DNA of 63,470 bases, counting the filler, from Stramenopiles sp. TOSAG23-2 (lineage: Eukaryota), in the NCBI GenBank assembly GCA_900128395.1. It is 14 parts of 14 records of this genome, joined end to end, with 100 filler letters (N's around TTAATTAATTAA, not from the genome) between each part and the next. Parts side by side here need not be neighbours in the genome. Positions count along the whole stretch, not along the records: positions 5,425 to 10,743 come from LT650691.1; 13 more parts are not named here. One strand, written 5' to 3'. Both the position numbers and the translations under genes were made by a program. A model generated the notes under the pieces. The model did not search any database. It was not told the origin of the DNA and saw only the letters and a program-made list of their open reading frames with translations. Positions 1 through 63,470 of this stretch are shown here, piece after piece; positions within the stretch are counted from its first letter, which is position 1, and each line of letters opens with the position of its first letter.

Positions 1-10
1 GAATAACACT

Positions 11-3000
11 ATGTCCAAGATAAAAGAAGCACATGCGAATATATTAAAACAACAGAAAGAATCCGAGAGAGAATTCGAAAGGAAAGAGCAAGAATATTCT
101 CGTCAAATAATAGATACTAAAGCAATATCTGATAATGTCGCTGCACTGTATCAAAGACATATTGATGAGTATCAAAAATTAATGAAGAATGAAAAACTCT
201 CCGTAGCTTTTGACATGAAAAAAGAAAATGACAAATTACTTACTAAGAACCATAAATTAGTTTTAGAAGTGAAGAAGCTAAAGGCGGATTGGAAGTCTGC
301 TAACCAAAGATGTATGTCACTGGAGGAAACCATGGAAGAAAATCGAATACATAACCGAAACAAACAGCAGAAGGTAAAAGATGACCACAGACGAATCCTA
401 GAGAAGATGCGACGGTCCCATGAATTGCATAAAGATAAAATGGCAGGAAACTCAATTTCAGATGCTTCAAATGCATTTCAAAACGCGGAAATGGATCTTG
501 GCAAATTTCAAGAGAACATAAAGGACTTTACATTATCCATACAAAAATTTATGGAGGATCAAGGACACTCAGTCTTTTTCAACACCTTGAATGACAAGAT
601 TGTTCAATTAAATAACCACTGTAGTGACTTAGGGGACCAGTATCACAAACACATCGAGAAATTAATGAACGCAATTAATTTGCTTCAAGCTAGAAAAAGC
701 TACGATTTAAAGCTATTGCAAGACCAGAAAGAGATCAAAGTAAACCTAGAAAAAGAAGTCGAGGTCTTGCGAGAAACTGAAATTAAAACAGCTATTAGAT
801 GTGCACAACTTTCCGCAACCAATAGAAAGCATGAAAATAAACTAAACGAGGGAAGCATTGCAATTTCAAAGCTGAAAGAACTTGTCGAGGAACACAAGGC
901 ATCACTTATTACAGCGAACGAGTTGTTGAAGAGAAAGACGCACGACATGACAGACATAATGAGAGAACGGGATAGTTTAGCTATTCAAGTTAGATCTTTG
1001 GAGACGAAAAATAACCAGTTACAAAGAGAAGTAATAACTTTTCCGACATTTATAAAAGAAATGGGAAAAAAAGAAGCACTTTTGAAGCAAAAGAATGAAT
1101 TGCTTCAAGCTGAAATAGAGTCACTACAGTCAATATTAGATGATAGATTGATAAAGGAACAGGACCAAGAGAAAAAATTTGATGATTATTTGGAGGAAAA
1201 GAGAAAAGAAAGGGCAGCCATTCAAAAATTACTCACCGAAGCACAAGAAAAAGTAGTGTTGAATACTCAGGAACGAAAGTATCTTGCCAAAAGTGCCAAT
1301 GCTGCAAAAAGAGCACTGGAGAATATTCGAAATGAGAACAAGCATGATATTGAAGTGCACTTGGATGAAATTTTGAAATTAAAACGTCTTAATCATCAGA
1401 TGGAACGAAGAATTAAATCATTGAGAAATGAAATTGAAGTTGTAAAAGAGGAATCAATTATGCAACGTAACGAAGATCGTGATGCAATTGTAGAAACGAA
1501 AAAAACGCTTTCATTATCAAATGATAATATTGTAATGCTGCAAGAAAAACTTTCTCATGAAGCCAGGATGAATCAAATACGCAGTGACGAGGTTGATAAA
1601 TGGAAGACATTGTACAACGCAGAGGTGAGCGAGGCTCTGAAGGCAAAGCGCATATTACAGAATAAATGCGATGCGTTGATGAAACAACTTCGCTATTCCG
1701 ATAATGTTATTGATGAGAAAGCAAACCAATTGGAGGACAATAAAAGGAAGGTACATTTTTTAAATATGAGTATCAATACATTGAATACTGAAATTGATAC
1801 TTTATCTATGCAAATAAATGGGGCGGAAGATGACTTTTTTAAATTGCTAAATGAATACCTCGAAAAAGTTATAGTCATCCATAATCAGCTTTTCTCGAGT
1901 AATGTAGATGAGGAAAAGTTGCAACAGGATTTCCTTACTCAAGTAGTAAGAAAAGTGCATCAATTAGATAATGATATGGAGGCAGCTAAAATTCTTGGAA
2001 CAAAGCTGTCAAAAGAAAAAGTTTTATACATCGAAAATATGTATCTAAACCATAGGATTAAAGCATTGAATCAAAAGAACAAGGCTGTGAATATTGAGTT
2101 GGATCTGAGTCACAGAGCAACATTCCAATTGAGACAACAATTTTTGAATGAAATCGTAATAGTTCGTCAAACATCATCGGAATTTATTAATAAATGCATA
2201 CAAGAGGTGGGTGAAAAGCATTTTAAAGACATGGCACGCGTAGAAGCTAAATCAAAATTGACGACTATGCAATATGAGGATGATATTAAACATATCAATA
2301 CCATTGTTAATGGTATGGTCAGAGAATACAATCAACGCCTCGAAATTATAGCAAGCACATTTGCATCATCAGAAGGTGGCAATATGGATTATTTAAAACT
2401 TTTTAATTTAATTGAAAAAGAGCGTCAGATATGGCACGAGCGTTTCAAAGAGCAAAGAAAAGCCCACAGGCGACATTTGGATATTTTCAAGACAGAATAT
2501 GTTACTGAAGATGAGAATAATACCATGACCAATGTGAATGCACCAGAAAGCAATAAAATGACAAATAGCGATGTTGAAACAAAATCTTCTAAAGTTGCCA
2601 TAAACAAAGATGCGACATCAAACATCCGATATCTAGAAATACTTACAGAAGAGTACGAAACTTTAAAAATTAAAAACAAGGAAAGACTTGAAGAGTATGA
2701 AAAAAGCTATAAAGATGAATTCGAAAAAATGTCCAAGAAGTTTGAGCAAAAAATTCTAGAAAACAATGCAATGCATGAAGAAGGTGCTAGAAAGAAGCAA
2801 TTGGAATTTGAAAAAACAATTATATCTATTCAGTTAAAAAAAGCAAGTGAATTGAAAATGGAAAAAGGAATGAAACAAACGTTAAAATTGCTCGCAAATC
2901 AACTTAAAACGATACAAGGATTTGAAAGAGCAGAGATAAAACATTTACATGCAAGAAACAACGAGCTTCAACTGGCACTGACTCAAAATAGAACTAAAAT

Positions 3001-5152
3001 CAGTGGATTAGAAAGATTATTAGCAAAAAAAGACTCAGTCGAGCTTTCAAAAGCTAAAAAGAAAATCAAGGCATTAGAAATGGATATAAGAAGCCAGAAA
3101 GTTTATCATTCACAAAGATTAAGTTCACATAAAGCTGAAATGGACATAGTTAAAAAGCATTGCGAAGATGAAGTAAGAAAAATTAAAATGGAATTTTCCA
3201 TTAGCAAGAAAAGAGCAGAAGCAGAAGCGTTTACAAAGTTAAATATGACAACGGAAGCTATACGAACAAAAAATATGTTAAAAAGGTACGGAGAGAATTT
3301 AAAAGCAGTAGAAGAAGCTAGAAAAACCTCTCAAAGGTATTGCGATCAATACACGAGACTTATTCAAGAGTTTCAAAATGCAAAAGCTGATATAATACAA
3401 AATGCAGTCGATGCCAGAATAATGCATGAGAAGGCTAACACTACCGATAAAACATTGACAAGAGAATTACAATTTGCAAGGTCGGAAATTAGACGTCTTC
3501 AACTTCAATTAAAGGAGGAAAAAGAAAATTATGTTGTGTCTGTGAAATCTTATGAACGCCAAAGAAAAATCCAAACAGAACAACTTAACGCGTTGGACGA
3601 CGTTGCAAAGAAAAATGAAGCGTATGCATTGGAGGATTTAAAGAATGAACTTTCTAAAAAATTTGAAGAGGAGAAGATAAATATTGCTAGAGATAACGAC
3701 GAAGAGCTAGCAAAATTAAGGTTGGAAAAAGAAAAATTAAAAAAACAAATTGTTGATTTTGAAGGATCCGCGATTCATGGAGAATTAGGATTGAATATTT
3801 TAAAGATGTCGTCATCCGATAATTGGGAACCGTCAAGTTTAGTCCGTGACCATGAAACTTGGTTACAATCGCTACAAAATATCTATCTACAGTTGTTGGA
3901 GAGGGAAAAAAACATATTTGATCTGATGGCCGAAGAAAAAACACGAGATTCCACAACACCAAACTTGCAGAAAGAATCTATGGCATTATTCAAAAAGATA
4001 TCATCAGCGTCAAAGACGTCAAAAAATACAACACAAAATCAAGCTAGCAATAATAAAAATAAAATCGGCGATGAATCAAGGCTTGGCGAAACGCAGGCCC
4101 TAATAGAAATACGCGCGTTAAAATCTAGATTGGCTGAAATTTCCGCACAAGAAACCAATTTAGCCTTTGCCTTGCAAGCTAATAATAAGAACTTTCACCG
4201 CCATTTTGGAAATACTATTTTACAACGATGGCATGTACAAAATGTTTCAAACATTTTGAAAGATTTATCTGTTGAGAAGGAAATTATCGATACTGTTACT
4301 AGTAAAGTAAAATCATCTTTATCATTTTATACAGAATCAAATCAAATAACTGTAAATGCTTATATTCTAGAAGAGGAGAAAAAGATCGAAGAGGCTATTA
4401 AGGATAAAAACGATGCGCTTGAGGAGCAAAAGGAAGCTCTTGTTGAAAAAGAAGATGAAATTTTAAAGCTTAATCGTGAAATTAAAAAATTGAACCTTGT
4501 TCTGGAAGAAGAACGAAAGAAGAGTATAAAAGCCGCCATCAGGAATAACGAGGAGTCAAAAATGGAAGAAATGTTAATAGAATCAAAAGCAGATAATGAT
4601 GAAAAATCTCATTCGTATCAAAAGGATGCACAGTCTGGTGAAAAAGGTAAAAAAAATAATACAATAATAGAGAAACTTGAAGAAGAAATTAAAAATCTAA
4701 AACTTGAGGTAGCACATGTAAAGGAAAAAGCAGCAAGAAGTAATTACAATGTTAATTCTATGTCATCCATGGAAGGTAAAGACGACGAAGATGCTGATGG
4801 TGCCTCCATTAAAGGATCTCTTGGTATTGTAAACAAATCACAACAAAAAGACACAAAGGTACAAGCATTGCAAAATTATGTTATTGAAAAATTAAATGAA
4901 GAAATCTCAGATTTGCGACTTACAGTTGAAAAAGAGAGAGAAGAGCAGCGGCAAATGGTACATATATATGAATCAAAAATTACAAAATTAGAAGAATCGA
5001 AAGTTGAATTTGAAGACAATTTTAACGAGCAACAAGATCATTATTGGTTTGGCTGTGGAAAATGTCAACGGCAAGTTGACGAAGCTCAAAAGAAATGCAA
5101 ATTGATCGAGAGACAATATAATCAATTGTTAATGCAACAAAGTGGGAGATGA
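11..5152 (+). CDS. Giant coiled-coil protein of unknown function (1713 aa, possibly 5'-truncated)
   Basis: Uninterrupted 5.1-kb ORF, E/K/Q/L-rich heptad-type composition throughout; the frame is open to the contig start; no catalytic motif recognised. Confidence 0.85.
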   Translation: MSKIKEAHANILKQQKESEREFERKEQEYSRQIIDTKAISDNVAALYQRHIDEYQKLMKNEKLSVAFDMKKENDKLLTKNHKLVLEVKKLKADWKSANQRCMSLEETMEENRIHNRNKQQKVKDDHRRILEKMRRSHELHKDKMAGNSISDASNAFQNAEMDLGKFQENIKDFTLSIQKFMEDQGHSVFFNTLNDKIVQLNNHCSDLGDQYHKHIEKLMNAINLLQARKSYDLKLLQDQKEIKVNLEKEVEVLRETEIKTAIRCAQLSATNRKHENKLNEGSIAISKLKELVEEHKASLITANELLKRKTHDMTDIMRERDSLAIQVRSLETKNNQLQREVITFPTFIKEMGKKEALLKQKNELLQAEIESLQSILDDRLIKEQDQEKKFDDYLEEKRKERAAIQKLLTEAQEKVVLNTQERKYLAKSANAAKRALENIRNENKHDIEVHLDEILKLKRLNHQMERRIKSLRNEIEVVKEESIMQRNEDRDAIVETKKTLSLSNDNIVMLQEKLSHEARMNQIRSDEVDKWKTLYNAEVSEALKAKRILQNKCDALMKQLRYSDNVIDEKANQLEDNKRKVHFLNMSINTLNTEIDTLSMQINGAEDDFFKLLNEYLEKVIVIHNQLFSSNVDEEKLQQDFLTQVVRKVHQLDNDMEAAKILGTKLSKEKVLYIENMYLNHRIKALNQKNKAVNIELDLSHRATFQLRQQFLNEIVIVRQTSSEFINKCIQEVGEKHFKDMARVEAKSKLTTMQYEDDIKHINTIVNGMVREYNQRLEIIASTFASSEGGNMDYLKLFNLIEKERQIWHERFKEQRKAHRRHLDIFKTEYVTEDENNTMTNVNAPESNKMTNSDVETKSSKVAINKDATSNIRYLEILTEEYETLKIKNKERLEEYEKSYKDEFEKMSKKFEQKILENNAMHEEGARKKQLEFEKTIISIQLKKASELKMEKGMKQTLKLLANQLKTIQGFERAEIKHLHARNNELQLALTQNRTKISGLERLLAKKDSVELSKAKKKIKALEMDIRSQKVYHSQRLSSHKAEMDIVKKHCEDEVRKIKMEFSISKKRAEAEAFTKLNMTTEAIRTKNMLKRYGENLKAVEEARKTSQRYCDQYTRLIQEFQNAKADIIQNAVDARIMHEKANTTDKTLTRELQFARSEIRRLQLQLKEEKENYVVSVKSYERQRKIQTEQLNALDDVAKKNEAYALEDLKNELSKKFEEEKINIARDNDEELAKLRLEKEKLKKQIVDFEGSAIHGELGLNILKMSSSDNWEPSSLVRDHETWLQSLQNIYLQLLEREKNIFDLMAEEKTRDSTTPNLQKESMALFKKISSASKTSKNTTQNQASNNKNKIGDESRLGETQALIEIRALKSRLAEISAQETNLAFALQANNKNFHRHFGNTILQRWHVQNVSNILKDLSVEKEIIDTVTSKVKSSLSFYTESNQITVNAYILEEEKKIEEAIKDKNDALEEQKEALVEKEDEILKLNREIKKLNLVLEEERKKSIKAAIRNNEESKMEEMLIESKADNDEKSHSYQKDAQSGEKGKKNNTIIEKLEEEIKNLKLEVAHVKEKAARSNYNVNSMSSMEGKDDEDADGASIKGSLGIVNKSQQKDTKVQALQNYVIEKLNEEISDLRLTVEKEREEQRQMVHIYESKITKLEESKVEFEDNFNEQQDHYWFGCGKCQRQVDEAQKKCKLIERQYNQLLMQQSGR

Positions 5153-5324
5153 TGAACTTGAAAGTATAAAAAGAAAGTGAAAGAATGAAAATATTATATA
5201 TTAAAGAGTAGTCATAACTATTTGAGAGAGTAAAATATACTCGTATTGCTATCCTAATTGGGTCCATTTTCCATAAAAGTGATGCGCCTACACAGCACTG
5301 GTTATTTGTTCATTGCCAATAACC

Positions 5325-5424
5325 NNNNNNNNNNNNNNNNNNNNNNNNNNNNNNNNNNNNNNNNNNNNTTAATTAATTAANNNNNNNNNNNNNNNNNNNN
5401 NNNNNNNNNNNNNNNNNNNNNNNN
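5325..5424. other. Artificial contig linker (N44-TTAATTAATTAA-N44); identical linkers at 10744-10843, 16157-16256, 21569-21668, 26972-27071, 32372-32471, 37770-37869, 43164-43263, 48555-48654, 53945-54044, 59331-59430, 60711-60810, 62091-62190
   Basis: 13 identical 100-nt spacers whose core gives stops in all six frames; flanking contigs decrease monotonically in length. Confidence 0.99.
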
Positions 5425-5426
5425 CA

Positions 5427-6763
5427 CCAAAATATGTTCCGGTAAAGGTAGAACCAAAATCTTTCTTTGCAAACGAACGTACGTTTATACAATGGTTGTC
5501 AGCATCTTTATTAATGCTTACGTTGGGTGGCGCGCTTGTTAATTTAGGCGGGGAGTTATCTTCTCCAGGTTCTGTACTTGGTTTCACCGTTTTAGGCTCT
5601 GGATTAATATTTGCTGTTTATTCCTTGGTACTTTTTCATCTACGTGCTCAAAAATTAAGAGAACGAGCTGATGGACCTTGTAAGTAAATTGTATTTTCCT
5701 AAACCTAAAAAAAAAAGAGACATCCTCTAACACCTAACATATCATTCATTCGCTACGCTACACAGATGACGATAGATATGGACCAACCATTTTAGTAATC
5801 GTTTTGCTCATAGCTATGATAACAAATGTAATTTTGCTTGCCCAAAAGAATAGTTTGGCTGCAGTTCCAGTTGAAGTTAAAGATAGTGGAGGTTTATCTT
5901 GTCAATCCTTATTTAGTGGTAGTGGTGGAAGGCAAAATGCAACGCCATTTTTCTTGTCATTTAACAATGCTCCATGTGGACTGGTCTTACTAAAAGATGA
6001 AACTAGTGGCGAAGAGAATATATTATTTACAGCAGGTTCTTCTATTTACAAGATGAAAGTTAAAAACGACAAAGGTGGGAAAAGCCAAGTAGTAGAGACG
6101 CCGAAATCAATATTTACACTTCCAACAAATATTGTGAATGCAAAGTTACGCGGTTTGGCTGTTGTACCTGCAAATAATACCAATGGCATCAATAATCAAC
6201 ATTATAATATGGCATATATTCTGAATGAAAAACCAAGATTAAGTATTCTGCAGATTAATTTGACGGCTACTCCTGCAAATTTATTAAGCAATAATGATTT
6301 CGAATTGGGGTATAAAACTGGGAAATTACCTCTTGCAGCAACAGAATATTCTGGTGGAATAGGTTTATTACCATCATTTGAAGAGACAATAATTTTATCT
6401 ACATTTGATGGCATCGTCATTGTTCAAAATAGTAACAATCAATTACGAATTATTGCTCGCATTGAGGATGATATCTATGATGATAAAACTAAAAGTTCCC
6501 ATGTGGGTGCAATATTCAGTTCGAAAACGACGCTGTATCTTCTAATGGATGAAGCCAAAGAATTGATAACCATAGACGTGATGGCTGGAAAGGTAAAATA
6601 TCGGTTTACACTCCCAGGGAATCAAAATGAAATTTGGTCTGGGTTACATGTTGATGAAGTAAATCACTTTGTTTACATGTCGTGTACATCACCGACACCA
6701 GGCATATGGAAATTTCGATTTAATGGGAAAGATGGTAGTGGCTTTACAAAAAGTTGCGATTGA
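5427..6763 (+). CDS. Vacuolar transporter chaperone (VTC, polyphosphate synthesis complex) subunit, DUF202 TM region plus long C-terminal domain; 5'-partial; intron 5680-5765
   Basis: PVKVEPKSFFANERTFIQW is the VTC/DUF202 signature; removing GTAAGT...CACAG (5680-5765) restores the conserved GPYDDRYGP loop and joins the 5496 and 5804 ORFs in frame. Confidence 0.88.
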
Positions 6764-7528
6764 ATATACTATATGTAATATGGGGCATTGCCAGGTGCGC
6801 ACCAATGCCCTCAAGAACAATGGAGCACACCAGACCAGAAAAAATGTACTGGTTGCATAACTTAAATATATACGAGAGTATATAATAATATATATTTTTT
6901 TTAAATATTAAGAGAGTATATATTACAACACATGTGTAACTTATTTACTACGTAAAAGTTATAATTATAATATGAGAGCGCTGAGCTCTGGGAGCTAAGA
7001 GTAAGGCCTAGAGCTATCCACTGCTGTGTCAGTCTATAATTTAGTCTGCGTCGTCAGACGACTCTTATAATTATTATACACTTTATTTATCATTGTTTTA
7101 CTGGTGGTAGACGACTAGAGCTAGCTGGTACAGTATGCCTGGTATGAGCTCGTATTGTTGATACATTTATATTGTACTCATTACAATAGATGCAATACAA
7201 CGATGTCACGATGCCCACCTTAACCTGTCCACCTTCCACCTTCCGCGGCATAGCAAAATAATAGTAAATACCAGGTATTCCTCTCTGGTATTACACATCT
7301 TCTTCTTCAAAATAAGGATACTAGGTATTATAAAGTAAAAAGGTATATATTTATTATGAATTATTACTTTCAAATTATCCGGAATATATATATAATTGGA
7401 TATTGGATTTTAGCTTAGTGACATATATGAAATATATTTCTATAACATATACATATATATTGAAATACAAAGAAGCAATTAAATAGTAAATACAAGTTCG
7501 TGAGCCCTTCCCTCATCATTCTTTACAG

Positions 7529-7825
7529 ATGAGTCATTCATCATCGCGTATTGGTTTAAGAAGAAAAAAAATCAACAAAAGTCCGAAGAAAACAAAATAT
7601 GATAGAAATAATAGACCAGTATCCGAAAGCGTACTTTTAATGCGTCATGATTTATCTCAACTAACGGAAGCGGTAGAAAATCAGCAATATAATATGAAAG
7701 CTATTATTGATCGCTTAAATTCTACTGGGAATTATGGTAATATTCCAACACGACCACCTCAAGCTGCTTTAATTGCTGCTGATAAGTATAATAGTTACAA
7801 TAGATTTGGAAATGATTATGATACA

Positions 7826-7857
<32 letters not shown>

Positions 7858-8713
7858 TATCAACAACCATGGTAATAGTAGCAACGATAACGATTCCACA
7901 ATTTTGTTGCAAAATATGCAAGAGCAAATAATGAATATAGCCGAAACACAGAAGAAATTAAGCGCAAAAGTTCATGCATATGAAAAGATACAAGTAGCTG
8001 GGGCTGACGTAAATGATGACTGGGAACTCATTAAGCGAGAGCAAAGGATTTTGACTGATCATGTTGGGCGGTTATCTCAAGCTGTTATGGAATTGAAGAC
8101 ATCAAAACGCTCCGATGCATTAGCAGCAGCAGCACAGATCAGAAATCAAGCAGAGGAGACTATGGATGGTATAAGAAAAGAAGTACATGTAATGCGAGAG
8201 GAAAATGCTAATTCTGTCAATAATATGGAAACAAAGTTGTTAGCGATGGAAAACAATTTTCAAGCAACATTAGACAAATTTCGTAACGAGTATGATGGCA
8301 AAATCAATAATGTACGAAGGGAAGCAGAATCATCATTTGAATCGATAAAAAGGGAATTGGAAAATACCTTGGTATCAGTGAAACATGATTTGGTATTTAA
8401 TAACAATTATGAAAATAAGAATAACAATAGCAAAATTGGAAGGATGGGGAATAATAGAATTGATGTCTTTTCGAAGACACCGGAACGTTTAAAAATGCAA
8501 ACCCCAAGGCACAAAAAAAATTCTACTTCACCCACATCAATGCAACATGAACAAGGTAGTGGTAGCGAAACCGGTTTTGGAAATAGCTTTACTGGATCTT
8601 CACCATTGAGGGCCACATCAATTAGAACCGTTGCATTAGACAATGAATTAAAGCTTTTGGAGGAAAAAATTAAATTTGCCCAAGAGAGTATCTTAAAGGG
8701 ATATAATATATAA
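7529..8713 (+). CDS. Hypothetical coiled-coil protein with poly-Asn tract
   Basis: 394-aa ORF with coiled-coil composition; ATG directly preceded by acceptor-like CTTTACAG, so an upstream exon is possible. Confidence 0.75.
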
Positions 8714-9187
8714 AACCGTGTCACAAATACATTAATTTTATGAAAGAGGAGTACCGAGAAAAAGTACAAAAGCGAGTATGCATATGCATATATATATGAT
8801 ATTGTACAAAAAGGTTTTAATAATTGATATCATTCACATACATCAGTGTAACATATATAATGTTAATCTGGTGGTAAATTGAAATTTCAGTATTCAGTAT
8901 ATAGTAATAAGTACAAATTACACATATTTTACAAGTTACAAGTACTATAAAAACTTGAACACTTACGAGTTCTCGTGGATCTTGGACACCATGTTCACCA
9001 TTCCAGCATTCCGCATTCTAATTTCTAATTCCTCTATAATATATCTAATGTAATATTCCAAGTAATTTTTGGATTTGCATTTTTATAAATTATAAATCTA
9101 GGTCTAAGTACGGAGTAGTTGTATACTGGAAATATTTACCTATATATAATAGGGGATTTGGGAAATCCCAAATCATCAATCACGTCC

Positions 9188-9234
9188 TCGTCCTCTAGTC
9201 TGCGTCGTCAGACTCTTTCTCGGACTCGTCCTCT
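9188..9234. mobile_element. 29-bp mini-insertion (9197-9225) flanked by 9-bp direct repeat TCGTCCTCT
   Basis: Core AGTCTGCGTCGTCAGACTCTTTCTCG matches 53045-53070 at 25/26 nt; direct repeats at 9188-9196 and 9226-9234. Confidence 0.55.
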
Positions 9235-9368
9235 CCTCTCTCTCTCATCTCGCATCTCACAGATACAGTGTAATATCAGAAGATATTATTATATATATAT
9301 ATATTAAGATAAAAGAAAACGGCGTCATATATTCATATATTTTTTACGAATATTACTTATATATTAAA

Positions 9369-10458
9369 CTATGATAAATGTTCTGCAATAACATTACAAA
9401 CTGCGGTATTCCCACATAGAATTTTTTGTGTTCCACAATTTAAGACATCGTAGATATCTCCGTTTAAATTACAAATTACCCCACCGGCTTCTTGAACTAT
9501 AACACAACCTGCCGCAATATCCCAAATTCCACCTATGTTACTCTCATAATATGCACTGCATTCACCCGAAGCAACATATGCCATTGATACACAACATGAT
9601 CCTACATAGATAAACATATATATATGTATTTAGTATAATTATCGTTCAGAATACATTAATGTTAGAGATTTATCTAATTGATATGGAATTGTTGAAATTG
9701 TAAATTGTCAGATCCATTGCTATCTATGTTGCCATCATCGAGTGAAACATTTTGATATATGTATTAGCGTGCTTATACTTACCCAACATTCGAATCGAAC
9801 GAGCTTGTTTTTTTAAAAGATTGTGTACAGAAGTAATTTGATCTTTTACAATTGTTGGATCCCTCGAATGCCCAAAATTCGTTGCAATCAAAGCAGATGA
9901 TAAATTATCTGCATCATCAACATGGATTCTTACAGCGTTCAAATATGCTCCGCATTTTTCAGCAGCTTGATAAAGTAACCCTGATGAAGGAATGTAGATA
10001 ATACCTAGAACAGACCTTTTATTAACAAGGAGACCGATACTAATTGCAAACATAGGCAGTGCATGTACAAAATTTGTTGTTCCATCAATAGGATCGACGC
10101 AAAAGGTAGGTGAATCTGTCAATTTATTTTCGCTTGAGCTTTCTTCGCCTATGAATTCATAACTTGCAAAGTGCTCCCTTAACCGATCAAATATTAACTT
10201 TTCACAGCCTTTGTCGTATTTTGTGACTAAATCAATACCACCCTTGGATAAAACGCCTAAACTATCATTATTATTATTAACGGATACGTTTGCTTTCGCT
10301 TGCTTTTGCCCTTCAAGTGCAAAATGCCCTGCTTCCAAAGCAGCTAACGTTGCTATTTTAGCTTCTTCACAATATTTACCATTGATAATATTTACATATT
10401 TATAATTTAGATTCTCCAGGTTGTTATTTCCATCATTATCTGTTGTTATGGATGACAT
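9369..10458 (-). CDS. IMPA: Inositol monophosphatase; intron 9602-9782
   Basis: Motifs DLVT, GEE, VDPIDGTTNFVH and WDIAAG; splicing GTAAGT...TGTAG restores RSIRMLGSCC. Confidence 0.95.
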
Positions 10459-11470
10459 TTTTTATATTTCAAACTAAACAAAGCCTTTCTGCTAATCTAT
10501 ATCATGTATATTTTTTTAGACGATAATAACCAAAAGCCTTGTGTGTATTGTTATTATTTTGGTGCTTTGTAATTTGTCTATTAATTTATTATTTTTTCAT
10601 GTTTGCAACTCCAGAGGAACTATTATAATTATATAATATTGCTATATGATGATATATATATAATAAATAAATAATAATAAATAAGCACATCATAATATAA
10701 TAATAAATAATAATAAAATAATAATACTACCTATATATTAAGTNNNNNNNNNNNNNNNNNNNNNNNNNNNNNNNNNNNNNNNNNNNNTTAATTAATTAAN
10801 NNNNNNNNNNNNNNNNNNNNNNNNNNNNNNNNNNNNNNNNNNNAGGAGTGTAGCAAGACGTAGAAGACGAGACACCATTAGTGTGAAGGGACCGAGTATG
10901 GTTTGCCAGTCGTCCAGCAGTCATAATTTGCCAGTTTGCACTTTAAAACTTTGTTGTTTTTGGTACACCTGAACACCAGCACACCAGCCGGGCCAGCACA
11001 CCAGCACACCTGGCTCATCACACCCACTTCACCAATCATAGTCGTGCTATTCCTATGGTACTGTAATTTTTGAGGAGCATTTGAAAAGCACCACACACAG
11101 ACTTTATTGACGACACTTAAATATAGTAAAATTATATACTATAGTATTAATACTATGATACTAGGAAGTTAGCTGAGCTACTCTCTGGCTGACTACTAAA
11201 TATTATAGGAAATCCTGGAAGTATTATAATGGTGCTATAATAATTATTTGGACTTCCAGACTTCCGTATTACCACCTGGTATTAGTATGTTGCTTATTGG
11301 TTTATCAGTTAATTTTTTTCTAAGAAATACTACTATAGCTATAGGTAGTCTGAAAGTAGTATTCACACACACACACCCAAACATATATATACATCAATAA
11401 CCAATTTGGAGATATATTAACATAAATTTAAATTGTACATATAAGTATTTTTCATCACGCATATTTAAAT

Positions 11471-12568
11471 ATGTTGAACAATAGCCGACCGGGTCGAATT
11501 AAAAAAGAGCGGAAAGTCGATCTCCGTTCACAGCGCCAAATAATAGAAGATCGAAAAAAGCTTTTTCAGAAAGTACGCGAACCATTTAGGCAAGAACTAA
11601 TTGAAGTAAGAGAAAATATACTGGATGAATTAGATTGTTCATTTTTAGATATTACAGATAAAGACATGGAGGTATTAAGTTTAGAACTCTGTGAAAATAC
11701 GAAAATAAATAGAATAGATTTACGCTTTAATAAAATTGGAATACGCGGTGTTGAATTGTTGTTTGAAAAGTGTTTAGCTACTAAGAATACAACTTTGCAA
11801 ACATTATTAATGTGGAATAATCGTATAACCTATGATGGTTGCGATCCTATATATAGATGCCTGAAAACAAATACCACATTAATTACATTAGATTTGAGTG
11901 AAAATCGGTTGGGTAATGATGGATTTTTTAAGTTAATAAAAGCTCTTGAAATTAACACAACCTTGAAAAATTTAATTTTATGGAGCAATGGTATAACAAG
12001 TGCTGGCATAGAAATTTTTGTGCGTTTTTTGAAGACTGAATATACAGAGAAAGGCTTTACAAATTTGGATTGTGTTGACTTACAATATAATAATATAGGC
12101 GGAGTAGGGGACAAATTGTTGGCAAATATGGTACATGATACAATTGACATATATAATTCCTTAGTTAAATTGCGTTCAGCGTATCAAGCACCAAAAACAA
12201 ACTTGTCATTGACCTGGAGCTCCGTAAGTTTAGATGAAGGCCTGGAGGATGGTAGTGGTAATGTAGTAGGCACAGGTACGGAGGAAGATATATTAAAAAT
12301 AGATCCTTCACAAATTATTAAAAATAGAGTTCATCCTGGTGTCCAATATCATGGTGAAAGTTTCAAAGCCCATAGATTATTGAATAATGTTAGTTTTACC
12401 ACAGATACAAACAAAGTAATAATTCCGGGTGATAGCGATCCAAACATGATTTATAGAGTGATTATGTCAAAACCGGAGGATAACCATAGATATATACCGA
12501 TCTCATATCATAATCAAACTGGTTCTTATAGTGAAAAGGGAGAGTATTTTTTCAAATATAAAAAATGA
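11471..12568 (+). CDS. RNI-like leucine-rich repeat protein
   Basis: 28-aa repeats of type NTTLxxLxLxxNxIxxxG. Confidence 0.88.
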   Translation: MLNNSRPGRIKKERKVDLRSQRQIIEDRKKLFQKVREPFRQELIEVRENILDELDCSFLDITDKDMEVLSLELCENTKINRIDLRFNKIGIRGVELLFEKCLATKNTTLQTLLMWNNRITYDGCDPIYRCLKTNTTLITLDLSENRLGNDGFFKLIKALEINTTLKNLILWSNGITSAGIEIFVRFLKTEYTEKGFTNLDCVDLQYNNIGGVGDKLLANMVHDTIDIYNSLVKLRSAYQAPKTNLSLTWSSVSLDEGLEDGSGNVVGTGTEEDILKIDPSQIIKNRVHPGVQYHGESFKAHRLLNNVSFTTDTNKVIIPGDSDPNMIYRVIMSKPEDNHRYIPISYHNQTGSYSEKGEYFFKYKK

Positions 12569-12692
12569 AAAGAAAACACATTTTAGAAGACACATATTAA
12601 TTTCATTTTTTAATATTATTTTAAAAAAAATACGAGTCCGTATATCTTGGTTTTTATTTAAAATACACATCATATTCACTCCCTATCTCTCT

Positions 12693-15350
12693 TTACTTCT
12701 TCCGATTATATACATATTTAGGAACATCATCAATTCCATCATCAACTTTCTTGCTACCACCCTTATTTCCTTCGTCTTCTTTCTGTACAAGTGGTGTATT
12801 AGGTAATTGTCTAGGACTTCGAGGGGCTTGAATCTCATCACCACGTGCTGTTGCTAATTTCAATACAGGATTTAATTCTTTCTCCTTTTCACTTAATTCT
12901 TCCAATAAGTCCATGAAATCCAAAATTCCTTTCGAAGCTTCTTCAATGTAACGACTTGGTAATGGGTTGTTCTCAATGGCTAAATTTTCTAATTGTTTTA
13001 AATTTCTTAAACCAAAGGGAATGTCTTTCAGTTGGTTGTTCGATACATTTAACGTCCGTAATAACTTAAATTCCAAAATTAGTTCTGGTAATTTAGCTAA
13101 ACGATTATGGGATATATTGAGTTGTACAATGGATCTAATATGCATTAATTGCGGTGGAAAACTAACTTCGTTTAAATCATTATAACTTACATCTAGTCGA
13201 CGTATACGATACATATTCGCTATTCTATCTGGTAAAGAAGTTAAATGATTCTTAGCCAAAACGATGTCGGTTACTTTGCTATAATATTTTGAGACAAATG
13301 TACGATCTGGCACATTAAATAATCCGCAACGAGACAAATCAATCACATGATTTTTATCCGCAATTAAAAATCGTTCTTCCAACATACTGTTCTCAATATC
13401 TTCCGTATCTACCGTCGATACATACCCATTAACGCGTGCTATAATTTCTGCCTGCACTGCTGGTATACCACTTTCCTTTTGCAAATGACGTAATGCTTTT
13501 AAATTCGGTATAGGATTTGTATGAAATACAAACGTTCTTAATTGCTTTAATCTGGATATTTCAATCGGCAAGTTCATCAATTTATTTTTAGAGACATCAA
13601 GAACCTTTAATTTATCTAATTCTTTAAATGCATGTCCTGGTAACATTTCCAATGCATTCTCTGAAAGATCTAAATACTCTAACGTCGATATTTTCCCTAA
13701 ATGACACTCAAACGGAATTTCCTTGATTCCACAATGTCTACAATCCAACCGTATTAAATTGACAAATTTTTTAATATTCAAAGGCATCGAGGTCAAACGT
13801 CTATTTCGAGCCATTCGTAAAGATTTTACCTCTGGTATAACCATATCGTCACTCAAGTTTCTTAAATTAATATGTTCTAAAGTTAATGCACCTGTTTCTT
13901 TAGCACTTTTAATGCGATAATCAATGATTTTCCTACGTGTATCAACGATAGTTCCCACCATACCAAATTCTCCTCTTGAAAGTAAAAGTTCATTTTTAAA
14001 CACATCCTCCTCCGTTTCTAACTCACCATATGGTTTTGTTCCTAATATATTTGCTTCATGTATTGATGTAGATATTGCTTCTAAAAATGCCAATAATACA
14101 GGTAATCCACCATTATATTTATCAACCAATACAGGAAAAAGTGGATTTCCATTTAAATTTAATCGTTGTAATGTTTTTAATTTCCCTAAACTATAGGGTA
14201 AGGACTTTAGCTTATTCTGATTGGCACTTAAGACTTGAATATTTCGTAAATTACCAATGGCAGGTGGCAAATATCTAATTCTGTTCTGTGAAACATCTAA
14301 TGCCTTTAAATTTTGCATGGATGAGATAGAATCTGGCAATGATTCTAAAAGATTGCAGCTGAGTGATAAATGTTCTAATAAAGGCAAATATGCCATTTCT
14401 GCTGGAAGGATGGTTAACTGATTGCGATTCAAACTCAGCACTTTAATTCCTCTCATATAATGTGTAAATTCTCCATCACCTGGAAAATATTTCAAGCCAC
14501 ATGCTGTTAAATGTAAAATTCCTGTAATATGTGCATGTCGAATTCTATCCCTTAGTGAATGTTTTGGAATTTCTTTTCGTGGTACAGCAGCCAATTTTCC
14601 TAATAATGTTCTTGCTGCAGCTTTTCCACCATCATTATCTTCATCATCTGGATCAGGAGTTGGCGTCTTTTTAAATTTTTGAGGCATTGGATCTACATTT
14701 GAATCTGTACTTTTCCTTGGTCCTGGGAAAATACTTTGAAATTCCTCAAAGGATAAACTATGTTTAGACATTTCTTTTTCTTTTGAATCTGATATATTAT
14801 TTAATTCTTCTTTTTCCATTTGTAAGGCAACAAATATGTCACGATATGTTTCAAACCTATCTCTTGATGACCATTGCGCACAATCATCCAAAGTGCGTAA
14901 GAGTCCGGTGCTATATTGAACAGCTTCTAAAACTGCATCTAATGTTACACGACTATTATTTTCACTCTTTAAATTGGTATACTCAGCAAGCAATCGATCT
15001 GTATATTCTATTCTTAATGCAGGATCTGGTGTTATAGAAGCTGCAGCAATTTTTTTTCTGGCAGTTTGATTTGGCATATGAAAAGTCGTTTTTTTAATAG
15101 GGGATTCAGTATCTTTCGCAGTGATAATAGTATCGTTGTCATTTAAAGTTTCATCTATTTTAGATGATAATTCTTGCTGAGTTTTCTCAGTTATATTATT
15201 TTCCTCCTGTTGTACATTTGTTTTTCCTTCAATTTTTCCTTCTTGGTCCAAATCCTTTTCGTCTTTAATTTCATCTAATTTTAATGACGGTATAATTGGT
15301 TTTGTAATATTCGTCTCCTTCTCTTCTACTTTTGGTGGTGCAAATGACAT
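12693..15350 (-). CDS. Leucine-rich repeat protein with three LRR blocks
   Basis: Many LxxLxLSxNxLxxLP repeats in three clusters, each capped by an NP(L/I) motif. Confidence 0.92.
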   Translation of the reverse strand: MSFAPPKVEEKETNITKPIIPSLKLDEIKDEKDLDQEGKIEGKTNVQQEENNITEKTQQELSSKIDETLNDNDTIITAKDTESPIKKTTFHMPNQTARKKIAAASITPDPALRIEYTDRLLAEYTNLKSENNSRVTLDAVLEAVQYSTGLLRTLDDCAQWSSRDRFETYRDIFVALQMEKEELNNISDSKEKEMSKHSLSFEEFQSIFPGPRKSTDSNVDPMPQKFKKTPTPDPDDEDNDGGKAAARTLLGKLAAVPRKEIPKHSLRDRIRHAHITGILHLTACGLKYFPGDGEFTHYMRGIKVLSLNRNQLTILPAEMAYLPLLEHLSLSCNLLESLPDSISSMQNLKALDVSQNRIRYLPPAIGNLRNIQVLSANQNKLKSLPYSLGKLKTLQRLNLNGNPLFPVLVDKYNGGLPVLLAFLEAISTSIHEANILGTKPYGELETEEDVFKNELLLSRGEFGMVGTIVDTRRKIIDYRIKSAKETGALTLEHINLRNLSDDMVIPEVKSLRMARNRRLTSMPLNIKKFVNLIRLDCRHCGIKEIPFECHLGKISTLEYLDLSENALEMLPGHAFKELDKLKVLDVSKNKLMNLPIEISRLKQLRTFVFHTNPIPNLKALRHLQKESGIPAVQAEIIARVNGYVSTVDTEDIENSMLEERFLIADKNHVIDLSRCGLFNVPDRTFVSKYYSKVTDIVLAKNHLTSLPDRIANMYRIRRLDVSYNDLNEVSFPPQLMHIRSIVQLNISHNRLAKLPELILEFKLLRTLNVSNNQLKDIPFGLRNLKQLENLAIENNPLPSRYIEEASKGILDFMDLLEELSEKEKELNPVLKLATARGDEIQAPRSPRQLPNTPLVQKEDEGNKGGSKKVDDGIDDVPKYVYNRKK

Positions 15351-16028
15351 TTTTGTTTGTATCCATGAATTGTTACGTTTCGGTATTATCGTCTATTCTA
15401 TATACTGTATATTATCGTACGTATGTATGAAAACGGAATGTTTCAAATGTACATTCTTTTTTTTCTTTTTCAAAAGAAGAATTAATTAATAACTGCCGGT
15501 TCGTCCATTTTCGTTATCATGACATTACACACAACACTACTGGCAAGTACATAAACAGGACACAAAGGTCAAATAAGGTATTTCCAAAGTACATATTTAA
15601 GGATATGTATTGCCTTATATGCACGTATGCACCATATAATACTTAGGTATGTATATGTACCTTAAAGTAGAAAGAATTTCTTATCAATTTGTTGTTCGAA
15701 AAAAATAATAATACAACATGAAGTATTTTTGTATTTTTTTATTATTGCACTACTACTACTATATTATACTGTATATTCTAAAACTATAATATATAATATT
15801 CAAAAATAAAATGTAAAAAATAATATTGAATAGTTGATGGTTGTGAAGGATGATAAAGAAAAGAAAACTTAGTAGATTATTACCAATCGAACATTTATGC
15901 AGTACGGATAACCAGAAAAATTTAATCGAATCATTTGCTTTGTACATACATAATCAATACAAGAAGTATAGATACCTATTCATATCTTGTATTAGTTATC
16001 ATCTTCTATATATATAAACAACATAACT

Positions 16029-16156
16029 ATGACGTCTTTAGTATCAAATTTAACTTTAAATAAAGATGCTAATGCAGAAAATCATAATTCCTCTATATTT
16101 TATAAATGTGGAGATACAAATAATGTAAAAGTAACGGATGGTGATAACAAAAAAAA
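16029..16156 (+). CDS. Possible N-terminus of a gene truncated by the contig end
   Basis: ATG ACG TCT TTA... open to the contig end (MTSLVSNLTLNKDANAENHN...); no homology recognised. Confidence 0.3.
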
Positions 16157-16256
16157 NNNNNNNNNNNNNNNNNNNNNNNNNNNNNNNNNNNNNNNNNNNN
16201 TTAATTAATTAANNNNNNNNNNNNNNNNNNNNNNNNNNNNNNNNNNNNNNNNNNNN

Positions 16257-16324
16257 CGACTTGTACCATGGAAAGGATGGGATGAATGGATGCATGTATA
16301 TCGTAATTTATTTAATGAAATGGT

Positions 16325-16356
<32 letters not shown>

Positions 16357-18152
16357 TTTGGGCAACAAAAATTAGATCAAGCCTAGGGACTATAAATATG
16401 TGGCGGACACGTTGTAAAGTACCATTGTATGTGGATTGCACTGCATACATATTTAAAAGTTTATTGGATCATCGAATGAATACGAGTAGTAAATCACCTA
16501 ATGTATATCGTCTATCGTATTCCATGTCGATTGTGCGCCTTGTGAATGGAGTTGTGGAGAAGGAACAACGAGGCCAATATGCACAGGCTGTTTCTGGAAT
16601 TGCTGAACGCATCGGCTTGCCGCGTTCATTGGTCGATCTTAGACACGAAGCAACGCACGGCGATCTTCCTTCCCTCACTCGATTAAATGCTGCTGCAATA
16701 ATGGCATTAGAATGGCTGCATAATCGATACTGGAGAATCCAAGCAGACCACCTTGAACGTGTCGATTTGAACATTCGTAATTTTTTAGACGCATATCAGC
16801 TGGCACTTCAAGATGAGAATGGGGAAGAAAACATGATAGAATTGATAAATAATGTTAACCAATATATTGCATCTAATCAAGTACGATCTAATTTAATTCC
16901 ATTATTAGTTGGTAAAACAGAATTTGATGTCAATGATAAAAATAATAAAATCAATACCGTCCAAGGTACTGTTGTAAAACCATTTCAAGTGTTAAATAAA
17001 AAAATTAGAAAAAACAAAAACAAATATGGGCCTAAAACGAAACAGGAAGAATTTGATGGGAAACAAAATTTTGATGTAACTAGTCGAATGTGGCTCCCAT
17101 TGATACGTAAATTCCAATTAATATGGCCTCATTTTAGCACTTGCTTTTTCTTTCAATTGGTATCTCGTCTTTGTATTTTAAATGGAAAAAAGCAAATTAT
17201 ATTGAATAATAATTCACAACAAAGCGGAGTACTTTCATCATTATCATCCTCAAATACAGTCGATGATGGCAATAATAATAATAATAATAATAATATTGAA
17301 ATATTTTTAATGGGTTGGATACGTATATTATTAAGTGATAAATGGCATGAACAATGTGAAAAAGATTATGCTCCATCAGGATCAAGCAGAAGTCCACGTA
17401 ATAGTCCTCCACCAACAAGAGGTAATGATGCTGAGGAAGTTGAAAAACGCAAAGGATCACAAGGACGGAAAGATTGGGCATTGCCTGCTGCAAAAATGTG
17501 TGTTATATATCCTGGATCCATGACAACTACATTGTTGAATGAGTTGGTGAAATTCAATAAAGAACCAATAGAGCAATTATTAAAAGTCCATAATATTGTA
17601 AACAAACATGTGATAACAGATTTTGGAAGTGGAGCTGAAGTATTGCCATTAAATAGTAAAAATTCCGTAGGTTCGAATAACAAGAAAAAGCGTAAAAAGC
17701 CAACTCACACAGTTGGTAGATTGCCTAGCTTGAATGATATGGAAGCCTTTCTTGAAGAACGAAAAAATAATAGTTTAAAAAAGAAAAAAGTTGCTATGGA
17801 TGATGATAATAATACTATTCATGATTATAATAATTTGACATGGAGAAAATGCAAAAGTTGGATACCATGTGCTGTTGGTAGTACATTTGATAGGTTTGCA
17901 ACAGCTACTTCACGACAAGTTCCATCGAATGTAAATATTGTTAATATATCATTTGATGATTTGATTAATGGTAATATGAAATCAAAGATGAATGAAAGAT
18001 CAAGTAGTATGTGTAGTAATAATAATCAAGAAGCAGACGGAGGTACAAAGAAAGTGGCAGATGTAGATATAGAAGAGGATGAGGATTATACAACAGATAA
18101 TACTGATAGTATGGTTCAAAATTTAGCAAATCAAATTGTATTGTTTACGTAG
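16257..18152 (+). CDS. LAS1: Las1 pre-rRNA ITS2 endoribonuclease (HEPN); 5'-partial
   Basis: VPWKGWDEW start, YSMSIVRLVNG, and LVDLRHEATHGDLPSL carrying the HEPN RxxxxH motif; C-terminal W...W.PCAVG motif. Confidence 0.92.
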
Positions 18153-18564
18153 AAAAAAGAATAAAAAATATGTGTGGTACTCGTAGCAGAGATATAGAAG
18201 TATGTGGGTGTGTGGTGTACATAAAATGTGTGTTGGTTACAAAATGTAAAACAAATTTTTTTATTTTACGCGAAACATGTGTGTGTGTTACTTTTTCAAA
18301 AAATAATTCTCATTTTTTTTATATTTCTCGATAATACTGATAGTATGGTTCAAAATTTAGCAAATCAAATTGTATTGTTTACGTAGAAAAAAGAATAAAA
18401 AATATGTGTGGTACTCGTAGCAGAGATATAGAAGTATGTGGGTGTGTGGTGTACATAAAATGTGTGTTGGTTACAAAATGTAAAACAAATTTTTTTATTT
18501 TACGCGAAACATGTGTGTGTGTTACTTTTTCAAAAAATAATTCTCATTTTTTTTATATTTCTCG
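18097..18564. repeat. Exact tandem duplication, 2 x 234 bp (LAS1 3' end and 3' flank)
   Basis: 18097-18330 is repeated at 18331-18564 with no difference seen. Confidence 0.95.
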
Positions 18565-18614
18565 CTCTCTCACATTAACATCTTGATGTATACATCTCTC
18601 GTCACATACAATTT

Positions 18615-19211
18615 TTATCTTAACAATACCGATGGTTTCTTTTCTCTTATTTGTTCAAATGCTTCTTTTGTTGAATATGGTGTACGTGTAACAGGATCTC
18701 GATAAATGGCAGGCATACCTGTGACAGGACAAAAACGTCTACGTGGTTTTTTTGGTTCTTTTGTATTTGCATTTGTATATGCTCTTCGAAATTGTTCATC
18801 TGATAATAATAATTCAAATGGAATTTTCTTTGGTACTTTTTTCTTTGCAGTGGCATTCTTTTTCCCTTTTCCTTTCCCTTTCCCAGGATTTCTATTACGT
18901 GTGCCACGTCTCCTTTTTTGTGGCGGTTCCTCCTCTTCTTCACTAAAATCACTATCATCTTCATCCTTATCTTCCTTTGCATTATCTAGTTCCAACGCAT
19001 TCATTCGTTCATCTTCAATACTACGTCGTTCCTCTGCATTCATATTTAATAAAGCTTTTGAGATCTTTCTAACTCTAGACGATTGCCTTTTCTCTACTAC
19101 ACCTCTCGTCGTACGCTTGAATTTTTGCGCATATTTATTCACAACTTTAATACCATATGTATCTTTCATCACTGCATTCCATTCATGTCTACCTTTTGTA
19201 TGTGATGCCAT
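18615..19211 (-). CDS. SWR1-complex Swc6/ZNHIT1-like protein with YL1_C-type C-terminus
   Basis: RQSSRVRK...RMNALELDN, acidic then basic linker, F.LLL...Y..A...PRRRFC resemble Swc6/Vps71; C-terminus CPVTGMPAIYRDPVTRTPYSTKEAFEQIRE is YL1_C-like; first ATG at 19211. Confidence 0.75.
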   Translation of the reverse strand: MASHTKGRHEWNAVMKDTYGIKVVNKYAQKFKRTTRGVVEKRQSSRVRKISKALLNMNAEERRSIEDERMNALELDNAKEDKDEDDSDFSEEEEEPPQKRRRGTRNRNPGKGKGKGKKNATAKKKVPKKIPFELLLSDEQFRRAYTNANTKEPKKPRRRFCPVTGMPAIYRDPVTRTPYSTKEAFEQIREKKPSVLLR

Positions 19212-20027
19212 TGTTAATTTTCTTTGTTGTATATATATACGTGGTATATATGACGATAATACAGACAATAAATAATCGATATAATAAAAATGGGGTTAAT
19301 TATATTTAAAATGATTATATTTTGCTTGGGTATACTATAAATCTTGAAAAAACGAAACAAAGAAACAAGAAAAATTGAAAAGGAATACAATTAATGTATC
19401 TACTTCTTTTAAGAATCTTATCAAACAAAAGAAATAACAACGAACGAAATATAAAATAAATACTTTGCATGATATCATATTTCTCTACTGTGGGAGAGGA
19501 CGATTATCTTTTATTTTTTTGTATGGAATTTAGAATATTTTGTTGTTGATTCATTTTTTTAATCATCATTTTCACGGTCACATCGGTTAGTACTACCAAA
19601 TAAAATAGGAATACTAGTATTAATATACAAATATATATACTTAATATATTTTTAAAAAAAGTGTACTAAGAATAAAAATACCTGCTATTTGAAGGATGTG
19701 AGTCAGTGCGTTTAATATGTAAAAACAGTGCTATTCAATGCTATTTTTATATTTATACTTGATAGACTAGGAAAGTATGAAATGAGGTTAAAAATCAATT
19801 AATCATTTTTTTTGCGGAAATAACAATATTATTATATTGGCACATCATTGATCGATCATCATTTTGCACTTTAGCACTTTTCAACATTTTTTTAACATTT
19901 TTTTGAATGAATTATTATAAAAAGAGATACTGATGACGTGTGATGACGTATAGATAGTCGTCGTCTAGAAACAGAAAGAAAGAAAAAGATAGCATACAAT
20001 TATTATCAAAACAAAAAAGAGATAAAA

Positions 20028-21239
20028 ATGGCATCGTTAGTTACTAATGATACAACAACAACAACAGCAGCAACGAGAAGAAGAACAACAGCGGCAACTG
20101 AAACATCCGAGCAAATGACCGATAATGAACTTTCACATTTTGAAGATTTACCTGGTATATTACAAATATGTATTGGTACTGCTACAAAACCAGGTCTCAT
20201 AGCATATTTTGATGATGATATACTTGCAATGATAAATATGTTTGCGAAAACATGTAAAAAATTTCTTGAATATGATCCCTTGCGTTGTTATTATTTTAGA
20301 GTTGTATTAGCAAAAAAATATGGAGTCAATTTTGATGGCAGTAGAATAACTTTGGACGGAAAGAACATCAACGATGAGGATTTACGAAATATAGGTGAAG
20401 CATTGAAAGCAAACAATACATTGACATACTTGTCCCTACGTAATAATAATATTATTGATGTACAAAGTATTGGTGAATTGTTAAAAACAAACAATACATT
20501 AGAGACATTGCGCCTATATAATAATAATATTACTGATGTACAAAGTATTGGTGATGCATTAAAAACAAACAAGACATTAACGAAATTGTGGCTAAATAAT
20601 AATAATATTACTAATGTACAAAGTATTGGTGAAGCATTAAAAATAAACAATAGATTAAAGTTCTTGGGTCTACGTAATAATAATATTACTGATGTACAAA
20701 GTATTGGTGAAGGATTAAAAACAAACAATACATTAAATTGGTTGGAACTAGAGAATAATCAACTTAGTGATAATATGAAATCACAATTAAAAGCTATACA
20801 ACAATATAAAAGAGATGGATCAAACGGGTATCAACAAGTCAAAAAGATGCAGATATATGTATATTATGCCAACCAAAAAGCAGAACAAGATGCGTATATG
20901 AATGTAATGGGAAAAAAAGAGGAGAGTGAAAGAAAACGGAAGGAAGAGAAGAGAAAAAAGAAAAAAGTTCCAAATAGGATTCGCAACCACTATAACCTAC
21001 ATGATACAAAGTGGATTCCAGAATTAGATGGTTATGGGGGTTATGGAATGCGGCTGAAAAGGAAGAGAGAGGACAAAATGAGAAAAATTAGAGAAAAGAT
21101 GGCAAAAAAAGAGGCAGAAAGAAAACGGAAAGAAGAGAAGAGAGAGGACAAAAGGAGACAAATTAAAGAATGGAAGATGAGAAAGAAGAGAAAGAAGCAA
21201 AAACCGCCAGATAGAAAAGAGTTGCGTAGATGGAAGTAA
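20028..21239 (+). CDS. RNI/NLRC3-like LRR protein with basic C-terminal tail
   Basis: Near-identical 84-bp/28-aa repeats (LxNNNITDVQSIGEALKTNNTL) at about 20390-20760. Confidence 0.85.
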   Translation: MASLVTNDTTTTTAATRRRTTAATETSEQMTDNELSHFEDLPGILQICIGTATKPGLIAYFDDDILAMINMFAKTCKKFLEYDPLRCYYFRVVLAKKYGVNFDGSRITLDGKNINDEDLRNIGEALKANNTLTYLSLRNNNIIDVQSIGELLKTNNTLETLRLYNNNITDVQSIGDALKTNKTLTKLWLNNNNITNVQSIGEALKINNRLKFLGLRNNNITDVQSIGEGLKTNNTLNWLELENNQLSDNMKSQLKAIQQYKRDGSNGYQQVKKMQIYVYYANQKAEQDAYMNVMGKKEESERKRKEEKRKKKKVPNRIRNHYNLHDTKWIPELDGYGGYGMRLKRKREDKMRKIREKMAKKEAERKRKEEKREDKRRQIKEWKMRKKRKKQKPPDRKELRRWK

Positions 21240-21419
21240 TATACGAGAGACGAGAGTATATTTTATTTCAAAAAATAAAATTATTCGTAGAGAATACGTA
21301 CCAGATAAAGGTAAATAGATTGGGTATATCAAATTATTAAGAATCGTATGTTCATATTAAATATCAAAGAGATATATCGATATATTTACATTAAAATCTT
21401 TAATTCCTTCTCCCTCATC

Positions 21420-21568
21420 TCATGTACTTAACACTCGTTTTGTTGTTGTTCGAGGTGCAAGGCCACGTGGATTTTCGTCCTCCTCATTGTCATCATCTTC
21501 CTCATCCACTGTCTCATAATCTCCATCACTTGTTACAGGAGAAGGCGAATCGCTACTAATATTGCCAT
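21420..21568 (-). CDS. 3' end of a gene truncated by the contig end (acidic tail)
   Basis: Open frame GNISSDSPSPVTSDGDYETVDEEDDDNEEDENPRGLAPRTTTKRVLST then TGA. Confidence 0.5.
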
Positions 21569-21986
21569 NNNNNNNNNNNNNNNNNNNNNNNNNNNNNNNN
21601 NNNNNNNNNNNNTTAATTAATTAANNNNNNNNNNNNNNNNNNNNNNNNNNNNNNNNNNNNNNNNNNNNATATTTTATTTTTTCACTGAAAAACGCCCCTC
21701 CCAGAATTATATACTACAAACTCCTTAAAATCCTAAAAACCTGTAGGAAGGCTATCAAATGTTGAATAATTGTACTATTTTCACTACTTTTCGTATACTA
21801 ATGTCAAAATGTGCTCTCGAACCGATTTTGGAATTCTGACAACCAAAAATTGTCGCTTATATTTTCTTGTACAATACAAATATTATACTAAATTACTTCC
21901 TATCAAAGCTTCCTCTTTCGCTAAGAATATTTCGATAGGTTAATAACTATTATAGTTAAATTAACAATTTACACTCCTATCCCGTC

Positions 21987-22683
21987 ATGCTAGCCTCAGA
22001 AAAAAAAAGATACGACGAGCTGAGGCTCAGACTCAATGGTAATCCTATGCTAAATGTGGAGGAATTTAAAGAGCTACGATACCTCGGGCTGAGGCTCAGA
22101 CTCTACAGTAATTCTATGCTAAATGTGGAGGAATATTCAGAATTTCTTCAACTTCACACACAATTTCAAGATTCAAAAAAAGATACGTATATATGCACAA
22201 CCAACCGTTTCAACTGAACAAAGTAACCAACGAGACGTTGAAAAGAACGTTGTAAATGATAACGTTGAAAGCAACGTTGAACCAGAAATAATAGTAGAAA
22301 AGAACGTTGACAATGCAGATAATACTATTATCAACGCAGAAAGTATTATCAACGCAGAAAGCAACGATAATGATATTATTCATTACAAATCTTATTCAGA
22401 AACAAACGAAACGAATAAAAGACAAACGAAATACAACTTGACAAACAAACCAATTGATTTAATCATTAGCAAAACAGCAATGTTGTTTATTACAAACTTT
22501 AAAAGTACGAACGAAGTGAAACAAGCTTCAAATAAAACAGGTTCTACTGCGGTAGAAACCATTGTTACGGAGGATGCCGTTGGATGTGTATTCGAGTCAA
22601 AAGATTTTGGTGGTATTCAGATTATATGTGACTACGGCTTCATGTCGGCGACCGGCGATTGTGTGAATGATGCTTTTTTCTGA
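21987..22683 (+). pseudogene. Orphan ORF pair (21987-22217 and 22123-22683), probably one frameshifted gene
   Basis: Two overlapping frames that could join at the A-run near 22175-22181; contains a 69-bp internal repeat and short Asn-rich repeats. Confidence 0.35.
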
Positions 22684-23035
22684 GGCTTATGAGCGAGTTA
22701 AACTCTTGTACAGATAGAGGTTCTTCTACATGATTTGAAATGTAGCTACCGTCTGAGCCATTCATACCGCGTTGAGAGCTTCTTAACTTGTTGTGAATGA
22801 TGCTTATTTTTGAGCTTTTCTGAGCGAGTTCAACCTCTTGTACAGATAGAGTTCTTGTACATGATTTGAAATGTAGCTTCCGTCTGAGCCATTCATACCG
22901 CGTTGAGAGCTTGTGAAACTTGCTGGTGAATGTGCTCTTTTTCTGAGGCTTTTTCCTGAGGCTCAACTCTTGTACAGAGAGAAATTGTTTACCATGTTGA
23001 AATCTTAAGCTACCGTCTGAGCCATTTATACCGTT
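22659..23035. repeat. Three diverged tandem copies of an approximately 131-bp unit
   Basis: Blocks GTGAATG, CTCTTGTACAGA, TTGAAAT and CCGTCTGAGCCATT recur in units starting near 22659, 22788 and 22920. Confidence 0.92.
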
Positions 23036-23159
23036 AAAATAGCCTTTTTTCTGGGTTAAATCTTGGAGCACTGACAACAGGCTCTATTGTAATGGTTTGC
23101 TGAACGCATACAGTACTTGTTTTATCTCGTCTCCCACAGCTAATTATCACAATTTCGTT

Positions 23160-25435
23160 TTATTCCTCTTTACCAACTTCCAACTTTAAATGTTTTAATA
23201 TCAAATCCAATTTTAGCTCCAATTGACTTTTTGTTTCTTCCAGTTTTGCATCTGTCTTCTTCAATGACCGTGTAACATGGGATTGAATTTCTTGCAATTG
23301 ATATTCAAAAGCTGTACGTTGATTATCATCTTTTCCATACGCTTTGAAAAGTAAATTAGTCGCCGTTTCAACTTCTTCTTGATTCTCACCGACAATTTTT
23401 TGAAGATTTTCTTTCATACCATCATAATCAAATTTAATATTATTTAAAATATTTTCAAGTGGTTCATTTGGTATACCTTCATCAATAGATTTTCGGCGTT
23501 CCATTTGATATAGTAATTCTGCCTCTTTACTAAATAGTACTTTCTTAGATAAGCCTTTGCTTTCAACGATATTGGCAGCCTTTAACCTTTCATCATGAAG
23601 AATTTGCATATTTTTATCAACATTCGCATCGAGTTGTTTTTTCTTATTCTTGTTAAAACAATGCAATAGTTTTTTTGTTACATAACGAATTGGTCTGACA
23701 ACAACTAATTCAACAAATGGTTCATCGATTTGCCGTCGGTCATCTTGATTTTTCTCAAAGGCATCTAAAATGATTGCTAATAAAATGTTTAACAGTAAAA
23801 ACATTATTATCATAAGTACCCAGTAGAAGATGTATGCAATAGTTATTTCTAATCCAAATGTTTGTCCGATTACTTTTTCGTGGTCAATGTGCCCAAATGC
23901 AATACTCAATGTTGTGAATATAGACATTGAAAATGATGCAAAGTCTGGATGAGAAGCACCAAATCCAAATACTACATAGCCACACATGGCCATGACTATG
24001 GTGATAAGAAGAAATAAAAAAGCAAAATCATACAATTCCTTTGCTGACCTGCTTATTGTATTATAAAATATGCTCATACCTTGACTGAGGTTGTATGTCA
24101 GATATAAAATAGTATCGTGTTAGTTTATTGGGATATATATTTGTAGTTTACTACAAATAGTAATGTACTAACATTCTAACATTGTTCTTGAAATACTTAC
24201 TGGAAACGTAATCTACCAAAAAAAACTATTATCCAAATTATTAAACCTATACTTCCCGCAATATTTGAGATATTAAAATGTGTACTTAAACGCCAACCAA
24301 TAGTTTCCAAATCTGCATTCAAATTTATAAATACAAAGAAATAATAGGAAACACAAGAGACCAGTGTTATAACGCTTGCAAACAAAGTTATGCTTGCAAA
24401 TACACAATCTTTATGTAATTTTCTCATGATATGCATATCCTGATGTGATGATTTAAATTTCCTGTAACTTATAAAAAAATTCATTGCTTTAATGGCTTCA
24501 TAGCATACATATATAGATGTTAATAAATTCAAAACGAAATGTATCCATTCTCTTGGGCCGAAAAATGGATTTAATGGCACCGCACGGCTCATTAACCCCG
24601 TTTCAATAAAATAACGACCTGTGCTATCTAGAAGATATGGCAGTACCATATTGAAAAAATAACCAGTTTTTGGGTGATAAAATGCTAGATAGATAATTAG
24701 CCTAGGACTCTGATAAGCAATGTCATTATTAGGTTCCATGAGGTATTTAATTTTTTCAGTTGCCGTACTAATCGATGTGCCATTCAATGAACCATACCAA
24801 TTACCAATGTTGTCACACTTATGATGATACCAGTCCAAATTACATTCTTCTTCCCTGCATTTACCTTCAAGTGCGATAGCATTCTTTGCACAGCTGTCTT
24901 CCGTCTCATTTCTTAATCCGTTTGTACGAAAAATATAGGTGGAAAATCCTTTTTGTGGACAACTTTGCATTTCATTCTGGTTTACATACTTGAAATCAGA
25001 ATATACTTTTGGCAAATTTATATTTGATTCACAATCTGTATTTGATGTTTTTATATGATATGCTAAATAACTAGACACTAGCAAAATTGAACCATCTTTA
25101 ATCGTAGAATTTTTTTGCATCGTTTCCAGTTTATTAAAAATGTTTTCGTAAACGTGTTGGATTTCTCCATAGGTTTGCGCTTTGAGTGCTATTGTCGATT
25201 CCCCTCTTACTTCCATGAGTTCAAACAACTCTTCCTTGATTTTCACTGCCGCTGGACTAACACCAAAGTACAATGTTAATAGAAGTAATATCGCTAAAAC
25301 CATAAATTTTGAAATAGTACGTAAACCTACATAGTCTTCATATCCAAATTGTAAATCTTGTAAGGTAATATACTTTCCTTTGTGACTATCATTTCCATTG
25401 TCAGTTATTGCTGCCATCACTTGGATTTTCTTCAT
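23160..25435 (-). CDS. Polycystin-2/TRPP-like cation channel; intron 24085-24200
   Basis: S1, large Cys-containing extracellular loop, further TMs; splicing GTAAGT...CTCAG gives LRFHQGMSIFYNTISRSAKEL (S4-S5 linker); pore FASFSMSIFTTLSIAFG; S6 LLNILLAIILDAF; C-terminal coiled coil. Confidence 0.88.
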
Positions 25436-26252
25436 TTTGATGTGAAAAGTAGATTACAACAATATCGGTATCAGACGTCTATGCGAAGTCAATAATTAAC
25501 ACACGTTAGAAGTTTCTATTACTGGTATAGGCTTTTCTTACCAGGCTTTGAAGTTTGGTCTAACCCGTTGAGACCTATTTAACAATCACCACGTTATACC
25601 CTTTCTAGAAAATATTCCACACTTTCAACGATACACAACCAGAAGCTACAACCACCAGCCACACCAGCCGTACCAATCACACTTGTCAATAAGATTTGTT
25701 ACTGTTTCGAACAATCCCCTGCCGTGTCTATCTTTTCACACCGCGTTGGATATGTTTTTACACGTTTGAGAAAAAGCTACCAACTACGTTCAAGATGATC
25801 AGAGTGCAACGCGGTACCCACACACAATATATAGTTTCCCAACACGGATAAAAAAATCAAAGACAGCAGCGATATTTCTAGCCAGATGAAAGATATATAT
25901 ACCCGTTCAATGAATGCACACGTTGTTAAATGCCTACACGAATATATATATTCGACACGTCTTGCCAATACGTCGAAGGGGTGTGTGTGTTGGTTGTGTA
26001 TATATATATATATTTATTTAAATAAATAATATTAATTCATTCATTTTGGGTGAGGGAGTTTAACTGCTGGAGTTAGCATCGTAATTGGATAGCAGGAAAA
26101 TAGCATCTGTGTGAGCTAATGGCAATGATACTTTAAGAAAAGGAGCACATTAGCTCCCGTTCATCCCCCTCTCCTGTACATGTTTCTTAAAGTAAGGAAG
26201 ATTGTTGGCTATCAAACATCCGCGGAGGGTCTTGTTAGCATAGAATAGCATC

Positions 26253-26833
26253 ATGAGTAGAAAGCTTCATTGGTTTAAAGAAGGCAACGCTATATCATAT
26301 TATGAAGCACCAGATGTATCTATAAACGATTCTAACTTGACAATCGTACCAGCAGAAGAACAATCCGTGTTTGGAATAGATACAAGCAAAGAGACATGGG
26401 GCGATGGACCATCAGCAGCCGATGATTCGGTTGTTGGACAATATAGAGTTCCGATTGTGTGGAAAAATCAAAGATGTAGAGTTATGGAAGACCATGGTGG
26501 AAGCATATCAAGAACAGATGAAGGTGGTAGCGCAGCAAGGATTGGGCTGCGTTGCAAGTCTATCGGAAGAGGTGTTTGAACGATGAACTTTCCTCCACCG
26601 CCTCGTTCAGTTTACATTTTACTTCGCAATTACATGGCACATATTACCAACAGCCTTATGCCTCGGATTCAACGGATGATGAAGACGATGGTAAACCACG
26701 AGTGAGTGAGGTTTACACACCGATGACAAAATCTCATAACAACAATAACAAGACACCGGTCAAGAAGTGGGTCATAAAGAAGAAGCCTGCTCAATCCCCG
26801 CATGTTGGTATTCCACCTAGCCCAGATAGCTAG
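26253..26833 (+). pseudogene. Orphan gene split over three overlapping frames
   Basis: ORFs 26253-26579, 26404-26586 and 26552-26833 each read protein-like over successive segments; GC visibly above flanks. Confidence 0.35.
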
Positions 26834-26881
26834 GGATAAATATAAATATAATATGTATTAATGTTTTTTCGACTTTTTTAC

Positions 26882-26938
26882 TTTTCTGAGGCTAATTTCT
26901 GAGGCTAATTTCTGAGGTAATTTCTGAGGCTATTTTCT
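26882..26938. repeat. 13-bp minisatellite (TTTCTGAGGCTAA) x about 4
   Basis: ttttctgaggctaatttctgaggctaatttctgaggtaatttctgaggctattttct. Confidence 0.92.
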
Positions 26939-27373
26939 AAATGTTTATTATATAGGTTATTGTACATAAAGNNNNNNNNNNNNNNNNNNNNNNNNNNNNN
27001 NNNNNNNNNNNNNNNTTAATTAATTAANNNNNNNNNNNNNNNNNNNNNNNNNNNNNNNNNNNNNNNNNNNNCTCTGTAAATAAATTAATTATTTGGCCTC
27101 GATTGCATGATGCAAATAATATAGAAATATAATACTATTTCAAGTATAGGATCAGCGGTGCTAGTAGACGACTATCAAAATGAGATATTACTTCGTCTCA
27201 TTATTACTAATTTCTTAATTCGTCGTTTGCTCTATACATACAGACTACAGATTTAGGATGATAATATGATATAAATGGTTAAAAATGATGAATTTTTTTT
27301 GCATTTTCTATAATAAAGAATATTATTGATATCATTGACTACACGGTATGATAGATTCCTTGGTGGTTTCAAA

Positions 27374-27916
27374 TCATCTTCCGACACGACCAAGACTCGA
27401 ATCTGTTTTGGGATCGCCTGTATACTCCTGCGCAATAGTGAGAACTTGGTTGACTCCTTGCTGCATATCTCGTAGCTCAGCAATTGCTTGTTTATCTTGT
27501 AATTCAGCTACATTTGCGTATAAATTGTTTAATTCGTCATCTAGTAATTTCAGTACATCTTCTATACGCGTATTAGTTTTTTTAATAGCTATATTAATTT
27601 GTTCTTTTAAGTCAAATAAATTAACATTAGTAACAATATTATTAGGTGTTATTAATTTCGGCTTATTTACAGTCATCTCGTTATCTGTAAATGTTGATGA
27701 ATTTGTTTGTTTTCTTAATGTTGTGTCATCATCATAATACATACCTATAGTTTCTTGTTTCACTGGCGTCAATGATGAAATCGATAATCGATCCATGGAA
27801 TTATTTAAAGGCAACGGTACATTACCATAATATCCTTTCTCCTCATGTTCACCATCGATATAATTATTTTTATTATTATTATTATTATTATTACTTTCAA
27901 TAAATTTATTAAACAT
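27374..27916 (-). CDS. Hypothetical protein with poly-Asn and C-terminal coiled coil
   Basis: 180-aa ATG-initiated ORF with host-like composition. Confidence 0.6.
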   Translation of the reverse strand: MFNKFIESNNNNNNNKNNYIDGEHEEKGYYGNVPLPLNNSMDRLSISSLTPVKQETIGMYYDDDTTLRKQTNSSTFTDNEMTVNKPKLITPNNIVTNVNLFDLKEQINIAIKKTNTRIEDVLKLLDDELNNLYANVAELQDKQAIAELRDMQQGVNQVLTIAQEYTGDPKTDSSLGRVGR

Positions 27917-28629
27917 TTGTTCTTATAGTTTTATTGTCGTTTATATATCTAGATTTATTTTTTCTATCCACAAAGTAGGTACAATATCTTATAGCAACTT
28001 TTTTTTTTATATATATATATCTGATATACAGAGGACTTCTTTTACCAAATACCGATTGGATTATGTATTCTTTAATATTTGATTCAATTTGTTTGTACAC
28101 TTTAAAAAAATCAATACAATACAGTGTAAAAATGTGATGTGCTCCTGATGTGTCAGTTAAGGTTGCTAAGCTAATACAGTATGTATTTTGGTGGTTGTTA
28201 AAATGCAATACGTAATTTCGTTATATATGAGTAGCATAGGCTGTGCGGCTGGTAAAATAGGGGCTAAACTGTATCATCTGCCCCAACGCCGTGCCAAAGT
28301 TCAATCACACCATAATTTTACAGTGTGCCAGTGTGGTGATGATCCGTCAAGTTTCCATAATGGTATTTACCTGCTATTATATTATTTTCTTTTTGGATTT
28401 TGGATTGATGGATTGAATTTACAGGTAAATAATTGCTGGATTGATAAGTGCATAAATAATATCTTTTTAATAATAATTATTAGACTCTCCTCTACAATAT
28501 ATATATCTACTGTATCTCTCTATAGACAACAAGATAAATTTATTGATTGTGACAATAAAATCATACGTTATTTACTACCACTAACTACATACATCCGTAT
28601 ATATATAAAATATAAGTAGAAAAATAATA

Positions 28630-29841
28630 ATGTTTATCGCACGTTCGACAAATAAAGCGTTTTCACCAATATTGAAAAATAAACAATGTTTATTTGCCAA
28701 TTTTTCTGGCATGCCAAGTATTAAACCAGATTCCCCTAACTTTGGTTCTGGACCATGCAAAAAAAGACCTGGTTGGACACCAGATGCGTTAAGTGGTGGT
28801 GCACTTGGAAGATCGCATCGTAGTGCATTGGGTAAAGCAAAGTTAAAAGAAGCAATTGATTTATCAAAAGAAGTATTAGGTTTACCTGAAGGATACCATT
28901 TAGGTATTGTGCCAGCAAGTGATACAGGAGCATATGAAATGGCTATGTGGTCTTTATTAGGCGAACGCCCCGTAGATATGTGTTATTGGGAATCATTTGG
29001 CAAAGGTTGGATGACCGATGCGACCGCACAGTTACCGTTGGAAGCAACGCGTGGTGGACCTGGATTAAACCACCACAAGGCGGAATACGGCGAATTGCCA
29101 GATTTAAGCAAAACAAGTGGTTCCAATGATATTTGTTTCACGTGGAACGGTACAACATCAGGTGTACGTGTGCCAAATGGCGATTGGATCCCAGACAATA
29201 GGGAAGGTCTAACTTTATGTGATGCTACCTCAGCATGTTTTGCTATGGATATGCCATGGGAAAAATTAGATGTAGTAACATATAGTTGGCAAAAAGTACT
29301 TGGTGGAGAAGGTGCGCATGGTATATTGATTTTAAGTCCACGTGCTGTTGAAAGATTGGAATCATACACACCATCATGGCCATTACCAAAAATTTTCCGA
29401 ATGGTGAAAAAAGGTGCATTCGATTCATCTATCTTTGTTGGCAGCACTATCAATACACCATCCATGTTAGCAGTGGAAGATTACATTGATGCATTAAATT
29501 GGTCTAAATCCATTGGTGGATTAAATGGTTTGATGGAGCGCTCGAATGCTAATTTAAATGTGTTGAAGAAATATGTAAGTGAAAATGATTTTATTGACTT
29601 TTTAGCAACTGATGAAAGCACGATTTCGAATACTAGTATTTGTTTATCATTAAATGGTGTTGATGGAGATCAAATCAAATCAATGACTAAATTGTTGGAA
29701 GAAAATGATGTTGCATATGATATTGGTGCATACCGTGATGCTCCACCTGGACTTCGAATTTGGGGTGGTGCTACCGTGGAACCAAGTGATATGGAGAAAT
29801 TAATGCCATGGTTAACATGGGCATACAATGAAGTGAAATAA
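28630..29841 (+). CDS. serC: Phosphoserine aminotransferase, Methanosarcina/alphaproteobacterial type, with probable mitochondrial presequence
   Basis: [56 protein letters not shown] (PLP Lys), [24 protein letters not shown]-terminal about 26 aa R/K/S-rich with no acidic residues. Confidence 0.95.
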
Positions 29842-30082
29842 GGAGAATTGTATTTATTGCATATATACTATATATTAAAATATGCATATGCAATATATAT
29901 GCAAAATATAATATATATATATATATTTATTAGTATATATTATATGTAAGATATATGATAGGTCTAATGGTGATGATGAGATAGATTTTAATATTAAAAA
30001 AAAGATGGACATCAATGGACAATATTTGCATGTTTTTTCGTGTGTAACATTACATGTTTTTAAAGTGAAAGAGAGATATCAT

Positions 30083-30119
<37 letters not shown>

Positions 30120-30497
30120 TGAAGCAGTGTACCAGATTGTTGTATAAATAATATATATATATATATATTGAAAATTACGCAATTTTTGTGTAAATGCGTA
30201 TGAATTGCATTTTGGAGCACAACAGAGAGACACTTTTTAAAATAAAATTTTTTGAAAAAGAAAAATAGCAAAAATAAAAAAAAATTAAAAAATAAAAACA
30301 CAAACAAATTAAAACCTCTTTTAAAAAAAAATTCATTTTAAAATTAAAAAAACCAAAAAACCAACTCTGTCCCTTTTTATTTAGTAGTGTTTTATGTGTG
30401 TGTTTTATACTGTGTCGTACCGAGTAATAATATACTCGCGCGTGTGATGTATATTTCGTTTCTCTCGTAAAAATTTCTCTCCTTTCTTTTTGTCTTT

Positions 30498-30800
30498 TTA
30501 ATTGTTTAATAAGCCCTCATGCAATCTTCTTATATCTTTCACGATACCTTCTAATCCTTCAATATTTGATTCAGCCATTTTATCCAACATTAAACGCAAA
30601 CTATGATTTGAATACATATCATGCAATACAGATTGATCAAACGATAGTACATAAAAATATTCTAAAATCACACTTTTTAATGGTATACTTTGTGAACTTT
30701 TAAATATACGAAATGCATCTGTTAATATTTCACATTGTATATTGGAATTTACCAATGATACAAATCGCAAATGCGATCGAGTAACAATCGATAATGCGCT
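30498..30800 (-). pseudogene. Orphan C-terminal coding fragment (helical-repeat-like)
   Basis: About 100-aa protein-like frame without ATG; upstream sequence is non-coding AT-rich. Confidence 0.3.
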
Positions 30801-31131
30801 TTTTTACGGAGTCATTCATGTTATTGTAATATATTATATTTGTATATATGTATGTAGTGTACTATTATATGTATAATCATATATGTGTACATTGATTATA
30901 AAAAATTATGTATATATATACTGATATATATTATTGTTATATACATTTATATAAATGAATTAGAATAATTGGTTGTACCAGGTATGTTGTATAATAATAT
31001 TTTTCTTTTTGTCTATCAAATTACTGTACAATAATTTATACTTAAAGTGTAAATTAGAATAACAGGTAAAATAATACACAAATACATAAATTATGATACA
31101 CACAAAATAAAAAATACTACTTCGTACTCTC

Positions 31132-32364
31132 TCAAACCATAAACGTAACCTTCTTAACTTCTACCCCAGTTAAATCTGCATTTCTCTTTTTATACTCTCT
31201 CATTTCTATCCGAACCTTCTTATCTTCTAGCCCAGTTAAATCTGCTTTTCTCTTTTTATCCTTATGTTTTTTGTTTTTCTTTTCTATTGCCATTTCCTCC
31301 CTCTTATCACTGTCTAACATTGCTGCAAGCCTTGAAGTTTCTAAAATAGAAAGCTCATGCATTGGATTTGTCACATTGGTTATATCTATAACATTTGCAT
31401 TTTCTCCACTGCAGAACTTATGGCAAAATTTATTCCGTCGTTTTGCTAATCCCAGTGGAAGCGAAAACAAAAATTGTATCAAAAATATTATATTGAAAAT
31501 AAAAAACATAGACTCAATTACAACATGATCAAGATATTCATTGTCATAAAACCCAGTCACTGCAAAAGACAACGTTTGTATCATTAGGGATGATCGCTCT
31601 AAGTTTCGTATGACACGCTTCGAATGGGGATCAATTGAAAATTCAGCTCCTGCGCTTATAGTTAAAATTAAAAGAATGCATGTTCTCTGAACACTTTTGC
31701 CATATCTATAGAAAATAGTAAGGCAACACAAAATGCACGCTTTACGAAACATAACAACGACTTCCCAATAGTAATATTTTAACTGATATCCATTATAGAA
31801 AACCCCCAGGTATCGCCTAGTTGAAGAATCGCTTAATTGGTATCTATTGCCATACAAGGTCAAAATCAAAAATAATGGAATACCAAAAACATAAAGTAAA
31901 TATCCAGGGATACTAACTCCGATAACCCATGCGTAGTAACTAGGTGTATAACAAGGTGTATCTAAATCGTCAAACAAAAAAAAACCAAGCGAACCCAGCT
32001 CCCTGCATTGTACGAGATTAAAAACTGATCGGCAAATAGCGTTGTAAATATAGAACAAAACTATTATTGTAATCAATAATACAAACTGATTGAACGCCTT
32101 TTCTTTTTCAACCTTCCTTTGGATTTGTGTCCGTATTGACTTACGCTTCACAACGTTCTTGCAAGTTTGTTCACAATCTATAAAATGAATATTAATATAA
32201 CCAATCAAGTAGACCAGCAACAATATTAATATTGGGGTTACAAGAAATATTATTGATTTGCAATATACTGAACTAATTGTTCCACATATATCCTGTAGAA
32301 TACAGCTATTGTTGGCAGAATATGAAACAAATAATGTAGATAAGTCCCAGGCAAATTCAAATAT
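31132..32364 (-). CDS. C-terminal multi-pass TM region of a large protist surface-protein family; 5'-partial
   Basis: CRE...DLDTPCY, YVFGIPL, LGVFYNGYQLKYYYWEVVVMFRK and further TMs; same motif set as 32472-36356. Confidence 0.8.
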   Translation of the reverse strand: MFEFAWDLSTLFVSYSANNSCILQDICGTISSVYCKSIIFLVTPILILLLVYLIGYINIHFIDCEQTCKNVVKRKSIRTQIQRKVEKEKAFNQFVLLITIIVLFYIYNAICRSVFNLVQCRELGSLGFFLFDDLDTPCYTPSYYAWVIGVSIPGYLLYVFGIPLFLILTLYGNRYQLSDSSTRRYLGVFYNGYQLKYYYWEVVVMFRKACILCCLTIFYRYGKSVQRTCILLILTISAGAEFSIDPHSKRVIRNLERSSLMIQTLSFAVTGFYDNEYLDHVVIESMFFIFNIIFLIQFLFSLPLGLAKRRNKFCHKFCSGENANVIDITNVTNPMHELSILETSRLAAMLDSDKREEMAIEKKNKKHKDKKRKADLTGLEDKKVRIEMREYKKRNADLTGVEVKKVTFMV

Positions 32365-32471
32365 TTACAATNNNNNNNNNNNNNNNNNNNNNNNNNNNNN
32401 NNNNNNNNNNNNNNNTTAATTAATTAANNNNNNNNNNNNNNNNNNNNNNNNNNNNNNNNNNNNNNNNNNNN

Positions 32472-35400
32472 ATTTTAGCCGTAATAGACGTTGATAATGA
32501 TGATTCAACAGGTGTAGAATTGAAGATTACAGATGGTGATTTAACATTGGTTGAAAATGGTAATTCAAAAAGAGTTGAAATATTAGGTCTAACTTCACAA
32601 CCAGTGTCAGATGTTACTATTACACCAGAAATCCCGACAGAATGGGGTGGCATTATCAAAGTAACACCGTCTAGTGTGACAATCGATAAAGATCAATGGA
32701 ATAGTGCACAAGGCAAAATATTTACGTTTCATGCATTAAAAGGAGTGCCTCAGAGTAGTTCCGTAAATATTGATTTAAAGTGCTCTAGTGACGACGTAAA
32801 ATATAAGAATGAAAAAGCCCCGGTCACCGCATACGTTTCAACTACCGCCGATGCGCCGACAACCAACATAACAGACTCCCCACCAGATCTTTCAGCCCTG
32901 CAAATTGCAAAATTTTCATTTGCTACATCGAAATCCAACGTTGTAAAATTTTTGTATCGTTTGGAAGGTCCTACTCTAATTAATAATGAAATTGCTTGTC
33001 CAGGCGGACTTTGTGAAGCCGGTAAAGCTATACATTTTCAAACTTCAACGTTAGCATTTGGAAGACATCGAATAATAGTTCAAGCAGCAACTGCTGCAAA
33101 TACAAAAGATCCAAATGGTGCTTCATATGAATGGATTATTGCACATTGCAATGATCCAAATCGTGTGCCATCACAATATGCTGACATAGAGAAAAATGGC
33201 GCCCTTCAATGCATTGATTGTCCACAATTAACTGGTGTTAATTGCAAAGAAACAGATGCGGAATGGCAACATATTTATGCAGATCGAAATTGGTGGACAT
33301 CTGGTAGCAAACAAGACAATTATTATAAATGCCCTATGGAAGGTGTCTGTTTGGGTGGTTTGTATAAAAAAGATGAAAATGGGACTATTACAGTAGAAAA
33401 AGTTAGATGCCTTGAAGGGTATAATATTTCTTCACCTGTTTGTGCTGTTTGTGCCGATGAATACGTATTTCAACAAAATAAATGTGTCTCTTGCCCTGGT
33501 TATATACCCGGAAAAGCTACTTCGCCAACAAAATCTATGATGGTTGCAGGATTTATCACAATGTGCAGTTCTATTATTTTCATGTATTTTTTTTTCACTA
33601 TACAAACGTTGTCACTTGCTGAAGAGGAAGATTTAAGAGTTAAGTTAAGTGAATTAGACCTAGACGAGGTCTTTAAAGATGAGAAAGGACTATCCCACGA
33701 TGTTTTCAGTGAGTTTTTAGATGGCGAAGGTCTAACAGAAACTGAAATATTATATATATTTCATGTTGTTGATAAGGATAAAAATAAATCGATTAATCGT
33801 AAAGAATTAAAAGCATATATAACAAATAATGATAGAATGGATATTGAAGAATTGCAAGCTAAAAATGAAGAGCGGCATGAAAAAGTAGAAGATACGCATG
33901 AAGTCGTGATGCAAATGGGTGGAACGTTGATGAAATTTAAAATTTTACTTGGTTACTCTCAATGTATGACATATCTGCCTGTCGTTTTTGAGTTGCCCTT
34001 TCCTCCCATAATGAGTTATTTGATGGTACTTCTTGAATTGACGTCACTAGATATTTATGTATTATTTGGAGAAGTTAGCTGCTACATGCAAACTAATTTT
34101 AAACAAAAATTTGTTTTTCATATGCTTTTATTTCCAGTGATTGCCTTTATGGCTTGTTTTGTTTTAGGAATAATTTATTTGAGATCCAAATTTTGCTGCA
34201 AACGCCCACGTTTCACGTTAGAAAGTGTCAAGACCCGTTTGTATACATTTGCAACATTGACTTGCTTCGGTTTATACACCGGTATTTCGACTAGAATCTT
34301 TCGTTTGTTTAAATGCCGAGAGATAGATGATATCTACTATTTAACAGCTGATTATAGTATGACATGTTACGATGACGAATGGTGGAGTTACGGGGGTGTG
34401 GCCATTTTTTGCATGTTTGTATATACAGTCGGGATTCCATTAGCTCAATTTATCATACTTTTACAAAATCGACATCATTTACATGAAGAATCTGCATTAG
34501 ATCATCAATCACATCGTTTAGCAAAGAAAAAATTTGGATCCATTTATGAAAATTATATTGAAGATTGTTATTATTTTGATCTATTAGATTTAGTACGACG
34601 TTTGATTTTAACTGGTGGACTTATTTTAGTAGGAGAACATAGTGTTGTTCAAGTTCTACTAGGTATTTTAACAAGTCTGTTTTGGTTATTAATTGTAGCA
34701 ATCAAGTTTCCATATAGAGCATATTGGGACAACATCCTTTCAATTGCATTATCGCTTGGTTTAGTATTAACTTTAATATGCGGTTTTGCATTAGAATTAT
34801 TTCGTACAACACGCCTTGCAAATAATGAAAGTTTAGATGGGACACGATATGAAGAAATGGTTTTTGATTGGATATTAACTGCAATGACAATTGTTTGTAT
34901 TTTCATTGGGATAATTGCAATGGTCCTAACAATACCGTGTATTCAAGAATGGGTTCAAAAACGCTTATCAAAAGAATCAGATAGTCGTAGAGAAATGTTT
35001 CTATGGGTAGAAAAACAAAAAGTTTTAGTGAAATGGTTGCATGTAAGCGATGTTAAAAAGACGTTGGAAATAGCGTCTGCAACACTTGAAGAAAAAGCGG
35101 AGATTGAACGGGCAAAACACGGTCAAGTATTAAAAAGAAGACGAAAATCTATTTCTGCACTATCGGCAAATAACGTGAGTGTATTGCCTATAGTAGATAC
35201 AGAGAAAAATATGTTTAGCACTGGTAGTTTAGTTCATATTAAAAAAATGAAAAATATTGCTGGCCATCATGCTGAAGTTGGTAATATAAAAAGAAAACGT
35301 GTGGAAGGAACGAAACATTTAAAACGTAAACATGAGGAAGTTAGATTACGAAGTGAAGCACAACGAAAAAATTTAGAGAAAAGAATACAACGTAGAAAGT

Positions 35401-36356
35401 CTAAAAATAAGAAATCTCAACAACAAGGTTCAACAAAGAAGAAAGAAAAAGTAGCAGAAGTACGTGAATCATTGAAAGAATTTAAACATTGTAGAGCACA
35501 AGCTATTCGAGCAAAAAAAGTCGGTGATATGGTATTAGCAATGACACTATTGAAAAAATGTAAAGATATAAAAACATTTATAATTAAAAAAAATGATGAA
35601 GCAGAGAAATGCGATACAGATGGTACAAAAACTGTCACAGAGAAAGGCATTTCTACAAATAAATCTACAAAGACAAGTAAAAATAATAAAATAATCGAAA
35701 AGGATTTGCAATCATCATCTGCAACATTTGCATTGAAAAAAAAACCTACACGAAAAAAGAAAAATATATATATATCAAAAAATAAAATGACGTTGGGAAA
35801 AACAAAGGATCATATTGCTGGAATGTATGAAAAGAAAGTAAAAAGTGATATAGCAAATGATAAAAAAGGTAATGAACGTGATACATTGGCACATTTCTGT
35901 GATGATTTCTTTTCACACATGTTTGGTATGCCAGCATTGGCTGGTAAAAAAGTTTATGAATTTAAACAAGGTATTAAACAACATGCAAAACAAGATAGTG
36001 GTGTAAGATGGTTTGGCACATTAATTGGATGGTTACCTGAAAATGTACATAAAGGTATTATTACACCATTTAAACCAATTGCAACTGATGTGTATTTATT
36101 TTTAATACAAAATGTTTTCCCAATAGATTCAATTGAAGAATTAATAGATGATAATCCATGTTTAATAAATTTTGCAAAACTTCAAAATGCAATTGATATT
36201 TTATTTAAAAATCAATTAAATGATGAACGTATAATTACATTGAAAAAAGAAATTGAATCCACCATTAAACATGAAAATGTTGAATTTAATTTTGCATTTG
36301 ATATAATCATGCGTGTATGGTATAGTTTTGATGTTCCACCATCATGTCCAATGTAA
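32472..36356 (+). CDS. Large receptor-like membrane protein: beta-rich and Cys-rich ectodomain, EF-hand loop, multi-TM block, long cytosolic tail; 5'-partial
   Basis: Cys-rich segment (CPMEGVC, CLEGY..PVCAVC), EF-hand DKDKNKSINRKE, KFKILLGYSQ, YLTADYSMTCY, YTVGIPL, FGSIYENY..CYYFDLLDLVRRL. Confidence 0.88.
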   Translation: MLAVIDVDNDDSTGVELKITDGDLTLVENGNSKRVEILGLTSQPVSDVTITPEIPTEWGGIIKVTPSSVTIDKDQWNSAQGKIFTFHALKGVPQSSSVNIDLKCSSDDVKYKNEKAPVTAYVSTTADAPTTNITDSPPDLSALQIAKFSFATSKSNVVKFLYRLEGPTLINNEIACPGGLCEAGKAIHFQTSTLAFGRHRIIVQAATAANTKDPNGASYEWIIAHCNDPNRVPSQYADIEKNGALQCIDCPQLTGVNCKETDAEWQHIYADRNWWTSGSKQDNYYKCPMEGVCLGGLYKKDENGTITVEKVRCLEGYNISSPVCAVCADEYVFQQNKCVSCPGYIPGKATSPTKSMMVAGFITMCSSIIFMYFFFTIQTLSLAEEEDLRVKLSELDLDEVFKDEKGLSHDVFSEFLDGEGLTETEILYIFHVVDKDKNKSINRKELKAYITNNDRMDIEELQAKNEERHEKVEDTHEVVMQMGGTLMKFKILLGYSQCMTYLPVVFELPFPPIMSYLMVLLELTSLDIYVLFGEVSCYMQTNFKQKFVFHMLLFPVIAFMACFVLGIIYLRSKFCCKRPRFTLESVKTRLYTFATLTCFGLYTGISTRIFRLFKCREIDDIYYLTADYSMTCYDDEWWSYGGVAIFCMFVYTVGIPLAQFIILLQNRHHLHEESALDHQSHRLAKKKFGSIYENYIEDCYYFDLLDLVRRLILTGGLILVGEHSVVQVLLGILTSLFWLLIVAIKFPYRAYWDNILSIALSLGLVLTLICGFALELFRTTRLANNESLDGTRYEEMVFDWILTAMTIVCIFIGIIAMVLTIPCIQEWVQKRLSKESDSRREMFLWVEKQKVLVKWLHVSDVKKTLEIASATLEEKAEIERAKHGQVLKRRRKSISALSANNVSVLPIVDTEKNMFSTGSLVHIKKMKNIAGHHAEVGNIKRKRVEGTKHLKRKHEEVRLRSEAQRKNLEKRIQRRKSKNKKSQQQGSTKKKEKVAEVRESLKEFKHCRAQAIRAKKVGDMVLAMTLLKKCKDIKTFIIKKNDEAEKCDTDGTKTVTEKGISTNKSTKTSKNNKIIEKDLQSSSATFALKKKPTRKKKNIYISKNKMTLGKTKDHIAGMYEKKVKSDIANDKKGNERDTLAHFCDDFFSHMFGMPALAGKKVYEFKQGIKQHAKQDSGVRWFGTLIGWLPENVHKGIITPFKPIATDVYLFLIQNVFPIDSIEELIDDNPCLINFAKLQNAIDILFKNQLNDERIITLKKEIESTIKHENVEFNFAFDIIMRVWYSFDVPPSCPM

Positions 36357-36721
36357 TGATTTATGTGGGTGGGTAGGGAGATTGTACATGTGTGTGTAGA
36401 GAGAGAGGTGTGTATGCGTATATACCAGAGTTTTTCAAAAAGTAGTTTTGTGTTTGTTTTTATTAGTCCTATTAATTTACTATGGCAATACGATTAATAT
36501 TATATTGACTCAAATCAAAACATCATCATCAAAATTATTATATTTTCAGTCAGTCCACCAACAACACAAGCTATTACTATATATAGGGACTTATAAACAA
36601 AAGACATACGGTATATACAAAAATGAATCACAAAACATAATTCATAGCAACTATATTCAAAAAAACAACTCATTAGCAACTGGTTATATAACTATACATT
36701 TTAACAAAAAAAATTGAACCA

Positions 36722-37340
36722 TTAATACGAAATATATATTTTTAATCTTGTCTTTTTATTTTTATTTTCTACTACATTTTTTGATGGATCTACATTAGGA
36801 TCTGAAGGTGATTTCCGCGGACACTTGCCAAACTTAGCGTTGGCACAAGCATAACATGTTTTGAGTTTTACATGGTATGTCCCACAATATGTAACACCTT
36901 GTGAAGGTGGTGTTACTGTAAAGGACATTGTACTAGAATCAACAGCTTCTTCGTCACATACAAACTCTAGCTCCGTTTGACGAAATTGGTCTATCATTGG
37001 GTTGCAACCATCTGTTGAACTTGCTCCGGATAAAACTGTTGTCAATACAAAGTTACCCTCTCCACTTGGCTTACTTTTACTCCAAGTGGATTGAGAAGTT
37101 ACTTCTCCCAATGCATAACACTCTCCAGAGTTTGGATTTTGTTGAGTAAGCATTCCAATAATACCATCATCACACTTCGTCCCAGATTGACCACAAACCC
37201 CCAACTGCCACGACCATCCGTTCGCATCAATACCCGTTAACTTCACTCCTTGAATTGAGCTAAAACTTAATTGATTCACGTTCGGGTCAATTGAAGTTTT
37301 CGGAATGCAGTTGTTATATGATGTTTGGGCTCCTAATACT
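36722..37340 (-). CDS. Mannose-6-phosphate receptor homology (MRH) domain protein; termini uncertain
   Basis: WQLGVCG...C, TQQ...CYALG, GC....RQTELEFVCD, CGTYHVKLKTCYAC fit MRH Cys spacing. Confidence 0.65.
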
Positions 37341-37869
37341 AAATTTGATTGAATGGAAAAAGGTATTATATGTGTTTATTCTGTATATTTAAATCTATAT
37401 TTATTTGAATTTTTGGGTGTTGTTGTGTAGCTATCTACTGTATTTATCATCCAAAAGTATTGTTACACTCTATATATTCTCCCGAAACTTATATTAATAT
37501 AAATAAAAGATATGCATATATGCATACCAGTAACACCAACATTATATATTATTGAAATTATTAATAATACAATACCTGGTGGTCGGTAAGAATAATAATT
37601 ACAATTGTAATTTAAAAAAAAATTTTAATCACAACATTAACTAGTTAACATACTTAACTTGGCTTGGCTTCCTAACCTTAACCCTATAATTTCCTATGTT
37701 TATACGTACCAGTACCGGTATAATAAATAAGTATTTAAAAATCATTTTTGATTTGAGATGTTAATGAACNNNNNNNNNNNNNNNNNNNNNNNNNNNNNNN
37801 NNNNNNNNNNNNNTTAATTAATTAANNNNNNNNNNNNNNNNNNNNNNNNNNNNNNNNNNNNNNNNNNNN

Positions 37870-39608
37870 AATTTATTTGAAAATTTATCTCTCCACTCCT
37901 TAATTTCACTTTCATCATACATTATAATATTCATCCGAACATATGGTTCATAAAAGGTTACTTTCAAAAGATAATACAACCAATTACGCATTCCAAAATG
38001 ATCTTCACACTTATCATATTCTATTTGAAACTTTGCTTGGACATTTAAGGCTTCAATATAGGTCAATTTGTTTTTGTACTTTTGAACTTTCGTCATTTTA
38101 TTTTTTATTTTAAGTTCGTCATAATCGCAATGTAGATATTGCTTGCACATATATTCAAATGATAAATTGCAAAATCGCAACTTATCGCTTGCTATCTTTC
38201 GATCAATTTGAACCTGGTACGTTTCTGGTGTTGTGTTGGTACAGAAAGTATACGTTCTACTAGTAATTTTATATATTAAGCCGATCTCATTGTTTTCATT
38301 TATTACCAATTGCCCCAATTCTAACTTTTCTGGTATTGGTGGAAAATTAGTAAAAAATAAACCAGCATCATGGTTCACTTTTTCTGCCAAAATTTCCGTC
38401 TTTGGTTTCTCCTTTTCGTCATCTTTTTGTATTGGCAACGACGTCTTGGGCTGTACAGGGGCTTTTTGCTTCTTTACCTCAGTCTGTTTACTTTGTTCTT
38501 CTTTTTGCCTCATCAATGATTCTTCAGGGGACAAAGCGGTTGATGCATCATCCTCATATATTTGTTGTTCAATTTCTTGATTATCTTGATTTAAATCTGG
38601 CATACCTTGCATTTGTTGTGATTGAAATTCAGCCTCATCTAATAGCAATGTCTGTTTGTTGGTTATTTCAGTATTTGGTAAAACCATCATGTTTTGTTGC
38701 GGTACATGCTGTTGGAAATCTGGCATACCTTGCATTTGTTGTGATTGAAATTCAGCCTCATCTAATAGCAATGTCTGTTTGTTGGTTATTTCAGTATTTG
38801 GTAAAACCATCATGTTTTGTTGCGGTACATGCTGTTGGAAATGTGGATTTATTAGATTAGCCTGTTGGGCAAGTGTAATTTGTTGTTGTTGATGATGACC
38901 TATTATTTGATCATTATCAATTCTCTGAGAGTTTGATCCGATAAATCCCGGTTGTATTTGCGGCTGTGGATGATGTAACATTTGTGTAGCATTCTTTTTC
39001 TGCTGTAGCCGCAACAGATTTATCGTAGATTGTAAAGAATTAGGTGCTAGGTACTGTTGTAATTGCGGTCGAAGTATATGCTGATTCGAATTTACACCTG
39101 ATGGATAATTGTTTAATTTTCGAGTATCTTGTTCTTCATGCTGTGCCACCACTGTTTCTTGCGTTCCACTTCCAAAACCTACCTTGTTGCCACCTTCACC
39201 ATTATTGTTAATATTATTGCGTTGTGCATTTAAAATATTTTGTTGTTGCTGTTGCTGCTGCTGCCGATATGCATATTGTAGTTGCTGTTGTTGTTGCTGT
39301 TGTTGTTGCTGTTGTCCGCGCTGTTGTCCGCGCTGGAGCATACCCATATATAACATATTCGCTAATAATTGTTGTTGTTGTTGTAATTGTCGAGAGTTTG
39401 AACGTTGTGATATGTCTTCGGGGTTTTGTATCGTTCTTTGTTGCAATATTCCCGGAGAAGGATATGCTGGTGTAGTAGAAGTACTGATAGAATAATCTCC
39501 CCGTTGAAATACTGGCGACCCATCCCCATTACCATTACTAAAAGGATTTGAAAGATATTTTTGCAAATCAACAATATCAGGATTATCTGTATTATTACCA
39601 GTTGCCAT
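37870..39608 (-). CDS. Gln-rich hypothetical protein, N-terminal part; its continuation lies inverted at 40412-40962
   Basis: Long ATG ORF with poly-Q running off the contig start; last 61 bp identical to the reverse complement of 40412-40472. Confidence 0.75.
38593..38842. repeat. Exact in-frame tandem duplication, 2 x 123 bp (41 aa)
   Basis: FQQHVPQQNMMVLPNTEITNKQTLLLDEAEFQSQQMQGMPD occurs twice. Confidence 0.95.
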
Positions 39609-39786
39609 ACTAATTATAAATAATATATTAATGTATATATATATATAAAGAATAATAGTATGATACTATTATGTTTGAAAATCTCTTGTATATTGATTTT
39701 TCGTATACACTTAATGAAGTGCGATTTTCAAATAAAAAATGGGGTTGCGAAAATACATATATATGCATATATATCAAAATAAATAC

Positions 39787-39988
39787 AAAATATAAACCAT
39801 CTGTTCCATGCATATAATATTTGTATTTATTCAGATATTAATATATATATATCCGGATATATATTATTTTTTAGAAGATGGAATGATAAAATATAAACCA
39901 TCTGTTCCATGCATATAATATTTGTATTTATTCAGATATTAATATATATATATCCGGATATATATTATTTTTTAGAAGATGGAATGAT
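39787..39988. repeat. Exact tandem duplication, 2 x 101 bp
   Basis: aaaatataaaccatctgttcc...ggaatgat repeated at 39787 and 39888. Confidence 0.93.
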
Positions 39989-40411
39989 GTGGAATGGGAG
40001 TATAGGATAATAAGTTTGTAATATTTAGCAGCCAGATAGTATTATATAAAAACAGGTTAATGTAAGTTTTTAGCCGCCTGCTGGTGTGGGCTGCTAATAT
40101 TTGCGCACCGTATAGCTGACGTGGCCTAATACCAGGCCTGTATGATGTGTTTTTATATACCCACACACGTGTACGTGGTATTAGCGATTTTAATACAAGC
40201 TAAAATTAAAATACCATAGCTCTACATCTCTACAATGTAGTTGTTGGACCGACAAAGCTTGCCGAGCTTTTAAAAAATTGATTTAAAATATTAATATATT
40301 ATATATATTTATTTAATATAAATGATGCTTTAATATATATAATAAATTGAGTTCTTGTTTTTTTCTTACGAAGTCGTACGAAAAGATGATATGTGGGACT
40401 ATGAGATACAC

Positions 40412-40962
40412 ATATTATAATGTATGATGAAAGTGAAATTAAGGAGTGGAGAGATAAATTTTCAAATAAATTGATAAAGCTAGGGCAAGGTCCACTAGTA
40501 TATGAGAATACTTTTATTTTCGACAAGTTAGTCCAATATGCGCAATTTTTTAAAGTACATATAAAAAGTTTACCACCACCACCTAAGTTTGAAACGACAT
40601 TTAATGATATAATAGAGAAAAAGGAAAAAAAAAAAAAGGATGCCAGTAAAGATGGAAGTAATGTAGATAGCCTGTATAGCCTTGGCAGTAATAGTAGCAG
40701 TAGTCTTAAGAAACGCGGGAGAAAGCATGTAGATGAGGGTGAAGATAACACTGAGAAGGACCACAGAAAACGTATGATTATAGAAGAAATGGTATCGCTA
40801 GGTCAAAAAGCTTTGGCAAAAATGACAAGAAAAAATAAAAAAGCTAGAAGTGATAATAATAGTAATTGTACCAGTGAAATAGATAAAACCATCTTGGACC
40901 TTGTGGAATATACTTCGAAAAATTTACCTGAACTTATGTACCCCGCTAAAAAAATTGTGTGA
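40412..40962 (+). CDS. C-terminal part of the Gln-rich protein encoded at 37870-39608 (-)
   Basis: Begins IIMYDESEIKEWRDKFSNK, identical to the end of the minus-strand ORF; in-frame TGA just upstream (40402). Confidence 0.65.
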
Positions 40963-41467
40963 ATTATATTCAAATCACGCATATATATGTTACGATGGTT
41001 ATAAAAATCTAAGTGTGGGAATTTATGATACAACTTTTGATAACAATATCATATGATATTAAAATCTAGTATGATCATATCGCATATCATACTCGTAGTA
41101 TAAAGTACGCGGTATATATAATTTAGATACGAAACTGTAGAAAAAAAATATTGAAAGTATATAAATCTGAAATGCGTGTATAAGATATATTATAATTTTC
41201 TCTCTTACTTCTCGTATATATATTATACGAACGTTCGTATTTAAATAATTGTAATTTATATAATATGATGTGTTTTAAAATCTAAGTTTTATTATAAATT
41301 TTAATTTTACTTTCCCCGTGTGTACATTATGATGCATAAAATATGATATTGTACGAACGTACACAATTTCAATTATATATATATATCATATAATATGCAT
41401 ATGCATATCATATCATATATATGATATATATATAAATCTATTTCTGAAATTTTAATAAGTCGGTCTC

Positions 41468-41656
41468 GCTCTCTCTCTCGCTCTCTCTGTAATGCGCACT
41501 TGCGAGTGTGCGATGTCTTATTCATCTCCGACTTTCCGCAACGAAATGTGATCAATGTTAAGCTCTCTCTCTCGCTCTCTCTGTAATGCGCACTTGCGAG
41601 TGTGCGATGTCTTATTCATCTCCGACTTTCCGCAACGAAATGTGATCAATGTTAAG
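41468..41656. repeat. Exact tandem duplication, 2 x 94 bp
   Basis: gctctctctctcgctctctctgtaatgcg...atgttaag repeated at 41468 and 41562. Confidence 0.93.
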
Positions 41657-42310
41657 TATAAAAACATCATCTTGAAATAAATGATACACTTCGATAGCTG
41701 TAAATGAGATGGTAAATGTCAAAACACTTGATATACAATGGCTAATAGTGAAAAAAGTCAAGGTTGTTACAAACATAACAAATGAAAAGAATATTTGTAA
41801 TAATGGACTGATTAACTTTCCGATCAATATTAATATTAACGAGACGGGACCAATAAATTTATCATTCAATACATACCAAATTAAAATTAATGATAATAAG
41901 CCAACAAAGGAATACAACGTACGCTTCGATGGCTTACAAAGGGATCTTCGATTTTGAATACTACTAGGATAAAATGTTTTTGGATTTTTCAAAATTGTCT
42001 GTGGTCTTGCATCTTTTTGCATTAAAAAACTTTTCCATTTCTTTGGACCTAATTCCAGCAAACCAGGCCATTTTTCATGAACACAAGCCAATTTTGCATT
42101 TGTAATACTATCATATGCTACGGTTACATCATCGTCTACTTCTATAAAGTCAATGATTTCCTCCTCCTCATCTTTATTGCCACCATTGTTACTTGGTATT
42201 TTTCTTTTCTTTACACTAATTGGTACATACCAATACTTTTGTCTTGGTGCTAATATGGATTGTAACCAAGGTATGAACGAATCTGTACCAATACTGTATA
42301 AATAATATAA
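41612..42310 (-). CDS. Hypothetical membrane protein, start unresolved (likely spliced)
   Basis: Frame stays open about 220 nt upstream of the listed TTG start; several hydrophobic segments in the C-terminal half. Confidence 0.5.
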   Translation of the reverse strand, partial: LYYLYSIGTDSFIPWLQSILAPRQKYWYVPISVKKRKIPSNNGGNKDEEEEIIDFIEVDDDVTVAYDSITNAKLACVHEKWPGLLELGPKKWKSFLMQKDARPQTILKNPKTFYPSSIQNRRSLCKPSKRTLYSFVGLLSLILIWYVLNDKFIGPVSLILILIGKLISPLLQIFFSFVMFVTTLTFFTISHCISSVLTFTISFTAIEVYHLFQDDVFILNIDHISLRKVGDE

Positions 42311-43623
42311 TAACAGCTATTTTATAAAATAATAGCTTCGTAAATATTTATGTCGATAAAAAATGGTATATGATTATTTATATTCTATAGTCTTCTTGTT
42401 ATTAATTATTATGGCGTGTTATTGTTGTTTAGTTTTTTGTACATGTAATTTAAATTAATAATATATTATTATTATTATTACAGGGAATTATTATTATCAT
42501 CAGGGAGCTTCTCCCTGATTATAAAGTTATAATATTAATACTAATACTAATACGGCCAAAGACTCAACAAGAGCGGCTGTCTATAGCTGTCTACTGTCTA
42601 CTGTAGCTGTCTGGCTGTCCAGAGCTTGCCAGGCTTGCCAGAGTTTAAAAAAGTTAGAGTAAGGCTGTGGAATAGCAAGCCAGCAAGCTGGAAATCTTAG
42701 CTAAGGCTAGACGACTATTATTATAACTCGGTCACATTATAATAACATAAAAAAAAGGCTGTTGTGATGTTGTGATGTGATGTTAATGTCGACGACACGT
42801 CGACCCGATATTTTTGATGAGCTTCTTTTTTGATACATGTTAATGATAGAGGCCGTCCGTATGACCTGGGATGGGAGCCTATCCACTTTATTACCGGGGC
42901 CGAGAAGGCGAGACGGGAGCTTTTTCGCTTCGTGTTTCGTTCTCTCTTCAAAAAAACGTATACTAATAAGTATAAAAGTATAAAATAACATCTACCGGAT
43001 TGCTGCATCATCAAATATTTGTTGTAAAAGCTATAATTGAACCTTCTTGATCTGTGTAAAGCTATGGTATTCCTATGTTAAATCCTATCGAACTCCATTA
43101 TAGGAATCAACCACACAATCAATACAACACATCTTTATGAATTAATACAAACCATAAAAAATANNNNNNNNNNNNNNNNNNNNNNNNNNNNNNNNNNNNN
43201 NNNNNNNTTAATTAATTAANNNNNNNNNNNNNNNNNNNNNNNNNNNNNNNNNNNNNNNNNNNNTGTTTGTGTTTAACTTTTTAATATTTTTTTTTGAAGG
43301 GCATGGTTGTTAGTAAACATGTTTTTTTTCATTTTCGTGTTTCAAAACTCTATACAGGCATAAACGATTATATGACGATTTCCGGCATAAAATTATAGAT
43401 AGTGAATCGATCTAGTTTCGGAGATTATAACGTTGCACGCTTTCTGCTCCTCGGAGACATGATCATACGGAAAGAGCTTAAAAATATGTAGAAATAGCAT
43501 ATAAATACCATTAAAAATTATGTAAAACTAGGTACTATATGTAATATTATGGTCTTTTTTATATTCCTCCTGATCTTATCAAAGGTGGGTCATATACGGC
43601 GTATATGTCATATAATAATATCT

Positions 43624-45954
43624 TTAATTCTTCTTCTTCTTCTTCTTTTTCTTTTTTTTCTTTTTTTTCCTCTTTTTACGTTTCTTTTTCTGTTCTTTTT
43701 TCGCTTTTGCATCTTCTTCATCTTTTGCTTTCTTTGCTTCTTCCTTTGCTTTTTTAGCAGCTTCCTTCTCTGCTTTTAATGCAGCGGCAGCTTCTTCCCT
43801 TTCCCTTTGCTCCTCAGCAAGAATTTCTGCCATCATATCGTCCATTTCAATTCCATCATTATCCAAACTAGCAAGCTCCTCAGCTTCTTTTGCATACATT
43901 GCTTTACAATCAATATCTTGCAATTCTGGTATTTCATCCACAGCAGTCGTACCACGTTTTCCACGTTTCACACCACGGACAAATGAAACTAAATTACTTT
44001 TTGTAAATGTCCCGAAAAAATTAGCATATTTTGATTTAGAACGGCTTATAAGTACGGCAGTTGGTAGATTGGCTGGGTTGACACCAAACTTTTCAAGGAA
44101 TGCTGGTTGACATGCACCATCCAAATATGAATATGATAACATAGCATGTTCTTTTTTCTTCGTTTCTTGCAAAGTATCAATATCCGCTTCGTATTTCTCC
44201 TTTGTACTTTGTTTTCCATCTAACAATGCAATGACACATAATTTATTAGATTTTGGACATACTTGATCAAAATTCTCTTTTGTCAATTCCACTACCGGTG
44301 CATTTGCATTTGCACCACTATATGCACTATCAAAACCATCATCATCAATACCATCTGATGGCAAACCTTCTGGTTTAATCATGTTGATAATTTGTTGTAT
44401 CCATTGCTTTGCATTTCCATATTGAACTTGTCCATTCATTTCCATGCTCCATGGTACCATTTGGAATTGTAAATTTTCAGGCACTGGTTTGCCATCAGGA
44501 CCAGTTGCTTTTGCAGCATTGTCGTCCTCGCCAGGCTTTTTCTCCGCTGGCATTGCATACATAATTCTCATTGCTGGAGTTTCTTTCAATTGAAATCTAT
44601 CCAATAATGATTTGTCTGGACTACCAATAAAATTAAATGCAATGTATCGATTGTATTCATGCGATAATGTTCTTAATCCAGCTGGTGGTTCGCCCTCATC
44701 GCTGATGTAAAGCAATGCTAAACGTTTTGTTTGTGCTGCTCCCATTAATACTTGATCGACTGCATTTGGCATAGCTGGTACGTTAAACATTTTATTTGGA
44801 ATGGATGATAATGCACGATTCATAGCTTTTAATTTATGTTTTGCCTCAAATGTTATACTTTCAGAGCTACTTTTGCCATATGGATAAACTTTAATAGTAT
44901 CCTCCCCTTCTTTGATTTTTTCTTTGTCACATAAAGTTTTCCCTGCATCAGTATCGCAACGTACTACTGCACCACGTATACCACCAGCTTCTTTCAATCC
45001 ATCCATAATTTCTTCCCAACCATCACTTTTAATTATCTTTTCATCGTGTACATATGCAATTATCCAGCCGTCTTTAGGCCCACCGACTTTATTTTTAAAA
45101 GTTGCTTCATTCAATTCCTCAAATTTTGCTTCCTCTGGCTCTGCATTATATGGTTTTTTTACATCTTCTGATGCATGTGTTTCAATAAATTTTGCAATTG
45201 CATCGGCATCTTTCAAATCCCCATCAAAAACAATGGAATCTTCACCATTATGTTTTACAACTACAATTGCAGGTGCTTCTAGACCTTCTTCCGATGATAT
45301 TGCTTCAATCAATGTAGAATCCGTTTCAACATTTGCTTGTCCAATTTCAATACGATTCATATATTTCGCAGACATACCTTTAATCACTGGACTTGGTTTA
45401 TCTTTTTTCGATAGAACAATAACACTGTTTAACTCGCGTTCTGTTCCTCTCGTTTTCAAAGTATCTAAAGATTCACTTGAATTAACTGCATGCACGTAAT
45501 TTGGCATACGTTTAATTGCAAAATTCTTTATACCTTTTGCACTTCTTGCATTCATTTGCACGGAATCACGCATGTATTTTTTTGTATATGGATTTAACAC
45601 AGGTTCGCCAGTAAAAGCGCGTAGTGTTGGAAAACCACGTACACCAAACATACCAGGTGTTTTTTTATTTGCATCTGCATCCATAGCACCTACTTGTATA
45701 TTGTATTTTTGCAATGCTTCTGCTGCTTCTTCAAATTTTGGTTTCAATGCTTTACAATGTCCACACCACGGTGCATAGAATTCCACGACCCACATCTGTT
45801 GACTATCAAATACTTTGTCATTAAAATTAGCATCGGTTAACTCTTGAATAGCTCCACCATCTTTAAAATCATATAACGATTGTACCACAGATGCAGAACT
45901 TATGACTGCTATAAATATTGTTAATAATATTGTATTGCTTTTATATTTCATCAT
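43624..45954 (-). CDS. Protein disulfide isomerase family protein (P5/PDIA6-like), one catalytic and several non-catalytic thioredoxin folds
   Basis: Signal peptide, WVVEFYAPWCGHCK, GVRGFPTL, and a C-terminal ELTKENFDQVC...LCVIALL domain. Confidence 0.9.
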   Translation of the reverse strand: MMKYKSNTILLTIFIAVISSASVVQSLYDFKDGGAIQELTDANFNDKVFDSQQMWVVEFYAPWCGHCKALKPKFEEAAEALQKYNIQVGAMDADANKKTPGMFGVRGFPTLRAFTGEPVLNPYTKKYMRDSVQMNARSAKGIKNFAIKRMPNYVHAVNSSESLDTLKTRGTERELNSVIVLSKKDKPSPVIKGMSAKYMNRIEIGQANVETDSTLIEAISSEEGLEAPAIVVVKHNGEDSIVFDGDLKDADAIAKFIETHASEDVKKPYNAEPEEAKFEELNEATFKNKVGGPKDGWIIAYVHDEKIIKSDGWEEIMDGLKEAGGIRGAVVRCDTDAGKTLCDKEKIKEGEDTIKVYPYGKSSSESITFEAKHKLKAMNRALSSIPNKMFNVPAMPNAVDQVLMGAAQTKRLALLYISDEGEPPAGLRTLSHEYNRYIAFNFIGSPDKSLLDRFQLKETPAMRIMYAMPAEKKPGEDDNAAKATGPDGKPVPENLQFQMVPWSMEMNGQVQYGNAKQWIQQIINMIKPEGLPSDGIDDDGFDSAYSGANANAPVVELTKENFDQVCPKSNKLCVIALLDGKQSTKEKYEADIDTLQETKKKEHAMLSYSYLDGACQPAFLEKFGVNPANLPTAVLISRSKSKYANFFGTFTKSNLVSFVRGVKRGKRGTTAVDEIPELQDIDCKAMYAKEAEELASLDNDGIEMDDMMAEILAEEQREREEAAAALKAEKEAAKKAKEEAKKAKDEEDAKAKKEQKKKRKKRKKKKKKKKKKKKKN

Positions 45955-46514
45955 TTATAAAATGTATGTAACTATGTATAAATATATATAAACAGAAATA
46001 TATATAATCTGTTCCCTTTTTTGTGCGAGCAATCAATCAATAATCTGTTTAATATGTATGAAATTGTTTATCTACGACAGATCCATATATTATATACATT
46101 ATATTACTATAACTGTAAATATATATCTTTTATGTGTGTGGTGAGCACGTGACACGTGTTTTCGCACTTGTCTCGAGTGGTGCGAGTGTGCGAGTTGGAG
46201 TGGCGATTTAAAACAATACAACATCAGATAGAAAGATTTGTACCTAAGATCTTGTTGATTATTGATGAATTGATGAAGTAGGGAGTCGCGATTTTGGCAT
46301 TCAGCAATTGCAAGCGCCACAGAAAGGAAAAGCACCTGTGCATTTTGTTCAAAGCTTAAGCTAGAGCTACATATACCCTATACAACTATTAACTATTTAT
46401 ACCCATTTTATTTTAATTTTAATATATATAGATGGTATATATCTACACGTGCAATATAGATATAATAATAAGATACACACAAACAAACAGCGTGATTGAA
46501 ACAATACGACAAAC

Positions 46515-57777: not shown

Positions 57778-58461
57778 ATGGGATTATCATATGAAGGTAT
57801 CGTTGGTGAAGCATTAGCATCATCATTTTATTTTAATGTATTTGTTGTAATTTTAATATCTTGTATGATACTTGATTTTCTAAATCTGTTACCGATAAAA
57901 AATGTTGTAAGGCAAGTATGGATTATGTTTCCTGTTTTATTTTCTGGTGCAAGTGTACGCGGAAAAGAATTAATTCATTGCAAACATGTTTATAAATCAA
58001 GAGTTTGGCCTGGAGATTTGGATATTTGGTGTCATAAAAATAATATAGAATATGTTGTGCGTTGTGAAATTGGTAGAATGGCATTGTTTCGAAACAATGG
58101 GCTATTACACTATTGCAGAAATAACAAAATACATGCTGGATTCTCAGCAATTTCCCTTCGTTTTCGACGCGAATTGTCATTTCTCCAACCGTTTACTGTA
58201 GAAAGTAAAATTTGTGGATGGGATGATCGATCATGGTATATTGAACAAAAATTTATATCAAAAGGAGGTTTTGTTCACTGCCATTCTCTATCTGTTTTGA
58301 AATTAGGTAAGCGTGGTAACGCTGGTAAGACAACACCAGCTAAAATTTTGAGAGAGCTTGCCAAAGTTAATGATTTGGATGATATTAATATGAATGAAGG
58401 GTTGAAATTATTGAGTGCAGTATATGATACGTCATCTAAAGAATTAAGAAAAGAAAAGTAG
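57778..58461 (+). CDS. THEM6: THEM6-like hotdog-fold thioesterase
   Basis: N-terminal TM, RVWPGDLDIWCHKNN..Y...EIGR, RFRREL..QPF...GWDDRSWYIEQKF. Confidence 0.85.
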   Translation: MGLSYEGIVGEALASSFYFNVFVVILISCMILDFLNLLPIKNVVRQVWIMFPVLFSGASVRGKELIHCKHVYKSRVWPGDLDIWCHKNNIEYVVRCEIGRMALFRNNGLLHYCRNNKIHAGFSAISLRFRRELSFLQPFTVESKICGWDDRSWYIEQKFISKGGFVHCHSLSVLKLGKRGNAGKTTPAKILRELAKVNDLDDINMNEGLKLLSAVYDTSSKELRKEK

Positions 58462-58640
58462 TTTTTATGTGACATGTACAAACACGTATATTGTTACGTA
58501 TACGCTTCGTACGAAGTACCGAGAGAATATTTTAGAGTGTACGGCTTCGTATATTATATTTTGTATGATACGCACATTTATAAAATAAAAAATGTCTCTC
58601 TAGATGTCTCTCTCTCCCATTAACCCCTCTCTTTCTCTCT

Positions 58641-59303
58641 CTACTTCTTTTTAAATTTAATATTTGAATTACGCATATGTGGTGGTAATAATCGATTCAA
58701 CACTAATGGTTTTGGCTTCATATCTTTTGGTGCATCACTTCCAGCATCAATTAATAATTTGGAAATAGACTTATACCCAAATTTCAATGCATAATATAAA
58801 GCATTATGTCCATTATTATCACATATATTAGGATCAGCATCATTTCGCAATAAAATTTTACATGCTTTACGATTGTTGCTTTGACTAGCAATCATTAACA
58901 ACGTTTTATTTTGTTTACTTTTTGCATTGACATTCACCATTCCTTTAGCAACCATTTTTTTCAACTCCTCAAATTTACCATTACGGCATTTGGTAAATAA
59001 ATATTCTGTATTTTCTTGCTTTTTTGCCTCTTCATCCTGTTCTACCACATTATTATTATCTACTTTTTGTTCTATATCTACATCATAATTTTCTTCTTCT
59101 TGTTGGTTTACATATTCTTCTTGATTATTTTCAGTTGTATTGTAATCGTAATAATAACTATTGTTATTCTCATCATCGTAATATTCTTGTTGTTGTTCTT
59201 GCGCTGCTTTTACTGCTACTTCTTCTTCTTCCTCCTCCTCTTCTTCTTCTTCTTCATCTTCACCAAGGAAATAATGCTTTACACCCCATTTAAACCATTC
59301 CAT
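58641..59303 (-). CDS. Ankyrin repeat protein with acidic N-terminus
   Basis: KTLLMIASQ...KILLRNDADPN...GHNALYYA...LLIDAGSD. Confidence 0.85.
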   Translation of the reverse strand: MEWFKWGVKHYFLGEDEEEEEEEEEEEEVAVKAAQEQQQEYYDDENNNSYYYDYNTTENNQEEYVNQQEEENYDVDIEQKVDNNNVVEQDEEAKKQENTEYLFTKCRNGKFEELKKMVAKGMVNVNAKSKQNKTLLMIASQSNNRKACKILLRNDADPNICDNNGHNALYYALKFGYKSISKLLIDAGSDAPKDMKPKPLVLNRLLPPHMRNSNIKFKKK

Positions 59304-59525
59304 TACAGTATATTCAGGATTATGTCCATGNNNNNNNNNNNNNNNNNNNNNNNNNNNNNNNNNNNNNNNNNNNNTTAATTAATTAANNNNNNNNNNNNNN
59401 NNNNNNNNNNNNNNNNNNNNNNNNNNNNNNCTGTTTGTTTTGAAAATGATGATTTGCATGATTCTATCTCTGCTTCCTTTTCTAAAGTAGAAGAATGTTA
59501 AAACATTTAAAAAAATGAAACAATA

Positions 59526-60388
59526 AGTACAGAAAGTTGAGAAAGTGGTATTGTGTGTCAATTTATATTACATATTTTGAATTGTTTTTTTATTTACTAT
59601 TCGTAATTCGGTTAGATGTATTACTATTACTCTGGTCACCAGAGATTTTCCTTGCCAGTACCCTGACATATTACTATGCTACTAGATGTATTTATTAGGT
59701 ATTAGAGTATGAGCAAGCAAGAAAAGCAATAGACGGCCTTGTAGTGGCTGTAATGGATAGAAACAAAGGAGAACTAACAATAGAATGCCCGTGTGCATAC
59801 TACAACAATTTAAATAAAATGTTCAACGACGAAATTATAAATAAAAACCAAAGATGAAGTAAAAAAACTAGTAATGGAAAAATACAACCCTTTTAAAAAA
59901 ATAGCAACACTAATATAAGAGTCACTACCGCCAGAACTAATTCCATATTTTGAATGGTCTTTCGTATAATGCCATTGTAAATTATCAAAAGGAAATGATG
60001 TATACAATACATTTTCACTATCATAATCACCTTTACAATACGAATCCTCCGGTGTGCCAGAGGCACGTCTCCATGTTTGCCATTCAAATGAACTTCCTAG
60101 TTTTGGAATGACGAGGTCTTCGTATAAATCGCTATTAAAGGCTGTAGTTTTTGCAAAAGATGTAAAGGATTGACCATTTACACTAGAAATTTTTTCCACA
60201 CTTGTAGTACAGAAAGTTGAGAAAGTGGTGTTGTGTGTCAATTTATTACATATTTTGAATTGTTTTTTTATTTACTATTCGTAATTCGGTTAGATGTATT
60301 ACTATTACTCTGGTCACCAGAGATTTTCCTTGCCAGTACCCTGACATATTACTATGCTACTAGATGTATTTATATTAGGTATTAGAGT
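59526..60388. repeat. Two approximately 183-bp direct repeats (59526-59708, 60206-60388)
   Basis: Copies differ by one substitution and two 2-nt indels. Confidence 0.93.
59910..60205 (-). pseudogene. Internal fragment of deoxyribonuclease II
   Basis: FTSFAK...DLYEDLV...L...QTW...SYC...NV...TKDHSKYGIS (second HxK motif); the expected CxGDINR is missing. Confidence 0.75.
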
Positions 60389-60810
60389 GTAGAGCTATCC
60401 TCTCTAGATGCTATACCCAGGTAGCTACCACTCTGTTCTGGATTCTGGACTATACTGTAGCTCTACTAGTACACAGTATACGCTTGGCAAACAAAATACT
60501 GATGTACTGCACGTGTGTAATACCTGGTACTGTACCAGGTACAGTACTGGTAATAACAACATAAATATATAATATGATGCCGGAATTATTTGTGTGTGTC
60601 TAATCATCATTTTATTACTCTATTTTGTTAAATGATACATCAGTATAAATATTACATGATATATAGACAACTGTGGCCATTTTAAATATACATATATCAA
60701 CCAAATAAAANNNNNNNNNNNNNNNNNNNNNNNNNNNNNNNNNNNNNNNNNNNNTTAATTAATTAANNNNNNNNNNNNNNNNNNNNNNNNNNNNNNNNNN
60801 NNNNNNNNNN

Positions 60811-61914
60811 AATATTATTATTATTTGGATTGTTGAAATATGTATTTATTAATGATATGGTTGGTGATCCATATGTAAATATTTCATCACCATACCTTGC
60901 ATCATTATTGATAAATGATGATTGACGGATGGTGACTGTAGTGCTAGCGTCTGTTATAGAGAGGCCGCCTCCATCATCACCAGCATTATTATTTGATATG
61001 ATTGTATTCTTCATTGTTACATCACTGCTAAATATAAACATACCACCACCATTATCACTAGCTTGATTATAATCTATCGTAGTATTTTCTATAGTAGCAA
61101 CAGCTCTATACATATTAATACCACCACCACCAGTAGCTTCATTATTCTGAATAATACTATTATATATATTCATAATCCTGGCATTCTTATTGTTATTCTT
61201 GAAAGCACCTGCAAGTATTCCACCACCATCCTCCGCTTTATTATTAAATACAATAGATGAATATAAATTTAATTCACCACCGTTTCCATAAATTAATATG
61301 GATCCACCTAAATTATCAGGATCATTATAACTACTAACATCCCCACCAACTAATTTTAAATAACGTAATATTAATTTACTATTTGCATCATTTAAATAAA
61401 AATGACGATGTTTACTCGCAGCAGTTATAATAATTAAATGATTCATATCCGTATTTATACCATCAATTTCTAACGTATTCAATACAGAAACGTGATCACT
61501 ACCTGATATGGTACAATCATTATTACGTTTAAACGTACCTGTATAAACTAATTTTATATAACGTAATATTAATTTAGCATTTGCATTATTTAAATAAAAA
61601 TGACGATGTTTACTCGCAGCAGTTATAATAATTAAATTATTCATATCCGTATTTATACCATCAATTTCTAACGTATTCAATACAGAAACGTGATCACTAC
61701 CTGATATGGTACAATCATTATTACGTTTAAACGTACCTGTATTTGTTGTAGCAGAACAATCCCATTCCGTTTGTGAATTTATTGGTATTATTAAATTAAA
61801 AAAGAAACCAACAACGACAAATAATGCTACCAAAATCTTCTTTTTTGTAAATAATTTATAAGATGATTGTTTTTTTATAATTGAAAATAATAAATTTGTT
61901 CTCATAATATTCAT
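60811..61914 (-). CDS. Polymorphic-membrane-protein-like beta-helix surface protein; 3'-partial
   Basis: N-terminal TM/signal; repeated NNxAxxGGG(I/M/L) and FxNN motifs; 66-aa internal duplication. Confidence 0.82.
61348..61742. repeat. In-frame tandem duplication, 2 x 198 bp, a few substitutions
   Basis: TGTFKRNNDCTISGSDHVSV...RHFYLN..LILRY occurs twice. Confidence 0.93.
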
Positions 61915-62255
61915 GTTTGTTTTGTTGTCTTGCCTCGAATTTATTATATTATATATGTATCAATTGAGAGACAACCAATAATATATATCTATATTATATG
62001 TTATTTTGCTTCTGCAATCATGAAATATATTCTGCAATTCGCAGCTGACGAGTAATGATTTATTATTTCATTTAACATTTTTTGATGATTNNNNNNNNNN
62101 NNNNNNNNNNNNNNNNNNNNNNNNNNNNNNNNNNTTAATTAATTAANNNNNNNNNNNNNNNNNNNNNNNNNNNNNNNNNNNNNNNNNNNNTATATATATT
62201 TGTTGCGCGAATAGAATTAAAGGAAATCAAGAGATAGATAAAAGTACACCTAACC

Positions 62256-62774
62256 ATGGAACAAAAGAAACGAACGTCCGTGCATGAATTTTCAGTCGAG
62301 TCACCAACACATGGAAATAAAAATGGGAAAGAGTATTTAAATAAATTTGAAGGCAGAGTATTGTTAATAGTAAACGTAGCTAGTTGCTGAGGTTTAACTG
62401 ATTCCAACTACAAAGGTTTGATGGAATTACATAAAAGATATCATGAGGAAGGCTTATCTATATTAGCTTTCCCGTGCAATCAATTCGGTAAACAAGAGCC
62501 AGGCTCAGAGGAAGAAATACAACAATTTGCAGAGGCATTAGGTGTTAAATTTCCAATTTTCGATAAAATAGAAGTAAATGGCCAAAACGTTGATGCATTA
62601 TTTGATTTTTTAAAGAAAGCACTACCTGGTATATTTTGGACGACAAGTGTGAAATGGAACTTTACAAAATTTTTAGTTGATAAACATGGAACACCAATTA
62701 AACGATATGGACCAGCAACACAACCACTTAGTATAACTAAGGATATTGAAAAATTATTGCTACAAGATATGTAA
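62256..62774 (+). CDS. GPX: Selenocysteine-containing glutathione peroxidase (172 aa; UGA at 62388-62390 = Sec45)
   Basis: From ATG 62256: ...GRVLLIVNVASC-UGA-GLTDSNY...ILAFPCNQFGKQEPG...KWNFTKFLVD; UGA falls exactly on the peroxidatic residue. Confidence 0.93.
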
Positions 62775-62815
62775 AAAAAATAATAGAATAAGATGTGTTT
62801 GTATATATTAATGAA

Positions 62816-62910
62816 TAATATTTTTGACTATGATTCGCTATTGACCAAAACATATAATAAAAGGCCAATAATAATAAAAAAAATAATACGCGAGGAGACC
62901 GATAATATTA
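62816..62910 (+). promoter_or_regulatory. Candidate SECIS element in the GPx 3' UTR
   Basis: AUGA (62830), 13 nt, AAAA loop; UAUUGACC/GGCCAAUA and UCGC/GCGA pairing; GA at 62895; lower stem UAAUAUU/AAUAUUA; requires a 19-nt bulge. Confidence 0.4.
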
Positions 62911-63299
62911 AATATGTGTGCAATGTAACATATATTAACAATTATTTGAACAATATGATACTGAATGTTCAATTAGAGAAATATTAAAATATATACATAT
63001 ATATGTGAGTAGTAAAGTAGTGTGTAAACATCAGATTTGCAGTCTGTGTGTACTGTTCGTATTTAAAATGTAAAAGATCTTATTTTTATAATTAATTTAA
63101 AAAAATATACGACGTATAAAAAAATATAATATATATATATTAAAATTACTTCGTATAAATTATCACCATACCACATAGCATATATTATAGAGAGTTATTT
63201 TTTATTTTATCACAATATTTTACGAATATTATTTTTAAAAAAATATTTTCACATTTAAAGAAAAATTATAAATAAAAATACGAACCCTTTTCATTTCCC

Positions 63300-63470
63300 C
63301 TACAGAGCCGTATTATTACCCCCCTTATAATACTTTTTCAATGAATCTAAAAATTGTTTTCTTTGTTCAGCATTCATATTTAACTCTTCTATTATATCTT
63401 CATATACAATTTCATCAATTTGTTCTTTGATCGTTTCATTGCAAGTATTATTGACCCAAAGTTTCATAAC
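63300..63470 (-). CDS. Probable 3' end of a gene truncated by the window end
   Basis: Open frame VMKLWVNNTCNETIKEQIDEIVYEDIIEELNMNAEQRKQFLDSLKKYY..., convergent with GPx. Confidence 0.35.
   Translation of the reverse strand, partial: VMKLWVNNTCNETIKEQIDEIVYEDIIEELNMNAEQRKQFLDSLKKYYKGGNNTAL

Follow-up and report, generated by a model that had tools for sequence, protein, structure and literature searches.

Mu elements insert preferentially at the 5′ sides of genes, and Hsia and Schnable are said to have traced, in 1996, the deletion derivatives of maize Mu/MuDR to interrupted gap repair; we know of no Mu deletion derivative anywhere near as short as 20–41 bp. The smallest described MITEs, the Microuli elements of Aedes aegypti, are about 60 bp long, and targeted integration is familiar from Tn7 at attTn7, Ty3 at Pol III start sites and Dictyostelium TRE5-A near tRNA genes. 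MULEs are marked, by the account given in PMC3310237, by target duplications of 9–11 bp and terminal inverted repeats (TIRs) of 100–500 bp; that account also describes "solo TIRs" from tomato, rice and maize, in which a terminal repeat is present as a lone additional copy; these are judged to be poorly competent for transposition, a "death on birth" (PMC3310237). The birth of MITEs by microhomology-mediated miniaturisation is put forward in PMC3814204. Dada DNA transposons are presented as inserting in small-RNA genes, strict target specificity having previously been seen, as that source puts it, only in non-LTR retrotransposons (PMC3706591).

Against this background, three short units were analysed in the window (i.e., the whole stretch of DNA under study, 63,470 nt with its spacers). 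With a probability that we put at roughly 70%, these units represent one-ended remnants ("solo-TIR scars") of a non-autonomous cut-and-paste DNA transposon family.

Three short units and their surroundings

The stretch consists of 14 contigs (11 of about 5.3 kb and three of about 1.3 kb) chained via spacers of the form N44 + TTAATTAATTAA + N44 (5325–5424 and 12 further places), so that distances measured across a spacer are meaningless. The window has a GC content of 31–32% and carries eukaryotic ORFs that are long and intron-poor; a tRNA and Rfam search of it returned zero hits. A 26-mer core, AGTCTGCGTCGTCAGACTCTTTCTCG, is located at 9197–9222 (copy 1) and again, with a single G-to-A change (25/26 identical), at 53045–53070 (copy 2); in 100 dinucleotide-preserving shuffles, the expectation for such a match was none. 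A third, shorter core variant is located at 7043–7065 (copy 3), giving a density of three copies in 62 kb of window. One contig (5425–10743) carries both copy 1 and copy 3, and copy 2 is on another (48655–53944).

The sequence-only reading had described copies 1 and 2 as a 29-bp palindromic insertion with locus-specific 9-bp flanking repeats on unlinked contigs. Its coordinates for the core were confirmed, the two copies are on separate contigs of the chain, and the repeats are present as written, with TCGTCCTCT at 9188–9196 and 9226–9234 for copy 1 and TTTAGATCT at 53036–53044 and 53074–53082 for copy 2, the latter perfect over 9/9 bases. The third copy that it counted is real but of a different form (24 bp, with 7-bp repeats), and the palindrome is there as a 6-bp stem but is weak (folding z of −1.3 and −0.08). 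In the family-wide frame, in which the element begins with T and finishes with A, the units are placed 1 base off the frame of that description; both frames fit copies 1 and 2 equally, because both duplications happen to precede a T. The features, in the family-wide frame, are as follows.

7035–7041, + strand: left direct repeat TATAATT of copy 3 (7 bp, degraded duplication)
7042–7065, + strand: putative 24-bp one-ended remnant TAGTCTGCGTCGTCAGACGACTCT, copy 3, a AGACGACTCT variant with a 3-bp GAC slip
7066–7072, + strand: right direct repeat TATAATT of copy 3, pairing with 7035–7041
9187–9195, + strand: left target-site duplication CTCGTCCTC of copy 1; same locus in a metagenome contig (row L022-)
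9196–9224, + strand: putative 29-bp one-ended remnant, copy 1, with the complete left end TAGTCTGCGTCGTCAGACTCTTTCTCG, then GA
9225–9233, + strand: right 9-bp target-site duplication of copy 1
53035–53043, + strand: left target-site duplication TTTTAGATC of copy 2
53044–53072, + strand: putative 29-bp one-ended remnant, copy 2, with the G-to-A change in the core, finishing ...CTCGTA
53073–53081, + strand: right target-site duplication ATTTAGATC of copy 2 (8/9 bases match in this frame)

The break in copy 1 is in the loop of the subterminal hairpin, and the last A of its GA is the terminal base of the element; copies 1 and 2 are both loop-break forms of the TCGAA subfamily. The 3-bp GAC slip of copy 3 recurs in L007, L009, L015, L017, L037, L049, L054, and L067. 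All three copies are intergenic; copy 3 is approximately 450 nt upstream of the ORF at 7490–8713, copy 2 is approximately 490 nt upstream of an ORF encoding a MutL homologue, and copy 1 is located between two convergent ORFs. The region of copy 1 (9094–9276) is covered gap-free by a contig (record 8) from X4, an independent run of marine metagenome sequencing, and the region of copy 3 (6881–7309) by a contig of another run (X5, record 11); in addition, the metagenome contig L022/L023 corresponds to the window's contig 2 and carries both of its copies. In the four metagenome runs compared with 5425–10743, joints that connect 7059/7066 to 9196 derive from other copies of the repeat. Among the contigs listed for these runs, none was without the 38-bp or 31-bp unit of insert plus repeat; as such contigs are short, stop at repeats and lose rare variants, this does not weigh against empty alleles at the window's copies.

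Other observations on this contig concern its coverage and one putative intron. Runs X4, X5, and X6, the kind of which is only guessed as DNA, each yielded one contig that omits an 86-nt GT..AG segment (GTAAGT...ACAG; 5680–5765); either the libraries were mixed and contributed a spliced transcript, or a copy or allele lacks the intron. Contig depth, summed over four marine metagenome runs, is 10–100 times that of neighbouring DNA at 8807–9162, 10053–10230, and 5603–5780, and many loose contig ends are found at 8900, 8932, 9101, 9146, 10062, and 10095; the high depth suggests that these segments are short repeated or widely conserved pieces. A BLAST search of 8881–9170 against the family loci returned only its own orthologue (L022), and no inverted repeats were found in 8800–9300.

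The repeat family and the proposed origin of its one-ended units

An exact scan for the family end (20–23 nt) identified 110 metagenome stretches, 109 of them with a GC content of 25–40%, like the window. A single match, which chance could explain, was found in 596 billion bases of prokaryote genomes (L111, a bacterial contig with 55% GC), and viral contigs yielded zero exact matches. The scan demanded an exact 20-nt end, so that diverged copies and copies without that end are invisible in these counts. Neighbouring ORFs with Pfam hits represent ordinary eukaryotic genes (e.g., ribosomal protein L4, G6PD, MTHFR, ATG7, and eIF2A). The units are a repeat family of one lineage and not an artefact, and the prediction of many copies made from the window alone is supported by the 110 metagenome stretches.

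A total of 103 distinct copies, all oriented on the core, were compared. T directly precedes AGTCT in 95 of these copies, and a perfect flanking 9-mer recurs within 110 nt in 42/103, as compared to 1/103 in each of four controls in which the 9-mer was taken 12–40 nt further out. With one mismatch allowed, 53 copies presented a flanking 9-mer (6–8 in the controls) and 50 did not; permitting 1–6 extra bases beside the left repeat gained only four more copies. Among the 53 repeat-bearing copies (≥8/9 match), the insert has a terminal A in 47, mostly as TA or CTA. The initial T, the final A and the flanking 9-mer together define the ends as TAG...CTA and the duplication as 9 bp; the 9-mer is a true target-site duplication made upon insertion, as anticipated by the proposal of a transposon-derived sequence with a duplication of Mutator length. 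The family ends are 5′-TAGTCTGCGTCGTCAGACTCTTTC... and ...CTA-3′, and the family end sequence is written TAGTCTGCGTCGTCAGAC.

Reciprocal empty and filled sites, the existence of which had been raised along with the first description of the units, were identified at two related loci, L047 and L051, which have a common Tim17-type neighbour and flanks that are 92% identical over 191 nt. L047 carries a 39-nt insert flanked on both sides by GATTAGAAT, a 9-mer present only once at that place in L051; L051, in turn, carries two units at ATTTATGTT, of which L047 has one copy. One further locus is represented in two lineages by a 38-nt form (L035) and a 28-nt form (L067), indicating that units are reshaped in place. 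L045 and the window at 19250–19900 share a YL1-type neighbour gene, with intergenic DNA too diverged for a filled/empty call. Two other pairs of related loci (L002 and L005; L034 and L106) have a common flank on one side of the transposon end only, or carry three units with variants of one 9-mer; the element may have been the breakpoint of a rearrangement here, or contigs may have been joined at a repeat during assembly.

The core represents the outermost 20–28 nt of the family's terminal inverted repeat. In L008, L055, and L073, the same end continues as ...CTCTTTC-GAAA or CCGGAA-GAAAGAGTCTGCTGAGGTAGG..., and L073 extends for at least 1.47 kb from that end. The motif thus forms the terminus of a longer element, as was suggested at first; in L073, this element contains zero ORFs of at least 60 aa. 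The inverted ends of L073 are 92% identical over 115 nt (approximately 150 nt with the outermost 38 nt included), and long TIRs were observed in this one element, the contig of which stops approximately 38 nt before the far tip. The family end carries an 11-bp subterminal hairpin, and its loop variants GAAA, TCGAA, and CCGGAA are each present at several loci as well as in long copies and thus represent inherited subfamilies rather than random junctions. L008 also presented, on its minus strand (902–1627), an ORF with an endonuclease/exonuclease/phosphatase domain (E = 5e-9) beside the long-element end and, on the far side of that end, a 190-nt piece of long-element interior that is 97% identical to L073; by this arrangement, L008 appears to be a nested or rearranged copy.

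Insert lengths in the 53 copies are 20–31 nt (39 copies), 37–44 nt (8 copies), 52 nt (2 copies), and 56–81 nt (4 copies); both 52-nt inserts represent the two arms of L056, and some of the longest inserts (56–81 nt) may be chance matches. A unit contains one complete end and only the outermost 1–3 nt (A, TA, or CTA) of the other. A single end is found in the three window units and in 100/103 family copies; two arms are found only in L056. Junctions recur after the first small stem (...AGACT|A and ...AGACTCT|A), in the hairpin loop (...TTTCG|A, ...TCTCG|TA or GA, ...TTTCCG|ATA, and ...TTTCCGG|TA), and as ...TTTCT|A or, at the hairpin end, ...GAGTCT|A. Break points cluster at two kinds of place, the hairpin loop (after ...TTTC(T)CG) and bases with microhomology (CT, T, or A) to the terminal CTA.

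We propose that a full element would insert and produce the 9-bp duplication, and that the transposase would later cut the element out or cut one end only. Repair could then follow either of two routes, i.e., short templated synthesis that halts at the hairpin and is joined by microhomology, or degradation down to a protected, transposase-bound end followed by end joining; imperfect closure by either route would leave one end between intact duplications. The combination of intact duplications, a far end cut to A, TA, or CTA and a near end kept up to a structure fits such a sequence of cutting and repair. The "integration/excision scar" offered in the sequence-only reading comes close to this, with the repair step being what we infer; a 29-bp unit itself is most likely immobile. 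Some results count against remnants of this kind. No transposase was identified among the 120 ORFs of at least 180 aa within 1.5 kb of copies or among the 30 ORFs of the window, and no complete two-ended element with a duplication was found among the 103 copies (loci reach 1.5 kb). Pure excision predicts some plain footprints, but no excess of TA...TA filler was found in 340 kb among 9-mers repeated around 2–8 bases. Moreover, half of the comparison (50/103 copies) is without a recognisable duplication, and identical short forms are found at different sites, which could also mean that short forms move.

Palindromic mini-transposons of approximately 50–56 bp, with ends head to head, might instead have lost one arm by hairpin-driven deletion, without a transposase; we regard such a history as unlikely, though it fares best among the alternatives. 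It would draw on L056, a 52-nt perfect hairpin (−26.5 kcal/mol, z of −10), on medium-length forms that hold part of the return arm (GAAAGAAAGAGTCT), and on the 38-nt and 28-nt forms of one locus, which demonstrate change in place. However, L056 is unique among the 103 copies, the only other two-ended pair within a locus being L055, with a poor duplication. The centre of L056, ACAGT, repeats the final four bases of the flanking duplication with a T added, which makes L056 similar to L086 and L054, in each of which two opposed scars have a middle copy of the duplication in common; judged from this centre, the L056 "palindrome" probably represents two opposed scars as well. The return sequence also belongs to the end of the long element (L008, L055, and L073). 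Finally, what is left of the second arm is nearly always only its outermost 1–3 nt (A in 47/53); otherwise, its innermost part is kept together with the terminal base. A deletion that starts in the middle of a palindrome and spreads outward would not be expected to leave such a pattern, which argues against this decay.

Less probable again is that the short unit is itself mobile, with a transposase that needs one full end and a terminal TA and moves units of 20–31 bp. This would account for the presence of the same form at unrelated sites with different duplications (TTTCGA four times, TTTCTA and TCTCGTA three times each, CCGATA twice) and for nearly all units starting with T and finishing with A. 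All of the recurrent forms are broken either in the hairpin loop or at a microhomology, though, and repeated independent repair explains them as well; the junction at the second duplication also varies widely in length and sequence among the 39 short copies. In addition, we know of no DDE cut-and-paste system that works without two recognisable ends. The "ultra-short mobile unit" of the sequence-only reading is therefore not what these copies resemble, as they carry only one transposon end and the other junction is variable among them.

A tyrosine-recombinase target or integration scar, also raised at first, is very improbable. The arms AGTCTG and CAGACT do flank a 6-bp spacer, CGTCGT, but these 6-bp arms form a stem no better than that of shuffled sequence, the motif is merely the start of a longer inverted terminal repeat, and zero recombinase or integrase families were found in the 150 neighbouring ORFs. 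Insertion here produced a 9-bp duplication, as also seen in the empty/filled pair L047/L051, and to our knowledge tyrosine recombinases do not create 9-bp target duplications. A library adapter, primer or assembly artefact, which a stereotyped short insert with a 9-bp duplication might bring to mind (9 bp is the gap length of Tn5-type tagmentation), can be set aside, since the core matched prokaryotes once, which chance could explain, and viruses not at all, 109/110 metagenome hits are AT-rich eukaryote-like contigs amid ordinary eukaryotic genes, the window copies are spanned by contigs of other runs and studies, and lineage-specific changes distinguish the copies.

Spacing of insertion sites from an ACCTTAA motif

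Insertion sites were rebuilt without the insert and without one copy of the duplication, yielding 49 distinct sites; these come from loci picked via the element itself, on metagenome contigs that are a mixture of several related genomes. In 20 of these, a motif NCCTTA(A/T), mostly ACCTTAA, starts 25–28 nt after the first base of the duplication, and in 14 sites this distance is exactly 27 nt, so that duplication and motif are 18 bp apart; the number of sites of this kind expected by chance is below one, given a motif frequency of 1.16 per kb (both strands, non-coding DNA of the loci). The spacers between duplication and motif are unrelated, and no other column is informative. The motif is approximately nine times denser in non-coding DNA (104 in 89 kb) than in coding DNA (17 in 129 kb), and the next ORF downstream of it runs in the direction of the motif in 10 of 11 cases among the 20 spaced sites. 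Both neighbours were called at 43 sites, and their arrangement is divergent in 16 cases, tandem in 24, and convergent in 3; 3/114 insertion sites are located inside ORFs. These positions make ACCTTA(A) a candidate promoter or start-site motif of the lineage; a literature search for ACCTTAA/TTAAGGT as a motif returned only unrelated work. The complete end of the unit is motif-distal in 15/20 sites, a mild bias.

Arrays of 2–3 units that share one 9-mer were identified at L029, L034, L046, L051, L053, L054, L055, and L086, and in five of these (L029, L046, L051, L053, and L055) the motif is 17–18 bp from the last 9-mer, as repeated aimed integration would predict. The window itself holds only five ACCTTAA in 62 kb (ACCTTA(A) positions include 7217, 15659, 28157, and 37675), and 0/3 window copies show the 18-bp spacing. 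In the long element L073, ACCTTA is found once, at position 171, and is not mirrored at the other end, which gives no support to the motif as a transposase site inside the element. As to small-RNA genes as targets, in the manner of Dada, the search for tRNAs and Rfam families at the 20 loci with fixed spacing found none, and this type of targeting was rejected.

We see roughly even odds that insertions of this family are placed, to the exact base, 18 bp upstream of ACCTTAA as a directional motif on the promoter side, either because the transposase reads the motif or because a host factor tethers it. In related genomes, integration would then be aimed at sites 18 bp upstream of ACCTTAA; the motif would survive each visit, so that the same 9-mer could be hit repeatedly, and the resulting stacks of one-ended scars would record past visits. 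If the spacing reflects tethering, it would provide a candidate core-promoter motif for a protist lineage without genetics.

Relation to described systems

As a repeat family, these copies are routine annotation, adding a new non-autonomous DNA transposon from an uncultured marine protist; the "undescribed system" initially suspected is rather a new family of a known element class. What is unusual is that one-ended scars of 20–41 bp survive nearly exclusively and that insertions keep a base-exact distance from a motif on the promoter side. In the literature consulted, we found no description of either feature, which is no proof of absence, and titles and abstract openings of related papers reported no fixed spacing for a Mutator-like insertion. 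If formed as proposed, scars with intact duplications would represent a natural record of the repair of transposase breaks in a compact genome; they also carry a warning for repeat finders, by which units this short will be missed.

By the architecture of its copies, the family appears Mutator-like, a membership that is structural only. Its 9-bp target duplication fits the 9–11 bp that mark MULEs, and the terminal inverted repeats of L073 (115–150 nt) fit the mark of 100–500 bp; further points of likeness are that copies are non-autonomous, that insertions are found close to the 5′ sides of genes, and that truncated derivatives are joined at microhomologies. Interrupted gap repair in Mu provides a precedent for the proposed formation of the scars. 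Unlike in MULEs, a MURA-type transposase was not found in the 120 neighbouring and 30 window ORFs; unlike in Mu, the derivatives are one-ended and only 20–41 bp long, and insertions are found at a fixed 18-bp distance from a motif. The MULE solo TIR, as far as its published description goes, is part of, or next to, a complete element and lacks its own duplication, whereas here a solo end is found alone between its own 9-bp duplications (PMC3310237).

Like MITEs, the units of the family are short (20–52 nt), non-coding, numerous, near genes, and placed between target duplications, and they probably derive from longer elements by deletions at microhomologies. MITEs have two ends and can be mobilised, whereas the window units have one end plus 1–3 nt and are most likely immobile.

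With Tn7, Ty3, TRE5-A, and Dada, the family shares insertion at a set distance from, or position relative to, a recognisable feature, as well as reuse of the site. It differs from them in that the feature is a 7-bp motif upstream of protein-coding genes rather than an RNA gene, and in being of the cut-and-paste type with a 9-bp duplication. If the aimed integration is real, the family would combine a targeting logic like that of Ty3 and Tn7 with a eukaryotic DNA transposon that makes 9-bp duplications.
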